Shown: positions 1-35,651 of the stretch, one piece after another | How positions within the stretch are numbered: the first letter of the stretch is position 1 | How the letters are laid out: each line of letters starts with the position of its first letter | Source of the DNA: a virus | Taxonomy: Duplodnaviria > Heunggongvirae > Uroviricota > Caudoviricetes | DNA: 35,651 nt | IMG/VR virus record: IMGVR_UViG_2654587746_000005 | Strand: one strand, 5' to 3' | Translations under genes and position numbers: made by a program | The notes under the pieces: generated by a model | What the model saw: only the letters and a program-made list of their open reading frames with translations | Databases searched by the model: none | Told to the model about the DNA's origin: nothing

Positions 1-1
1 A

Positions 2-1297
2 TTAATTTTTCATTGCTTCGTTATGGGGCATGGTTGGGGCAAACTCGCTTAACTGTGTATTTAACAAAGCTACCTGTGCATTATTGTTTTCAGACATCCA
101 TTTTCCGTATACCTGAAATACCATTTGCGCATCTGCATGGCCCATCTGGTTTGCTATAAATGCCGGGTTAGCACCAGCTGTCAGCGACCAGCAGGCATAA
201 GTATGTCTCGACTGATATGATTTTCGATGGCGGAGTCCGGCACGTTTTATCGCTGCGTCCCACATCTGCCTTATTGAGTCAACGGTAAAATGGTCACCAT
301 AATTTTTTACTCTCGCTGACACTTCAGGTTGAAAAACAAAGGTGCATTTATGTTTTTCTGTTCTGCCATACTCTCTGAGGTGAACATCAATGATATGCTC
401 TTTGCTCAGTCTCGTTAATGTCATCTGACTCCGGAGAGCGTCGATTGCTGGCTTAATAAGATGAATGACCCGATTGGTTCCCGCCTGTGTTTTTGGGACC
501 GTGAAACGGTCTTTTGCTAAATTTCTCCTGATCATCATTGTTCCATTTTTCAGATCTATGTCCTCCCATCCAAGTGCACACAGCTCACCAGGGCGAACGC
601 CAGTATAAACAGAAACACACCATAAATTTTTGGCTTGCTGATTTCTGCACGCATCGATAAGACGGATGAATTCCTCCCGCGAAAGAGGATCCGGAATGGT
701 TCTTGATTCCTTTAATGGCGAGATCCCCTTAAACGGGTTATCTGCCAGGTAACCGTTATCAACACCAAACTGGAACACGGCGTTAAGATTTGTCATGTAA
801 TTATTTACAGTTACAGCCGATCTCCCTGGTTGTGTAACAATATAGTTACTTTTGGGGATCTGGTATCCAGTCAGTAGCTCTTTACGAACCTCCAGTAATT
901 TTTCTTTATTAATCGATGAGGCAAGATTTTTTTCACCGATTATGCTCAGGATATTTTTGATGACGGCACGGTATGTGTTGAGTGATGTTTTTGCGACTTC
1001 AGTTTCTTTCAGTGCCAGAAATTTTTCAGCCAGTTCTTTTATGGTTAAATCTTGTCGGGCCTCACCAAATTTTTCCAGATTGCGTGAGGAGGGAAACTGT
1101 TTTGCATAGTCGAAAACACCAGTTTTTATTGCGTAACAAACAGAGGCGCGTAGCTCACCTGCAACGCGCCTGTTTTTTGCTGTGTCAGGAACCCCCAGGT
1201 TTTCCCTGACTCTTACGCCTTTATAAACAAACCAGATACGTAATTTCCCTCCATGGTTTTCCACGCCTGTCGGATATTTCATTTCAACTTCTCTCAT
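2..1297 (-). CDS. int: Phage tyrosine integrase (site-specific recombinase)
   Basis: 431-aa ORF with stop at 2..4. C-terminal catalytic region has the R...H-x-x-R...Y pattern (e.g. HTYACWSL, ...VFQVYGKWM). It sits at the prophage end next to an excisionase-like gene. Confidence 0.9.
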   Translation of the reverse strand: MREVEMKYPTGVENHGGKLRIWFVYKGVRVRENLGVPDTAKNRRVAGELRASVCYAIKTGVFDYAKQFPSSRNLEKFGEARQDLTIKELAEKFLALKETEVAKTSLNTYRAVIKNILSIIGEKNLASSINKEKLLEVRKELLTGYQIPKSNYIVTQPGRSAVTVNNYMTNLNAVFQFGVDNGYLADNPFKGISPLKESRTIPDPLSREEFIRLIDACRNQQAKNLWCVSVYTGVRPGELCALGWEDIDLKNGTMMIRRNLAKDRFTVPKTQAGTNRVIHLIKPAIDALRSQMTLTRLSKEHIIDVHLREYGRTEKHKCTFVFQPEVSARVKNYGDHFTVDSIRQMWDAAIKRAGLRHRKSYQSRHTYACWSLTAGANPAFIANQMGHADAQMVFQVYGKWMSENNNAQVALLNTQLSEFAPTMPHNEAMKN

Positions 1298-1316
1298 TAG
1301 TTAGTGTGGCTTTTAG

Positions 1317-1568
1317 TCAAGTAAGATGACGTCTTGGTCTTGCTGATGCCTGGCGCTCAATCCAGCGATCAATTTCTTCCAGGTTGTAAAAGCATGGACT
1401 GTTATCCCATGGCATACCGTCATGAGCGACATGCTTATATTCCCTTCCTTCCATAAACGATTTTTCCCGGGCCTTTTTTAACGTACCTTTTTTTATTCCT
1501 TTCAGCGCAATTAACTGCTCTTCGGATACCCATTTGCCGGGAGAGACAATCATGATTACTTCGCTCAT
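1317..1568 (-). CDS. xis: Excisionase-like small DNA-binding protein
   Basis: 83-aa ORF immediately upstream of int on the same strand. Size and position fit a lambdoid Xis; the family assignment is from recall only. Confidence 0.55.
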   Translation of the reverse strand: MSEVIMIVSPGKWVSEEQLIALKGIKKGTLKKAREKSFMEGREYKHVAHDGMPWDNSPCFYNLEEIDRWIERQASARPRRHLT

Positions 1569-1640
1569 CGATTTCTTTATCTCTTACATCAGACGAGCGC
1601 CGGTTGCAGAATACCAGTCACAACCGGCGACAGTTGAACA

Positions 1641-4112
1641 TTAAGAATCAGCCTGACTCGGGATCAGTTTTTGCCAGATAGCTGAAACGTATTTTGCCTG
1701 GTAACGGGCGTCATCAAGTGCATTATGGCGCTCACCTTCGAATGGAATAGCCGTTCTGGCATCGAAGTCTATGGCTTTCCCCAGCTCAACGATTGTGCGT
1801 ACATCGCGATCGTTGTAGTAACGCCACGGGCAGGGGATCCCCTGCCGTTCGTATGAACGGCGCAAAATCGTGTTGTCGAAGTTGGCTCCATTTCCCCAGA
1901 CATGAACAAAAAATTCACCGGAGTTTTCGTCGATAAATTCCCGCAATTGTAACAGTGCATCATCTAACGGGATTTCATCGGTCATAATGGCAGATTGCGC
2001 TTCGCGTGATTGTTTAAGCCACCATTTAATGGTGTCCCGATCAATGACTCCGCCAGCAGTTTCCAGATCGATAGTCTTACTAAATTCCGGTCCCATATCT
2101 CCGGTTTGCGGATCGAAAAATATTGCACCTATTGAGATAATCGGGGCATCGGGATTTTTTCCCATGGTTTCAAGGTCGATCATTAGATGGTCACACGTCC
2201 TGCTGGTGGATGTGATTTCGTGATGACCGTTCACCTTAATTGAGTGATCTGCCGTCTCGCCAGTTTCATTATCGCTATTGTGATGCTGATTGCCGCCAGT
2301 GTTCTCCTTGTGTGGATGTTCAGCGCCTTCCATTTCCTCCGGATCATCTTCCTGAACTTCAACCTGATACTCTTCATCGAATGTTTCTTGGTATGTTGTG
2401 TCGCCCATCACCGCGCCACAATCAGGGCAGTTGCCGCCGCCGGTCTGACCGCAGGCGGTGCAGACTTTTTCCACTTCCTGTTGCGCCACTGGTTCAGGCT
2501 GTTTCGTTTCTGGCTCGTTTTGTAACGCATTTGTGCTGTTTTGTTCCGCTTTTTGGTAGTTCCGTTCCGATTCATGCTGGTTCTGGTTCACAGAATCGCG
2601 GGTCTGGATCCCCTTAACCCATTTCGGATCATTCGGGTCACTAATCCCTTCAACAAATTCACCACGTGATGCAGCAAGCAACTTATCGGCGTCAGGCTGG
2701 CTGATATTGGCTGCCTGCATAATTTTGTTTACTTCGTCAGCGGTAACTTTTATCGGCTCTGGTTGTTCTGAATCTTCAGCGGTATCTACATTTTGCGGTA
2801 AGCCCGTGTATGTGCCATTTTTTCGGGCAAAATATTCTTCTTTTGTGATTTCAGTGGCGCCAGCAGCCAGTGCCTTATCCAGACCAGAAAGTTTGTTTGT
2901 GCGACCGTATTTTTCTCCGTCCTTATCTGCGAAGAGGAAATAGAACGGCCCCTCACGCTCTACAGATGGTTCAGCTTCCGGCGCGGTTTCATTTTTTGGG
3001 ATATCAGATACCTCAGTTTCCACTGCATCAGTTTGTGTTTCTGATGACTGGAGAACATCAACAGTGCCCAGGTCTGTTTCTTCATTCTCAAACACGCCCT
3101 TTGTCGTCAGGTATTCGCAGATATATTTGTTCAGTGCTATGGGATCTTTGTGAATGTCGATCGGACGCTCACGGACAAGGCCAAAAATAGTCTGGCGGTC
3201 GTAGCGAAGGGCATCAGGCTGTTTGCGCATTGATGCCGAGATACGCTTCCAGTCTTCGCGGTCGTTGTCGATAACTTCTTTTTTTGCCCAGCGATGGATG
3301 CTGCCGTCAATGTTTCCGGCATCCACATCACCAGGCCAGAGAGCGTAGGCCAGTTCGTCATCCAGTGTTTTCCATGTCTGCTTGTATTCGCGATGAATGG
3401 CAGCAATGACCGGGCTGATTTTTCCTGTTGAATTTTCAGTGTACTGTTGATTGGCTCTGGCGCGGGCGAGATCAACAACAGACGTGTATTTTCCGGTTTC
3501 CTTGCGTTCACCTTCGCGACGTTTTTTCCAGATGCGCATCTCTGCCTGAATTTCGGGCCATTTAGCACCAGGAATACATTTATGCTTAACCCACCCAATG
3601 GCGTGCAACTTAAGCTCCGGATACATGGCGTTAACTTCTGGCATTTTCATCAACGCTTCAACGATATGTCCGTCGAATGTTGCCATGTCTTCCTGCAACA
3701 ATTCCTGTGCGCTAATAACCATATCAACGGTGATGTTTTCACATGTGTCGAACTTAACCATGACAGCGTTCTGTACTTCAGGGGCCAGCTTGTCAAAAGT
3801 GACGTTCATCGGATCGGATTCAGTCTCAACCGGGACAAAAGAAGCAGACTCCTCATCCCAGCGGTTTTCCTGCATATATTCAGCATCCCATGAATCGAGG
3901 GCAGGGCGGGGTATGCCAGGTTTATCCTCGCAGACAATAAATTTATAAGCGCAGTCCTGAGCAGCCGGATAATGTTCCAGGAACTGCCAGTGAAATTTTG
4001 CTCGAGCACGGCGTTCGTCGCCAGCTTCAATGGCTGTGGCTACAGCCACAGCGCCTTCTTCCCTTGTTGCCAGTTCGTCAGGAATAGCGGCGCAAATAAA
4101 GACTTTACTCAT
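1641..4112 (-). CDS. RecE-family (exodeoxyribonuclease VIII-like) protein with C-terminal DnaQ-like DEDDh 3'-5' exonuclease domain
   Basis: 823-aa ORF. The central segment DKLLAASRGEFVEGISDPNDPKWVKGIQTRD matches recalled RecE sequence. A zinc-ribbon CxxC...CxxC (CTACGQ...CPDCG) is present. The C-terminus carries DEDDh motifs (MIDLET, WGNGANFD, HNALDDA). Confidence 0.8.
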   Translation of the reverse strand: MSKVFICAAIPDELATREEGAVAVATAIEAGDERRARAKFHWQFLEHYPAAQDCAYKFIVCEDKPGIPRPALDSWDAEYMQENRWDEESASFVPVETESDPMNVTFDKLAPEVQNAVMVKFDTCENITVDMVISAQELLQEDMATFDGHIVEALMKMPEVNAMYPELKLHAIGWVKHKCIPGAKWPEIQAEMRIWKKRREGERKETGKYTSVVDLARARANQQYTENSTGKISPVIAAIHREYKQTWKTLDDELAYALWPGDVDAGNIDGSIHRWAKKEVIDNDREDWKRISASMRKQPDALRYDRQTIFGLVRERPIDIHKDPIALNKYICEYLTTKGVFENEETDLGTVDVLQSSETQTDAVETEVSDIPKNETAPEAEPSVEREGPFYFLFADKDGEKYGRTNKLSGLDKALAAGATEITKEEYFARKNGTYTGLPQNVDTAEDSEQPEPIKVTADEVNKIMQAANISQPDADKLLAASRGEFVEGISDPNDPKWVKGIQTRDSVNQNQHESERNYQKAEQNSTNALQNEPETKQPEPVAQQEVEKVCTACGQTGGGNCPDCGAVMGDTTYQETFDEEYQVEVQEDDPEEMEGAEHPHKENTGGNQHHNSDNETGETADHSIKVNGHHEITSTSRTCDHLMIDLETMGKNPDAPIISIGAIFFDPQTGDMGPEFSKTIDLETAGGVIDRDTIKWWLKQSREAQSAIMTDEIPLDDALLQLREFIDENSGEFFVHVWGNGANFDNTILRRSYERQGIPCPWRYYNDRDVRTIVELGKAIDFDARTAIPFEGERHNALDDARYQAKYVSAIWQKLIPSQADS

Positions 4113-4205
4113 TTTGTTTTAACCTCATGACAGATTTAAGGATGAACAAATCCCTGCCATTGCTGGCATATAAGAATGAAACCGGATATTTATTACGGAA
4201 CTGTT

Positions 4206-4397
4206 TTAAAGACCTGCCGGGATTTCGATATTATCCTGGTGAATAACTTTATCGACCGGGTAACAGTTACCGGGAATTTTCTGTTCGGTTGCTGCTGTCA
4301 TACACTCCTGCATTGTCCTGTGAACACTGACTGCAATATCAACTGGCTCTCCGGAAACAAGAAAAACTGTCAGAACAAGCGCAAATGCTGAATTCAT
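4206..4397 (-). CDS. ydfD: YdfD-like small membrane/lysis protein (63 aa)
   Basis: Internal ATG gives 63 aa (MNSAFALVLTVFLVSG...) with an N-terminal hydrophobic helix. Its start overlaps the dicB stop, as in the Qin dicB-ydfD arrangement. Confidence 0.55.
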   Translation of the reverse strand: MNSAFALVLTVFLVSGEPVDIAVSVHRTMQECMTAATEQKIPGNCYPVDKVIHQDNIEIPAGL

Positions 4398-4582
4398 TGT
4401 GCACATCCTTTTGGCATCAGACGTAAACGAGCCAGCATTGAAACAATGCATATTTTATTTAATAGCTCCCGTTCTTGTTTTCTCTTGTTAATGGCATCTT
4501 CAGTAAATACAGGGTTACTGATAGTGACACCAATTTCAAAACAACCTTCAGACGTATTAACGTTTGGTAATAACGTTTTCAT
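4394..4582 (-). CDS. dicB: Cell division inhibitor DicB (62 aa)
   Basis: Translation from the internal ATG gives MKTLLPNVNTSEGCFEIGVTISNPVFTEDAINKRKQERELLNKICIVSMLARLRLMPKGCAQ, which matches recalled E. coli DicB. It lies directly downstream of a DicF-like sRNA. Confidence 0.75.
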   Translation of the reverse strand: MKTLLPNVNTSEGCFEIGVTISNPVFTEDAINKRKQERELLNKICIVSMLARLRLMPKGCAQ

Positions 4583-4751
4583 TATCGCGTCCTCAACAAT
4601 GAATTTTGTGATGCAGTGCCTGGTGCCTCCAGGTGACGTTAACCAGTTAACAATTAACGCCGGATACAGAGAATCCACCCATAACACTGTTTTTGGTTTT
4701 AACTGTTCCGCGTGCGCTTAGCCGCATTCACCGCATCACAAAATTCACTTT

Positions 4752-4808
4752 AAAAACGGCGGCAGAGCAGTCACGGAGTAAAACTGATACCGCCAAACGT
4801 CACTAACA
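4752..4808 (-). ncRNA. dicF: DicF small regulatory RNA with intrinsic terminator
   Basis: Minus-strand sequence GTGACGTTTGGCGGTATCAGTTTTACTCCGTGACTGCTCTGCCGCCGTTTTT matches recalled DicF (ftsZ-targeting sRNA). A GGCGG...CCGCC stem is followed by a T-run. It sits between the ydfA-like gene and dicB, as in Qin. Confidence 0.75.
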
Positions 4809-5073
4809 GAGGGCGTTGCAGCGGGGTTGTCACTTAAGCGTATGGTCAACCTGACAACTCGGTGTCCTCAACGGGGAAGGAATAACCCCGCCATACTTAC
4901 CGCCGCGCCATTTCGCGGGTTGCCACAACCGGAAGCGCACGGTCGAATTAAATTTAACGACACCGTACAGTGAGACGAACTTCGCCGTGCGCTTTCGTGT
5001 TGTGTGCCTGCTTTTAACCACGTCAGGCGAGGTGGTATCCTTCTTATTCCGAATAACCAAGAAGGAAATCTAT

Positions 5074-5274
5074 ATGACTAAAGAAGAATTTGTCTCTTAT
5101 ATTTTTGATAAAACGGTTGAAATGTATGCCGCTACTTACGGGTCCTGTAATCCTCTGAATAAACCAGAGGGGAAAGATGATTTCGACAAAATTTACCGCT
5201 TCTTGGAGGACCGCTATATCAAAAGGTTAGAGGACGCAGGGATCAAATCCCCAGTGAAGTCACCATTGTCCTGA
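5074..5274 (+). CDS. Small hypothetical protein (66 aa), opposite in orientation to the surrounding early-left operon
   Basis: ATG preceded by a good RBS (AAGGAA, 7-8 nt upstream). It converges on and slightly overlaps the 3' end of the minus-strand ORF 5243..5620. No family recognised. Confidence 0.25.
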   Translation: MTKEEFVSYIFDKTVEMYAATYGSCNPLNKPEGKDDFDKIYRFLEDRYIKRLEDAGIKSPVKSPLS

Positions 5275-5620
5275 GAACTTGCAGGACGTCATGATCGTAA
5301 CTTCCATCCAAACCGCGACGGCAAATTGCTTCTCGTATTACCGGAAGCAGTTCGCTGGAAATCTCGGTGCATATTTCACCTGATAATACGCCTGGCTCAA
5401 GTGAGAATATTGGTGAACTTACGGTCTTGGTCTCGACAGTTTCAGAGTCAGTGCCAACATTATAAAGCTCAACGAAAGCGGTCTTGATTTTCCGGGCCAG
5501 ATCTTTTGCTGGCTCGCTTGCAATATCTTTCCCGATTTCTCGCAGCACAGAATGCAATGTATGAGCTGCTGTTTTCTGTACATCAGACGGTAAATCTTTA
5601 AATTCCATCGTCAGCCTCAT
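5243..5620 (-). CDS. Hypothetical early-left operon protein (about 121-125 aa)
   Basis: ORF in operon position between the ydfA-like gene and dicF. Start is ambiguous (5620 or 5608). No recognisable motif. Confidence 0.4.
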   Translation of the reverse strand: MRLTMEFKDLPSDVQKTAAHTLHSVLREIGKDIASEPAKDLARKIKTAFVELYNVGTDSETVETKTVSSPIFSLEPGVLSGEICTEISSELLPVIREAICRRGLDGSYDHDVLQVLRTMVTSLGI

Positions 5621-5772
5621 CAGTCAGTGTTTCTGGCTAACCAGCAACGCGCGCCAGATTCGGTTTTAAACGTTTTGCTTTTGGTATATGTCATCGCGGT
5701 GAACGTACCGTCCTGGTTGGGGAACACGCCACATACCAGAGATTCGCTGTTGCCAAGATCGATAGTATCCAT
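5620..5772 (-). CDS. ydfA: YdfA-like small protein (DUF1391-like, about 50 aa)
   Basis: Internal-ATG product MDTIDLGNSESLVCGVFPNQDGTFTAMTYTKSKTFKTESGARCWLARNTD resembles recalled Qin YdfA. It is the first gene downstream of dicA on the same strand. Confidence 0.55.
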   Translation of the reverse strand: MDTIDLGNSESLVCGVFPNQDGTFTAMTYTKSKTFKTESGARCWLARNTD

Positions 5773-5882
5773 GCTGACCTCATTTCCCCTTAACGCCGGG
5801 GTCGCGGAACTGTTTGCTGAGAACACCGTGCGGTGTCTTGATGGAAAGTAATTTAGAATAACCTAACATGAGAGGCAAGTGT

Positions 5883-5908
5883 TTTTTGTTAGATTAATCT
5901 AACAAAAA
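5883..5908. promoter_or_regulatory. Perfect 26-bp palindrome (TTTTTGTTAGATT|AATCTAACAAAAA), putative DicA-type operator at the dicB-operon promoter
   Basis: Read directly from the sequence. It shares the TGTTAGA/TCTAACA half-sites with the palindrome in the dicA-dicC intergenic region. It lies between dicA and the ydfA-like gene. Confidence 0.5.
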
Positions 5909-5940
5909 GGGTGGGCGCAACTAATCACTTGAAAAGAATG

Positions 5941-6348
5941 TTATTTTATTGATTTATTTTTACGCGCTTTAAGCATTTCTTCGAAGAGTTTGTTGAAGTT
6001 TTCTACTCTTGCGCGCATTTCAGACAGCAAGGCTTCCTGCTCGGAAGATGGAAGAGCATCGAATAATTCGATCAATTCTTTGTGGTTGGGAGTTAGCTCT
6101 GTTTCCACATGAAGTTCTTGTGCAGGCACTGGTGCCTTGTCTTCGTCACCAAACATTAGCCATGTAGGTGAGCACTTCAGAGCATCCGCTAAAGCAAACA
6201 ATCGTTTTCCGACTGGCTGGGTTTCGTCTCTTTCCCATTGTGAAATTGTGACGTGAGCAACTCCAGCGAGGCGCGCAGCTTCTCGTTGTGTTAAGCGTAA
6301 TTCTTTTCGTCGCGCCAGAACTCGCTGGCCTAGGGTTCTTGTATCCAT
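5941..6348 (-). CDS. dicA: HTH-type repressor DicA (cI/c2-like immunity repressor, 135 aa)
   Basis: 135-aa ORF with an N-terminal XRE-type HTH (LRLTQREAARLAGVAHVTISQWERDE). It is divergent from a Cro-like gene, and the sequence resembles recalled DicA. Confidence 0.8.
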   Translation of the reverse strand: MDTRTLGQRVLARRKELRLTQREAARLAGVAHVTISQWERDETQPVGKRLFALADALKCSPTWLMFGDEDKAPVPAQELHVETELTPNHKELIELFDALPSSEQEALLSEMRARVENFNKLFEEMLKARKNKSIK

Positions 6349-6370
6349 AGTTAGGTAATTCTAATTTTTC

Positions 6371-6415
6371 TTGACTTAGGTATCCCGCGCACAATAATGT
6401 TAGAAAAATCTAACA
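6371..6415 (+). promoter_or_regulatory. Putative dicC promoter (-35 TTGACT, 17-bp spacer, -10 ATAATG) overlapping operator inverted repeat TGTTAGA-N4-TCTAACA
   Basis: Read directly from the sequence in the dicA-dicC divergent intergenic region. The inverted repeat at 6398..6415 overlaps the -10 element. Confidence 0.45.
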
Positions 6416-6428
6416 AGAGGGGGCTTTG

Positions 6429-6656
6429 ATGCTTAAAGTTGACGCAATTACTTTTTTTGGCAGCAAAACAAAGCTTGCCAATGCCGCAGGAGTGAGACTG
6501 GCAAGTGTTGCTGCTTGGGGGATACTGGTTCCTGAAGGTCGCGCGATGCGTCTACAGGAGGCATCTGGCGGGGAGCTTCAGTATGATCCCAAAGTTTATG
6601 ACGAATATCGTAAGACGAAGCGGGCGGGGCGGTTGAACAATGAAAATCACTCCTGA
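6429..6656 (+). CDS. dicC: Cro-like regulator DicC
   Basis: About 75-aa ORF divergent from dicA, with an RBS (AGAGGGGG) upstream. The sequence (LKVDAITFFGSKTKLANAAGVRLASVAAW...) is consistent with a Cro/DicC-type small HTH protein. Confidence 0.7.
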   Translation: MLKVDAITFFGSKTKLANAAGVRLASVAAWGILVPEGRAMRLQEASGGELQYDPKVYDEYRKTKRAGRLNNENHS

Positions 6657-7161
6657 ACAGGCTCGTGAGGCTCTGGATGCCTGGATATGTCGACCAGGAA
6701 TGACACAGGAGCAGGCGACGATATTAATCACTGAAGCATTCTGGGCTTTGAAAGAGCGCCCGAACATCGATGTTCAGCGTGTCACATATGAAGGTGGCGC
6801 GGTTGATCAGCGAGCGCTTAGCGTTAATCGAGTGAAGATATTCGAACGCTGGAAGGCTATCGACACCAGGGATAAGCGTGAAAAGTTCACAGCGCTAGTG
6901 CCTGCAATTATGGAGGCTATCCGGATTAGTGATTTCAGGTTGTATCGTGAGATCAGTGATGGAAAAAGTATTACGTACATGATCGCCGGGTTAAATAAAG
7001 AATATGGCGATGTGGTGGAATCCGGACTGCTTTTTGCAGATCCTGCCGTTGTAGATCGTGAAACTGACGAACTTATAGAAAAAGCAATTGCTTTCAAGCT
7101 TGCGTATCGACAGCAATACCAACAAAAAGCTGGATGGAATTATGAGTCTTCTTTTTGCTGA
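6640..7161 (+). CDS. YdaT-like / CII-like phage regulatory protein (173 aa)
   Basis: ORF immediately after, and overlapping, the Cro-like gene. This position and the N-terminal pattern are typical of YdaT-family proteins; the family call is from recall and uncertain. Confidence 0.4.
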   Translation: MKITPEQAREALDAWICRPGMTQEQATILITEAFWALKERPNIDVQRVTYEGGAVDQRALSVNRVKIFERWKAIDTRDKREKFTALVPAIMEAIRISDFRLYREISDGKSITYMIAGLNKEYGDVVESGLLFADPAVVDRETDELIEKAIAFKLAYRQQYQQKAGWNYESSFC

Positions 7162-8107
7162 ACGCCCACTGGTTATAAACATGCAGCTGGCAATGAAAAT
7201 CGGCTTAAACGAAGCCATTGTTTTGCAACAACTGCACTACTGGTTGAGAGATACCAACTCCGGTATGGAATGTGATGGTGTTCGCTGGATTTATAACACA
7301 ACGGAACAATGGCTGGAACAGTTCCCATTCTGGTCAGAGTCAACGTTAAAGCGCGCGTTTGCAAGTCTGAAAACGCTGGGGCTTTTGCGTTGTGAAAAGC
7401 TCAATAAATCAAAGCGCGATATGACCAATTTCTACACGATCAACTATGGGAGCGAGCTTTTAGATGGTGGCAAATTGAACGAATCCATCGGTTCAAAATG
7501 CGCCGCTCCATCAGGTCAAAATGACACGATGGAAGAGGTCAAAATGAAACGCTCCATTGGTTCAAAACGATCCAATGTCATCGGGTCAAAATGGCCTGAT
7601 GATCTTACAGAGAATACAACAGAGATTACTACAGAGAATAAAAACACTTTTCGTCCGGAAGCTTCGCAACCGGACCCGCAGACGACTGAACAGGATTTTT
7701 TAACCTGGAACTCCGACGCGGTTGTGTTTAGTGCGAAAAAACGCCAGTGGGGTAGCAGGGAGGATTTGGCGTGTGCGCAGTGGATCTGGGGGCGGATCGT
7801 GGGTCTCTACGAACAGGCAGCCAGTGATGATGGCGAGATCATGCGACCAAAAGAGCCTAACTGGACTGCCTGGGCCAATGACGTGCGCACAATGCGGATG
7901 CTGGATGGCAGAAGCCACAGACAAATTTGCGAAATGTTTGGTCGGGTTCAGCGAGATCCATTCTGGGTAAAAAACATCATGAGCCCGTCAAAGCTCCGCG
8001 AAAAATGGGACGAACTGGTCATCCGCCTGGGACGTTCACCTGTACAGCGTTGTGTTAATCATATTTCTGAACCGGATACAGAAATTCCGCCTGGTTTCAG
8101 AGGATAA
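7142..8107 (+). CDS. Phage replication initiator / replisome organizer (O-like), ori embedded
   Basis: About 321 aa from the internal ATG (MSLLFAERPLVINMQLAMKIGLNEAIVLQQLHYW...), a typical replisome-organizer N-terminus. The gene contains DNA iterons that encode repeated IGSK peptides. Confidence 0.7.
   Translation: MSLLFAERPLVINMQLAMKIGLNEAIVLQQLHYWLRDTNSGMECDGVRWIYNTTEQWLEQFPFWSESTLKRAFASLKTLGLLRCEKLNKSKRDMTNFYTINYGSELLDGGKLNESIGSKCAAPSGQNDTMEEVKMKRSIGSKRSNVIGSKWPDDLTENTTEITTENKNTFRPEASQPDPQTTEQDFLTWNSDAVVFSAKKRQWGSREDLACAQWIWGRIVGLYEQAASDDGEIMRPKEPNWTAWANDVRTMRMLDGRSHRQICEMFGRVQRDPFWVKNIMSPSKLREKWDELVIRLGRSPVQRCVNHISEPDTEIPPGFRG
7485..7600 (+). repeat. Five direct iterons (consensus CAT-C-GGT(T)CAAAATG, period about 23 bp) followed by ACAGAGA(A/T)T repeats: putative phage origin of replication
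   Basis: Repeats read directly at about 7490, 7514, 7537, 7559 and 7583, inside the replication gene. This is analogous to lambda ori iterons inside gene O. Confidence 0.55.
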
Positions 8108-8147
8108 GTGTTGATTTCAGGTCATGAGGTAATTTTAAGGGGGAGTT

Positions 8148-8570
8148 GTGGCAAAAGTTTTTACACAAGAAGAGCGGGAAAAAATTAAAGGGCAGGTGGT
8201 GGAACTCGTGCGCCAGAGCGGTCGTGAGACGTTACGGCAACTGGAAGCTAAAACAGGTGCGACTAGATATCTGATGAGCGTTCTTGCCAGAGAGCTGGTA
8301 GCCAGTGGCGATGTATACAACTCCGGCTACGGGTTATTCCCGTCTGAACAGGCGCGTAAGGACTGGCAAAACGCCCGCAAAAAACTCTCGAGGGCAAAGG
8401 TGAAGAAACCTGCTGTGGTTGATCCGGACCTTATCTGGTCATTACCTGATGGAGAAATACGCCGCTACGACAGTCGTCTAAACATAATCTGTCGCGAGTG
8501 CCGGAAGAGCGAAGTTATGCAGCGTGTTCTGACGTTTTATCAGGGGAATTATCGGGAGGTGATGCTGTGA
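8148..8570 (+). CDS. Hypothetical protein (140 aa, GTG start) downstream of the replication initiator
   Basis: ORF in the position where a helicase loader (P/DnaC-like) would be expected, but it is too short and has no Walker motifs. No family recognised. Confidence 0.4.
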   Translation: MAKVFTQEEREKIKGQVVELVRQSGRETLRQLEAKTGATRYLMSVLARELVASGDVYNSGYGLFPSEQARKDWQNARKKLSRAKVKKPAVVDPDLIWSLPDGEIRRYDSRLNIICRECRKSEVMQRVLTFYQGNYREVML

Positions 8571-8800
8571 GTACATCGGCTACCATTCTCGACATGTGCT
8601 GTGGCAGTCGCATGCTCTGGTTCGATAAGAATGACGAATGGTCGATATTTAGCGATATCAGGAAAGAGGAACATTCGCTATGTGATGGACGTCACCCGAT
8701 TATTAATCCCGACATTATCGCTGATTTTCGTGCGCTGCCGTGGTTGTCTGCTTTGCATCAAAAGCAGACATTACCAGATTTAGACATCTGTTTCCGATAG
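8567..8800 (+). CDS. Short ORF with SAM-methyltransferase motif-I-like N-terminus (ILDMCCGS...), possibly a truncated methyltransferase remnant
   Basis: About 77 codons from a GTG. It carries a hh-D-h-x-C-G-S glycine-loop-like signature but lacks the rest of an MTase fold. Weak call. Confidence 0.25.
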
Positions 8801-8832
8801 CCCGTTCTGATGCTACACTTTTTGCTATTTTC

Positions 8833-9519
8833 ATGAACCTCATAAACACATTTATGACTGTTGCTGATTTCAAACGCCCCAAATTGGAGCTCCCAAACGG
8901 GGCAAAAAAACTATTACTGCACTCTTGCTGTGCTCCATGTTCCGGTGAAGTGATGGAGGCGCTTCAGGCCTCGGGAATCGACTACACCATCTTTTTCTAC
9001 AACCCGAACATTCATCCTCAGAAAGAGTATTTAATTCGTAAGGATGAGAATATTCGCTTTGCTAAACAACACGGCGTGCCATTTATTGATGCTGATTACG
9101 ACACAGACAACTGGTTTGAGCGAGCCAAAGGAATGGAATGGGAGCCTGAACGAGGGATCCGTTGTACCATGTGTTTTGACATGCGTTTTGAGCGGACTGC
9201 GCTGTATGCCGCTGAAAATGGTTTCAGTGTGATCAGTAGCTCACTGGGCATTTCACGCTGGAAAAATATGCAGCAGGTTAACGACTGTGGACGGCGAGCC
9301 GTCGCGTATTATCCGGGCATGGTGTACTGGGATTATAACTGGCGAAAGCAGGGCGGCTCTTCCCGCATGATTGAAATCAGCAAGCGCGAACAATTCTATC
9401 AGCAGGAATATTGTGGCTGCGTGTATTCACTGCGCGATACCAATCTACACCGCAAATCTCAGGGACGCCCTCTAATCAAAATTGGTCAACTCCACTACGG
9501 TAAAGAAGGCCAGGAATGA
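8833..9519 (+). CDS. queH: QueH-like (DUF208) Fe-S protein, putative epoxyqueuosine reductase
   Basis: Conserved cysteine motifs are present: [15 protein letters not shown] and YCGC, in a protein of about 220 aa. The start is ambiguous (ATG 8833 or 8863). Confidence 0.7.
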
Positions 9520-9597
9520 TTTTATATTATGCCAACGGAGCGTAGCAGTGTTTCTATATATAGTACGCCTACCTTAATTTTCAAATAATCATGATTA

Positions 9598-9634
9598 ATG
9601 AGCAGGTCATCAGTGCAAGCAATGACCTGCTCAT
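9598..9634 (+). terminator. Strong 13-bp perfect hairpin (ATGAGCAGGTCAT-loop-ATGACCTGCTCAT) downstream of the queH-like gene
   Basis: Read directly from the sequence. The T-tract is weak, so it may be a terminator, an RNA processing site or a regulatory hairpin. Confidence 0.4.
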
Positions 9635-10074
9635 CTTGTTGAAATTAGAGGAAATCTTGCAGCCATGATATGGCTTAAAATAACGTTTGATTATTTTACC
9701 TGCTGTTTGTCCCTGGTTTAAAGTCGGTTGTCTGATTTGATTACGCGCAACTGACGCTTACGTATTGAAGTAACGAGCACGAAGACACATATTTATCAGT
9801 GCCTGTATACGTCAAGAGCAGGAGATTTATGTGCTGGTTCTCAAATGCACGCTGGCTATTGTGGCTGTAATGGCAATTTATTGTCTTGTTATTGTTCTTA
9901 TGGATCACCTTTCTGATTGATTTCATATTGGAGAGGTAACGGTAGTTAAGTAGAATGGCTGCGGGTGCTTGAGGCTATCTGCCTCGGGCATGAACACCAA
10001 CGGCAGATAGAGAAAAGCCCCAGTTAACATTACGCGTCCTGCAAGACGCTTAACATTAATCTGAGGCCAATTTC

Positions 10075-10287
10075 ATGCTAGACACATGTAGGTTAGCCTC
10101 TTACGTGCCGAAAGGCAAGGAGAAGCAGGCTATGAAGCAGCAAAAGGCGATGTTAATCGCCCTGATCGTCATCTGTTTAACCGTCATAGTGACGGCACTG
10201 GTAACGAGGAAAGACCTCTGCGAGGTACGAATCCGAACCGGCCAGACGGAGGTCGCTGTCTTCACAGCTTACGAACCTGAGGAGTAA
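10075..10287 (+). CDS. mok: Mok-like in-frame leader ORF of the hok locus
   Basis: 70-aa ORF that is an in-frame N-terminal extension of hok, as recalled for chromosomal mokC/hokC. Confidence 0.55.
   Translation: MLDTCRLASYVPKGKEKQAMKQQKAMLIALIVICLTVIVTALVTRKDLCEVRIRTGQTEVAVFTAYEPEE
10132..10287 (+). CDS. hok: Hok/Gef-family type I toxin (51 aa)
   Basis: MKQQKAMLIALIVICLTVIVTALVTRKDLCEVRIRTGQTEVAVFTAYEPEE matches recalled HokD/RelF. It is followed by an intrinsic terminator. Confidence 0.85.
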   Translation: MKQQKAMLIALIVICLTVIVTALVTRKDLCEVRIRTGQTEVAVFTAYEPEE

Positions 10288-10355
10288 GAGACCCGGCGAG
10301 GGAGAAATCCCTCGCCACCTCTGATGTGGCAGGCATCCTCAACGCACTCGCACTT

Positions 10356-10380
10356 AACCCGCTTCGGCGGGTTTTTGTTT
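10356..10380 (+). terminator. Rho-independent terminator after hok (AACCCGC-TTCG-GCGGGTT + T-run)
   Basis: Perfect 7-bp stem, tetraloop and T-tract read from the sequence. Confidence 0.65.
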
Positions 10381-10503
10381 TTATTTTCAACGCGTTTGAA
10401 GTTCTGGACGGTGCCGGAATAGAATCAAAAATACTTAAGTAGCGCGCAGGGATAAGAGGGATGGTCCCTTAAAGGGGAGAGCTAATTATCCGGAAGGATT
10501 CTG

Positions 10504-10755
10504 ATGACGAACATCGAAGAACTGCGTAAAAATTTTTGTGAAGATGGCCTCTATGCTGTGTGCGTTGAAAATGGAAATCTTGTTAGTCATTACCGCATTA
10601 TGTGTTTGCGAAAGAATGGGGCTGCGTTAATTAATTTTGTGGATGGTCGAGTGACAGACGGATTTATCTTGCGCGAAGGTGAGTTTGTCACTTCATTACA
10701 GGCACTGAAAGAGATCGGAATAAAAGCAGGCTTTTCAGCTTTTGCAGAAGAATAA
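10504..10755 (+). CDS. Rem-like hypothetical protein (83 aa)
   Basis: 83-aa ORF next to hok, matching the size and position of Qin rem in the recalled hokD-rem-ydfU-Q order. No sequence-level verification. Confidence 0.4.
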   Translation: MTNIEELRKNFCEDGLYAVCVENGNLVSHYRIMCLRKNGAALINFVDGRVTDGFILREGEFVTSLQALKEIGIKAGFSAFAEE

Positions 10756-10821
10756 ACTCATCTACAATCTTGCGCGGGGCTGAACTCCCGCTGAGTAACA
10801 CCGTGCCACCGGAGAAAACCG

Positions 10822-11100
10822 ATGGCACGCAACGTAAAATATTACAATTCTGATAATTCGCCCGTTCTTGTCTGCACGCACGAGCGGTATTCTCACGCAT
10901 TCAAGTCTGAATGGTTCCAACACCCTCCATGCACTGAAGAGCAGGCTGAATGGATAATTCAGTGTTACCGCAGGCGCGGATACGAGGTTAAGAAAGCCCT
11001 TAGTCTCGACTACCGTCACTGGATAATCTCAGTCAGATTGCCTTACTCCGAACGCCCACCGCGTCCGTCCCGTACATTCCAGCAACGCATCTGGAGGTAA
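10822..11100 (+). CDS. Hypothetical protein (92 aa)
   Basis: ORF in operon orientation directly upstream of the ydfU-like gene. No recognised family. Confidence 0.35.
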   Translation: MARNVKYYNSDNSPVLVCTHERYSHAFKSEWFQHPPCTEEQAEWIIQCYRRRGYEVKKALSLDYRHWIISVRLPYSERPPRPSRTFQQRIWR

Positions 11101-11101
11101 C

Positions 11102-12151
11102 GTGCGGGTATTACTTCGACCTGTTCTGGTACCGGAACTTGGGCTGGTGGTCGTTAAGCCGGGCCGTGAATCCATGCCGGTATTCCACAATACCCGGGTA
11201 CTGGTGGAGCCGGAACCGAAAAGCATGCGTAATCTGCCGTCCGGGGTCGTTCCTGCCGTTCGCCAGCCGCTGGTGGAAGACAAAACATTGCTGCCGTTTT
11301 TCAGTAACGCACGGGTAATTCGTGCTGCTGGTGGTGCTGGTGCATTGTCTGACTGGCTGTTGCGCCATATTAAATCCTGCCAGTGGCCACACGGCGATTA
11401 TCATCACAGCGAAACCGTTATTCACCGATATGGTACCGGCGCAATGGTGTTGTGCTGGCACTGCGACAACCAGCTGCGTGACCAGACATCCGAATCACTC
11501 GAGCAACTTGCTCATCAAAACCTGTCAGCATGGATGATTGACGTCATCGGTCACGCAATAAGCGGTACGCAGGAGCGTGAATTATCTCTGGCTGAATTAT
11601 CCTGGTGGGCGGTCCGCAATCAGCTGGCGGACGCGCTACCGGAAGCGGTATTACGTCGCTCGCTGGGATTACCAGCGGAAAAAATCTGCTCGGTGTACCG
11701 CGAAAGCGACATCGTACCGGGAGAGCAGACCGCCACCAGCATATTGAAACAGCGCACAAAAAATCTTGCACCGTTGCCTCACGCCCACCAGCAACAAAAC
11801 CCATCACAGGAAAAGACGGTGGTAAGCATCACCGTTGATCCAGAGTCTCCGGAATCTTTCATGAAGCTGCCTAAACGTCACCGGTGGGTTAAGGAGAAAT
11901 ACACACGCTGGGTTAAGACACAGCCGTGTGCTTGCTGCGGTATGCCAGCCGACGATCCGCATCATCTGATTGGTCACGGGCAGGGCGGAATGGGAACCAA
12001 AGCACATGATCTCTTTGTTTTGCCTTTGTGCAGAAAGCATCACGACGAGTTGCATACGGATACCGTGGCATTTGAAGAGAAGTATGGCTCCCAACTGGAG
12101 CTGATTTTTCGATTTATCGATCGCGCGCTGGCAATTGGTGTGCTGGCCTAA
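11102..12151 (+). CDS. YdfU-like DUF968 protein with HNH-like Cys/His motif
   Basis: 349-aa ORF (GTG start) in the pre-Q position. The C-terminal motif [14 protein letters not shown]...CRKHHDELH is typical of the DUF968/YdfU family in lambdoid prophages. Confidence 0.7.
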
Positions 12152-12168
12152 TTTTGTGGAGTAAGTTG

Positions 12169-12546
12169 ATGCGTGATATTCAGATGGTTCTTGAGCGTTG
12201 GGGGGCATGGGCGGCTAATAATCATGAAGATGTGACCTGGTCGTCCATTGCCGCCGGTTTTAAGGGATTAATTCCTTCAAAAGTAAGATCTCGTCCGCAA
12301 TGCTGTGACGATGACGCGATGATCATTTGTGAATGTATGGCTCGCCTGAAAAAAAACAACAGCGATTTACATGATTTATTGGTGGACTATTATGTCGGCG
12401 GCATGACTTTTATGGCGCTTGCACGTAAGCATGGGCGATCTGATTGTTGGGTTGGCAGGATGCTCCAGAAAGCTGAGGGCGTAGTGGAGGGCATGCTGAT
12501 GGTGTTGGATCTCCGATTGGAGATGGATGCTGATTGTTCGAAATAA
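12169..12546 (+). CDS. Late-gene antiterminator Q (QuuD-type, about 125 aa)
   Basis: ATG with [33 protein letters not shown]... matches recalled DLP12 QuuD-type Q. It sits directly upstream of a promoter/terminator-like region and the lysis cassette. Confidence 0.7.
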
Positions 12547-12645
12547 TTAAAGGAAAAGTTGCTGTCTGATTTTCATTAGTCTAACATTTTAAATGTTGGA
12601 ATCGCAACGTAGTTATTATCATATAACAGCTTATTTCCTGATTTA

Positions 12646-12673
12646 GCCAGCCTCCCCAAAGGCTGGTTTTTTT
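12646..12673 (+). terminator. Intrinsic terminator (CCAGCCT-loop-AGGCTGG + T7), candidate tR'-like target of Q downstream of a putative late promoter
   Basis: Perfect 7-bp stem and T-run read from the sequence, about 100 nt after the Q stop. This is analogous to lambda PR'-qut-tR'. Confidence 0.5.
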
Positions 12674-12701
12674 CTAATAAGTATCATTTCGGGTGGGGAT
12701 T

Positions 12702-13226
12702 TTATTGTTTAACCCATAATAGTTCATTGACATTGAATCCCAACTTTTGAGCGGTACGCACATAGTCTGCTTTTACATTATCTGGAATAGTTTGGGTCCT
12801 TGCCAGAATCCATAGGTATTCTCTGTTCGGACCACTGACAAGAGCATACTTATACTCATCATCCAGTTTGATTACATTATAGCCACCATAGAAGGGGCCA
12901 AAAAACGAAACTTTCAACGCTGCAGTTTTAGTATCTCCAGTAAAGTATGCTTTACCTTCGCTCTCGCTCCATTTGTTTTTCGTTGGATCGTATCCACGGT
13001 TAAGTACGCGAATCCCTCCGTCGTTCCGTTTTTCATAAGTAGCGCTGACCTGTTCCAGACCACGTTCGAACCAGTTCTCGAGGCGAGCTATTTCATACCA
13101 TTTTCCGAGGTAGCGGTTGGCGTCAAAATTTGTAATCGGCTGCACACCTTTAGGTGGTGTCGGGGCCTTACATGCTATAAGAGTGAAAGAGAGTGCAATG
13201 CCAGTCAACACAGGCCATAACTTCAT
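12702..13226 (-). CDS. Blc-like outer-membrane lipocalin lipoprotein
   Basis: 174 aa with a signal peptide and lipobox (LIAC). Lipocalin motifs NFDANRYLGKWYEIAR and KVSFFGPFYGGYNVI closely resemble recalled E. coli Blc. The gene is on the opposite strand to the late operon. Confidence 0.8.
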   Translation of the reverse strand: MKLWPVLTGIALSFTLIACKAPTPPKGVQPITNFDANRYLGKWYEIARLENWFERGLEQVSATYEKRNDGGIRVLNRGYDPTKNKWSESEGKAYFTGDTKTAALKVSFFGPFYGGYNVIKLDDEYKYALVSGPNREYLWILARTQTIPDNVKADYVRTAQKLGFNVNELLWVKQ

Positions 13227-13418
13227 AATAAATCCTGTACTTTTGATAGTTGAGAGTAAGTATGAAAGATAGATGAGTACGACCGATCACTTAAAGAACT
13301 TTCCTACTATATTAGGAATAGTCAATAACAGAAAAATTGTCAGTGATGAAGCCAGAAAGGCAATTTAGTCCGTTCACTACAAAGTTTATGTGTTAATGAA
13401 TTAGTCAAGGGGGAGGAA

Positions 13419-14378
13419 ATGATAAAAAAACCTGTGATTGGGATCAGCGGTTGTTTGGGCGGTTCTGCTGTTCGTTTTGATGGTGGTCACAAAAGAGATG
13501 ACTTTTTAATGGACAAATTAGTGGAATGGGTAACATTCAGACCAGTATGTCCGGAAATGGCTATAGGGCTGCCAGTTCCGCGTCCTGCTCTACGACTTGT
13601 GCGCTCGAAGCAAGGAAATATACGGATGTGTTTCAGCCACGACCAGAATGAGGATGTGACAGAGAGAATGACAGAGTTTAGTCGTTCTTATATGGACAAA
13701 TTAAAGGATGTATCGGGGTTTGTGGTTTGTGCTAAATCTCCCAGCTGTGGCATGGAGCGCGTGCGTGTCTATGATGAAAATGGTAATCGAGGTCGTAAAG
13801 ATGGAGTGGGACTATTTACGAGCACTTTGATGGAAAAGTTTTCCTGGCTACCGGTTGAAGAGGATGGGCGATTACATGATCCAGTGCTTCGTGAGAATTT
13901 TATTGAAAGAGTTTTTGCTTTGCATGAGCTCAATCACCTTTACAAGGAGAAATTATCAAGAAGAGAGTTATTAGCTTTTCATAGTCGTTATAAGCTTCAG
14001 TTGTTGGCGCATAGCCAGGCAGGCTATAAAGATATGGGACCATTTGTGGCTGCAATACACGAGTGGGCGGACCTTGAATCATACTTTGAGGTGTATCGTG
14101 ATAATCTGATGGCGATTCTCAGAAAACCAGCATCACGTAAAAATCACACGAATGTGCTGATGCATATACAGGGGTATTTTAGTAATTACTTAAGTACACG
14201 CCAGCGTAAAGAGTTGAGCGAGGTTATACTTAACTATCGCTTTGGCACATTGCCTCTTCTTGCGCCGTTGACTCTGCTGAAGCATTATCTGGGTGAGTAT
14301 CCTAATGATTACTTGCTTACACAGAACTACTTCGATCCCTATCCGGAAGAACTGGCTCTAAGACTGATGGTGAATTAA
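13419..14378 (+). CDS. Two-domain protein: N-terminal DUF523/TudS-like [4Fe-4S] domain fused to C-terminal DUF1722/YbgA-like domain
   Basis: TudS-type motifs are present: GISGCLGG, PVCPEMAIGLP and AKSPSCGM (three Cys plus Glu/Ser). The C-terminal half resembles YbgA. RBS AGGGGGAGG is upstream. Confidence 0.7.
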   Translation: MIKKPVIGISGCLGGSAVRFDGGHKRDDFLMDKLVEWVTFRPVCPEMAIGLPVPRPALRLVRSKQGNIRMCFSHDQNEDVTERMTEFSRSYMDKLKDVSGFVVCAKSPSCGMERVRVYDENGNRGRKDGVGLFTSTLMEKFSWLPVEEDGRLHDPVLRENFIERVFALHELNHLYKEKLSRRELLAFHSRYKLQLLAHSQAGYKDMGPFVAAIHEWADLESYFEVYRDNLMAILRKPASRKNHTNVLMHIQGYFSNYLSTRQRKELSEVILNYRFGTLPLLAPLTLLKHYLGEYPNDYLLTQNYFDPYPEELALRLMVN

Positions 14379-14784
14379 CTGTATGCGATATCATCTGAAA
14401 GTGATGAGTTCCTGTATGCAGGATATTTACAATCGTAAAAACTACGCTATGATGCTCATAGTGTCAGTTTTTATAAAAATCCTGTTCACGCTAAAGAAGA
14501 CATTGAGATGCAATTTAATGTTGGTAAACATACCAGCCCCAAAAGATTTTATTCAATCTGTTTTTATATGAAGATATTTCAAGTGAATATTAAGAGCATA
14601 TAATATTATTATTGCACGCAGCTATTATAATATAACAGATTAGTTTAATGATTTGTTTTTTGTGAGTTAAACACATGGTTTTATAGTTGTGATGCAATGA
14701 GATTTTCCTTATTGTTGAACTGGCGAATATTGATTTTCCACCTATACTTACCTGGTGTAACCCCAATGATATCAGGTGGATAAT

Positions 14785-15498
14785 ATGCCATACATATGTT
14801 CTATCATTTTGGTGTTGAACTCGTTTGGTGTCCGAATTGGTAAAGAAGATATTTTGTTTAAAAAAGGAAATGCTGTCCTCATTGAATACAATTTAAAAGA
14901 TCTTTTTTCGTCAAATACAGATCATCTAATGATCGTAGATGTTGAGGAGAAAACAGTTAATGATTTCTTTAAAAACTACACACTCTCACCTTTTTCTGTA
15001 AGAAGGTTTTATCCGTCATACTTGATAGTAGAATGTGAAGATTTTTCATTGTTAAAGAACTTGGTTGCATGCTTGAATTGTGATAGCAAAACCGTGGATG
15101 TAGTTAGAAATCAAATATCACTTGCATGTCTTGCTGTCTTATCTTCAGAGAAAATAGTGCAAAGTTTTTTGTTCGGAAGTCTTAATAGCTTAGGTTGTAA
15201 AGTTAAGGCTATTATTCACTCGGATATCTCTGCGTCATGGAGACTTTGTGATATATCTTCAAGATTATATATGAGCGAGAGTTTGTTAAAAAGAAAATTA
15301 AAAGACGAAGGATTATCGTTTAGTAAATTAATTCTTGAAGAACGAATGATGATGGCGCAAAGATTATTGATCTACAGTAACCATACTGTCGGCAAGGTGG
15401 CGGGAATATGCGGGTATGACAATGCATCATATTTTGTAAGTGTTTTTAGAGGATATTTTGGTGTGCCTCCGCACCAATATTTATCAAGATTTTCTTAG
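14785..15498 (+). CDS. AraC/XylS-family transcriptional regulator (AppY-like)
   Basis: Very AT-rich gene. The C-terminus has the AraC double HTH (…SESLLKRKLKDEGLSFSKL…GYDNASYFVSVFRGYFGVPPHQY). The N-terminus and overall layout resemble recalled prophage regulator AppY. Confidence 0.8.
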   Translation: MPYICSIILVLNSFGVRIGKEDILFKKGNAVLIEYNLKDLFSSNTDHLMIVDVEEKTVNDFFKNYTLSPFSVRRFYPSYLIVECEDFSLLKNLVACLNCDSKTVDVVRNQISLACLAVLSSEKIVQSFLFGSLNSLGCKVKAIIHSDISASWRLCDISSRLYMSESLLKRKLKDEGLSFSKLILEERMMMAQRLLIYSNHTVGKVAGICGYDNASYFVSVFRGYFGVPPHQYLSRFS

Positions 15499-15568
15499 AA
15501 GATATGATGTGATGGCATTTTATAAAGTTATTTTTTGAAGTGTAAGATTATACGATATTTTTAGCTAC

Positions 15569-15598
15569 GCCAGAATAATTGCTGGCGTTTTTCTTTTT
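15569..15598 (+). terminator. Intrinsic terminator after the AraC-family gene (ACGCCAG-loop-CTGGCGT + T-run)
   Basis: Stem-loop and T-tract read from the sequence. Confidence 0.5.
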
Positions 15599-15688
15599 GA
15601 ATAGATGTTCGGGCCTTACGCTAATGTAACTTCTTTCCTTCTTCGAACCAAACCGTGTACACCATCCGTTATCTGCGGAGGTGAGGCT

Positions 15689-15904
15689 ATGAAATCCATG
15701 GATAAGTTAACAACGGGCATCGCCTACAGCACCTCTGCAGGCAGTGCTGGCTACTGGTTTTTACAGTTGCTCGATAAAGTCACGCCCTCACAGTGGGCGG
15801 CAATAGGTGTATTGGGTAGTCTGGTATTTGGCATGCTGACGTATCTGACAAATCTTTATTTCAAGATTAAAGAAGACAGGCGTAAGGCTGCGAGAGGAGA
15901 GTAA
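15689..15904 (+). CDS. S21-type class II holin (pinholin) with dual-start motif
   Basis: [71 protein letters not shown] closely matches recalled phage 21 S (the S71/S68 dual-start MKSM...). RBS GGAGGTGAGG is upstream. Confidence 0.85.
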
Positions 15905-15908
15905 TCCA

Positions 15909-16216
15909 ATGACTCAAGACTATGAACTGGTTGTGAAAGGAGTCCGTAATTTTGAGAATAAAGTTACGGTAACTGTAGCCTTACAGGACAAAGAACGCTT
16001 TGACGGTGAAATTTTTGGCCTGGATGTCGCCATGGACCGTGTTGAAGGAGCTGCGCTGGAGTTTTATGAGGCAGCAGCCAGAATGAGCGTCCGGCAAGTC
16101 TTCCTGGAAGTAGCAGAAAAATTGTCAGAAAAAGTTGAGTCTTATCTGCAGCATCAGTACTCCTTTAAGATTGAAAATCCTGCCAATAAGCACGAGCGTC
16201 CTCATCATAAATATCT

Positions 16217-16220
<4 letters not shown>
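15909..16220 (+). CDS. YdfR-like (DUF1327-like) protein between holin and endolysin
   Basis: 103-aa ORF whose size and position match Qin ydfR. Family assignment is from recall. Confidence 0.45.
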
Positions 16221-17244
<1,024 letters not shown>

Positions 17245-17607
17245 ATTAATATTAAATCGGATTATTTTTAGCGCTGAATGTGAAATTTAAATAAAAAGGA
17301 CTCTTCCATGAGTCAAAATCCTTGAAATCTTAAGGGTAAGATAAAAGGTCATTAGACAGAATGACACGTTTTATTAATAAATAAAGCTATTGTTTCATTC
17401 GTGTGTTTTTCTTTACAAAAGTAATCCTTGCTATGGTTGGTTAATCATGCGTTAATGGTGTTCTGGTTTGTTACAAAATTATCTGAAGCAGTCATTGTTA
17501 TAATTTTATTATTTGTACCTCTTGAGATTTCCTTGTTGGTTTTTCTCTCTGATATTTTTTTTCGGACCATTCTGCCCAAGGGCTAACTTCTTCAAAAGGT
17601 AATAATG

Positions 17608-17820
17608 ATGTCTAACAAAATGACTGGTTTAGTGAAATGGTTTAACCCTGAAAAAGGTTTTGGTTTCATCACGCCGAAAGATGGTAGCAAAGATGTGTTT
17701 GTGCATTTCTCAGCTATTCAGAGCAACGATTTCAAAACGTTAACTGAGAATCAGGAAGTCGAATTTGGTATTGAGAACGGACCTAAAGGCCCTGCAGCTG
17801 TTCATGTAGTGGCACTTTGA
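17608..17820 (+). CDS. CspA-family cold-shock protein
   Basis: [23 protein letters not shown]...VHF... shows canonical RNP1/RNP2 cold-shock domain motifs. A long AT-rich 5' leader lies upstream. Confidence 0.9.
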
Positions 17821-18023
17821 GGTAGAAAATATTACAAACCATATTCACTTTAGATGCCCGTGTTGCCATGGTTCTCAGTATAGAACATCATCTTTTGATG
17901 TTTCTGACAGAAATCCTTTCGGGGCAAAATGTATCTTTTGTAAATCAATGATGATTACATTTGATAATATTTCACAATACTTAAATGTTAGCCATCTGTC
18001 GTTAGATTTAAGAAAGTGAAAAT

Positions 18024-18048
18024 GAAGGCTCCTTCGGGAGCTTTTTTG
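18024..18048 (+). terminator. Intrinsic terminator-like hairpin (GGCTCC-TTCG-GGAGC + T6)
   Basis: Read from the sequence, about 200 nt downstream of the csp stop. Confidence 0.4.
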
Positions 18049-18091
18049 CTTAGTGTCTAGTCGATGGATACTCACATATTACGGTAACATT

Positions 18092-18322
18092 ATGAAAAAA
18101 ATAATAGTTTTTTTTAACTCTGAACCAGCAATGGTAGTGCCAGTGATGACCGGAGTTAACACCATCATGCGTGAATATCCAAATGGCGAAACAACACACC
18201 TCACTGTAATGGCTGCAGGGTTTCCATCTCTGACCGGAGATCATAAAGTCATTTATGTAGCAGCGGATCGACATGTAACTTCAGAAGAAATTCTGGAAGC
18301 AGCAATGAGACTCTTGAATTGA
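18092..18322 (+). CDS. Hypothetical small protein (76 aa)
   Basis: ORF just upstream of the IS left end. Weak RBS. No family recognised. Confidence 0.3.
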   Translation: MKKIIVFFNSEPAMVVPVMTGVNTIMREYPNGETTHLTVMAAGFPSLTGDHKVIYVAADRHVTSEEILEAAMRLLN

Positions 18323-18454
18323 TTTGATTCTAATGCATTGATAATAAATGATAATCATCTTTATCTGTTTGTGTGAAATTTAGCGAAAAACGCCGTAAAC
18401 CCTCGCCCAATGCGGGCGGGGATATAAGGCGAAAAGCCCGCAGGGCTTTAAAGA

Positions 18455-18880
18455 TCAATCAGGTGTTGACTGACTCTGAACGTAGGCTCTGAGCGTTTCA
18501 ATCGTTGCCCCTCCGGTGCTACAGACAAAGTACGATCTCGACCACAAAAGCCCCGTTTTACTCTGCATACGTAAATGCGCGTTCTGCTGGCGTAGCAAAC
18601 GTGATGATACCGATTTTAAATTATTGACCATCACACTGACCGCCAGTTTTGGCGGGTAGGCCACCAGCAGGTGTACATGGTCTGGCTCCCCGTCCATCTC
18701 AATAATTTCGCATTCAAGCTTTGCCGCAGCGGAGCCAAAAGCCTCACGCAACTGAGCGATCATCTGACTGTCGAATAGTTTGCGTCGATACTTTGTCGTA
18801 AAAATAAGGTGCACAACCAGCTTACTGACACTGTGTCGTTTGCGGAGAAATCCCGCCAGTAAATCATCATGATTACTCAA
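18455..18880 (-). CDS. tnpA: IS200/IS605 Y1 (HUH) transposase TnpA
   Basis: 141 aa with the HUH motif (HVHLLV) and a C-terminal catalytic Tyr region (RSYFVCSTGG). Size is typical. Confidence 0.85.
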   Translation of the reverse strand: MSNHDDLLAGFLRKRHSVSKLVVHLIFTTKYRRKLFDSQMIAQLREAFGSAAAKLECEIIEMDGEPDHVHLLVAYPPKLAVSVMVNNLKSVSSRLLRQQNAHLRMQSKTGLLWSRSYFVCSTGGATIETLRAYVQSQSTPD

Positions 18881-18936
18881 TTGATATATTCACCTAAAGT
18901 GTTAAAATAAAAGCATTATATCAATGAGCGCTGACT

Positions 18937-20106
18937 ATGTTAAGAGCAACAAAAGTACGCATCTACCCGACACCAGAACAGGCTGAATTTATCAACGCCC
19001 AGTTCGGTGCAGTGCGTTTTGCGTACAACAAAGCTCTGCATATCAAGAAACATTCTTACCAGCGGCACCGCGTAAATTTAAACCCGCGTAAAGACCTCAA
19101 ACCACTGCTTGCAGTGGCGAAGAAATCCCGCCGGTATGGATGGCTTAAAGAATATGATTCTATTGCGTTGCAGCAGGCGGTAATTAACCTCGACGTGGCT
19201 TTTTCTAACTTTTTCAATCCGAAACTGAAAGCAGGTAAACCTACCTTTAAAAGTAAACACGGCAGACAATCGAGCTATCATTGTGTTGGCATAAAAGTCC
19301 TTGATGGTGCGATAAAAATACCGAAAATCTTGCCGATTGAAGCGCGTTTACATCGTGAAATTACGGGAATGCTGAAAAGTATCACGTTGAGCCGCAGCGC
19401 AACCGGGAAATACTACGCGTCGTTACTCTGTGACGACGGGATGGAAGCGCCGGCAAAGCCCGCACTGATATCAAATGTGACAGGGCTGGATATGGGGCTG
19501 GCGCATTTTGTCATCAAATCGGACGGCAATAAAATTGCCAGTCCCCGCCACCTAATCAATGCAAGTCGCAACCTGCGCCGGAAGCAGAAAGCACTGTCCC
19601 GTAAGAAAAAAGGGAGCGCAAACAGGCGCAAAGCCAGAATACAACTTGCAGCCGTTCACGAACGGGTAGCCAGTGCCCGTGCCGATTTCCAGCACAAGTT
19701 ATCTCGCGCAATTGTTGACGAAAACCAAGCGGTAATTGTCGAGACATTGAAAACGGCAAATATGATGAAAAATCACCATCTGGCTCGTGCGATAGGCGAT
19801 GCTGGATGGTCTGGATTCATCACAAAACTGGAATACAAAGCAGCAGAGAAAGGTGTGCATCTGGTGAAACTGGATCAATGGTTCGCCAGTTCGAAAACCT
19901 GCCACTGCTGCGGTCACAAAATGTCGGAGATGCCATTACATAAGCGCATCTGGCAGTGTCCAGAGTGTGGAGTTGAACATGACCGCGATATCAACGCGGC
20001 GCTCAACATCAAACGCAAGGGCATACTGGAATTACAAGCGGCGGGACTCGTCGTTTCTGCCCATGGAGGCCAGCGTAAATCCGTCACACAGACGGTTGCG
20101 GCTTAA
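18937..20106 (+). CDS. tnpB: TnpB (OrfB) RuvC-like RNA-guided nuclease of IS605 family
   Basis: 389 aa with an N-terminal OrfB region, RuvC motifs and a C-terminal zinc finger (CHCCGHK...CPECGVEHDRDINAALNI). Confidence 0.85.
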   Translation: MLRATKVRIYPTPEQAEFINAQFGAVRFAYNKALHIKKHSYQRHRVNLNPRKDLKPLLAVAKKSRRYGWLKEYDSIALQQAVINLDVAFSNFFNPKLKAGKPTFKSKHGRQSSYHCVGIKVLDGAIKIPKILPIEARLHREITGMLKSITLSRSATGKYYASLLCDDGMEAPAKPALISNVTGLDMGLAHFVIKSDGNKIASPRHLINASRNLRRKQKALSRKKKGSANRRKARIQLAAVHERVASARADFQHKLSRAIVDENQAVIVETLKTANMMKNHHLARAIGDAGWSGFITKLEYKAAEKGVHLVKLDQWFASSKTCHCCGHKMSEMPLHKRIWQCPECGVEHDRDINAALNIKRKGILELQAAGLVVSAHGGQRKSVTQTVAA

Positions 20107-20257
20107 GAAGTGGGAAGCCTCGCCCGACAGGGCGGGGAGCAGTCACACCGTCGTATGTTGATTATTGCGATGTTTCATCTTATCTTTTATACGTTTGCTC
20201 CATATAATTGACACTACTGTGTACCAGGACAGTCATAACAGACTAAAAGAGGAAATG

Positions 20258-20431
20258 ATGAACATTGAAGAGTTAAAAACAAAAACAGAAGCAGATATTT
20301 CTGAATATATAACAAAAAAAATCATTGAGCTTAAGAAAAAGACCGGGAAAGAAGTTACCAGTATCCAGTTTACTGCACGGGAAAAAATGACTGGTCTTGA
20401 AAGCTATGATATCAAGATTGATTTAATCTAG
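20258..20431 (+). CDS. GnsA/GnsB-family small protein
   Basis: MNIEELKTKTEADISEYITKKIIELKKKTGKEVTSIQFTAREKMTGLESYDIKIDLI matches the recalled Gns family (57 aa). Confidence 0.75.
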   Translation: MNIEELKTKTEADISEYITKKIIELKKKTGKEVTSIQFTAREKMTGLESYDIKIDLI

Positions 20432-20726
20432 CATGTTTATAGTATTAGCATCAATTTCTCATCAGATGCTATTCAACAATACAAATTACTCATAAACCTC
20501 GTTTTTACGGGGTTTTGTTATATTTAAACATTACCGAATAGATATAAATCTCGATTGTCGATGGTATTGGTTGTGTGACAATACCTAGTCTTTCCGGTAT
20601 GCCTGAAGAGAATACAAACGACAGATTATGTAAGGGAAACGCGCTGAAACTTTCACTCTTTCATGCTGAGTGATTTGACGTTATATTTTTAGCCGCAAGT
20701 GAAGAGCAAACGAATGGAGCGACAAA

Positions 20727-20933
20727 ATGCATAAAGATCAATACACTGATGCCCCCTCCCAGGAGCAGGTTCGTGTAAAAACTATGCTTAATAGCACCAT
20801 TTCGATGGGTTACCCGGATGTTGTAATTGCATGTATAGAACATCAAGTATCTCTGGAAGCATTCAGGGCAATTGAGGCCGCGTTAGTAAAGCACGATAAG
20901 AATACGAAGGATTATTCCCTGGTGGTTGACTGA
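20727..20933 (+). CDS. Conserved lambdoid right-arm small protein (68 aa) preceding cos
   Basis: Sequence (…[38 protein letters not shown]…YSLVVD) resembles the recalled small ORF near the right end of lambda. Function unknown. Confidence 0.5.
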
Positions 20934-21284
20934 TCACCATAACTGCTAACCATTCTGACCATTTCACAAGTGACAGAGTCAATATCGTATTCTGTCACTG
21001 TAAGGCTAATACAGTACTGCAATTCAACTACAGCAATGCCTCGTATTTAGGTGAATTTACAATATCGTCCAGTTCGGATGCCGGCTGCATTTCTGAAGAT
21101 AAGGCATTTCGGTTCGCGTATTTTCCCCTCATGCTCGTCAGTCCTGCGCGTAGTAAGAAACAGGACACTCACACTAATTTGTGTGGGCATGCTGTGATGT
21201 CCTTCTGAATTATCCCCATGCCATTATGTAAAGCTCTGTTTCAGATGCTCGTCACGGTTGTCAGGCTGTCGGGTCCTCCCAGTG

Positions 21285-21330
21285 GGGGTCCCTGCCACGG
21301 GGCGGGAGCGTCGCGGAAAAAGGCTAGTTT
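21285..21330. other. Putative cos site (cosN-like GC-rich element GGGGCGGGAGCGTCGCGG) upstream of the small terminase gene
   Basis: Resembles recalled lambda cosN (GGGCGGCGACCTCGCGGG) and lies about 170 bp upstream of terS, with an R-site-like TTCGTCAT downstream. Confidence 0.45.
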
Positions 21331-21485
21331 TTGAAATTTTATTCGTCATCACCACTACTGTAATTGATTGATATTACAGTTGTTTTATTTTTATGGTGTC
21401 GATTCTGATTGTTTTTTGTTCATCACTAACACCGTTTGCCTAAAGTTGTTCGCAAGATGCATGTTTAAAACATTCTGGAGCGGGT

Positions 21486-21980
21486 ATGGATCGAGAGTTA
21501 AAAAATCTGACGCTGAATATCAGTCAACTGGCGGCATTGTCAGGTGTACATCGCCAGACTGCTGCGGCAAGGCTGCAAAATCTACCCGTTGCAGGGGGGC
21601 ATGAAAGCAACCTCAAGCTTTATCGGGTGGTTGATATTGTGTCGGCATTTCTGGCATTACCACCGCCGGTTGCAGAAGGCGAAATGGACGCGCATGAGCG
21701 CAAAGCCTGGTATCAGTCTGAACGTGAGCGTCTTAAGTTCGAACAGGAAACGGCACAACTCATTCCGGCCAGTGATGTCAGACGGGAGTTTGCCATCTGG
21801 GCAAAAGCGGTCGTGCAGGTGCTGGAGACATTACCGGATATTCTTGAACGTGACTGCGGTCTGCAGCCTGCCGCTGTGAGCCGTGTTCAGTCCATTATTG
21901 ATGATCTGCGCGATCAGATAGCCCTGCGGGTGACTGAAGCAGGTGCGGATGATGAGGAGGAATTACAGCAGGAGGAGTAA
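21486..21980 (+). CDS. Terminase small subunit (Nu1-like)
   Basis: 164-aa ORF immediately upstream of, and overlapping, the large terminase. N-terminal HTH-like segment (LNISQLAALSGVHRQTAAARL) and an acidic C-terminus. Confidence 0.7.
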   Translation: MDRELKNLTLNISQLAALSGVHRQTAAARLQNLPVAGGHESNLKLYRVVDIVSAFLALPPPVAEGEMDAHERKAWYQSERERLKFEQETAQLIPASDVRREFAIWAKAVVQVLETLPDILERDCGLQPAAVSRVQSIIDDLRDQIALRVTEAGADDEEELQQEE

Positions 21981-24082
21981 TGCTGAATCAGGAAACCGCA
22001 AAGGCAGCACGAACCGATTCAGGTTATATCCTTCGCGCACCGAGACGAATGCGGGTTGCTGATGCCGTTGCTCAGTATATGCGGGTGCCCATGGGGGCAG
22101 GGAACTCAGTCCCGTGGGATCCGCTGGTGGCACCGTATGTTATTGAGCCTATGAACTGCCTGGCCTCGCGTGAATACGACGCAGTGATATTTGTTGGCCC
22201 GGCACGAACCGGCAAGACTATCGGCCTGATTGACGGCTGGGTGATTTACAACGTGATTTGCGATCCTGCTGATATGCTGATCATTCAGATGACGGAGGAA
22301 AAAGCCCGCGAACACTCCAAAAAACGACTCGCCAGAACGTTTCGCGTCAGCCCGGAAGTGGTCAGTCGCCTGAGTCCGAACAAAAATGACAACAACGTTT
22401 ATGACAGAACATTCCTTGCTGGCAACTACCTGAAAATCGGCTGGCCGTCAGTCAATATCATGTCTTCATCAGATTATAAATGCGTGGCGCTGACGGATTA
22501 TGACCGTTTTCCGGAAGATATTGATGGTGAGGGGGATGCCTTCTCTCTTGCCTCAAAACGTACCACCACATTTATGTCCAGTGGTATGACGCTGGTGGAG
22601 AGTTCCCCCGGCAGGGATGTGAAGGATGTGAAATGGCGACGGACTTCACCGCATGAGGCTCCACCAACCACGGGGATCCTGTCGCTCTATAACCGTGGCG
22701 ATCGCCGTCGCTGGTACTGGCCCTGTCCACACTGTGGTGAGTATTTTCAGCCCTGCGGCGATGTGGTTGCTGGTTTCCGTGATATTGCCGATCCTGTGCT
22801 GGCAAGTGAGGCGGCTTATATTCAGTGTCCTTCCTGTTCAGGACGGATTTTGCCTGAACAAAAACGCGAGCTGAACGGACGTGGGGTCTGGTTACGGGAT
22901 AGTGAATCCATCAATGCAGATGGCAGTCGTTATGGTGATCCCCGGCGTTCACGTATTGCGTCATTCTGGATGGAGGGTCCGGCAGCTGCTTATCAGACAC
23001 TCTCGCAACTCGTTTACAAACTGCTTACTGCAGAACAGGAATACGAGACAACCGGAAGTGAAGAGACACTCAAGACGGTTATCAATACCGACTGGGGATT
23101 ACCTTATCTTCCCCGCGCCAGCATGGAGCAACGAAAAAGTGAATTGCTTGAGCAGCGGGCAGAGCCAGTTCCTTCCCGCAGTGTGCCGGATGGCGTTAAT
23201 TTCCTTGTGGCGACAGTGGATGTGCAGGCGGGACGTCATCGCCGTTTTGTGGTTCAGGTAACGGGCTATGGCAGCCGTGGCGAACGCTGGATTATTGATC
23301 GTTACAACATCACGCAGTCATTGCGCGGTGACAGCGACGGGGAGAGCCAGCGAATTGATCCGGCCAGCTATCCGGAAGACTGGGATGTCCTGCTGACGGA
23401 TGTTTTTCATAAAAGCTGGCCGCTGGCCTCCGATCCTTCTCAACAAATGCGACTGATGGCAATGGCGGTGGACTCCGGCGGTGAAGACGGGGTCACTGAT
23501 AATGCCTATAAATTCTGGCGTCGTTGCCGTCGTGATGGCCTTGGTAAACGTATTTACCTGTTTAAGGGCGACAGCATCCGGCGCGCAAAACTGATCACCC
23601 GTACATTCCCTGATAACACCGGACGAACGGGCCGACGGGCGCAGGCCGCAGGTGATGTACCGCTCTGGCTTCTTCAGACGGATGCCCTGAAAGACCGGGT
23701 GAATAACGCGTTATGGCGTGACTCGCCAGGTCCCGGCTATGTGCATTTCCCTGACTGGCTGGGGAGCTGGTTTTACGACGAACTGACGTATGAAGAGCGG
23801 AGCAGTGACGGGAAATGGAGTAAGCCGGGTCGCGGTGCCAACGAAGCTTTTGACCTGATGGTGTATGCCGAGGCTCTGGTCATTCTGCATGGATACGAAA
23901 AGATCCGCTGGCCGGATGCACCGGAGTGGGCGAGCCGGGAAACCTGGCTGGAGTGTGTCCCGGACAGTACCGAACCGTCACCCACACCGGAACCGGTATC
24001 CACGCCTGTTAAAAAACAAAAACGGAAGAAAACAGTAACTGACGATGTTAACCCCTGGCTGACTTCCGGAGGATGGTTATGA
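21980..24082 (+). CDS. Terminase large subunit (lambda gpA-like)
   Basis: 700 aa with a Walker A-like motif (VGPARTGKT), a zinc-binding CPHCGE motif as in lambda A, and a nuclease domain. Confidence 0.9.
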   Translation: MLNQETAKAARTDSGYILRAPRRMRVADAVAQYMRVPMGAGNSVPWDPLVAPYVIEPMNCLASREYDAVIFVGPARTGKTIGLIDGWVIYNVICDPADMLIIQMTEEKAREHSKKRLARTFRVSPEVVSRLSPNKNDNNVYDRTFLAGNYLKIGWPSVNIMSSSDYKCVALTDYDRFPEDIDGEGDAFSLASKRTTTFMSSGMTLVESSPGRDVKDVKWRRTSPHEAPPTTGILSLYNRGDRRRWYWPCPHCGEYFQPCGDVVAGFRDIADPVLASEAAYIQCPSCSGRILPEQKRELNGRGVWLRDSESINADGSRYGDPRRSRIASFWMEGPAAAYQTLSQLVYKLLTAEQEYETTGSEETLKTVINTDWGLPYLPRASMEQRKSELLEQRAEPVPSRSVPDGVNFLVATVDVQAGRHRRFVVQVTGYGSRGERWIIDRYNITQSLRGDSDGESQRIDPASYPEDWDVLLTDVFHKSWPLASDPSQQMRLMAMAVDSGGEDGVTDNAYKFWRRCRRDGLGKRIYLFKGDSIRRAKLITRTFPDNTGRTGRRAQAAGDVPLWLLQTDALKDRVNNALWRDSPGPGYVHFPDWLGSWFYDELTYEERSSDGKWSKPGRGANEAFDLMVYAEALVILHGYEKIRWPDAPEWASRETWLECVPDSTEPSPTPEPVSTPVKKQKRKKTVTDDVNPWLTSGGWL

Positions 24083-24291
24083 ATCAGAATGATATTGAAG
24101 CCATGATTCAGCGTTATACGGAAGCTGAAATGGCGGTGCTGGACGGAAAATCCGTCACTTTTAATGGTCAGCAGATGACCATGGAAAACTTATCTGAGAT
24201 CCGGCAGGGGCGGCAGGAGTGGGAGCGCCGCCTTGCGGCTCTGATTACACGACGACGGGGGCATCCCGGGTACCGGCTGGCGAGGTTCTGA
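24079..24291 (+). CDS. W: Head-tail joining protein W-like
   Basis: About 70-aa ORF between terminase and portal, overlapping both (ATGA / TGATG). Ends with an RRRG motif like lambda W. Confidence 0.65.
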   Translation: MNQNDIEAMIQRYTEAEMAVLDGKSVTFNGQQMTMENLSEIRQGRQEWERRLAALITRRRGHPGYRLARF

Positions 24292-25799
24292 TGGCAATTC
24301 TTGATGATGTGATTGGCGTTTTTTCACCAGGATGGAAAGCGGCAAGGCTGCGTTCCCGAGCGGTGATCCAGGCTTATGAGGCCGTAAAAACGACGCGGAC
24401 ACACAAAGCCCGACGGGAGAACCGAACTGCCGACCAGTTAAGCCAGTACGGGGCCGTGTCGTTACGTGAGCAGGCCCGTTACCTTGATAACAACCACGAT
24501 CTGGTCATTGGTGTATTTGACAAGCTGGAAGAACGGGTGGTGGGGAAAAATGGGATTATTGTCGAGCCACATCCGGTATTACGCAATGGTGCCATTGCCC
24601 GTGACCTGGCAGCGGAGATACGTACCCGATGGAGTGAATGGTCTGTCAGTCCGGAAGTCACCGGGCAGTTTACCCGTCCGATGCTGGAACGTCTGATGCT
24701 GCGTACCTGGCTGCGCGATGGTGAGGTGTTTGCCCAGATGGTTTCCGGGCGCATAAACAGCCTGACGCCTTCTGCCGGTGTTCATTTCTGGCTGGAGGCG
24801 CTCGAGCCGGACTTTATTCCCATGACCAGTGATGAGAGCAACAGGCTGAATCAGGGCGTGTTTGTTGATGACTGGGGGCGTCCCGAAAAATATCTGGTGT
24901 ATAAAAGTCGTCCTGTATCCAGACGGCAGATGGAAACCAAAGAAGTGGATGCAGAGCGAATGCTGCATCTTAAATTTGTTCGCCGTCTGCACCAGATGCG
25001 CGGGACGTCTTTATTGTCCGGTGTGCTGATCCGCCTCAGCGCCCTGAAAGAGTATGAAGATTCTGAGCTGACTGCAGCAAGGATCGCCGCTGCTCTGGGG
25101 ATGTACATCCGGAAAGGCGACGGACAGAGCTATGAAACGGATGGTAATGACAGCAAGGAGAACGAACGCGAGCTTACCATTCAGCCAGGCATTATTTACG
25201 ACGATCTGAAACCCGGCGAAGAAATCGGAATGGTGAAGTCGGATCGTCCCAATCCTAACCTTGAAACTTTTCGTAATGGTCAGTTGCGTGCCGTGGCGGC
25301 GGGCAGTCGTCTGAGTTTTTCCAGTACGGCACGCAACTATAACGGCACTTACAGCGCCCAGCGTCAGGAACTGGTTGAGTCTACTGATGGCTACCTGATC
25401 CTGCAGGACTGGTTTATTGGTGCCGTCACCCGCCCGATGTATCGTGCCTGGCTGAAACAGGCTGTGGCATCCGGTGTTATCAGGCTACCCCGCGATCTTG
25501 ACCGTTCTTCACTGTATACCGCGGTGTATTCCGGACCAGTGATGCCGTGGATTGACCCTGTTAAGGAGGCTGAGGCCTGGAAAATCCAGATTCGTGGTGG
25601 AGCGGCGACAGAATCAGACTGGGTACGTGCTGGTGGTCGTAATCCGGATGATGTCAAACGTCGGCGCAAGGCCGAAATTGATGAAAACCGCAAGCTGGAT
25701 CTGGTATTTGATACCGATCCGGCCAGTGATAAAGGAGGCAGCAGTGCCGCAACGAAACGACAGGAGCCGCAGCACACCGACGACCAGTCCGAAGAATAA
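24291..25799 (+). CDS. B: Portal protein (lambda gpB-like)
   Basis: 502-aa ORF in the lambda gene order, with size and position typical of a portal. Confidence 0.85.
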   Translation: MAILDDVIGVFSPGWKAARLRSRAVIQAYEAVKTTRTHKARRENRTADQLSQYGAVSLREQARYLDNNHDLVIGVFDKLEERVVGKNGIIVEPHPVLRNGAIARDLAAEIRTRWSEWSVSPEVTGQFTRPMLERLMLRTWLRDGEVFAQMVSGRINSLTPSAGVHFWLEALEPDFIPMTSDESNRLNQGVFVDDWGRPEKYLVYKSRPVSRRQMETKEVDAERMLHLKFVRRLHQMRGTSLLSGVLIRLSALKEYEDSELTAARIAAALGMYIRKGDGQSYETDGNDSKENERELTIQPGIIYDDLKPGEEIGMVKSDRPNPNLETFRNGQLRAVAAGSRLSFSSTARNYNGTYSAQRQELVESTDGYLILQDWFIGAVTRPMYRAWLKQAVASGVIRLPRDLDRSSLYTAVYSGPVMPWIDPVKEAEAWKIQIRGGAATESDWVRAGGRNPDDVKRRRKAEIDENRKLDLVFDTDPASDKGGSSAATKRQEPQHTDDQSEE

Positions 25800-25812
25800 T
25801 TCCTGGTTCAGG

Positions 25813-27771
25813 ATGCAGGCTGGTCACCAGAGTGACGCGGATATTTATATTTATGACGAGATTGGTTTCTGGGGTGTTACAGCGAAGCAGTTTATCAGTG
25901 ATCTGAATGCACTGGGCGATATCACCCACATTAATCTCCATATTAATTCACCGGGTGGCGATGTCTTTGAAGGCATCGCCATTTTTAATGCGCTGAAAAC
26001 ACATGGTGCGTCCATTACCGTTTATGTCGACGGTGTGGCGGCGTCAATGGCGTCGGTCATTGCGATGGTGGGAAACCCGGTCATTATGCCGGAAAACACT
26101 TTCATGATGATTCATAAACCATTTGGCTTTACGGGCGGTGATGCGGAGGACATGCGCACCTATGCCGACCTGCTCGATAAAGTTGAGGCGGTTCTGTTAC
26201 CCGCTTATGCACAGAAAACCGGGAAAACCACCGATGAAATTGCTGCCATGCTGGCGGATGAGACCTGGATGTCCGGTGCCGAATGTCTGGCACATGGATT
26301 TGCTGATCAGGTAACGCCAGCCGTTAAGGCAATGGCATGTATTCAGTCAAAACGTACAGAGGAATTTAAAAAGATGCCGGAATCCATTCGAAACATGATT
26401 ACTCCGCCACGCAACAGTGCTCCACGCGTACAGGATGATGAACCTGCAGCCTCCCGGACGCCAGTGCAGGCAGCCGCACCCGTGGTGGATGAAAACAGTA
26501 TCCGTGCGCAGGTACTGGCAGAGCAAAAAGCGCGTGTAAACGGTATTAATGATCTGTTTGCCATGTTTGGCGGGCGTTATCAGACGCTGCAGGCTCAGTG
26601 TCTTGCCGATCCTGAATGTTCGCTGGAGCAGGCCCGCGAAAAGCTGTTGAACGAGATGGGGCGCGAGTCCACGCCATCCAATAAAAATACCCCGGCTCAT
26701 ATTTATGCCGGTAACGGTAATTTTGTGGGGGACGGGATCCGCCAGGCGCTGATGGCGCGTGCCGGATTTGAAAAAACCGAACGTGATAATGTCTACAACG
26801 GGATGACCCTGCGTGAATATGCCCGTATGTCACTGACTGAACGGGGTATTGGGGTTTCCAGTTATAACCCGATGCAGATGGTCGGTGCGGCGTTCACACA
26901 CAGTACGTCTGACTTCGGTAATATTCTGCTGGATGTTGCGAACAAAGCCATTCTGCAGGGCTGGGAAGATGCTCCTGAAACCTATGAACAGTGGACGCGG
27001 AAAGGTCAGTTGTCTGATTTTAAAATTGCCCATCGTGTGGGTATGGGGGGCTTCAGTGCTCTGCGTCAGGTGCGTGAAGGGGCGGAATATAAATACGTCA
27101 CCACCGGAGATAAACAGGCCACTATTGCACTGGCGACCTATGGCGAGCTGTTCAGTATCACCCGTCAGGCCATTATCAATGATGATCTGAATATGCTGAC
27201 CGATGTCCCGATGAAGCTGGGCCGTGCGGCGAAATCCACCATTGCCGATCTGGTTTATGCCATTCTGACGTCTAACCCGAAAATCTCCACAGATAATGTA
27301 AGTCTGTTCGATAAAGCGAAACATGCAAACGTACTGGAGAGCGCTGCAATGGACGTGGCATCGCTGGATAAAGCCCGCCAGTTGATGCGCGTTCAGAAAG
27401 AGGGGGAGCGTCATCTGAATATTCGTCCTGCGTTCGTACTGGTACCGACGGCGATGGAGTCTGTTGCTAACCAGGTCATTCGCTCCTCAAGTGTCAAGGG
27501 GGCTGACATTAACGCCGGTATTATTAACCCGGTGAAAGATTTTGCGACCGTTATTGCAGAGCCTCGTCTTGATGATAACAGCCAGACCACCTTCTACCTG
27601 GCTGCGTCCAAAGGCTCCGATACGATTGAAGTGGCTTATCTCAACGGTGTGGATACGCCATATATTGATCAGATGGAGGGCTTCAGTGTGGATGGCGTGA
27701 CAACGAAAGTGCGTATTGACGCCGGTGTCGCGCCAGTTGATCACCGCGGTCTGGTGAAATGTACGGCGTAA
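25813..27771 (+). CDS. Fused prohead protease (ClpP/S49-like) - scaffold - HK97-fold major capsid protein
   Basis: The N-terminus has ClpP-like motifs (INSPGGDVFEG...GVAASMASVIAMVG), followed by a coiled-coil linker and a C-terminal capsid domain. This matches the Gifsy-2-type fused head gene (recalled). Confidence 0.85.
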   Translation: MQAGHQSDADIYIYDEIGFWGVTAKQFISDLNALGDITHINLHINSPGGDVFEGIAIFNALKTHGASITVYVDGVAASMASVIAMVGNPVIMPENTFMMIHKPFGFTGGDAEDMRTYADLLDKVEAVLLPAYAQKTGKTTDEIAAMLADETWMSGAECLAHGFADQVTPAVKAMACIQSKRTEEFKKMPESIRNMITPPRNSAPRVQDDEPAASRTPVQAAAPVVDENSIRAQVLAEQKARVNGINDLFAMFGGRYQTLQAQCLADPECSLEQAREKLLNEMGRESTPSNKNTPAHIYAGNGNFVGDGIRQALMARAGFEKTERDNVYNGMTLREYARMSLTERGIGVSSYNPMQMVGAAFTHSTSDFGNILLDVANKAILQGWEDAPETYEQWTRKGQLSDFKIAHRVGMGGFSALRQVREGAEYKYVTTGDKQATIALATYGELFSITRQAIINDDLNMLTDVPMKLGRAAKSTIADLVYAILTSNPKISTDNVSLFDKAKHANVLESAAMDVASLDKARQLMRVQKEGERHLNIRPAFVLVPTAMESVANQVIRSSSVKGADINAGIINPVKDFATVIAEPRLDDNSQTTFYLAASKGSDTIEVAYLNGVDTPYIDQMEGFSVDGVTTKVRIDAGVAPVDHRGLVKCTA

Positions 27772-27857
27772 ACGTCGCAGACAACAACTCTGATGGCCCG
27801 TAAGGGCTTTTTTTGTACCTGAAATCAGCCTCTGAACGGGGCTGTGCGGAGACAGTT

Positions 27858-28181
27858 ATGGCAAAGAATTTTGTAGAAGAAGGAAAAACGGTGGCGATTG
27901 TTGCCAGTGCAGCCATCAGCAGCGGAGATCTGGTGCAGGTGGGTGATGTTTTTGCGGTGGCGCTGACCGATATTCCACAGGGTGAAACAGGCGACGGCAT
28001 GACCGAAGGTGTGTTTATCCTGCCTAAACTGAAAACGGATGACATGAAAACGGGTAAGAAGGTTTATCTGAAGTCCGGAAAAGTTCAGCTGACTAACAGC
28101 GGCTCTGATCCGCTGGTCGGGGTTGTCTGGGCAGATGCCGGAACCAGTGCAGAAGAAGTGCCGGTAAAACTCAATGTCTGA
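27858..28181 (+). CDS. Small head-associated protein (DUF2190-like / decoration-like), 107 aa
   Basis: Position immediately after the capsid gene. Gly-rich beta-type sequence. Family call is from recall and weak. Confidence 0.45.
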   Translation: MAKNFVEEGKTVAIVASAAISSGDLVQVGDVFAVALTDIPQGETGDGMTEGVFILPKLKTDDMKTGKKVYLKSGKVQLTNSGSDPLVGVVWADAGTSAEEVPVKLNV

Positions 28182-28449
28182 TCCCTTTTCCCGGCTGGCA
28201 GCGCGTATGGATGCGATCACGGTCAGAAAGATGGGAAAGACAGCCTCGATTAATGATGTCGATATGGCTGTGATCCCGGGCGAAACACTGGCAGAGCTGA
28301 ATGCTCTGTCCGGACCTGCGGTCTCTCTGGTGGTGTTTTCTTCGGGATACCGCCCACGGCGCGGGGATCGCGTTGTTTATGACGGACAACAATGGACGGT
28401 CACACGGCATGAACGTTTTAACGGTAAGCCAATGATCTTTATTGAGTAA
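28174..28449 (+). CDS. Head completion / head-tail connector protein (FII-like position)
   Basis: 91-aa ORF between the head genes and Z, overlapping its upstream neighbour. Confidence 0.45.
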   Translation: MSDPFSRLAARMDAITVRKMGKTASINDVDMAVIPGETLAELNALSGPAVSLVVFSSGYRPRRGDRVVYDGQQWTVTRHERFNGKPMIFIE

Positions 28450-28460
28450 AGAGGTGTGGG

Positions 28461-29039
28461 ATGAAGGGGCTTGAGAATGCCATCCGCAATCTGAACAGCC
28501 TTGATACCCGTATGGTGCCACAGGCCAGCGCATGGGCGATAAACCGTGTGGCACAGAAAGCGGTCTCGGTTGCCACCCGGCAGGTTGCCGGGAATACCGT
28601 TGCGGGAGATAACCAGGTGAAAGGGATCCCCCTGAAACTGGTACGTCAGCGTGTCCGGGTGTTTAAAGCCAGTCCGTCAGGAAAAATGACGGCCAGGATC
28701 CGCGTTAACCGGGGCAATCTGCCCGCCATTAAGCTGGGGACAGCCCGGGTCAGACTGGCCCGGCGTGGTGGAAAACTGCAGTACCGTGGCAGTGTGCTGA
28801 AGGTGGGTAAATATCTTTTCCGGGATGCGTTTATTCAGCAACTGGCGAATGGTCGCTGGCATGTGATGCGGCGTATTGATGGCAAAAATCGTTACCCCAT
28901 TGATGTGGTGAAAATCCCGCTTTCCGGACCGCTGACACAGGCATTTGAAGATGCCCGCGACCGCATCATTGCTGCGGAAATGCCGAAACAGCTGGGGTAT
29001 GCACTGAAACAACAACTGAGGTTATGGCTGACCCGATGA
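28461..29039 (+). CDS. Z: Tail completion protein Z (lambda gpZ-like)
   Basis: 192 aa. MKGLENAIRNLNSLDTRMVPQASAWAINRVA... and ...FRDAFIQQLANGRWHVM...KNRYPIDVVKIP closely match recalled lambda Z. Confidence 0.85.
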   Translation: MKGLENAIRNLNSLDTRMVPQASAWAINRVAQKAVSVATRQVAGNTVAGDNQVKGIPLKLVRQRVRVFKASPSGKMTARIRVNRGNLPAIKLGTARVRLARRGGKLQYRGSVLKVGKYLFRDAFIQQLANGRWHVMRRIDGKNRYPIDVVKIPLSGPLTQAFEDARDRIIAAEMPKQLGYALKQQLRLWLTR

Positions 29040-29437
29040 ACCGACATACACAAATCCGCCAGGCCGTACTGGCACGCCTTCGGGAACAGTGTGGAGACAG
29101 CGCCACGTTTTTTGACGGGCTTCCGGCATTTATTGATGCGCAGGAACTGCCTGCCGTGGCGGTGTGGCTGAGTGATGCTCAGTACACCGGAAAAATGACG
29201 GATGAAGATGACTGGCAGGCTGTTCTGCATATTGCTGTCTTCATCCGGGCACAGGCACCGGATTCAGAGCTGGATATGTGGATGGAGAGCACCATTTTCC
29301 CGGCCCTGAATGATATACCGGCACTTTCCGGACTCATCGACACCCTGATCCCTCTCGGTTTTAACTATCAACGTGATAATGAGATGGCCACCTGGGCGAT
29401 GGCGGAAATCACGTACCAGATCACGTACACGAATTAA
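29036..29437 (+). CDS. U: Tail terminator U (lambda gpU-like)
   Basis: ATFFDG.PA..D...LPAVAV.L....YTG and PDSELD.WMES.I.P....IPALS.LI match recalled lambda U. ATGA overlap with Z. Confidence 0.85.
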
Positions 29438-29448
29438 AGGAGGTGGCA

Positions 29449-30189
29449 ATGACCACACCAAATCCACTGGCAAAAACGAAAGGTGCGGGAACGACGTTCT
29501 GGATGTACACCGGCAAGGGCGATGCGTTTGCGAACCCTTTATCGGACACTGACTGGCTGCGTCTTGCGATGGTGAAGGATCTGCAACCTGGCGAAATGAC
29601 CGCTGATGCAGAAGATGACTCTTATCTCGATGATGAAGATGCAGACTGGAAAACGACAACCCAGGGGCAGAAATCCGTCGGTGATACTTCGGCGACGCTG
29701 GCCTGGCGTCCGGGTGACAGCGGGCAGAAAAAACTGGTTCAGTTGTTCGACTCCGGTGAAGTCTGCGCGTTTCGTATCAAATATCCCAACGGCACTGTTG
29801 ATGTTTTCCGTGGCTGGCTGAGCTCACTGGGTAAAACCATTGCCTCAAAAGACGTGATGACCCGCACAGTGAAAATCAGCGGTGTGGGGCGTCCGTATCT
29901 GGCAGAGGAAGGCACTGAAACAGTGAGCTGTCCGGGCTGCAGAGAATTGAATATCTGGCGTTTGTTCAGCAGCGAACGGCAAAGTTTGATGCCGAAGAGG
30001 GAGAACTGCCGGAGGCTGAACGACAGATTGCTTTTCTGCGGATGGGGATGGATATCAATGCCTGGCTGGTTTCCCGCTCACTGTGGAATGCGGAACAGTC
30101 TCAGGATGTTGAGACGCTTTGCGCATCCGTTATTACAACATGGTCGTATGATGCCCTGGGAGCGGGGGCGGAGATGGTTCTGTCGCTGA
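29449..30189 (+). CDS. V: Major tail protein V homologue (N-terminal domain intact to about 29915; the ORF then continues out of frame through G-homologous DNA)
   Basis: Residues 1 to about 156 align with recalled lambda V (…[12 protein letters not shown]…[10 protein letters not shown]…RTVK…VGRP…). The last about 90 residues are Trp/Arg-rich with no similarity, and the same DNA in another frame encodes a G homologue. Confidence 0.75.
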
Positions 30190-30257
30190 GCGGTATGGGA
30201 GCCATTGAGAATGCCGGGGATTTGGAGCATGAGGTGCTGACGCCGGAAAAGTCCTGA
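29919..30257 (+). pseudogene. G: Tail assembly chaperone G homologue lacking its 5' end and start codon
   Basis: The frame opens just after a TGA at 29916..29918 and reads [13 protein letters not shown]…ITTW…LSGMG…, matching lambda G from about residue 17 onward. There is no ATG/GTG/TTG before 30042. Confidence 0.55.
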
Positions 30258-30595
30258 CGCGGGAAATGCAGTTTGTCATGCGGCTTGCCCGGGAGTTCCG
30301 GCGGGCAGACTGGCGGCGGATGCTGTCGGAAATGTCGGCCACTGAGCTTGGTGAGTGGGGCGATTATTTCCGGATGCAGAGCTTCAGTGATGTGTGGATG
30401 GATGCGCAGTTTGCCTCGCTGAAGGCATTGATCGTGAGAATGGTGTCCGGTAGCAGTGATGCTGCGGTGGCTGATTTCAGCCTTTTACCGGAAGAGAACG
30501 GGATACCGGAGCGAACGGACGAAGAACTGATGCATCTTGGGGAAGGTATTTCCGGAGGTGTGCGTTATGGACCAGATAGCCAACCTGGTCATTGA
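30233..30595 (+). CDS. T: T-portion of the tail assembly chaperone G-T (-1 frame relative to G), normally expressed by programmed frameshift
   Basis: The -1 frame opens at 30233, overlapping the last 8 codons of G, and the A-rich heptamer GGAAAAG (30245..30251) sits two codons before the G stop. This is the lambda G/G-T architecture. Confidence 0.5.
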   Translation, partial: GADAGKVLTREMQFVMRLAREFRRADWRRMLSEMSATELGEWGDYFRMQSFSDVWMDAQFASLKALIVRMVSGSSDAAVADFSLLPEENGIPERTDEELMHLGEGISGGVRYGPDSQPGH

Positions 30596-33500
30596 TTTGG
30601 GGATTGATGCGGCAGAGTTTAAAAATGAAATTCCCCGTATCAAAAACCTTCTGAATGGTGCAGCCAGCGATGCAGAACGGTCTTCTGCCCGTATGCAGCG
30701 TTTTATGGAGCGTCAGACTCAGGCCGCCCGGCAGACAATGCAGGCGGCTTCTTCGGCTGCAACAGCCGCATCCGTCCATGCGCAGACGGTGGAGAAGAGC
30801 GCACAGGCTCATGAACGCATGGCCCGCGAGGTGGAGCAAACCCGCCAGCGTATGGAGGCACTGAGCCAGAAAATGCGCGAGGAACAGGCGCAGGCCATGG
30901 CTCTGGCGGAGGCTCAGGATAAAGCGGCTGCCGCGTTTTATCGTCAGATTGACAGTGTGAAACAGGCCAGTGCGGGGCTGCAGGAATTACAGCGTATTCA
31001 GCAGCAGATCCGACAGGCCAGAAACAGTGGCGGGATTGGTCAGCAGGATTATCTGGCGCTGATTTCTGAGGTTACGGCGAAAACCCGTGTTCTTACGCAG
31101 GCTGAGGCAGAGGCTACCCGACAGAAAGTGGCGTTTATCCGTCAGCTTAAAGAGCAGGCAACCCGCCAGAATCTTTCCTCTTCTGAGTTGCTTCGTGCTA
31201 AGGCTGCCCAGCTGGGGGTAAGCAGTGCTGCAGAAGTGTATATCCGCAAAATGGAGCAGGCAGGAAAAGCCACGCATTCGCTGGGTCTGAAAAGTGCAGC
31301 GGCCCGCCAGGAGATAGGCGTTCTGATAGGTGAACTGGCTCGCGGCAATTTAGGTGCGCTGAGGGGATCCGGGATAACGCTGGCTAACCGTGCCGGATGG
31401 ATAGACACACTGATGTCACCGAAAGGCATGATGCTGGGCTGGGTTATTGGCGGTATTGCCGCGGCCGTCTATGGTCTGGGTAAAGCCTGGTATGATGGTC
31501 AGAAGGAGGGGGAAGAATTTAACCGCCAGTTGTCGCTGACGGGGCATTATGCCGGAGTCACTGCCGGGCAGCTGTGGACGCTCAGTCGTGCTATTTCCGG
31601 GAATGGTATTACGCAACATGCTGCAGCCGGTGCGCTGGCTCAGGTGGTGGGGAGTGGTGCATTTCGTGGAAACGATATCGGTATGGTGGCGAGAGCTGCC
31701 GCACAGATGGAGCGATCGGTTGGCCAGTCGGTCGGCGATACCATAAATCAGTTTAAGCGGCTGAAGGATGATCCTGTAAATGCCGCGAAGGCTCTGGACA
31801 ATGAGCTGCATTTTCTTACTGCCACTCAGCTTGAGCAGATACGCGTCCTTGGGGAACAGGGGCGGTCCAGTGATGCGGTACGGATAGCCATGTCTGCACT
31901 GGCAGAGGAAACCGGTCGGCGTACTGCGGATATTGATAATAACCTCAATGCGCTGGGCAGTACGCTGAAGTATCTGTCTGATTTATGGAGTCGTTTCTGG
32001 GATGCGGCCATGAATATTGGTCGTGAAGACTCGCTGGATGAACAGATTTCCGCTTTACAGGAGAAAGTGTCGCGGGCGAAAAGACTCCCCTGGACGGCAT
32101 CATCTTCTCAGGTTGAGTACGATCAGCAGCGTCTTAACGAGCTTCAGGAGAAAAAACGCCAGAAGGATTTGCAGGATGCAAAAGAGCAGGCAGAGCGGAA
32201 TTATCAGGAGCAACAGAAACGCCGTAATGCTGAAAATGCTGCACTGAACCGGATGAATGAAACGGAAGCAGCACGACATCAGCGTGAAATTGCGCGTATT
32301 AATGCCATGCAGTACGCCGATCAGGCTGTCAGGGATGCGGCGATACAACGTGAAAATGAACGTTACGAGAAAGCCCTGGCATCCGGTAAGAAAAAAACAC
32401 GCGAACCCCGTAATGATGAGGCCACCCGGTTATTGCTGCAGTACAGTCAGCAACAGGCACAGGTGGAAGGACAGATTGCTGCTGCCAGACAGTCAGCAGG
32501 CATTGCCACGGAAAGGATGACAGAAGCGCATAAACAGCTTCTGGCTCTGCAGCAGCGCATCAGCGACCTGGACGGGAAAAAACTGACGGCAGATGAAAAG
32601 AGTGTGCTGGCCCGTAAAGATGAACTGATTCAGGCACTGACGCTGCTGGATGTAAAACAGCAGGAGCTTCAGAAACAGACGGCACTCAACGAGCTGAAGA
32701 AAAAAACAATTCAGCTGACCAGTCAACTGGCTGAAGAAGAGCGCGCTCAGCGTCAGCAACATGACCTGGATATCGCCACGGTGGGTATGGGTGATCAGCA
32801 GCGGCAGCGATATCAGGTACAACTGAGTCTTCGCCAGAAATACCAGCAACAGCTGGAGCAGTTGAGGCGGGATAGTGAGCAGAAAGGAACATATAACACG
32901 GATGACTACAGAAAGGCCGAGCAGGCGCTGACGGAGAGCCTGAACCGACAACTGAATGAGAATCGCCGTTACTGGCAACAGCTTGAAGTTGTGCAGGGTA
33001 ACTGGAAAAACGGAGTCCTGCGTGCATTTCAGGATTTTACCGTGGATGCAGATAATACGGCAGGAACAGCAGAACAGGTGTTCTCGTCAGCCTTCAGCAA
33101 CATGGGAAATGGCCTGGCAACTTTTGTCACTACCGGCAAACTCAATTTCAAATCCTTCACCTCTTCTGTGCTGTCAGATATGGCGAAAATCCTGGCGCAG
33201 GCAACCATGATGAAATCGATAAAAGGGATTGGCAGTGTACTGGGATTTGATCTCAGCAGCCTTTCCCTGAATGCCAATGGGGGGATTTATCAGTCTGCTG
33301 ATTTGAGTCGTTACAGTGGCACGGTGGTTAACCGTCCGACGTTTTTTGCTTTTGCAAAAGGCGCGGGTGTGATGGGGGAAGCGGGACCTGAAGCCATTCT
33401 GCCTCTGCGTCGTGGTGCTGACGGTAAGCTGGGGGTTGTGGCGGATATTGGTGGTTCAGGTATGGCGATGTTTGCCCCGCAGTACAACATCGAGATCAAT

Positions 33501-33632
33501 AACGATGGCACGAACGGGCAGATAGGTCCGGCTGCCCTGAAGGTGGTTTATGACCTTGGGAAAAAAGCGGCAGCGGACTTTATGCAACAGCAGGCCCGTG
33601 ATGGTGGTCGGTTAAGTGGAGCATATCGGTAA
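30567..33632 (+). CDS. H: Tail tape measure protein (lambda gpH-like)
   Basis: 1021 aa, highly alpha-helical with Ala/Gln/Glu/Arg-rich coiled coil, and a Gly-rich C-terminal region. Lambda gene order. RBS GGAGGTG. Confidence 0.9.
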   Translation: MDQIANLVIDLGIDAAEFKNEIPRIKNLLNGAASDAERSSARMQRFMERQTQAARQTMQAASSAATAASVHAQTVEKSAQAHERMAREVEQTRQRMEALSQKMREEQAQAMALAEAQDKAAAAFYRQIDSVKQASAGLQELQRIQQQIRQARNSGGIGQQDYLALISEVTAKTRVLTQAEAEATRQKVAFIRQLKEQATRQNLSSSELLRAKAAQLGVSSAAEVYIRKMEQAGKATHSLGLKSAAARQEIGVLIGELARGNLGALRGSGITLANRAGWIDTLMSPKGMMLGWVIGGIAAAVYGLGKAWYDGQKEGEEFNRQLSLTGHYAGVTAGQLWTLSRAISGNGITQHAAAGALAQVVGSGAFRGNDIGMVARAAAQMERSVGQSVGDTINQFKRLKDDPVNAAKALDNELHFLTATQLEQIRVLGEQGRSSDAVRIAMSALAEETGRRTADIDNNLNALGSTLKYLSDLWSRFWDAAMNIGREDSLDEQISALQEKVSRAKRLPWTASSSQVEYDQQRLNELQEKKRQKDLQDAKEQAERNYQEQQKRRNAENAALNRMNETEAARHQREIARINAMQYADQAVRDAAIQRENERYEKALASGKKKTREPRNDEATRLLLQYSQQQAQVEGQIAAARQSAGIATERMTEAHKQLLALQQRISDLDGKKLTADEKSVLARKDELIQALTLLDVKQQELQKQTALNELKKKTIQLTSQLAEEERAQRQQHDLDIATVGMGDQQRQRYQVQLSLRQKYQQQLEQLRRDSEQKGTYNTDDYRKAEQALTESLNRQLNENRRYWQQLEVVQGNWKNGVLRAFQDFTVDADNTAGTAEQVFSSAFSNMGNGLATFVTTGKLNFKSFTSSVLSDMAKILAQATMMKSIKGIGSVLGFDLSSLSLNANGGIYQSADLSRYSGTVVNRPTFFAFAKGAGVMGEAGPEAILPLRRGADGKLGVVADIGGSGMAMFAPQYNIEINNDGTNGQIGPAALKVVYDLGKKAAADFMQQQARDGGRLSGAYR

Positions 33633-33961
33633 TGGAGACGTTTCACTGGAAAGTGCGCCCGGATATGAATGTGGTATCAGAGCCGAAAGTGGTGACAGTG
33701 AAGCTGGGCGATGGTTATGAACAGCGTCGTGCGGCGGGACTGAATAACCAGTTGTCGACTTACAGCGTGACGATACGTGTTCGTAAATGTGAACACCCAT
33801 CTTTAAAAGCCTTTCTGGAACGGCACGGTGGCGTCCGCGCATTTCAGTGGACGCCACCTTATGACTGGAAACCGATTAGGGTGGTTTGTCGTAAATGGTC
33901 GGCAAGCGTGGGGGCGCTGTGGGTAACCATAACGGCAGATTTTGAACAGGTCGTGGCATAG
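33632..33961 (+). CDS. M: Minor tail protein M (lambda gpM-like)
   Basis: 109 aa, the same length as lambda M, in the correct position after H. Confidence 0.85.
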   Translation: METFHWKVRPDMNVVSEPKVVTVKLGDGYEQRRAAGLNNQLSTYSVTIRVRKCEHPSLKAFLERHGGVRAFQWTPPYDWKPIRVVCRKWSASVGALWVTITADFEQVVA

Positions 33962-33970
33962 GAGGCTCTG

Positions 33971-34669
33971 ATGCAGGATATTCCACAGGAAACACATCAT
34001 GAGACGACACGCCTCACTCAGTCAGCCCAGGTGGTGCTCTGGGAAATCGATCTGACAGAGGTCGGTGGTGAACGTTATTTTTTCTGTAATGAGCAGAACA
34101 AAAAAGGTGAGCCGGTTACCTGGCAGGGGCGGCAGTATCAGGCATACCCCATTCAGGGGACGGGATTTGAACTGAATGGCAAGGGCAGTGCTGCCCGTCC
34201 GACACTGACGGTTTCTAACCTGCACGGCATGGTCACCGGGATGGCGGAAGACCTGCAGAGTCTGGTCGGCGGAACGGTGGTCAGGCGTAAGGTTTACGCC
34301 CGTTTTCTGGATGCGGTGAACTTCGTCAACGGAAACAGCGACGCCGATCCGGAGCAGGAGGTGATCAGCCGCTGGCGCATCGAGCAGTGCAGCGAACTGA
34401 GTGCGGTCAGTGCCTCCTTTGTACTGTCCACACCGACGGAAACGGATGGTGCCGTTTTTCCGGGGCGCATCATGCTGGCTAATACCTGCACCTGGACCTA
34501 TCGCGGTGATGAGTGCGGTTATCACGGTCCGGCTGTCGCGGATGAATATGATCAGCCGACGTCCGATATCACGAAGGATAAATGCAGCAAATGCCTGAAT
34601 GGCTGTAAGTTTCGCAATAACGTCGGCAACTTTGGCGGCTTCTTTTCCATTAACAAACTTTCGCAGTAA
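33971..34669 (+). CDS. L: Minor tail protein L (lambda gpL-like) with C-terminal Cys cluster
   Basis: 232 aa. Cys motif CTWTYRGDECGY…CSKCLNGC, as in the Fe-S-binding gpL. Confidence 0.9.
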   Translation: MQDIPQETHHETTRLTQSAQVVLWEIDLTEVGGERYFFCNEQNKKGEPVTWQGRQYQAYPIQGTGFELNGKGSAARPTLTVSNLHGMVTGMAEDLQSLVGGTVVRRKVYARFLDAVNFVNGNSDADPEQEVISRWRIEQCSELSAVSASFVLSTPTETDGAVFPGRIMLANTCTWTYRGDECGYHGPAVADEYDQPTSDITKDKCSKCLNGCKFRNNVGNFGGFFSINKLSQ

Positions 34670-34674
34670 ATCCC

Positions 34675-35418
34675 ATGACAGAGACAGAATCAGCGATTCT
34701 GGCGCACGCCCGGCGATGTGCGCCAGCGGAGTCGTGCGGCTTCGTGGTGAGAACGCCGGAAGGGGAAAGATATTTTCCCTGCGTGAATATCTCCGGTGAG
34801 TCGGAGGCGTATTTCCGGATGTCGCCGGAGGACTGGCTGCGGGCAGAGATGCAGGGTGAGATTGTGGCGCTGGTCCACAGCCACCCCGGTGGTCTGCCCT
34901 GGCTGAGTGAGGCCGACCGGCGGCTGCAGGTGCAGAGTGATTTGCCGTGGTGGCTGGTCTGCCGGGGGGCGATTCATAAGTTCCGCTGTGTGCCGCATCT
35001 CACCGGACGGCGCTTTGAGCACGGGGTGACGGACTGTTACACGCTGTTCCGGGATGCTTATCATCTGGCGGGGATTGAGATGCCGGATTTTCATCGCGAG
35101 GATGACTGGTGGCGTCACGGTCAGAATCTCTATCTGGATAATCTGGAGGCCACAGGGCTGTATCAGGTGCCGTTGTCATCAGCACAACCGGGCGATGTGC
35201 TGCTGTGCTGTTTTGGTTCATCGGTGCCGAATCATGCCGCCATTTACTGTGGTGATGGCGAGCTGCTGCACCATATTCCTGAACAACTGAGCAAACGTGA
35301 GAGGTATACCGACAAATGGCAGCGACGCACACACTCCCTCTGGCGTCACCAGGCATGGCACGCATCTGCCTTTACGGGGATTTACAACGATTTGGCCGCC
35401 GCATCGATCTGCGTGTGA
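34675..35418 (+). CDS. K: Tail assembly protein K (JAB/MPN + NlpC/P60 domains)
   Basis: JAMM-like HSHP motif (ALVHSHPGG) and an NlpC/P60-type Cys/His region (GVTDCYTLF…HAAIY). Lambda K position. Confidence 0.85.
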   Translation: MTETESAILAHARRCAPAESCGFVVRTPEGERYFPCVNISGESEAYFRMSPEDWLRAEMQGEIVALVHSHPGGLPWLSEADRRLQVQSDLPWWLVCRGAIHKFRCVPHLTGRRFEHGVTDCYTLFRDAYHLAGIEMPDFHREDDWWRHGQNLYLDNLEATGLYQVPLSSAQPGDVLLCCFGSSVPNHAAIYCGDGELLHHIPEQLSKRERYTDKWQRRTHSLWRHQAWHASAFTGIYNDLAAASICV

Positions 35419-35651
35419 AAACGGGGGCCGAAGCCATCCGGGCGCTGGCCATGCAGATCCCGGCGTTTCGTCAGAAGCTGAGCGACGGCTGGTATCAGAT
35501 ACGCATTGCCGGGCGTGATACAGGTGAAACGGAATTATCAGCCCGTCTTAATGAACCGCTGGCAAATGGTGCTGTGATCCACATCGTGCCGCGTCTGGCA
35601 GGAGCCAAAAGTGGCGGTGTGTTCCAGGCTGTGCTGGGGGCGGCTGTTATG
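35316..35651 (+). CDS. I: Tail assembly protein I (partial; continues beyond window end)
   Basis: ORF starting at ATG 35316, overlapping the end of K. It reads MAATHTLPLASPGMARICLYGDLQRFGRRIDLRVKTGAEAIRALA…GAKSGGVF…, closely matching recalled lambda I. There is no stop within the window. Confidence 0.8.
   Translation, partial: MAATHTLPLASPGMARICLYGDLQRFGRRIDLRVKTGAEAIRALAMQIPAFRQKLSDGWYQIRIAGRDTGETELSARLNEPLANGAVIHIVPRLAGAKSGGVFQAVLGAAVM

Follow-up and report, generated by a model that had tools for sequence, protein, structure and literature searches.

The question raised by this locus is which nuclease is carried by a RecE-like protein that has no RecT-like annealase beside it, and what such an enzyme may do for the phage. 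The DNA analysed (in the following: the window) comprises 35,651 nucleotides of a virus of the class Caudoviricetes (IMG/VR record IMGVR_UViG_2654587746_000005). For the role of the enzyme, the initial annotation had weighed recombination against anti-defence or DNA processing.

Gene and prophage context

The gene (1641..4112, minus strand) is an intact open reading frame for a protein of 823 aa, with an ATG start and a GAGG ribosome-binding site approximately 8 nt 5' of the ATG. The match to its PHROG, number 2082, spans residues 1-822. The counterpart in E. coli K-12 is the pseudogene ydfE: K-12 YdfE is 100% identical to residues 1-256 of the 823-aa protein and is cut by IS2. Judged from the sequence, the gene of the window is the undamaged form of K-12 ydfE. 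It was found at 80% or more of its length in 3,538 of the 5,426 complete E. coli genomes. PGAP names the product 'exonuclease' or '3'-5' exonuclease', and occasionally '3'-5' exoribonuclease domain-containing protein'. The 823-aa product is real and very common in E. coli prophages, and its annotation as a 3'-5' exonuclease existed before this analysis. In many phage records the gene still carries the label 'exodeoxyribonuclease VIII'.

The window is an intact Qin-type lambdoid prophage of the order int-xis-gene-ydfD-dicB-DicF-...-cI. The integrase at the prophage end (2..1297, minus strand) was recognized by the Pfam families Arm-DNA-bind_2 and Phage_integrase, and rspB adjoins it in near-identical genomes. 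The next gene downstream is indeed the excisionase gene xis (1317..1568, minus strand; PF06806, E=1.6e-31), as stated in the initial annotation; it occupies the place that recT takes after a genuine recE. Upstream in the same leftward operon (4206..4808, minus strand), ydfD (DUF1482) and dicB were identified with Pfam, and the DicF sRNA (4757-4808) with Rfam (68.9 bits). Their order is that of K-12 Qin. Within the leftward early operon (cI/dicA - ... - DicF - dicB - ydfD - gene), the gene comes last, ahead of xis-int; recE in Rac has a similar place, a short distance ahead of xis-int in its own leftward early operon. A promoter and terminator scan around the gene gave nothing above chance and no promoter-like site upstream on the strand of the gene. 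PADLOC gave no match to the gene.

The C-terminal exonuclease domain

Residues 640-823 (1644..2195, minus strand) were assigned to a DEDDh 3'-5' exonuclease domain of the Rv2179c-like / T4 DexA family by Pfam, AF2 and Foldseek. The domain search on the 823-aa protein matched PF16473 (Rv2179c-like 3'-5' exonuclease) and not a PD-(D/E)XK family; the match covers residues 642-813 and profile positions 2-177 of 177 (E=4.3e-67), with a score of 225.7 bits at a gathering cutoff of 27. All five catalytic residues are present, namely D646 and E648 (DxE) in Exo I, D746 in Exo II, and H796 and D801 (Hx4D) in Exo III. None of the five varies when the domain is aligned with T4 DexA, an EcD-like protein and standalone homologues, and among 20 aligned close homologues each is invariant or at least 90% conserved.

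An AF2 model of the C-terminal domain was obtained with a pLDDT of 88.9. Its top Foldseek match was T4 DexA (8KEL; E=2.8e-11, TM 0.74), with an RNase H-like DEDD fold, followed by RNase T, DnaQ, REXO2/Orn and Cap18, all of which are DEDDh exonucleases. A profile search of PDB sequences found T4 DexA alone (E=7e-16) and did not find Rv2179c. The nuclease region of K-12 RecE (residues 592-866) gave no BLASTP alignment to the 823-aa protein. The earlier reading of this region as DEDDh, rather than as a 5'-3' nuclease, is borne out by these results.

By homology, the protein is modular and consists of a RecE-type scaffold and an in-frame DEDDh domain, which takes the position of the PD-(D/E)XK 5'-3' nuclease of RecE (RecE residues ~564/606-866). 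The polarity predicted from the fold is 3'-5', opposite to that of RecE.

Assignment of the protein as a true RecE orthologue was also considered. It was excluded by the DEDDh catalytic domain and by a score far under the cutoff of the NCBIfam RecE equivalog (NF007259), of which only model positions 271-602 of 877 were matched (281 bits versus a cutoff of 1269). Since this equivalog test failed, the protein should not be named exonuclease VIII.

T4 DexA (exonuclease A, 8KEL) is the best solved match both by sequence and by structure and shares the Pfam family, the five catalytic residues and the fold. Its identity to the DEDDh domain is about 25-28%, with extra loops on the side of DexA. DexA is a standalone protein of 227 aa from a virulent phage; the DEDDh domain of the window gene, by contrast, forms the C-terminus of an 823-aa scaffold protein of a temperate phage. 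E. coli EcD is 37% identical over the whole domain and is, like the window gene, a prophage early gene. It differs in standing alone (about 190 aa), in its location in a P2-like prophage, in having Ala where the window protein keeps D718, and in the defence function reported for it. The EcD sequence was found by an exact match of the 17-mer forward primer; the 23-mer reverse primer had no exact match. The identification as EcD relies on three features, the MIDTET start, an Ala at residue 78 and a close match to the reverse primer, and not on an accession.

The RecE-like scaffold

The central region had been described as RecE-like, and BLASTP agreed: residues 262-625 align to K-12 RecE 278-591 (E=3e-61, 39% identity), with near-identity at residues 463-625. 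At the DNA level, nt 1425-1867 of the gene and nt 1365-1765 of recE are 78% identical.

The N-terminal domain (residues 1-235; 3408..4112, minus strand) is of the YdfE type and a remote homologue of the RecE N-terminal domain PF06630 (Exonuc_VIII). Residues 14-203 were aligned with RecE 12-220 by hhalign profile comparison (probability 95.9%, E=5e-9). A scan of the Pfam library gave no direct match for this domain; PF27430 is listed for close homologues in precomputed domain annotation. It is followed by a conserved helical domain, 'mid1' (residues 236-345; 3078..3407, minus strand), which was recognized by BLASTP against RecE and by family comparison and is present in both proteins. Among 49 representative family proteins of at least 450 aa, 35 contain mid1, two of them with an N-terminus identical to that of K-12 RecE.

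A small beta-beta-alpha-beta-alpha domain was recognized in the AF2 model at residues 385-437 (2802..2960, minus strand). Its motif, GPFYFLF...GR(T/A)NK...EITKEEYFARKNGTY, was seen again in the family members P0258, P0275 and P0345. The segment gave no meaningful similarity in the alignment with K-12 RecE and is extra in the window protein relative to RecE. Of the whole scaffold, it alone reaches a confident prediction (pLDDT ~80-85) when the full-length protein is modelled by AF2 with 20 close homologues as input; that model has a mean pLDDT of 41 and is usable at residues 385-437 only.

The segment nearly identical to RecE in BLASTP (residues 471-625; 2238..2702, minus strand) holds the DKLLAASRGEFVEGISDPNDPKWVKG motif, a zinc-ribbon-like motif and an acidic linker, and stops just short of where the RecE nuclease domain starts. 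The zinc-ribbon-like motif, CxxC-x7-CxxC (C551, C554, C562 and C565; 2415..2462, minus strand), is common to RecE residues 517-532. As judged by alignment and profile comparison, the entire non-catalytic part of about 640 aa (residues 1-639), and not the centre alone, is homologous to the non-catalytic N-terminal ~590 aa of RecE from Rac. Homologue searches with the scaffold yielded E. coli fragments of 72-100% identity and hardly anything else, and comparison of the scaffold alignment profile with PDB sequences gave only chance-level matches (E of at least 0.07).

Annealase genes and nuclease type

Re-inspection of the window upheld the statement that no RecT- or Bet-like gene is present. Neither tblastn nor phmmer found a RecT, Bet or Erf homologue in the window. 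In a 99.6% identical prophage, PGAP names no annealase, and none emerged when the unannotated early ORFs of the window were scanned against PHROGs. The homology search covered RecT/Redbeta and Erf; other annealase families were covered by the PGAP, PHROG and Pfam annotation of the window's genes. Two-component recombinases of the Red/RecET kind have the cognate annealase encoded together with the nuclease, whereas none was found for the window gene. After recE of Rac, recT lies directly downstream; after the window gene, xis is found instead.

Diverse loci were collected with the divergent representative P0365 as query; a 7-sequence mid1 alignment used as locus query led only to relatives at 97% identity or more. 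RecT, Bet or Erf was present in none of 57 diverse and none of 73 close DEDDh-type loci (130 in total). A RecT-family gene was present in each of the 22 sister loci that carry the RecE nuclease, its start lying -31 to +12 nt from the stop codon. The divergent RecT proteins of these loci were missed by BLASTP with K-12 RecT and were detected by clustering of the downstream ORFs combined with Pfam. Phages 666R9 (recE followed by recT, as in Rac) and 689R5 (DEDDh type, no recT) illustrate the contrast. In the loci examined, nuclease type and recT travel together: the RecE nuclease is always accompanied by recT, the DEDDh domain never.

The N-terminal part of the scaffold is not coupled in this way, and both N-terminal types were found with both nucleases. 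In P0249, a RecE N-terminus identical to that of K-12 is joined to a DEDDh domain 99% identical to that of the window protein. Across the 49 long representatives of the scaffold family, a DEDDh C-terminus was found in 6 and a RecE nuclease in about a dozen, and many have neither.

Recombination setting of the prophage

The window contains 11 Chi sites, 8 of them on the plus strand, versus 1.1 expected, and neither a Gam nor an Abc2 homologue was found in it. A gene 98.9% identical to the window gene at the DNA level is present in phage Tritos. In Zheng et al. 2025 (PMC12315714), Tritos is the prototype of a Chi-rich lambdoid class with 'nuclease only, no SAP/SSB/anti-RecBCD'. The Chi-rich, Gam-less and annealase-less make-up is common to this class and the window prophage. 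Close relatives of the gene occur in the plaque-forming phages Tritos, HannyBb and mEp460.

In P22-like lambdoid Rec modules (epsilon34; g341c gene 29), the DnaQ-like nuclease is a separate gene beside the annealase, whereas the domain of the window gene forms one protein with a RecE-type scaffold and lacks an accompanying annealase. Gene 29 of g341c, a standalone homologue 56% identical to the DEDDh domain, lies within erf-ssb-exo-abc2. PMC12315714 describes DnaQ-type 3'-5' exonucleases as usually inhibitors, not promoters, of homologous recombination, which counts against the role proposed below.

Proposed role and alternative explanations

The role that we propose, with about an even chance of being right, is that of a stand-alone 3'-end DNA-processing exonuclease in a phage that depends on RecBCD and RecA of the host; it is deduced from context. 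As a best guess, the absence of an annealase and of a Gam or Abc2 homologue, together with the wealth of Chi sites, suggests that the phage leaves recombination-dependent growth to host RecBCD/RecA. The enzyme would be synthesized in lytic growth or on induction, as a late product of the early-left operon, and not in the repressed lysogen. As expected from its family, it would take nucleotides off 3' ends, most likely those of DNA, and it would act alone and not as one half of an exonuclease/annealase pair. The scaffold-tethered exonuclease might trim 3' tails on phage DNA ends or intermediates and could yield, for instance, ends loadable by RecBCD. A DNA substrate is supported by the nearest characterised relatives, T4 DexA and EcD, which are DNA exonucleases (PMC12153337).

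A lysogen-protecting nuclease like the 'HREX' protein EcD, which would degrade the 5hmC-type DNA of superinfecting T-even phages, appears unlikely for this gene. EcD, a standalone protein of the same Pfam family with the 37% identity given above and itself an early gene of a P2-like prophage, is reported (PMC12153337) to degrade T4 DNA and, when supplied on a plasmid, to confer protection on E. coli. Expression of the window gene in a lysogen is doubtful, however, because it lies at the far end of a repressor-controlled leftward operon and no promoter-like site was found upstream. The lack of a PADLOC match also argues against this function, and EcD has no counterpart of the 640-aa RecE-type scaffold. 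The HREX signature (PMC12153337) consists of a lost DexA D90 equivalent, linked to a dimer-only state, and of kept W152 and D169 equivalents, which serve 5hmC recognition. The fit to it is poor as well: the equivalent of DexA D90 is retained as D718, where EcD has Ala (Ala78), while W152 and D169 of DexA correspond to Tyr766 and Ala780, with a gapped and uncertain alignment near D169. T4 DexA, the closest solved structure, has been described as acting in host-DNA scavenging (PMC12153337), and the operon of the window gene also encodes the host-directed dicB, DicF and ydfD. These points would suit DNA degradation for nucleotide scavenging or host takeover in lytic growth, or anti-defence action on immune nucleic acids of the host, with no part in recombination. 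Such a function is nonetheless improbable: temperate lambdoid phages are not known to degrade host DNA, no evidence ties the protein to any defence system, and both the RecE-type scaffold and the standalone homologue between ssb and abc2 in g341c point to a recombination module.

Some of the names given to the domain speak for RNA. PF16473 is named after a 3'-5' exoribonuclease (Rv2179c-like) and PGAP at times uses an exoribonuclease name for the protein, which counts against the proposed DNA role, and RNase T and oligoribonuclease are among the structural neighbours of the domain. An exoribonuclease acting on 3' ends of phage or host RNA is still quite unlikely, as the PDB profile search returned only the DNase T4 DexA and not Rv2179c, and DNA is the substrate of both EcD and DexA. 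RNase T cleaves DNA as well, and the scaffold is derived from a DNA recombination enzyme. A decaying, functionless remnant of a RecE/RecT module is highly improbable. It could be argued from the K-12 copy, which is a pseudogene, and from PMC12315714, whose authors term one- and two-gene Rec modules 'somewhat suspect', a remark that also counts against the proposed role. This reading was rejected because the gene is intact and conserved: the ORF is full-length in 3,538 of 5,426 genomes and in Tritos, HannyBb and mEp460, all five catalytic residues are conserved, and the same architecture is held in divergent lineages at about 50% identity across the set-2 loci.

A bolder and rather doubtful extension of the proposed 3'-end-processing role concerns the scaffold itself. 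The N-terminal ~600 aa of RecE might be a platform indifferent to the nuclease that it carries: a 5'-3' PD-(D/E)XK nuclease, always with RecT, a 3'-5' DEDDh nuclease, never with RecT, or none that can be recognised. On this view, the form with the DEDDh domain, which about two-thirds of E. coli genomes contain, would act as a separate one-protein system for processing DNA ends, aiding RecBCD-Chi recombination of the host or destroying competing DNA, and would not be a crippled RecET.

Implications for RecE and for annotation

RecET is a workhorse of recombineering. Full-length RecE is reported to boost linear-linear recombination (PMC11611040). Since nature also combines this scaffold with an exonuclease of predicted opposite polarity, and then always without RecT, the job of the scaffold is probably independent of RecT and of 5'-3' resection. 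If the platform reading were true, the DEDDh proteins would offer a natural means of finding out what is bound by the RecE scaffold. The gene is also a candidate component of the strategy by which Chi-rich lambdoid phages grow in dependence on host RecBCD.

The gene is among the most widespread prophage genes of E. coli, and the label 'exodeoxyribonuclease VIII' implies both the wrong chemistry and the wrong pathway for it; a corrected annotation is now possible. The practical value is modest: besides this correction and the candidate named above, it lies in a clean natural experiment for studying the RecE scaffold.

Domain architecture of the 823-aa protein

The gene (window 1641-4112, minus strand) is an uninterrupted ORF with an ATG start and a GAGG ribosome-binding site about 8 nt upstream. 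Only one strong Pfam domain was found in the protein, PF16473 ('Rv2179c-like 3'-5' exoribonuclease domain'; residues 642-813, profile positions 2-177 of 177, E=4.3e-67), together with an additional weak match to RNase_T. All five DEDDh catalytic residues (D646, E648, D746, H796 and D801) are present, and none of them varies when the domain is aligned with T4 DexA and standalone homologues. An AF2 model of residues 631-823 was built from 54 homologues (mean pLDDT 88.9). Its best PDB match was T4 DexA (8KEL; E=2.8e-11, TM 0.74), followed by RNase T, a DnaQ domain, REXO2/oligoribonuclease and Cap18, all of which are DEDDh 3'-5' exonucleases. No PD-(D/E)XK protein was among these structure matches. 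DexA was also the only solved protein retrieved by sequence search.

The middle of the protein was aligned with K-12 RecE by BLASTP (residues 262-625 versus RecE 278-591, E=3e-61). Near-identity starts at residue 463, in a stretch holding a CxxC-x7-CxxC motif and an acidic linker, and nt 1425-1867 of the gene are 78% identical to nt 1365-1765 of recE. The alignment stops just short of the RecE nuclease domain, and no part of the protein aligned with RecE 592-866. The NCBIfam RecE equivalog NF007259 was matched in its middle only (residues 246-625 versus model positions 271-602 of 877), at 281 bits versus a curated cutoff of 1269. The RecE-like middle and the DnaQ-like C-terminus, distinct from PD-(D/E)XK, which had been proposed in the initial annotation, were thus both recovered. 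All testable sequence and fold criteria place the protein in the DEDDh/PF16473 family.

Three features rule out identity as RecE (exonuclease VIII): the DEDDh catalytic domain, the low equivalog score and the missing recT partner. The product is still labelled exodeoxyribonuclease VIII in many phage records; that this label is wrong is new here. PGAP names the protein 'exonuclease', '3'-5' exonuclease' or '3'-5' exoribonuclease domain-containing protein'.

A small beta-beta-alpha-beta-alpha domain (residues 385-437, window 2802-2960) is the only scaffold part predicted confidently by AF2. Conservation extends to some family members (P0258, P0275 and P0345), and pairwise alignment with K-12 RecE gave no meaningful similarity for this stretch.

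Annealase search and Chi sites

In the window, tblastn and phmmer gave no match to K-12 RecT, a divergent RecT, lambda Bet or Erf, nor to lambda Exo, Gam, phage SSB or Abc2. Homology searches for annealases covered RecT/Redbeta and Erf; the remaining families were checked through annotation. No recombinase is listed in the PGAP map of a near-identical prophage. When early ORFs without a name were compared with PHROGs, no annealase was retrieved; the matches were limited to an O-like replication initiator, a CII-like activator, a Ren-like protein, an HNH/DUF968 protein and families of unknown function. Directly downstream lies the excisionase gene (1317-1568), and the integrase gene comes after it. 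The claims that no RecT/Bet-like gene is present and that xis comes next therefore hold, and the initial annotation is correct in both observation and interpretation. An exonuclease/annealase recombinase was rejected as the identity of the 823-aa protein, since no annealase was found by homology (RecT/Redbeta and Erf) or in the annotation.

The window contains 11 Chi octamers (GCTGGTGG) versus 1.1 expected from shuffles, with 8 of the 11 on the plus strand, which is the late-gene strand. Five are clustered within about 650 bp (11143-11792) inside ydfU (DUF968/HNH-like); the others are at 2202, 16635, 18661, 22123, 22591 and 25629. A survey of 314 lambdoid phages (PMC12315714, Genome Res 2025) defined a 'Tritos' class, whose four members have many Chi sites and encode a nuclease, but lack an annealase, an SSB and any anti-RecBCD function. 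The window fits this class, and the Tritos gene is 98.9% identical to the present one. The survey reports nuclease genes also near int, outside a recognisable Rec module.

Nuclease exchange on a RecE-family scaffold

In an exhaustive HMMER search of 1.84 billion proteins, residues 1-640 retrieved only 245 clusters (50% identity), which makes this a small scaffold family. Across 49 long members, domains are shuffled combinatorially. Two kinds of N-terminal domain occur, YdfE-type and RecE-type (Pfam PF06630). This domain is followed in 35 of the 49 by a conserved domain of about 110 aa, termed mid1 (residues 236-345 here), which also occurs in two members with a K-12-identical RecE N-terminus. 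The C-terminus is DEDDh, RecE nuclease or nothing recognisable, and in the last group nine of ten tested proteins had no Pfam match there. Such members without a Pfam-recognisable C-terminal domain are numerous (about 700-800 aa), and are probably the 'RecE-2' proteins without nuclease domain of PMC12315714.

All combinations of N-terminal and nuclease type were found (representatives P0249, P0243, P0252 and P0345). P0249 joins a K-12-identical RecE N-terminus to a DEDDh domain 99% identical to that of the 823-aa protein. P0243 carries a RecE-type N-terminal domain together with most of a YdfE-type one. Remote homology links the two N-terminal types (hhalign probability 95.9%, E=5e-9, 186 columns), so the whole 640-aa non-catalytic part is RecE-family scaffold, which is new here; the 823-aa protein belongs to the RecE scaffold family. 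According to PMC11611040, the RecE N-terminal region has no known function; genetically, the nuclease domain suffices by itself, and linear-linear recombination works better with the full-length protein.

Enterobacterial prophages commonly encode standalone proteins of 180-190 aa that belong to the same DEDDh clade. These proteins start with MNHLMIDLET and the fused domain with CDHLMIDLET, which is how a whole standalone gene fused in frame would be expected to look.

Among close viral-contig relatives, the full four-part architecture was found in 73 of 80, and none of these 73 had an annealase within 7 kb. A second, diverse set of loci was seeded with the family member P0365 (about 50% identity to it). 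It comprised 57 loci with scaffold plus DEDDh, in which the next gene encodes an integrase or a small excisionase-like protein and RecT, Bet and Erf were not found (0/57). The same set held 22 loci with scaffold plus RecE nuclease. Each of the latter had a RecT-family gene (PF03837, E=1e-35), in 21 cases as the next gene, with its start -31 to +12 nt from the stop codon. In total, recT was present in 22/22 RecE-nuclease loci versus 0/130 DEDDh loci; the RecE nuclease and recT consequently travel as a single unit. The DEDDh domain is an alternative with no need of RecT. Phages vB_EcoS-689R5 (dicB-ydfD-[RecE-N scaffold + DEDDh]-xis-int) and vB_EcoS-666R9 (racC-recE-recT) represent the two arrangements. 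The perfect linkage of nuclease exchange to recT presence or absence is new here, as is the swapping of 'warheads' of presumably opposite polarity on one scaffold, the polarity of DEDDh being taken from its family.

Possible function

Membership in the DEDDh family suggests 3'-to-5' polarity. DNA is the likely substrate, judging from the nearest characterised relatives (DexA and EcD) and the RecE-type scaffold; RNase activity is a rival reading. The gene comes after dicB as the last one before xis-int, and a scan of its own strand for an upstream promoter-like site found none; expression with the leftward early operon upon induction may be inferred from this. The favoured reading, held with moderate confidence, is a stand-alone exonuclease processing DNA 3' ends. 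Given the many Chi sites, and with neither an annealase nor homologues of Gam or Abc2 found, the phage would hand recombination-dependent growth over to host RecBCD/RecA. Trimming of 3' tails would plausibly, if speculatively, make phage DNA ends into RecBCD substrates. This step has to be weighed against the general observation, cited in PMC12315714, that DnaQ-type exonucleases tend to inhibit recombination. In the P22-like phage g341c, a standalone homologue (56% identical) lies between ssb and abc2, the latter encoding a RecBCD modifier; this position may be one supporting hint for a RecBCD-linked role.

A defence nuclease resembling EcD was also considered. The T4 DexA structure has been solved, and EcD, its E. 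coli homologue, has been described as a 5hmC-DNA-specific anti-T4 exonuclease (PMC12153337, NAR 2025). An EcD-like sequence, retrieved from viral contigs via the published forward primer, is standalone (about 190 aa) and 37% identical to the DEDDh domain. Its gene (locus L028, 5679-6269, minus strand; also L010, L015, L025, L026 and L031) is part of the early genes of a P2-like prophage, where it follows a cox-like gene and an integrase, with a DUF4761 gene on one side and genes for a ParE-like toxin and a Dam methylase on the other. EcD therefore appears to be phage-borne and not a core bacterial gene. A defence role is weakened by the operon position, which speaks against expression in the lysogen, by the lack of a PADLOC match, and by the EcD-type signature of PMC12153337, which the protein does not show: it keeps Asp718 where EcD has Ala, has Tyr766 for DexA W152, and, in a gapped stretch of the alignment, places Ala780 at D169. 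DNA scavenging or anti-defence and a non-functional remnant are further rivals to the 3'-end-processing reading.

Genomic context and distribution

An intact lambdoid prophage of the Qin type makes up the window, and a 99.6% identical copy adjoins rspB in many E. coli genomes. Gene order in that copy is int, xis, the 823-aa gene, ydfD, dicB, DicA-like repressor, cro, cII/YdaT-like gene, O-like replication gene, nin-like region and Q, followed by lysis, terminase, head and tail genes. DicB, DUF1482 (YdfD) and DUF1391 (YdfA-like) were confirmed in the window by Pfam. K-12 pseudogene ydfE is 100% identical over residues 1-256, at the end of which it is cut by IS2; the gene is therefore undamaged ydfE. 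The listed K-12 product (locus L005, 5079-5999; 306 aa) consists of 256 genuine residues and a tail read into IS2, so YdfE database entries represent a truncated N-terminal domain of the 823-aa exonuclease.

At least 80% of the gene length was found in 3,538 of 5,426 complete E. coli genomes, at up to 10 places per genome. Isolated phages carrying it include HannyBb, PhiR42_1, Tritos, mEp460 and the PPompW phages. The gene is ubiquitous and already annotated as 3'-5' exonuclease; it corresponds to a K-12 pseudogene that has a name, and its module type was included in a 2025 catalogue of lambdoid phages.

Rfam identified DicF sRNA (4757-4808, minus strand), the sok antitoxin RNA with hokD (9963-10137, plus strand) and a cspA-type thermoregulator leader upstream of cspI (17450-17866, plus strand), all three usual Qin-prophage cargo. 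Accessory genes of the nin and late-regulatory region (8740-9519; 13419-14378; 12702-13226, minus strand; 14776-15498) encode QueH (epoxyqueuosine reductase), a YbgA/2-thiouracil desulfurase-like protein, a lipocalin and an AraC-type regulator. The ORF at 25552-27771 is annotated in a near-identical genome as a fusion of ClpP-like prohead protease and major capsid protein, a Gifsy-2-like arrangement.

Follow-up and report, generated by a model that had tools for sequence, protein, structure and literature searches.

A prophage-borne QueH in Escherichia coli as a predicted cobalamin-independent route to queuosine

Introduction

QueH is a non-orthologous replacement of QueG (YjeS), and both enzymes convert epoxyqueuosine (oQ) to queuosine (Q) on tRNA, acting on the same substrate (PMC5372724, PMC4646009). 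The oQ-to-Q step of QueG needs cobalamin, according to the part of PMC4646009 that cites Frey et al. 1988. QueG and QueH are unrelated in fold and in cofactor set, and QueG is dependent on B12 and [4Fe-4S]. E. coli cannot make B12 de novo, and in K-12 the last step of queuosine synthesis relies on B12 taken up from outside. Acinetobacter baylyi ADP1 is reported, in work attributed to Zallot et al. 2017, to be among the few organisms that have both QueG and QueH. The QueH of T. maritima (TmQueH) is available as solved structures (7lc5/7lc7), and close chromosomal relatives of the protein described here are found in Enterobacterales. Lambdoid prophages, for their part, carry moron cargo between the replication genes and the antiterminator gene Q, such as relBE-hokD in Qin of K-12 or a restriction-modification (R-M) system in O157, in the form of interchangeable, self-contained cassettes. 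A 2019 survey of phage 7-deazaguanine genes recorded no QueA, QueG or QueH homologues in the viruses analysed (PMC6884629), and our literature search found no paper on prophage-borne or E. coli B QueH.

Here we analysed a queH gene in the Caudoviricetes record IMGVR_UViG_2654587746_000005, the whole 35,651-nt stretch of which is called the window below. The prophage gene occupies the same replication-to-Q slot as the cargo mentioned above, but where that cargo consists of toxin, defence or virulence genes, it encodes a housekeeping enzyme of tRNA modification.

Results

The prophage ORF belongs to the QueH family

The gene was placed as follows.

8854..9519, + strand: queH coding sequence, 221 aa (Pfam, PDB and Foldseek matches; starts of orthologues and of the PGAP annotation)

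An open frame without interruption runs on the + strand from the ATG at 8833 to the stop codon at 9517-9519. It had been described from the sequence as an ORF with the QueH cysteine signature, and the HSCCAPC, CxxC and YCGC motifs were indeed all found in the translation; what changed was the start, which is amended here to 8854. The alternative in-frame ATG at 8833 would give a protein of 228 aa, and nothing in the proteins of Erwinia and Providencia corresponds to the seven codons that it adds. Translation from the next ATG in frame, at 8854, yields a protein beginning with MTVADFKRP, and the orthologues of Erwinia, Scandinavium, Kluyvera and Enterobacter, as well as the PGAP annotation of REL606, start at the equivalent position. 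These comparisons suggest that ATG 8854 is likely the correct start of queH; a Shine-Dalgarno sequence was absent before this codon. A third, internal start recurs in existing records. PHROG 3217 (188 positions) begins at the Met at window position 8953, which is Met41 of the 228-aa reading and is preceded by a Shine-Dalgarno-like GGTGA, and the same start was used for a CDS named 'putative prophage protein' in an Acinetobacter record (6106-6675 of that locus). Starting there removes the HSCCAPC motif, and it looks like a recurrent miscall.

Assignment to the QueH family (DUF208, IPR003828) is well supported by profile, sequence and modelled structure. The preliminary description had proposed this family, and the profile search agreed, with a match to Pfam PF02677 at E 3e-65 and 220 bits (cut-off 23.5 bits) over profile positions 1-174 of 175. 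The sequence of TmQueH structure 7lc5 was matched at E 8e-22 over residues 27-203, with an identity of ~31%. An AlphaFold2 model built from 27 homologues had only moderate confidence (pLDDT 76, pTM 0.78), and its comparison with the PDB by Foldseek likewise pointed to T. maritima QueH: the best five matches were all TmQueH, with E ~1e-10 and TM scores of 0.65 (query) and 0.79 (target), and other enzymes of the adenine-nucleotide-alpha-hydrolase fold followed far lower. The prophage protein thus resembles TmQueH in fold, full-length profile, the six cysteines and the predicted reaction, oQ34 to Q34 on tRNA. It differs in having a C-terminal extension of 20-30 residues, in a substitution at Asp13 and in being encoded by a prophage.

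All six cysteines that define the common pattern with TmQueH (CC...RCxxC...YCGC) were kept, with the prophage motifs aligning to C9/C10, the RCERC pair and the YCGC pair of TmQueH, and the cysteine motifs, including QQEYCGC, were invariant among 27 proteobacterial sequences. The position of TmQueH Asp13, the residue mutated by the depositors of PDB 9dco, holds no acidic residue in the prophage protein; it is a seventh cysteine (CCAPC). The same cysteine was seen in homologues from S. aureus, Listeria, Acinetobacter and gut metagenomes, so that the aspartate does not appear to define the family; CCAPC appears to be the usual form, and the aspartate particular to T. maritima. Since Asp13 is replaced, active-site details cannot simply be transferred from the solved structure.

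Existing annotation of the protein is uneven. It had no match among the NCBIfam models, so the name QueH given to it by PGAP does not come from any NCBIfam model matching this protein. PHROG 3217 matches residues 41-228 (E 6e-135) under the label 'unknown function', and the copy in phage HannyBb is recorded as 'hypothetical protein', both of which are practical points for annotation.

The gene lies in a cargo slot of a Qin/mEp460-type prophage

As a whole, the window represents a lambdoid, Qin/mEp460-type prophage. The integrase and exonuclease genes lie on the minus strand, and the plus strand carries, in order, genes for a cro-like protein, YdaT, an O-like protein, DUF977, QueH, hok/sok, rem, DUF968, antiterminator Q, lysis, terminase and tail. 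The prophage, nin-like setting that had been proposed was therefore correct, with queH located between the replication genes and the hok/sok-rem-DUF968-Q region. The immediate neighbours are listed below.

8148..8570, + strand: DUF977 gene, upstream neighbour (Pfam DUF977, E 5e-29)
8567..8752, + strand: methyltransferase remnant without its C-terminus, ending where the queH cassette begins (PGAP on REL606)
9963..10287, + strand: hok/sok (hokD) toxin-antitoxin locus, downstream neighbour (Rfam sok RF01794, 115 bits, E 5.5e-27)

The DUF977 gene adjoined the cassette upstream in all six prophage contexts compared, among them those of REL606, HannyBb, ST131, O157:H7 and E. albertii, and hokD is annotated in REL606. 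Between DUF977 and queH, PGAP labels the identical stretch of REL606 'methyltransferase, incomplete, missing C-terminus', and the ORF at 8498-8800 had no Pfam match. Loss of the methyltransferase C-terminus at the cassette start suggests that insertion or replacement of the cassette destroyed the methyltransferase gene at 8567-8752.

Among isolated phages HannyBb is the nearest, with 98.9% identity to the window across 59% of its first 25 kb; this phage forms virions and carries queH at 99.3% identity. In other relatives the slot is filled differently. Genes flxA-ydfV-relBE fill it in Qin of K-12 MG1655 (locus coordinates 5120-6738), and in an O157:H7 prophage (Z1615, locus coordinates 7863-9873) genes for a Dcm-type methyltransferase and for a restriction endonuclease of the NgoMIV family come after queH. 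The presence of relBE in K-12 and of an R-M system in O157 at this site indicates that the queH slot is a cargo hot spot with interchangeable cassettes. The gene is also a moron in the sense of being located in a prophage and unneeded for phage functions, given that the related phage mEp460 had no megablast match to queH and that Qin of BL21(DE3) has it deleted.

queH travels as a cassette with a candidate promoter of its own

Comparison of the two prophage allele types defined the cassette and two further features around the gene.

8739..9525, + strand: queH cassette, homology block of the two prophage allele types (blastn)
8811..8819, + strand: candidate extended -10 promoter element TGCTACACT (comparative conservation)
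9598..9632, + strand: 13-bp hairpin with a weak U tract, possible terminator (RNA fold; 80 nt past the queH stop)

By blastn, 8739-9525 is 92.8-92.9% identical to the prophage loci of ST131, O157:H7 and E. albertii, and the flanks differ on both sides. A single homology block with unlike flanks suggests that queH travels as a cassette of ~790 bp.

Within it, TGCTACACT sits 34 nt upstream of ATG 8854, and all 80 of the IMG/VR prophage copies have this element. In a motif search anchored on the His codon of HSCCAPC, TGCTACACT, TGCTACAAT or TGCTATATT was found 105-110 nt upstream of that codon in the chromosomal queH genes of Erwinia, Scandinavium, Kluyvera, Enterobacter, Symbiopectobacterium and Acerihabitans, where the surrounding sequence is unrelated; the TGCTACA(C/A)T element was absent from the Providencia queH loci. 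The -35 region of this candidate promoter is poor, and a simple sigma-70 consensus scan called no promoter next to queH, TGCTACACT included. From the conservation of the element in otherwise unrelated surroundings, we infer that the phage captured queH together with its native extended -10 promoter.

Rfam identified no riboswitch (preQ1 or cobalamin) or other element upstream of queH, and only sok downstream. The terminator scan called none next to the gene, the hairpin at 9598-9632 included. As an integral terminator of the cassette this hairpin was rejected, because the ST131/O157-type allele does not have that segment. The segment in question, 372 bp at 9526-9897 between queH and hok/sok, is found in the window, REL606 and HannyBb and is absent from the allele of ST131, O157:H7 and E. 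albertii; a minus-strand ORF of 61 codons (9741-9926) overlaps its right end.

Chromosomal relatives in Enterobacterales

The prophage protein belongs to a highly conserved clade of proteobacterial QueH, with 75-92% identity to chromosomal copies across Proteobacteria, alphaproteobacterial sequences included. Chromosomal QueH proteins at 78-92% identity were found in Providencia, Photorhabdus, Serratia, Erwinia, Dickeya, Rahnella, Enterobacter, Kluyvera and Scandinavium, and those of Proteus reach 84-87% over ~91% of the protein. The nearest relatives outside Escherichia, from Scandinavium (92%), Kluyvera (90%) and Enterobacter (88-90%), lie in non-phage neighbourhoods. QueH of Erwinia (86%) is encoded in the order purL-queH-glrK homologue, and the gene for that of Providencia (85%) adjoins tmcA. 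The prophage neighbour DUF977 was seen at just one of the 80 genome loci recovered, that of E. albertii.

The chromosomal Enterobacterales proteins are nearly identical to the prophage protein and start at the same position, and the copies of Scandinavium, Kluyvera, Enterobacter and Erwinia share with it the upstream TGCTACA(C/A)T element. What sets the prophage gene apart is its flanks, DUF977 and hok/sok, as opposed to the non-phage contexts of the chromosomal copies. These relatives also qualify the premise that enterobacteria normally use QueG: it holds for REL606, which has QueG, but as a general statement it goes too far, given how widespread chromosomal QueH is among Enterobacterales.

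queH is a common accessory gene of E. coli

By megablast, queH was found in 995 of 5426 complete E. coli genomes (~18%), at ≥99% identity in 72, at 95-99% in 113 and at 90-95% in 810, and the match spans at least 80% of the gene in 985 of the 995. Carriers include E. coli B (REL606), E. coli C, ATCC 8739, ST131 and O157:H7. Six contexts were inspected, five from E. coli and one from E. albertii, and in all of them, as in phage HannyBb, the gene occupied the same lambdoid slot; at least 188 IMG/VR viral contigs carry it. Among the matches listed, every row bore the PGAP name 'epoxyqueuosine reductase QueH'. Prophage queH is thus not new but a common, already-annotated accessory gene. The preliminary description had taken it for novel lambdoid cargo, a claim made to depend on such genes not being common and already annotated, and on its own terms that claim falls. 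The annotation is known, and it is the physiological effect of prophage queH that is apparently unpublished.

Several records outside this group were set aside as evidence for phage carriage. 'Acinetobacter phage MD-2021a' (CAKLQH020000001.1, 328 kb) resembles a bacterial chromosome; soxR, cynX, tadA and LysR and GntR regulators surround its queH. The Staphylococcus and Listeria 'phage' and fecal 'Bacteriophage sp.' contigs are unverified, unannotated records.

Purifying selection on prophage copies and the E. coli B pair

We compared 80 IMG/VR prophage copies of the gene. The ORF was intact in all 80, and the 21 nucleotide alleles encode 6 protein variants. Polymorphic sites at codon positions 3, 1 and 2 numbered 50, 8 and 2, that is, 50 of 60 at the third position, and the median dN/dS was ~0.04. 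The two main prophage alleles differ from each other by 31.5 synonymous and 8.5 non-synonymous changes (dN/dS 0.06). Neighbouring genes have decayed in REL606 and BL21, in which the methyltransferase, DUF968 and exonuclease genes are truncated or frameshifted. With every copy intact and dN/dS low amid such neighbours, queH is under strong purifying selection in its prophage setting. The Qin prophage of REL606 is itself defective, with a frameshifted integrase and IS3 insertions that make lytic growth impossible.

The two E. coli B strains examined differ at this locus. REL606 keeps the segment 8445-9805 at 99.96% identity and has an identical queH together with an intact queG. In BL21(DE3) (NC_012971.2), queH is missing as the result of a clean deletion of 1,361 bp, equivalent to 8445-9805 of the window (locus position 6549/6550), which removes the 3' end of DUF977, the methyltransferase remnant, all of queH and ~290 bp downstream. 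We know of no consequence of this loss in BL21(DE3), and the gene is accordingly dispensable in the laboratory. REL606 (queH+) and BL21(DE3) (queH-) constitute a natural E. coli B pair for the prediction of B12 independence set out below.

Discussion

The sequence comparisons indicate that prophage queH is intact and its enzyme probably active, and the family membership, the cysteines, the prophage location and the presence of QueG in the host together make cobalamin-independent oQ-to-Q conversion by the prophage QueH a reasonable prediction. In the model that we favour, a lambdoid phage of the Qin/mEp460 type would have taken the single-gene queH cassette from an Enterobacteriaceae chromosome, and the captured cassette would have brought its own extended -10 promoter and been inserted in the cargo slot that follows the replication genes and precedes the hok/DUF968/Q region. 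With such a promoter, queH would probably be expressed both in the lysogen and upon induction. The product, a cobalamin-independent iron-sulfur enzyme, would reduce oQ34 to Q34 on tRNA-Tyr, -His, -Asn and -Asp, so that in a lysogen it would duplicate the B12-dependent QueG of the host and free the last step of queuosine synthesis from external B12. Taken as a whole, an active QueH on a captured cassette with its own promoter, expressed in lysogens as a second and B12-independent route beside QueG, is in our judgement quite likely. Such a cell would resemble A. baylyi ADP1 in holding both reductases, and an Acinetobacter QueH is 76.6% identical to the prophage protein; the second reductase of E. 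coli differs in being accessory and prophage-borne, present in the minority of complete genomes counted above, and not a species-wide chromosomal gene.

Three other explanations were weighed against this model. An active QueH might be expressed only from the early-right operon after induction and serve lytic growth, for example by supplying Q for NAU-rich late genes; queH would then be silent in the lysogen, and the argument from B12 independence would be void. The gene is co-oriented with cro, ydaT, the O-like gene and DUF977, with no terminator called between them, and NAU makes up 62% of NAY codons in the late genes as compared with 52% in a 42-gene host sample. The codon comparison had been suggested in the preliminary description, and the late genes did prove richer in NAU (0.62 versus 0.52), but the difference is small, is expected for AT-richer phage DNA and cannot be interpreted; to our knowledge, no decoding difference between oQ and Q has been described. 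Ideas about NAU/NAC decoding or anticodon nucleases are speculation. Two further observations argue against a purely lytic role, namely that the extended -10 element is common to chromosomal queH genes with no phage operon upstream, which points to autonomous transcription, and that purifying selection extends to defective prophages such as Qin of REL606, which are incapable of lytic growth. We regard a lytic-only function as unlikely.

The harmless loss of queH from BL21(DE3), as far as is known, would be expected if the gene were a neutral passenger, acquired by illegitimate recombination and hitch-hiking with successful prophages, and so would the presence of queG in the host and the interchangeability of the slot cargo (relBE in K-12, R-M in one O157 strain). 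A passenger would gather frameshifts and replacements, as the truncated methyltransferase, DUF968 and exonuclease neighbours have, whereas the 80 IMG/VR copies are all intact with a dN/dS of ~0.04 and a predominance of third-position changes, and nearly all of the E. coli matches (985 of 995) span at least 80% of the gene; this explanation is very improbable. Still less probable, and hardly to be credited, is a role outside tRNA maturation, either in processing 7-deazaguanine in phage DNA or in protecting against a defence system or anticodon nuclease that responds to the state of Q34. Phages do use other queuosine-pathway enzymes for DNA modification (PMC6884629), and defence-type cargo, namely an R-M system and toxin-antitoxin loci, occupies the slot in relatives. 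No DpdA/Tgt-like transglycosylase or preQ0-synthesis gene was present, however, in the annotated neighbourhoods and scanned ORFs, QueH was missing from the viruses of the same 2019 survey, and PADLOC reported no defence-system match for QueH, DUF977, DUF968, TudS or the lipocalin. Identity of 78-92% to housekeeping QueH, with the invariant residues kept, gives no sign of a new function.

The favoured model, a second B12-independent reductase expressed in lysogens, can be extended to a physiological role. Prophage queH may be a lysogenic-conversion gene that lifts the dependence of the E. coli queuosine pathway on environmental B12, with consequences for translation or fitness that could be measured in niches where B12 is scarce; on this point we are close to evenly divided and lean slightly against. 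If it were true, about one in five E. coli, including B/REL606, C, ATCC 8739, many ST131 and some O157:H7, would have fully mature Q-tRNA, and K-12 and BL21(DE3) would stall at epoxyqueuosine, so that common laboratory strains would differ in a way that has gone unrecognised. Four tRNAs would vary in their oQ/Q state from strain to strain, also between REL606 and BL21(DE3), and the locus would clearly exemplify phage cargo that encodes a housekeeping enzyme of tRNA modification.

The window holds other genes of interest beside queH. Just after the Q antiterminator gene lies an intact gene for a 319-aa fusion of TudS (PF04463) and DUF1722 (YbgA-like) at 13419-14378 (+); TudS is a 2-thiouracil desulfurase domain, which makes this the second gene for a nucleobase-related enzyme in the prophage, and it is split by IS3 in REL606 and BL21. 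Further non-phage cargo comprises a Blc-like lipocalin at 12702-13226 (-), an AraC-family regulator at 14776-15498 (+) and an IS605-type TnpB (OrfB_IS605 and Cas12f1-like TNB domain) at 18937-20106 (+).

Follow-up and report, generated by a model that had tools for sequence, protein, structure and literature searches.

Judged by sequence comparison, the DNA that separates the antiterminator gene Q from the holin gene in this Qin-like lambdoid prophage of E. coli is very probably a composite accessory ("moron") cassette whose two parts have different histories. The window analyzed here is the whole 35,651-nucleotide stretch of IMG/VR record IMGVR_UViG_2654587746_000005. The first part (~12676–14400) is a divergent gene pair, encoding a lipocalin and the tRNA desulfidase RudS, probably captured long ago by a phage from an enterobacterial chromosome without the MerR/MlrA-type regulator usually found between the two genes. 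The second (~14400–15657) is a very AT-rich stand-alone regulator gene of the YdeO/AppY/PatE group. The cassette appears to start within the last codons of one Q allele and to move with that allele between prophage backbones. As phage moron cargo, it is genuine and of a fairly ordinary sort.

The slot and its boundaries

A preliminary description of the window proposed a three-gene accessory island between Q and the holin, and all the features that it described are present. The three genes are intact, with a terminator at either end. Gene assignments were checked with Pfam and NCBIfam models. The features of the region are as follows.

12169–12546, plus strand: antiterminator Q gene (quuD/933W-type, PF06530; Pfam 171 bits)
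12508–12528: left breakpoint of the variable slot, within the final codons of Q
12560–12588, plus strand: tentative pR'-like promoter, TTGCTG-17 nt-TAACAT, read directly from the sequence
12645–12675, plus strand: tR'-like intrinsic terminator directly 3' of Q; 9-bp stem (12645–12668) and T7
12702–13226, minus strand: outer-membrane lipocalin lipoprotein, a RudS-adjacent Blc paralog of 174 aa (NCBIfam Blc subfamily)
13227–13418: divergent lipocalin–RudS intergenic region, 192 bp, GC 0.34
13419–14378, plus strand: RudS-type tRNA 4-thiouridine desulfidase, a TudS/DUF523 + DUF1722 fusion of 319 aa (Pfam)
14379–14784: spacer 5' of the regulator gene, very rich in AT, GC 0.31
14444–14473, plus strand: hairpin 3' of RudS, a weak or partial terminator (ΔG −13.3 kcal/mol, z −5.1)
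14785–15498, plus strand: AraC/XylS-type regulator, sister clade of PatE, 237 aa (HTH_18, HTH_AraC; residues 161–237)
15567–15598, plus strand: intrinsic terminator 3' of the regulator gene, the right end of the cassette; 7-bp stem (15567–15588) and TTTTTCTTTTT
15658–15671: right breakpoint of the variable slot, beyond which the DNA ahead of the holin is again homologous to that of other phages
15689–15904, plus strand: S21-type holin (essD-like, 71 aa), first gene of the lysis cassette (Pfam Phage_holin_2_1; alignment)

Comparison with five relatives that carry different cargo places the variable slot at ~12529–15657. This moves the ends first proposed 18 bp further left and ~53 bp further right. 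Homology to DLP12 quuD stops at 12528, and homology to the Q genes of PhiR40_1 and Stx2a_F422 at 12508–12509; on the right flank it restarts at 15660 (K-12 Qin), 15669 (DLP12), 15671 (PhiR40_1), 15658 (L080), and 15662 (L081). Among relatives with homologous flanks, the slot holds nmpC, cspB/cspF, tRNA-stx2, a methylase, or a lone regulator. Downstream of the same Q family lie nmpC in DLP12, tRNA-stx2 in a 933W-type phage, and the methylase in PhiR40_1, while cspF/cspB occupy the slot of K-12 Qin, which bears out the earlier statement that relatives carry stx or nmpC at this position.

The longest open reading frame of Q starts at TTG 12154, and RefSeq relatives annotate a gene of 378 nt. Stx1a/Stx2a phages encode a Q that is 79–83% identical to this one in amino acid sequence, in residues 1–120 only. 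As the left junction falls within the 3' end of Q, the cargo is bound to a single Q allele. At the other end, the holin had been taken to start at 15605; its actual start is ATG 15689, and RefSeq relatives annotate 216 nt.

Identity of the three proteins

The gene identities assigned earlier were essentially correct and can be sharpened. The lipocalin matches PF08212 (Lipocalin_2) with 146 bits and NF007786 with 312.6 bits against a cutoff of 267. Its N-terminus, MKLWPVLTGIALSFTLIAC followed by KAPTPP, has the lipobox LIAC with Cys19, and Lys20 at position +2, a residue other than Asp, indicates sorting to the outer membrane. E. coli Blc shares 62.6% identity with it over the mature protein, compared with 78% for the RudS-adjacent lipocalin of C. 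sedlakii. We considered orthology to E. coli blc and rejected it on this value, on the 76–80% identity to most RudS-adjacent lipocalins, and on the different conserved neighbor.

The protein first described as "TudS/YbgA-like" is, by its domains and residues, the tRNA 4-thiouridine desulfidase RudS. Both Pfam domains score far above their cutoffs (2-thiour_desulf, 137 bits, residues 7–149; DUF1722, 136 bits, residues 192–309). In RudS, three cysteines hold a [4Fe-4S] cluster; here C12, C44, and C110 align with C10, C43, and C104 of TudS and occupy the positions listed for RudS_vir. The catalytic Glu, Arg, and two Ser (E46, R55, S107, and S109) and the Ser-Arg of DUF1722 (S239-R240) are likewise present, which completes the set of essential residues, and are invariant in three phage lineages; they were mapped to RudS_KT (E51, R60, S111, S113, and S243-R244) by their offset from the cysteines and conserved motifs and not by direct alignment to RudS_KT. 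The protein is 92% identical in amino acid sequence to the 1H12-group protein, the comparison being made via Lambda_ev087, which has the same nucleotide match pattern as 1H12. Overexpression of RudS lowers tRNA s4U and the growth delay induced by UVA (PMC11417400). [quoted passage not shown] 2024), weakly lowered tRNA s4U when overexpressed in E. coli and was the RudS least active on tRNA in the published test (PMC11417400).

ATG 14785, rather than 14776, is the most likely start of the regulator. It aligns over its full length with PatE, AppY, and YdeO, and it is nearer in sequence to PatE than to AppY, so that "PatE-like" replaces the earlier "AppY-like". Identity is 48% to Sakai ECs_0287, which we take to be PatE (z0321), 31% to AppY, and 29% to YdeO. 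Since the protein scores only 112 bits with the YdeO equivalog model, whose cutoff of 348 is far higher, and in view of these identities, orthology to YdeO, AppY, or PatE was rejected; a search of 5.8 billion proteins returned no named relative closer than PatE. The resemblance to PatE is concentrated in the DNA-binding half (65%, against 35% in the N-terminal half), and the first recognition helix, SESLLKRKLK, is identical. PatE, PsrB, and AppY activate the acid-resistance genes gadE/hdeA (PMC10877973, PMC10057817). By analogy, and from the 65% identity of the DNA-binding half, the gadE/hdeA circuit would most likely be the target of the cassette regulator as well; the signal and the regulon may nevertheless differ from those of PatE because the N-terminal half is only 35% identical.

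Two parts of probably different origin

Base composition was compared with that of the 27 other genes of the prophage (GC 0.494 ± 0.047, GC3 0.497 ± 0.081). The island had been described as visibly AT-rich, which holds for the regulator gene (GC 0.335, GC3 0.307; −3.4 and −2.3 SD) and its spacer but not for the lipocalin (0.438/0.411) and RudS (0.433/0.406) genes, which are each ~1.2 SD low, barely distinguishable from flanking genes by the GC criterion of the preliminary description itself, and within the range of ordinary prophage genes such as int, rem, ydfR, and cspI. The strong AT outlier is the regulator gene alone. The two parts also contrast in divergence: GC is 0.335 for the regulator against 0.435 for the pair, dS 0.32–0.58 against 0.05–0.30, and spacer identity 57–79% against 89–94%. 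The suggestion that the island is a horizontally acquired module in the Q–S slot is supported by the comparative evidence, more strongly than by composition.

The divergent lipocalin/RudS pair is conserved on the chromosomes of Enterobacter, Leclercia, Citrobacter, and related genera. We found 64 loci with RudS, and the best chromosomal RudS is no more than 76% identical in amino acid sequence to that of the cassette. In 42 of 62 enterobacterial chromosomal loci, a lipocalin gene stands upstream of RudS in divergent orientation, with an identity to the cassette lipocalin of 76–80% in most and 68–70% in two. In C. sedlakii, the lipocalin gene directly adjoins RudS, whereas in E. cloacae an MlrA-type MerR regulator gene and a transthyretin-like gene lie between them; Salmonella RudS_ST is under a MerR-family regulator (PMC11417400). 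No homolog of the cassette regulator was found in any chromosomal RudS locus. Members of its clade instead stand alone in the Q–S slots of other phages, where relatives of 60% and 50% identity follow other Q types. The composite build of the cassette, and its link to one Q allele, had been missed in the preliminary description.

Transcription signals

The tR'-like terminator reported earlier after Q is indeed there. It folds with a ΔG of −14.9 kcal/mol (z −3.9; 0 of 200 shuffles fold as well) and is kept in IdasGreatGrand and Lambda_ev087. The terminator that precedes the holin (ΔG −11.3 kcal/mol, z −2.9) is common to three cassette lineages, and by alignment is absent upstream of essD and essQ in K-12. 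The stem of the hairpin 3' of RudS is kept in the other two lineages, but its T-run is degraded there.

The candidate pR'-like element is kept in all three cassette lineages (with TAATGT in ev087) and lies below the threshold of the consensus promoter scan; comparison with other Q alleles reveals no conserved promoter element, and the late promoter cannot be located by conservation. The lipocalin–RudS intergenic region is 89–94% identical among the three lineages, and the equivalent gap in C. sedlakii measures 188 bp. The consensus scan gave no sigma-70 promoter for lipocalin or RudS on either strand of 13227–13418, and none in the cassette intergenic regions in general, where only a conserved block upstream of the regulator gene (~14696–14756), proximal to its ATG, has a −10-like element, TATACT. 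The spacer that holds this block is otherwise only 57–79% identical between lineages, with indels, and a 62-aa open reading frame within it (14383–14571) is therefore not conserved. Shine–Dalgarno-like sequences, read directly, precede all three starts (CAGGAT for the lipocalin, GGGGGAGG for RudS, and GGTGGA for the regulator), in line with the earlier claim that each gene has its own ribosome-binding site.

Distribution and maintenance

Of 5426 complete E. coli genomes, 1154 contain a match to the cassette, and in 883 the match covers 80% or more of it. As this is only ~21%, the cassette is not core, which is consistent with the accessory status first proposed. The RudS paper states that E. 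coli lacks RudS (PMC11417400), a statement that contrasts with the 1154 matching genomes. The Q allele with its leader occurs in 1078 genomes, and the cassette is always found with one Q allele, at no fewer than three prophage sites (Qin, lambda att, and DLP12). It is also present in 12 sequenced phage records, among which the trio is never seen apart, and the order and orientation of the genes are identical in three diverged lineages.

Across lineages, dN/dS is 0.08–0.23 for the lipocalin, 0.11–0.22 for RudS, and 0.20–0.24 for the regulator; the overall range of 0.08–0.24 indicates that all three genes have been under purifying selection and are maintained. Some hosts do without them: two 94%-type copies have a regulator with an annotated frameshift, another strain lacks the regulator beside an IS1, and RudS is split by an IS3 in REL606. 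The cassette also occurs in defective prophages incapable of lytic growth.

Proposed action and alternative explanations

In the model that we propose, the expression behavior, the targets of the regulator, and the physiological benefit are all ones that we infer. In the lysogen, the terminator after Q would halt the constitutive transcript from the late promoter, leaving expression of the three genes to weak or silenced promoters of their own. After export, the lipocalin would be lipidated and placed in the outer membrane, RudS would lower tRNA s4U and with it the near-UV photosensitivity of translation, and the regulator would act on AT-rich host promoters, most likely in the acid-resistance circuit named above. 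Upon induction, Q-modified RNA polymerase would pass all three hairpins, which would put RudS and the regulator on one transcript with the lysis genes and yield antisense RNA of the lipocalin gene. Such late read-through fits the gene orientations and is modeled on lambda biology.

Induction could alternatively be the main occasion of use: RudS and the regulator would be made in bulk after an often UV-triggered induction, and erasure of s4U would prevent near-UV stalling of late-protein translation. Both genes are in the sense orientation between Q and the holin, flanked by terminators that Q-modified polymerase should ignore, and the consensus scan found no strong independent promoters. The effect of RudS overexpression on UVA-induced growth delay and the light-responsive operons that hold RudS genes in other bacteria (PMC11417400) also agree with such a role, as does a RudS-containing cluster that, by our reading of its Pfam domains, resembles photo-oxidative-stress operons. 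We nonetheless consider it improbable, if possible: the lipocalin gene is antisense to late transcription, with the low activity of RudS_vir, a short latent period may leave too little time for erasure, and the cassette persists in prophages unable to enter the lytic cycle. It is somewhat less probable still that the trio is a single co-adapted unit, selected whole, in which the AraC-type regulator has replaced the lost MerR/MlrA regulator and governs the promoter region between the divergent lipocalin and RudS genes. On chromosomes, the pair normally comes with a regulator of its own, which is missing here, all 12 phage records with the pair carry the regulator and vice versa, and the fixed gene order among diverged lineages points the same way. 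However, proximity within a 3-kb slot accounts for co-inheritance without shared function, the regulator clade occurs alone in Q–S slots while the pair occurs without this regulator in every chromosomal locus, the halves are sharply different in GC, dS, and spacer divergence, and the characterized relatives of the regulator act on host regulons.

That the cassette is non-functional DNA, hitchhiking and decaying in cryptic prophages, is very unlikely. The insertions, the loss, and the frameshifts described above would suit such decay, but the low dN/dS of all three genes, the open reading frames intact in viable phages, the full set of RudS catalytic residues, and the 883 genomes that keep most of the cassette speak against it. 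Least credible of all is a function in anti-phage defense or superinfection exclusion, for example through a receptor-masking lipoprotein in the manner of Llp and Cor, or through tRNA de-modification that hinders an incoming phage. Prophage accessory slots often hold defense genes, and some prophages are known to exclude other phages by means of outer-membrane lipoproteins, but PADLOC models match none of the three proteins, the cassette encodes no toxin or nuclease-type effector, and the arrangement of the lipocalin/RudS pair is conserved on chromosomes, in loci in which no Q gene was detected and, in the four examined, the neighbors are ordinary chromosomal genes.

Comparison with known systems

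The composite cassette shares its location, from Q and its terminator to an S21-type holin with homologous flanks, with stx1/stx2 and their tRNAs, nmpC of DLP12, and cspB/cspF of K-12 Qin; nmpC of DLP12 is antisense to late transcription, as is the cassette lipocalin gene. It differs from these classical Q–S morons in its cargo and in its left junction inside the end of Q, which binds the cargo to one Q allele.

The closest chromosomal counterparts are the Enterobacter and Leclercia loci and Salmonella STM1389/ORF319, where the lipocalin gene likewise lies divergently upstream and amino acid identity is 70–76% for RudS and 76–80% for the lipocalin. As in C. sedlakii, the phage pair has neither the MerR regulator nor the transthyretin-like gene, but its GC3 is 0.41 compared with 0.57–0.82 in the chromosomal loci, and nucleotide homology to them (65–75%) is confined to the coding regions. 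E. coli Blc (PDB 1QWD, 2ACO, and 3MBT) is likewise a Lipocalin_2 protein above the Blc-subfamily cutoff, with a lipobox and an outer-membrane-type +2 residue; its neighbors are ampC/sugE, whereas the conserved partner of the cassette lipocalin is RudS.

PatE, PsrA/PsrB, and AppY resemble the cassette regulator in size, in architecture, in the N-terminal M..CS(V/I)I motif, and in the C-terminal double helix-turn-helix, and are also prophage-carried and low in GC; PatE and AppY, however, lie beyond tail-fiber genes, while the clade of the cassette regulator lies in the Q–S slot. A close match to the whole arrangement is that around RudS_vir of phage 1H12, the same 319-aa TudS + DUF1722 fusion with Cys12/44/110 in the same Q–lipocalin–RudS–regulator–holin context. 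The cassette RudS belongs to a different allele lineage (91% nucleotide identity) and to a Qin-like rather than a Jouyvirus backbone, and the study of RudS_vir took that gene alone, its neighbors and prevalence lying outside the discussion (PMC11417400).

Organization of the region between Q and the holin gene

The cassette is bounded on the left by ydfU (DUF968) and the Q gene (PF06530) and on the right by genes for an S21-type holin, ydfR, lysozyme and rzpQ, all recognized by their Pfam domains. It comprises the following elements:

12645-12675: post-Q hairpin with T-run, stable (dG -14.9 kcal/mol, z -3.9)
12702-13226, minus strand: lipocalin, 174 aa, intact ORF; Pfam Lipocalin_2 and NCBIfam Blc subfamily (312.6 bits, cutoff 267)
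13419-14378, plus strand: fusion protein, 319 aa, intact ORF; Pfam 2-thiouracil desulfurase (DUF523/TudS) and DUF1722
14444-14473: hairpin 3' of the fusion gene (dG -13.3 kcal/mol, z -5.1)
14776/14785-15498, plus strand: AraC-type regulator, intact ORF; HTH_18/HTH_AraC
15567-15598: pre-holin hairpin with T-run, stable (dG -11.3 kcal/mol, z -2.9)

Alignment with relatives and RefSeq annotation agree on the ATG at 14785 as the start of the regulator and on the ATG at 15689 as that of the holin, so that a holin start at 15605 is wrong. The T-run of the hairpin 3' of the fusion gene is degraded in the sister lineages. A 62-aa ORF at 14383-14571 was rejected as a gene, as it lies in spacer DNA with indels and only 57-79% identity between lineages. 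The window contains no tRNA genes, and the cassette contains no known Rfam family, the sole sub-threshold match being the post-Q terminator hairpin.

A consensus scan for promoters yielded no excess of sites over shuffled sequence, and none in the lipocalin/RudS spacer (13227-13418). A conserved TATACT block lies about 35 nt 5' of the regulator ATG, with otherwise no convincing promoter in the cassette. When the leaders 3' of related Q alleles (DLP12, PhiR40_1 and Stx2a_F422) were aligned in search of pR' and qut, there was no conservation outside the cassette lineages, and the pR'-like promoter at 12560-12588 (TTGCTG-17 nt-TAACAT) therefore remains tentative.

A variable slot tied to one Q allele

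Similarity to the Q alleles of relatives ends at 12508-12528, within the last Q codons, and similarity to their holin-upstream DNA restarts at 15658-15671, which delimits a slot of approximately 12529-15657. The preliminary description had correctly placed cargo between Q and the holin gene, but its limits of 12547-15604 have to give way to these. It had also proposed that the cargo is accessory and occupies the Q-S slot where related phages carry stx or nmpC, and this is borne out by homologous flanks, by presence in only a fraction of genomes (1154 of 5426), and by the different fillings found in relatives.

Table. Content between Q and the holin gene in other phages and prophages
K-12 Qin (different Q type): ynfS, cspF, cspB, ynfU
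DLP12 (quuD): nmpC, antisense
933W-type Stx2a phage (Q 79-83% identical): ileZ-argN-argO-stx2AB
PhiR40_1 (Q 92.5% identical): small reverse ORF and DNA adenine methylase

The cassette matches in these 1154 complete E. coli genomes reach at least 80% cover in 883, while the Q allele with its leader is found at that cover in 1078, indicating that this Q allele and the cargo move as a pair. Prophages with the cassette are found at rspB/ydfJ (the Qin site), between ybhC and bio (the lambda attachment site) and at tRNA-Arg/intD (the DLP12 site), and the cassette also occurs in 12 sequenced phages, among them IdasGreatGrand, 1H12 and the Lambda_ev series. Copies of the Q-lipocalin-RudS-regulator cassette that are 89-98% identical also occur on two short contigs (L063 and L068) of the 'Candidatus Nanosynbacter sp.' MAG D148_maxbin.008; they are almost certainly binning contamination and not Saccharibacteria genes.

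Base composition

Relative to the other 27 genes of the window (GC 0.494±0.047, GC3 0.497±0.081), the regulator gene stands well apart (GC/GC3 0.335/0.307), and the spacer 5' of it has a GC content of 0.31. The lipocalin gene (0.438/0.411) and the fusion gene (0.433/0.406) lie merely about 1.2 SD below the window genes, with a composition like that of int, rem, ydfR and cspI. The AT-rich block described initially thus holds for its right-hand third and is marginal for the other two genes. Their chromosomal orthologs, with GC3 values of 0.57-0.82, are nevertheless much less rich in AT.

A second AT-rich accessory patch (17250-18250, GC 0.33-0.38) directly follows the lysis genes and contains a cspA-type thermoregulator 5'UTR (17450-17866, Rfam) and a cspI-like cold-shock gene (17605-17820); a further dip occurs at 20250-20750. 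An IS200/IS605-type element (18455-20106) lies between this csp cluster and the terminase genes. Its two genes and two RNAs of the window above the Rfam gathering threshold are:

4757-4808, minus strand: DicF sRNA
9963-10137, plus strand: sok antitoxin RNA (hok/sok, hokD module)
18455-18880, minus strand: Y1 transposase TnpA
18937-20106, plus strand: TnpB with a Cas12f1-like TNB domain

Conservation and decay of the trio

The order and orientation of the three genes are the same in the window, IdasGreatGrand and 1H12/ev087 types. Amino acid identities to the window in the latter two are 97 and 96% for the lipocalin, 97 and 92% for the fusion protein, and 86 and 76% for the regulator. Pairwise dN/dS values (0.08-0.23, 0.11-0.22 and 0.20-0.24, respectively) show that all three are maintained as coding genes. 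Synonymous divergence is higher for the regulator (dS 0.32-0.58) than for the left-half genes (0.05-0.30), and the spacers have likewise diverged further on the regulator side (57-79% identity between lineages) than between lipocalin and RudS (89-94%), which confirms separate histories for the two halves. The cassette, tied to one Q allele, is a composite.

These data bear on two alternative views of the cassette. Some hosts do carry damaged copies: IS3 disrupts RudS behind approximately codon 49 in REL606, a strain of the E. coli B lineage, and in C41(DE3) and B-DidR the cassette match ends at that same point, so that the remainder of RudS, together with the regulator, has apparently been lost from these B-lineage strains; CUVET20-1667 has IS1 in place of the regulator; and two chromosomal copies of the 94% type are annotated with a frameshifted regulator. 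That the cassette is decaying DNA without function is nevertheless very improbable given the dN/dS values and the intact ORFs of viable phages. The notion of a single co-regulated unit draws on the fact that the three genes never separate in sequenced phages, but they occur independently elsewhere, which makes it distinctly unlikely, if less so than decay.

The lipocalin-RudS pair

The fusion, initially described as TudS/YbgA-like, could be both confirmed and sharpened. Fusions of TudS with DUF1722 that remove tRNA s4U have been defined as RudS (Jamontas et al. 2024, PMC11417400), and phage 1H12, the source of the RudS_vir enzyme, is among the cassette matches. The window protein is 92% identical to that of the 1H12 group and retains C12/C44/C110, E46, R55, S107, S109 and S239-R240; in RudS_KT, mutating the corresponding residues abolished or reduced activity (PMC11417400). 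Judged by this conservation, the fusion protein is a RudS. When overexpressed, RudS_vir cut tRNA s4U, though to a lesser extent than the other enzymes, and gave the shortest lag on 4-thiouracil (PMC11417400). A second tRNA-modification enzyme would be encoded in the early region, where a QueH-family epoxyqueuosine reductase gene (8740-9519, plus strand, Pfam 219 bits) shows no tight linkage to the RudS cassette; it was present in 995 of the 5426 E. coli genomes, usually in the form of a 93% allele, with the window's allele in only 72 and a 99% copy in phage HannyBb.

When one genome per species was scanned, 64 RudS loci emerged, 62 of them chromosomal. Identity to the chromosomal relatives does not exceed 76%, the best being those of Citrobacter, Kluyvera, Klebsiella, Enterobacter, Leclercia and Pectobacterium. 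Of the 62 loci, 42 have a lipocalin gene in divergent orientation upstream of RudS, in most cases encoding a protein 76-80% identical to the phage lipocalin. The two genes adjoin in C. sedlakii (gap of 188 bp, compared to 192 bp in the window), whereas in Enterobacter and Leclercia they are approximately 1.45 kb apart, with genes for an MlrA-type MerR regulator and a transthyretin-like protein between them. E. coli Blc, on the other hand, shares only 62.6% identity with the phage lipocalin. The label 'Blc-like' is thus apt at the level of the subfamily, but by sequence relationship the gene is a RudS-linked paralog and not blc itself. At the nucleotide level, only the two coding regions resemble the chromosomal loci, with 65-75% identity. 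The capture is therefore old, and no recent or other donor can be named.

In C. amalonaticus, RudS is the last gene in a run encoding SDR, amine oxidase, CFA synthase, DUF2878 and DUF3833 proteins, an arrangement that resembles photo-oxidative-stress clusters. This likeness fits the finding that RudS genes occur in light-responsive operons (PMC11417400). The pair might represent a conserved Enterobacteriaceae near-UV/photo-oxidative module captured into the late operon by lambdoid phages, a proposal that we regard as speculative and somewhat unlikely. In that case the lipocalin would handle membrane lipids and RudS would erase photosensitive s4U. The benefit would be either a greater UVA tolerance of lysogens or protected synthesis of late phage proteins in inductions set off by light-associated damage.

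The regulator belongs to a sister clade of PatE

The nearest characterized relative of the regulator is Sakai ECs_0287, located at the end of prophage Sp1, which from this position is presumed to be PatE (z0321, OI-8). The two proteins are 48% identical; the DNA-binding half (65%) is better conserved than the N-terminal half (35%), and the first recognition helix is the same in both. Identity to AppY is 31% and to YdeO 29%; the best NCBIfam equivalog model, YdeO, scores 112 bits, far under its threshold of 348. The regulator is hence AraC-type, as initially described, but PatE-like rather than AppY-like. Among 5.8 billion proteins searched, no named one is closer: the three cassette alleles are followed by rare relatives of 60% and 50% identity, and these by the PatE group at 47-48%. 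The regulator has no relative in any of the chromosomal RudS loci.

The 60% and 50% relatives stand alone, directly 3' of other Q types, the latter immediately 5' of an S21 holin-DUF1327-lysozyme cassette resembling that of the window. In phiSTEC1575-Stx2k, a 38-39% relative (4001-4714 of the compared locus) lies between Q and the tRNA-stx2k genes, and an iraM-like anti-adaptor gene follows farther downstream. AraC-type regulators of this group thus share the late operon with Shiga toxin in some phages. Together, these cases show that the clade repeatedly occupies the Q-S slot as a moron on its own. In the viable phage mEp332, a gene past those for the tail fibre (3492-4244 of the compared locus) codes for a protein with 99% identity to ECs_0287. 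The presumed PatE thus persists in a phage whose deposited genome is complete and whose host is K-12. For the prophage gene phiv142-3 orf10, which increases capsule expression, the one of two knockout-primer homology arms that was checked has no match in the window, and this candidate was set aside.

Proposed mode of action

Beyond the anatomy, distribution, residue conservation and selection observed for the cassette, we propose a mode of action based on lambda late-gene regulation, the RudS paper and work on PatE, PsrB and AppY (PMC10877973, PMC10057817). In the lysogen, the post-Q terminator would stop a short late-promoter transcript, leaving each cassette gene dependent on its own promoter, and the very AT-rich spacer upstream of the regulator is of the kind typically silenced by H-NS. 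The lipocalin is predicted to be lipidated at Cys19 and, with Lys as its +2 residue, sorted to the outer membrane. RudS would lower tRNA s4U, so that near-UV light would cause less cross-linking and a shorter growth delay. Host promoters rich in AT are the probable targets of activation by the regulator; by analogy these could include gadE and hdeA, a specific target set that we put forward tentatively. Upon induction, Q-modified polymerase would read through all three hairpins, transcribing RudS and the regulator in the sense direction, like stx, and the lipocalin gene antisense, like nmpC.

A primarily lytic role for RudS would suit the orientation of its gene and the lack of independent promoters, but we consider it unlikely. 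Prophage slots often hold defence genes, yet PADLOC matched no defence model, and anti-phage defence is hardly credible as the function of the cassette. Rather than either of these, we favor a composite accessory cassette carried as a moron in the Q-S slot.

Comparison with known systems

No literature treating the cassette as one unit was found by gene names or RefSeq protein accessions. Neither the lipocalin-RudS linkage nor the prevalence in about one-fifth of E. coli genomes is reported in PMC11417400, where E. coli is said to be without RudS. That statement can now be corrected, as prophages carry RudS as cargo in about one-fifth of complete genomes, including, in IS3-broken form, the E. 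coli B lineage. RudS thereby gains a conserved partner gene and a phage context, making its physiological role testable in an easy system. The regulator represents an abundant, uncharacterized sister clade of PatE. This clade turns up repeatedly in Q-S slots, also beside stx2k, and may link prophage carriage to acid-resistance and virulence regulons. In other respects, there is nothing unusual about this mosaic cargo, and the slot that holds it is well known to vary.

Follow-up and report, generated by a model that had tools for sequence, protein, structure and literature searches.

Introduction

Fusion of a TudS desulfidase domain to a DUF1722 domain has been characterised and named RudS (Jamontas et al., Nucleic Acids Res 2024, PMC11417400). 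RudS was described as a [4Fe-4S] desulfidase that converts 4-thiouridine (s4U) in tRNA to uridine, with DUF1722 serving as the domain that binds the tRNA anticodon arm (PMC11417400). Six RudS orthologs overexpressed in E. coli BL21(DE3) lowered tRNA s4U by 4.7- to 26-fold, and one of them, RudS_vir, came from phage 1H12; mutants of the cysteine ligands of RudS orthologs were mostly inactive, and neither TudS alone nor YbgA alone affected tRNA s4U (PMC11417400). The biochemically characterised ortholog is RudS_KT (PP_0741 of Pseudomonas putida KT2440), which in purified form binds tRNA and removes about 80% of its s4U within 1 min in vitro; cluster binding has been shown, imperfectly, only for this protein, and its overexpression shortened the growth delay after UVA from about 105 to about 60 min (PMC11417400). 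The same paper states that E. coli lacks RudS, and a 2026 review likewise; no later study of RudS in phages or prophages turned up in a literature search.

Here we analyse an open reading frame in a stretch of phage DNA of 35,651 nucleotides, which in its full length is called the window below. An initial annotation, made from the letters alone, had read this ORF as a TudS-like domain fused to a YbgA-like domain and carried as cargo between the Q and lysis genes of a prophage.

Domain organization and functional residues

The ORF runs uninterrupted from an ATG for 319 aa, with a Shine-Dalgarno / ribosome-binding site (GGGGGAGG) ahead of it. Its parts are listed below, with the evidence in brackets.

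13419-14378, plus strand: rudS, TudS-DUF1722 fusion, predicted tRNA 4-thiouridine desulfidase (ORF, Pfam, identity to RudS_vir)
13437-13865, plus strand: TudS (DUF523) catalytic domain, aa 7-149 (Pfam, alignment to TudS 6Z92, fold match)
13452-13454, 13548-13550 and 13746-13748, plus strand: predicted cluster ligands Cys12, Cys44 and Cys110, respectively (alignment to TudS 6Z92)
13992-14345, plus strand: DUF1722 domain, aa 192-309, all-helical (Pfam, AlphaFold2 model)

The proposed fusion of a TudS-like domain to DUF1722 was recovered as two full-length Pfam matches in one ORF. The N-terminal one is to PF04463 (2-thiouracil desulfurase, 2-thiour_desulf, formerly DUF523), covering profile positions 1-141 of 141 with E 5.8e-40 and 137 bits against a cutoff of 34.7 bits, and the C-terminal one is to PF08349 (DUF1722), covering positions 1-117 of 117 with E 9.4e-40 and 136 bits against a cutoff of 22.5 bits; both are far beyond chance. 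The NCBIfam YbgA model PRK10167 aligns to aa 161-315 over 155 of its 169 positions with 189 bits, below the equivalog cutoff of 237, and the C-terminal half is therefore YbgA-like and not YbgA itself. The NCBIfam TudS-related model gives only 17.7 bits, and the protein, with its two domains and 319 aa, is unlike single-domain TudS of about 150-170 aa. In the annotation of strain TA8571, PGAP names the product “YbgA family protein”, a label that undersells RudS and masks a characterised eraser of tRNA modification.

An AlphaFold2 model of the protein has a moderate pLDDT of 76.7, low near aa 14-25; its N-terminal domain is of alpha/beta type and its C-terminal domain consists of helices only. 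Searched against the PDB with Foldseek, this model gave significant matches to five TudS chains only (probability 1.00, TMt 0.67), and no PDB fold match was found for its DUF1722 domain; a PDB search by sequence had TudS (6Z92) as its sole match. TudS (DUF523Vcz; PDB 6Z92-6ZW9) is a stand-alone [4Fe-4S] thiouracil/s4UMP desulfidase that resembles the N-terminal domain of the window protein in fold, cluster ligands and Glu/Ser residues, yet it lacks DUF1722, is only about 26% identical and has no lowering effect on tRNA s4U in vivo. Aligned to 6Z92, the residues C12, C44, E46, S107, S109 and C110 match the cluster ligands and catalytic residues of TudS position by position (C12/C44/C110 being TudS C10/C43/C104), which bears out the constellation of three cysteines plus Glu/Ser that the initial annotation had assigned to TudS. 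The cysteine numbering given for RudS_vir and RudS_ST in Table 1 of PMC11417400 is the same as in the window. All members of the catalytic set, Glu46, Arg55, Ser107 and Ser109, are present. Across an alignment of 141 sequences (the window protein and 140 representatives of 50%-identity clusters), catalytic and cysteine-ligand positions are near-invariant, being kept in 134-140 of the 141 (137-139 for the cysteines).

For comparison with RudS_KT, a local sequence of that protein was obtained by translating the mutagenesis primers in the supplement of PMC11417400. To reach window numbering, 5 is subtracted from a RudS_KT residue number as far as residue 64, and 4 from residue 110 on; in this register, C17/C49/C114, E51, R60, S111 and S113 of RudS_KT are C12/C44/C110, E46, R55, S107 and S109 of the window. 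Methionine mutants of E51, R60, S111 and S113 were inactive (PMC11417400). Among the 19 positions of the RudS_KT binding groups (G1-G6) at which substitutions significantly lowered activity, a count that leaves out the catalytic Arg60, 11 are identical in the window according to this primer-derived mapping, including R19, G22, R59, K106, E148, R151, S239 and R240. Two further positions carry conservative changes: R116 stands for K120, and F20 stands for Y25, where the Y25F mutant was about as active as wild type (PMC11417400). The residues D21, H198, S199, P237 and N242 differ from N26, N202, N203, C241 and T246 of RudS_KT. N242 lies in a variable column of the 141-sequence alignment; the other four are the family-majority residue, and at these positions RudS_KT is therefore the unusual one. 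Searching for RudS_KT itself with a 36-residue fingerprint among 150 representatives recovered only a relative, P0140, with 19 of 36 positions matching, and P0140 used as a query against genome contigs gave 0 matches.

Ser239 and Arg240 align with Ser243 and Arg244 of RudS_KT, which contact the anticodon region (PMC11417400). Their retention bears on another reading of the enzyme, namely that it salvages free 4-thiouracil, 4-thiouridine or s4UMP into UMP for phage nucleic acids, with tRNA de-modification as a side activity. This could draw on the behaviour of RudS_vir, which desulfurated tRNA less strongly than RudS_ST although the two proteins reached similar levels, and which was the best of the RudS enzymes at supporting growth on 4-thiouracil, with the shortest lag (PMC11417400); the substrate balance of RudS_vir may therefore lean further to free thiouracil. 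TudS enzymes, moreover, act on s4UMP (PMC10611767). Yet no RudS, RudS_vir included, supported growth on thiouracil to the level reached with TudS, and every RudS lowered tRNA s4U where stand-alone TudS did not (PMC11417400). The kept anticodon-region contacts, together with purifying selection on DUF1722 that equals or exceeds that on the catalytic domain (see below), make salvage as the main role improbable, if not negligible, and tRNA is the more likely main substrate.

Relatives of the phage gene

A close relative with tested activity is RudS_vir (gp66, H3V29_gp66, YP_009909557.1; Escherichia phage 1H12, NC_049947), which also has 319 aa and is 92% identical to the window protein (293/319) without gaps; none of the 26 differences falls at a catalytic or mapped functional residue. 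The surrounding region is 91% identical to phage 1H12 at the DNA level, and an isolated phage, IdasGreatGrand, encodes a RudS that is 97% identical. The enzyme function expected of the window rudS is thereby already known, having been published in 2024 for a 92%-identical protein of the same phage module. The suggestion that a prophage enzyme of this kind could desulfurate s4U in tRNA thus agrees with the published function of the RudS family, which the window protein, judged by its identity to RudS_vir, would be expected to share. The accompanying suggestion, that such an enzyme might alter the near-UV growth delay, is in line with the shortened delay reported on overexpression of RudS_KT. 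RudS_KT has the same two-domain architecture, and representatives of its clade (P0140) are about 42% identical to the window. YbgA of E. coli (b0707), by contrast, is a stand-alone DUF1722 beside photolyase, with no catalytic domain and no effect on s4U.

Outside phages, the nearest relatives, with 69-76% identity, lie on the chromosomes of Citrobacter, Serratia, Klebsiella, Enterobacter and others. Citrobacter braakii P0007, as an example of the enterobacterial chromosomal type, and Salmonella STM1389/ORF319 (RudS_ST) both have 319 aa and the same cysteine positions as the window. A Salmonella copy with 73% identity is located next to ttcA within a prophage remnant. The Citrobacter gene is the last of an operon with SDR, amine oxidase, DUF1365, CFA-synthase-like, DUF2878 and DUF3833 genes, and there are no phage genes nearby. 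PP_0741 sits in a LitR/photolyase light-induced operon, whereas the window gene is in a phage late region, with Q, a Blc lipocalin, an AraC-like regulator and a holin as its neighbours; the MerR/LitR or photolyase context, on which the idea of a light response is built, is absent beside it, and no MerR or photolyase gene was found among the window ORFs profiled. Light-responsive RudS operons may also have carotenoid or CFA-like genes. An origin of the phage Blc gene from the chromosomal rudS operon was considered and rejected: a 175-aa unannotated neighbour of Citrobacter rudS is not similar to Blc (BLASTP E 1.8), and this neighbour has only a weak chalcone-isomerase-like match.

Locus organization and likely transcription

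The features around rudS, from Q to the lysis genes, are as follows.

12169-12546, plus strand: late antiterminator Q (PF06530, E 8e-51; PGAP annotation of a 100%-identical stretch of TA8571)
12547-12676, plus strand: leader after Q, with a putative pR'-type late promoter region and a tR'-like intrinsic terminator (terminator scan, RNA fold, conservation)
12702-13226, minus strand: blc, Blc-type outer-membrane lipocalin (PF08212, E 7.5e-43; NCBIfam Blc 312.6 bits, cutoff 267)
13227-13418, no strand: divergent blc-rudS intergenic region, 192 bp (promoter scan)
14436-14476, plus strand: hairpin with flanking A and U runs, probable rudS terminator (RNA fold, terminator scan)
14785-15498, plus strand: AraC/XylS-family regulator (YdeO/GadX-like), variable third cargo gene (PF12833/PF00165)
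15567-15596, plus strand: intrinsic terminator between the AraC-like gene and the holin (terminator scan; -11.3 kcal/mol, z -2.7)
15689-17244, plus strand: lysis cassette of P21-type holin EssD (15689-15904), DUF1327, lysozyme and Rz/DUF2514 (profiles, TA8571 annotation)

Q and the holin gene thus flank rudS, as had been foreseen from its position as Q-S cargo. Phage 1H12 shares the module of Q, opposite-strand lipocalin and rudS upstream of the lysis genes, although its backbone is lambda-like (P/ren/ninB/rusA) and that of the window is Qin-type (dicB/DicF, hokD/sok, DUF968, cspI-like). About 100 nt after Q, the tR'-like terminator at 12645-12676 consists of a stem (12645-12668) followed by U7, folds with -14.9 kcal/mol (z -3.4) and is kept in phages 1H12 and IdasGreatGrand. 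The best promoter-scan match near the end of Q is at 12518-12547 (9/12), and pR' presumably lies in the leader, going by lambdoid architecture. The blc gene points away from rudS and is antisense to the late transcripts. The hairpin after rudS begins about 60 nt past the stop codon and is strong (-16 kcal/mol, z -6.6, with 0 of 200 shuffles as good); DNA homology to 1H12-type phages stops at window position 14496, and the hairpin is probably both the terminator of rudS and the end of the conserved blc-rudS module. An AT-rich spacer separates it from the AraC-like gene, whose product scores 112 bits with the YdeO model, below the cutoff; 922 of 5426 genomes have this gene. No known RNA element was found in the cassette (Rfam, 12100-16000).

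The initial annotation had also placed a second Fe-S enzyme tied to tRNA modification, QueH, in this prophage. It is indeed there, as the ORF at 8740-9519 (PF02677, E 4e-65); in other phages and prophages with rudS, the flanks that were examined had no QueH, and the pairing of the two genes is therefore not systematic.

Taken as a whole, rudS has the position of a moron-like cargo gene of the late region, downstream of Q and tR' and upstream of the holin, with a putative terminator of its own. In lambdoid phages, transcription of the lysis and morphogenesis genes starts at pR', which follows directly on Q, and is carried out by a Q-modified RNA polymerase that is resistant to terminators. Since rudS lies between Q with its terminator and the holin, antiterminated late transcription must, on this architecture, cross rudS, passing three plus-strand terminators on its way from Q to the holin. 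Late transcripts would thus run through the whole module of Q leader and terminator, blc, rudS and terminator, and we infer from this that RudS is most likely made in lytic growth after induction.

Perhaps rudS is instead, or in addition, expressed in the lysogen from a regulated promoter of its own between blc and rudS, which might respond to stress or be driven by the AraC-like activator, so that the prophage converts its host to a lower s4U content and faster recovery from near-UV. Such lysogenic conversion would be compatible with late expression as well. The strong terminator of rudS and the 192-bp region upstream of it, which is mostly conserved among three phages, fit a self-contained moron, and degraded Qin-type remnants that cannot be induced, such as that of TA8571, still have the gene intact, which suggests a benefit to the host; the shorter UVA growth delay on RudS_KT overexpression points the same way. 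However, the scan of the intergenic region gave no sigma-70 match of 9/12 or better upstream of rudS, and expression data for rudS were not found in the papers searched. The module, moreover, can do without the AraC-like gene: IS1 has taken its place in AP022245, and 1H12 has another allele of it. Expression in the lysogen is therefore a possibility that we hold with some doubt, and lytic expression is preferred.

Selection and distribution

Between the window and 1H12, the dN/dS of rudS is 0.135 (dS 0.30), with 0.19 for the TudS domain and 0.10 for DUF1722, and phage alleles overall lie at about 0.1-0.2; these figures refer to phage alleles, as synonymous sites are saturated in comparisons with the Citrobacter and Salmonella homologs. 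The low values in both TudS and DUF1722 indicate that both halves are maintained.

Within E. coli, rudS was found on prophages in 1136 of 5426 complete genomes (about 20%), with alleles that form three identity bands. The statement that E. coli lacks RudS is true of laboratory strains and at odds with this count. Viable phages (1H12, the Lambda_ev series and IdasGreatGrand) have an intact ORF, and the backbones that carry it are of Qin type (the window, strain TA8571) or of lambda type with O/P/ren/ninB. Across these backbones rudS follows the same kind of Q, and blc adjoins it at every locus examined.

Another reading is that rudS is an inert passenger, linked by chance to this Q allele and without current function. 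The BL21-lineage strain B95.deltaA has Q, blc and rudS, but IS3 truncates its rudS after the first 147 nt, and a few other genomes have partial matches. Nonetheless, at least 80% of the gene is covered in 1064 of the 1136 carriers, dN/dS stays at 0.1-0.2 over dS of up to 0.3, all catalytic residues are intact and a close homolog is active. A gene without function is for these reasons very unlikely.

Proposed role

Our main reading takes the ORF to be rudS, allelic to the RudS_vir gene and coding for an eraser of tRNA s4U that is carried as cargo of a Qin-type lambdoid E. coli prophage and is most likely expressed in lytic growth; we give this a probability of roughly 85%. The present analysis covers the identity of the gene, its residues, fold, selection, architecture and distribution; enzyme activity, its loss in most mutants of the cysteine ligands and the shortened UVA growth delay come from published work on close homologs, while the time of expression and the gain for the phage are inferred.

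The chemistry would follow the published TudS/RudS scheme (PMC11417400). Host tRNA would be bound by DUF1722 at the anticodon arm and by the TudS domain at the D arm, variable loop and acceptor stem, and the hold on the anticodon arm would make tRNA the preferred substrate over free thiouracil. The [4Fe-4S] cluster is predicted to be held on Cys12, Cys44 and Cys110 with its fourth iron free; s4U8 would be flipped out so that its sulfur coordinates this unique iron, and Glu46, oriented by Arg55, Ser107 and Ser109, would activate a water molecule to give uridine and a transient [4Fe-5S] cluster. The outcome would be conversion of s4U at tRNA position 8 (or 9) to uridine, with release of sulfide.

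If RudS is made during induced lytic growth, it may strip UVA-sensitive s4U from host tRNA. A tRNA without s4U8 would not form the UVA-induced s4U8-C13 crosslink, and late translation after UV-triggered induction might in this way be spared throttling by uncharged tRNA and ppGpp. This payoff for the phage is speculation, consistent with the discussion in PMC11417400.

What is new here is modest: the prevalence of rudS in natural E. coli and the misleading “YbgA family” label under which it is annotated. With rudS in about a fifth of the complete genomes, and with a natural IS3 knockout in a strain of the BL21 lineage, to which the standard assay host belongs, the choice of strain matters for experiments on s4U and UVA. 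It is conceivable, at a clearly lower probability than the main reading, that lambdoid coliphages carry RudS as a late-operon remodeller of host tRNA during induced lytic growth, whose erasure of s4U8 would prevent UVA-crosslinked tRNA and a stringent throttling of late protein synthesis; if this is true, around one in five natural E. coli, unlike K-12 and B, may have an s4U content and a near-UV physiology that depend on a prophage. The obligatory position of rudS on the late transcript would offer a testable route to the first physiological role of a phage-encoded tRNA “eraser”.

Neighbourhood of rudS in the Qin-type prophage

The genes and elements surrounding rudS, the gene of the TudS-DUF1722 fusion, in the window are as follows:

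4757-4808, minus strand: DicF sRNA (Rfam match)
8740-9519, plus strand: gene of a QueH-type epoxyqueuosine reductase (PF02677, E 4e-65)
9963-10137, plus strand: sok antitoxin RNA, adjoining a hokD-type toxin gene (Rfam match)
12702-13226, minus strand: gene of a Blc-type outer-membrane lipocalin (312.6 bits to the NCBIfam Blc model, over cutoff)
14785-15498, plus strand: AraC/XylS-family regulator gene, immediately 3' of rudS
17450-17866, plus strand: cspA-type thermoregulator leader (Rfam match)
18455-20106: IS200/IS605-family element, with the lysis cassette on one side and terminase genes on the other
18455-18880, minus strand: its Y1 transposase TnpA
18937-20106, plus strand: its TnpB, with OrfB_IS605 and Cas12f1-like TNB domains

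The Rfam matches to DicF, the sok/hokD-type pair and the cspA-type leader, which belongs to a cspI-like cold-shock gene lying after the lysis genes, identify the prophage as Qin-type. The Blc-type lipocalin gene was linked to rudS at all examined loci; it runs antisense to the late transcript. On the other side of rudS, the top NCBIfam matches of the AraC/XylS-family regulator were YdeO, HilD and GadX, each under cutoff; it is of the same general class as PsrA, PsrB, PatE and AppY, prophage regulators by which acid resistance and type III secretion are rewired. This regulator was found in 922 of the 5426 complete E. coli genomes surveyed, its alleles among these matches forming two divergent groups (at least 99% and 80-90%).

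QueH, encoded in the early/nin region, is a second Fe-S enzyme of this prophage acting on tRNA, beside RudS. The pairing is not systematic, since the examined flanks of rudS had no annotated QueH gene, either in the isolated phages (1H12, IdasGreatGrand) or in the prophages of TA8571, AP022245 and CP116074.

rudS at other enterobacterial loci

Three further settings of rudS are as follows:

Salmonella enterica contigs L007-L009, 5001-5960: RudS copy, 73% identical, adjoining ttcA
Citrobacter locus L004, 1-5960: chromosomal enterobacterial operon with rudS as the final gene
E. coli B95.deltaA (BL21 lineage) locus L015, 3501-4840: Q-blc-rudS with an interrupted rudS, in the Qin-type prophage remnant of this B strain

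The Salmonella copy, near which integrase fragments lie together with a phage gene of the DUF1367 family, represents a further prophage-remnant site, distinct from STM1389/ORF319. In Citrobacter, the operon also encodes an SDR, an amine oxidase, DUF1365, a CFA-synthase-like protein, DUF2878, an uncharacterised 175-aa protein and DUF3833, and presumably resembles the photo-oxidative-stress clusters known from other bacteria.

In B95.deltaA, an IS3 element cuts rudS after 147 nt. The BL21 lineage, host in the published RudS assays (PMC11417400), is therefore a natural rudS knockout.

Follow-up and report, generated by a model that had tools for sequence, protein, structure and literature searches.

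The heads and tails of phage lambda are assembled separately and then joined. In siphophages, tail assembly needs both gpG and gpGT: the tape measure is bound through the G domain, and the major tail protein is brought in by the T domain (PMC4493119, PMC3296357). In phage TP901-1, knocking out G left capsids together with aggregates presumed to consist of tape measure protein; knocking out T left capsids only, tails being absent (PMC4493119, PMC3296357). In lambda, tails still form when the C-terminal domain of the major tail protein V is removed, with ~100-fold lower activity (PMC8718954).

The locus analysed here is a lambda-type V-G-T-H tail module lying in a Qin-site lambdoid prophage, within a stretch of DNA of 35,651 nt, hereafter called the window. 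Its closest described relatives are the prophage of E. coli NT1F31 and the phages Ayreon, vB_EcoS-569R4, mEp460, cdtI, and phi458, whose U-V-G-T-H DNA is 97.5-100% identical to that of the window and agrees with it in gene order, G/T overlap, and frameshift region. They retain 381-382 bp, holding the Big_2 domain of V, a hairpin between V and G, and the start of G, that the window lacks. Lambda shares with the window the Pfam family of the V tube domain (52% identical overall), its G is 32% identical, and its T lies in the -1 frame, the shift site being equally placed with respect to the G stop. Unlike in the window, however, lambda V and G are separate and complete. The lambda V-G spacer is 15 nt long and without a hairpin, as against 60 nt with a hairpin in the intact relatives.

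The cryptic Qin prophage of E. coli K-12 has the same left-arm content as the window. As far as is known, the head and tail genes are gone from K-12 Qin, whereas in the window the head module is complete and the tail module carries one lesion. Spontaneous deletions in E. coli, such as those that Albertini et al. reportedly found in lacI in 1982, occur between short direct repeats and are explained by a slipped-strand model. As with the perfect 8-nt repeat of the window, the endpoints of those deletions fall in a direct repeat of which one copy is kept, and a few hundred bp are lost; there is no difference in kind, the target here being a prophage tail operon. Below, we describe a 382-base deletion that, judging from the reading frames, would almost certainly keep a lambda-like E. 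coli prophage, intact in other respects, from producing tails.

A Qin-site lambdoid prophage

Identity between the left arm of the window (1-21333) and the prophage of E. coli strain 700462, in which V and G are both intact, was 99.6-99.9%. That prophage adjoins rspAB/ynf, that is, the Qin locus, and its integrase abuts the rspAB-ynf chromosomal flank. The window itself begins at the integrase, and its placement beside the Qin flank was read from the strain 700462 prophage. The left arm contains dicB, DicF, ydfD, hokD/sok, rem, ydfU, essD, rrrQ, rzpQ, cspI, and gnsB, which are the cargo and regulatory genes by which a Qin-site lambdoid prophage was recognized. Three RNAs were found complete with Rfam, namely, the DicF sRNA on the minus strand (4757-4808) and, on the plus strand, the sok antitoxin RNA adjoining hokD (9963-10137) and a cspA-type thermoregulator leader 5' of cspI (17450-17866). 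DicF, sok, and the cspI leader are typical Qin RNA cargo.

Some stretches departed from the strain 700462 prophage. In the replication region, the ORF at 7142-8104, which encodes a hypothetical protein, showed a change of ~70 nt in the length of an internal repeat, at 7523-7540; its protein was 91.9% identical to the 700462 counterpart, as compared with 99-100% for its neighbours. Around a small terminase-like gene (DUF1441, 21486-21980), the region 21333-22079 had no match to the 700462 prophage and showed only 86.5% protein identity to NT1F31. Here, the Qin-type left arm meets the head-tail module in a mosaic joint.

The V and G reading frames

The ORF called a "phage tail protein" runs from 29449 to 30189 on the plus strand (246 aa, stop TGA 30187-30189), and the mechanical ORF list places its start two codons earlier, at GTG 29443. 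Alignment with lambda V and with the closest intact homologue showed that codons 1-160 are the authentic N-terminal domain of a major tail (tube) protein, identical over residues 1-160 to the intact relative. The Pfam family Phage_TTP_12 (PF16461) was complete in this ORF (aa 18-152, profile 1-135 of 135, E = 2e-66). Codons 161-246, in contrast, are G DNA translated out of frame. They encode 16 Arg, 6 Trp, and 6 Cys, and the alignments found no similarity between them and either lambda V or the closest intact homologue. The Ig-like Big_2 domain, which Pfam located at 161-239 in V of the intact relative, had no Pfam match in the fused ORF. The 246-aa call is a pseudogene fusion. An earlier note, made by a model from the letters, had described V as lambda-like only at its N-terminus and then running into about 90 nonsense codons; the likeness indeed extends through residue 160, and the nonsense part counts 86 codons.

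What remains of G, the tail assembly chaperone gene, lies at 29922-30257 on the plus strand and comprises codons 18-128 and the stop, its protein ending in TPEKS*. It was 100% identical to the intact G of NT1F31 and sits in a frame one base back from (-1 to) that of V. Its similarity to Phage_TAC_2, the family of lambda gpG, started at profile position 18 in Pfam, and BLASTP aligned it with lambda gpG from residue 18. The G frame is closed on the upstream side by a TGA at 29916-29918, which reading of the sequence showed to be formed by V codons (AC TGA A) and which lies directly upstream of the junction described below. Thus, the G homologue does begin right after an in-frame TGA and without a start codon, as had been claimed in the earlier note. 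No complete G ORF with its own start was present between the tail protein and tape measure genes.

We looked for other ways in which G might be translated. No canonical start (ATG, GTG, or TTG) was found in the G frame before the ATG at 30042, codon 42 of the remnant, which would yield only 71 of the 128 G residues. Just past the junction, near-cognate codons occur at 29928 and 29937 (CTG) and at 29946 (ATT). All these candidates, near-cognate or late, have weak Shine-Dalgarno matches and were rejected as G starts. A frameshift from V into G was rejected as well, the V frame having no X XXY YYZ heptamer. G is without a usable start, and gpG is probably not made; weak initiation at CTG 29928/29937 or ATT 29946 is possible, as far as the codons themselves can tell.

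Downstream, the T reading frame (Phage_tail_T by Pfam, plus strand) is open from 30233 to 30595, with an annotated ATG at 30266, and the G stop at 30257 falls within it. Its frame is -1 to that of G, and the overlap, at the 3' end of G, includes a putative slippery site. From the overlap of the two frames (30233-30257) and the parallel with lambda, the -1 shift probably takes place at CCG GAA AAG (30244-30252, plus strand), which is unchanged relative to functional relatives. The likely shift site in this phage group reads G GAA AAG, as in the window, and that of lambda G GGA AAG; at the former, the P-site Glu codon would re-pair with GGA via a middle-position mismatch or wobble. Because T is normally made only as the G-T fusion, its expression hangs on translation of G. 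The gene of the tape measure protein H, client of the absent G/GT chaperones, is full length (1021 aa, 30567-33632, plus strand).

The deletion and its junction

A three-way alignment of window positions 29100-30900 with NT1F31 and phage Ayreon contained a single gap, of 382 bp. Over 1,801 nt, this gap was the sole difference between the window and E. coli NT1F31, with zero substitutions. The gap apart, the window was also nearly identical to Ayreon, a plaque-forming phage, across U-V-G-T-H. The alignment of the V-G-T region that the earlier note had proposed thus yielded one clean gap, V and G being separate in the intact relatives. A deletion had been claimed from the C-terminal region of V to the start of G, and this is what the alignment showed; its size had been put at about 300 bp, which was too low.

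In the intact relatives, the gap is bounded by an 8-nt direct repeat, CAGTGAGC, copies of which stand at 822-829 and 1204-1211 of the intact sequence L001; their spacing, 382, equals the length of the gap. The window retains a single copy, located by alignment and repeat scan at 29921-29928 on the plus strand, and continues 3' of it with the right-hand, G-side sequence. Such an arrangement, with the repeat at both parental endpoints and one copy kept, is the classic mark of deletions that occur between short direct repeats. Another 8-mer common to both sides, CCGGGCTG, is found 4 nt beyond CAGTGAGC with a spacing of 381. Repeats of 8 bases are frequent by chance here (10 families in 901 nt), and given such chance repeats, what is informative is the exact coincidence of the deletion endpoints with one 8-nt repeat pair. 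A homology of 8 nt is far under the length that RecA-dependent recombination needs. From the signature of the junction and general knowledge, the deletion would have arisen by replication slippage or another RecA-independent short-homology route.

The content of the lost segment was read from the NT1F31 and Ayreon annotations, Pfam, and a terminator scan. It comprises V codons 161-247, which encode the Big_2 Ig-like domain, and the V stop; the 60-nt V-G spacer; and, at the 5' end of G, its ribosome-binding site, its ATG, and codons 1-17 (MFLKQGTFNYEKQSVVL). The spacer contains a strong terminator-like hairpin (GCCCCGG-TTAT-CCGGGGC, then TTTTTT), which is annotated as a terminator in Ayreon and which the scan placed at 1103-1143 of L001; it is absent from the window, where its equivalent position is near 29928. 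In the intact relatives, this hairpin may lower transcription of G, T, and H relative to V, and the deletion takes it out. The Ig-like domain, the hairpin, and the G start make up the additional 381-382 bp that all close relatives, the plaque-forming phages Ayreon, mEp460, cdtI, and phi458 among them, have at precisely this position, in keeping with the earlier suggestion that the tail module is likely defective.

Occurrence of the junction

The window coincides at 100% identity with the terminal 35,651 nt of contig JWKJ01000021.1 in NCBI assembly GCA_000812725.1, and the two have the same end. When 153 billion indexed gene positions were searched, the 246-aa fusion protein turned up in exact form on only four contigs, that is, the JWKJ contig under two sample listings and the Logan assemblies of ERR1609506 and ERR1622039. 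The two Logan contigs, matching the window along 13,288 and 6,227 nt, differed from it by a single SNP, found in ERR1609506 at window position 32627. Because of this SNP, the ERR1609506 data are not simply the same as the window data. With three or more read sets yielding the junction on assembly, an isolated assembly error is improbable; moreover, a homology of 8 nt cannot mislead a k-mer assembler, which makes an artefact very unlikely. To our knowledge, k-mer assemblers do not join sequences across 8 nt of homology without spanning reads. Both Logan contigs end at window position 34207, in L, and the NCBI contig ends at 35651, in I; the left ends of the Logan contigs are at 20920 and 27981. 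These contig ends suggest that other prophages in the same genomes share head and tail stretches.

None of 5,426 complete E. coli genomes and none of 50,697 phage records contained a 36-nt sequence spanning the junction, and searches of GTDB representative genomes and JGI metagenomes for a 38-nt junction pattern gave no match. The search itself worked, as a control 36-mer ~30 nt upstream of the junction matched 1,278 genomes. By megablast, 1,841 of the 5,426 complete genomes matched at least 80% of 29400-30600. The best of these E. coli matches were 99.8% identical and spanned, in two pieces, 1,583 bp as compared with 1,201 bp in the window. Seventeen phage records, including Ayreon, vB_EcoS-569R4, mEp460, cdtI, phi458, and Tritos, were 97.5-99.5% identical and carried an extra 377-382 bp (381-382 in most). 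Among the phage records, no functional phage with the fused V/G arrangement was found. A literature search for JWKJ, ERR1609506, ERR1622039, and GCA_000812725.1 found no publication. Going by these searches, the junction allele seems confined to one narrow lineage. Taken with the perfect identity of the flanks to an intact relative, its narrow distribution suggests that the deletion happened recently.

The rest of the prophage

To assess the other genes, we compared 48 reference proteins from strains 700462 and NT1F31 with the window by tblastn. Besides V and G, the 46 genes compared were full length, I being cut by the contig end. The head module was complete and the tail module had the one lesion. 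A second lesion, in K, was considered and rejected: the gene caller reported 199 aa, but K is intact, with an ORF of the full 247 aa at 34675-35418. One fusion ORF of 675 aa (25744-27771) encodes both the ClpP-like prohead protease and the major capsid protein, as annotated in relatives; the mechanical ORF list gives it 739 aa from an upstream TTG.

The IS605-family insertion reported in the earlier note was identified as ISEc46 (IS200/IS605 family, 18384-20146, plus strand), with tnpA at 18455-18880 on the minus strand and tnpB/InsQ at 18937-20106 on the plus strand. It sits in the ynfN-gnsB spacer and is a second lineage-private lesion, this one intergenic. The copy was 100% identical to copies elsewhere in E. 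coli; no complete genome among the matches listed had ISEc46 at the ynfN-gnsB site, the best ones covering the IS and not the flanks. The element belongs to the late-operon region, with the lysis cassette on one side and the terminase genes on the other, and polar effects are possible.

The earlier picture of a decaying cryptic prophage that retains intact cargo and lysis genes was right about those genes and overstated the decay, given 46 full-length genes and an insertion that is intergenic. The element looks like a recently tail-disabled, nearly complete prophage rather than an old decayed remnant.

Discussion

The whole of these observations is very probably explained by a recent spontaneous 382-bp deletion between 8-nt repeats that disabled the tail module. 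As to which part of the lesion matters, the lambda V truncation mutants, ascribed in PMC8718954 to work of 2010, are instructive. They are cut at the domain boundary (residue ~157-160) and keep the tube domain whole, like the V fusion of the window, and they form tails; yet they keep G, whereas in the window the deletion extends into G and V gains a missense tail of 86 residues. Because loss of the V Ig-like domain alone leaves tails forming, the disabling element is the loss of G and G-T. Judged by these mutants, damage confined to V might be tolerated, so that the argument for a tail defect hinges on G being lost. If gpG is absent, gpGT would be absent too, T being produced only by the G-T frameshift. 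The tape measure protein H would then be left without its chaperones and V would not be recruited. On induction, the cell would be expected to lyse and release heads that are filled with DNA but have no functional tails, unless tails or chaperones are supplied by another prophage.

That such a supply exists is the alternative that survives best, although we consider it rather unlikely: the tail-defective prophage would still spread by means of the tails, or the G/GT chaperones, of a co-resident lambdoid prophage. As a matter of fact, its head, packaging, lysis, and remaining tail genes are all full length, up to six related V-G-T loci occur per E. coli genome, and the contig breaks at 34207 and 35651 suggest a similar second tail module in the same strains. 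However, this helper prophage is a putative one, and a rescue of this kind leaves the lesion itself undisputed. The lesion might also be something other than passive decay: the lineage might keep a head-competent, tail-less prophage spreading with a helper, or the V fusion might act as a dominant-negative against the tails of related phages, both of which strike us as very unlikely.

We also wondered whether the arrangement might be a functional variant, in which G is made from a non-canonical or internal start, or by a frameshift from the V frame, and the tail module works. This we hold to be highly improbable. The G frame is -1 to V, so a -1 shift would enter G, near-cognate codons are at hand just past the junction, and the V Ig-like domain is, according to PMC8718954, dispensable for lambda tail formation. 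But the V frame offers no slippery heptamer, a good Shine-Dalgarno sequence is absent, and the first ATG comes too late for more than a little over half of G. Furthermore, the arrangement occurred in none of the 1,278 genomes with this V allele and in no phage record, and flanks that are 100% identical to an intact relative indicate a fresh lesion, not an evolved design. Hardly credible, finally, is the idea that assembly or sequencing produced a false junction and that V and G are intact in the real genome, since, even if the source is a draft assembly, with the window at the end of contig JWKJ01000021.1 and contigs stopping in tail genes in a way that suggests related repeats able to confuse an assembler, the identical junction was assembled independently from ERR1609506 and ERR1622039, and the SNP at 32627 sets one of these read sets apart from the window data. 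Thus, neither of the findings that would have counted against the deletion reading of the earlier note, a functional phage with the fused arrangement or reads with separate V and G, was obtained.

A recent deletion disabling the tail module is, in this prophage, a case of ordinary prophage inactivation; the biology is already known, and neither a new mechanism nor a new family is involved. For annotation, it means that V is a pseudogene fusion, that G is missing, and that the "T" ORF is not expressible in the normal way. The prophage is to be scored as tail-defective despite its near-complete look, and completeness predictors would probably miss the lesion. It provides a clean, datable case in which one short-repeat deletion turns an inducible lambdoid prophage defective, with the lysis and cargo genes (dicB/DicF, hokD/sok, cspI, gnsB, and lipocalin) remaining intact.
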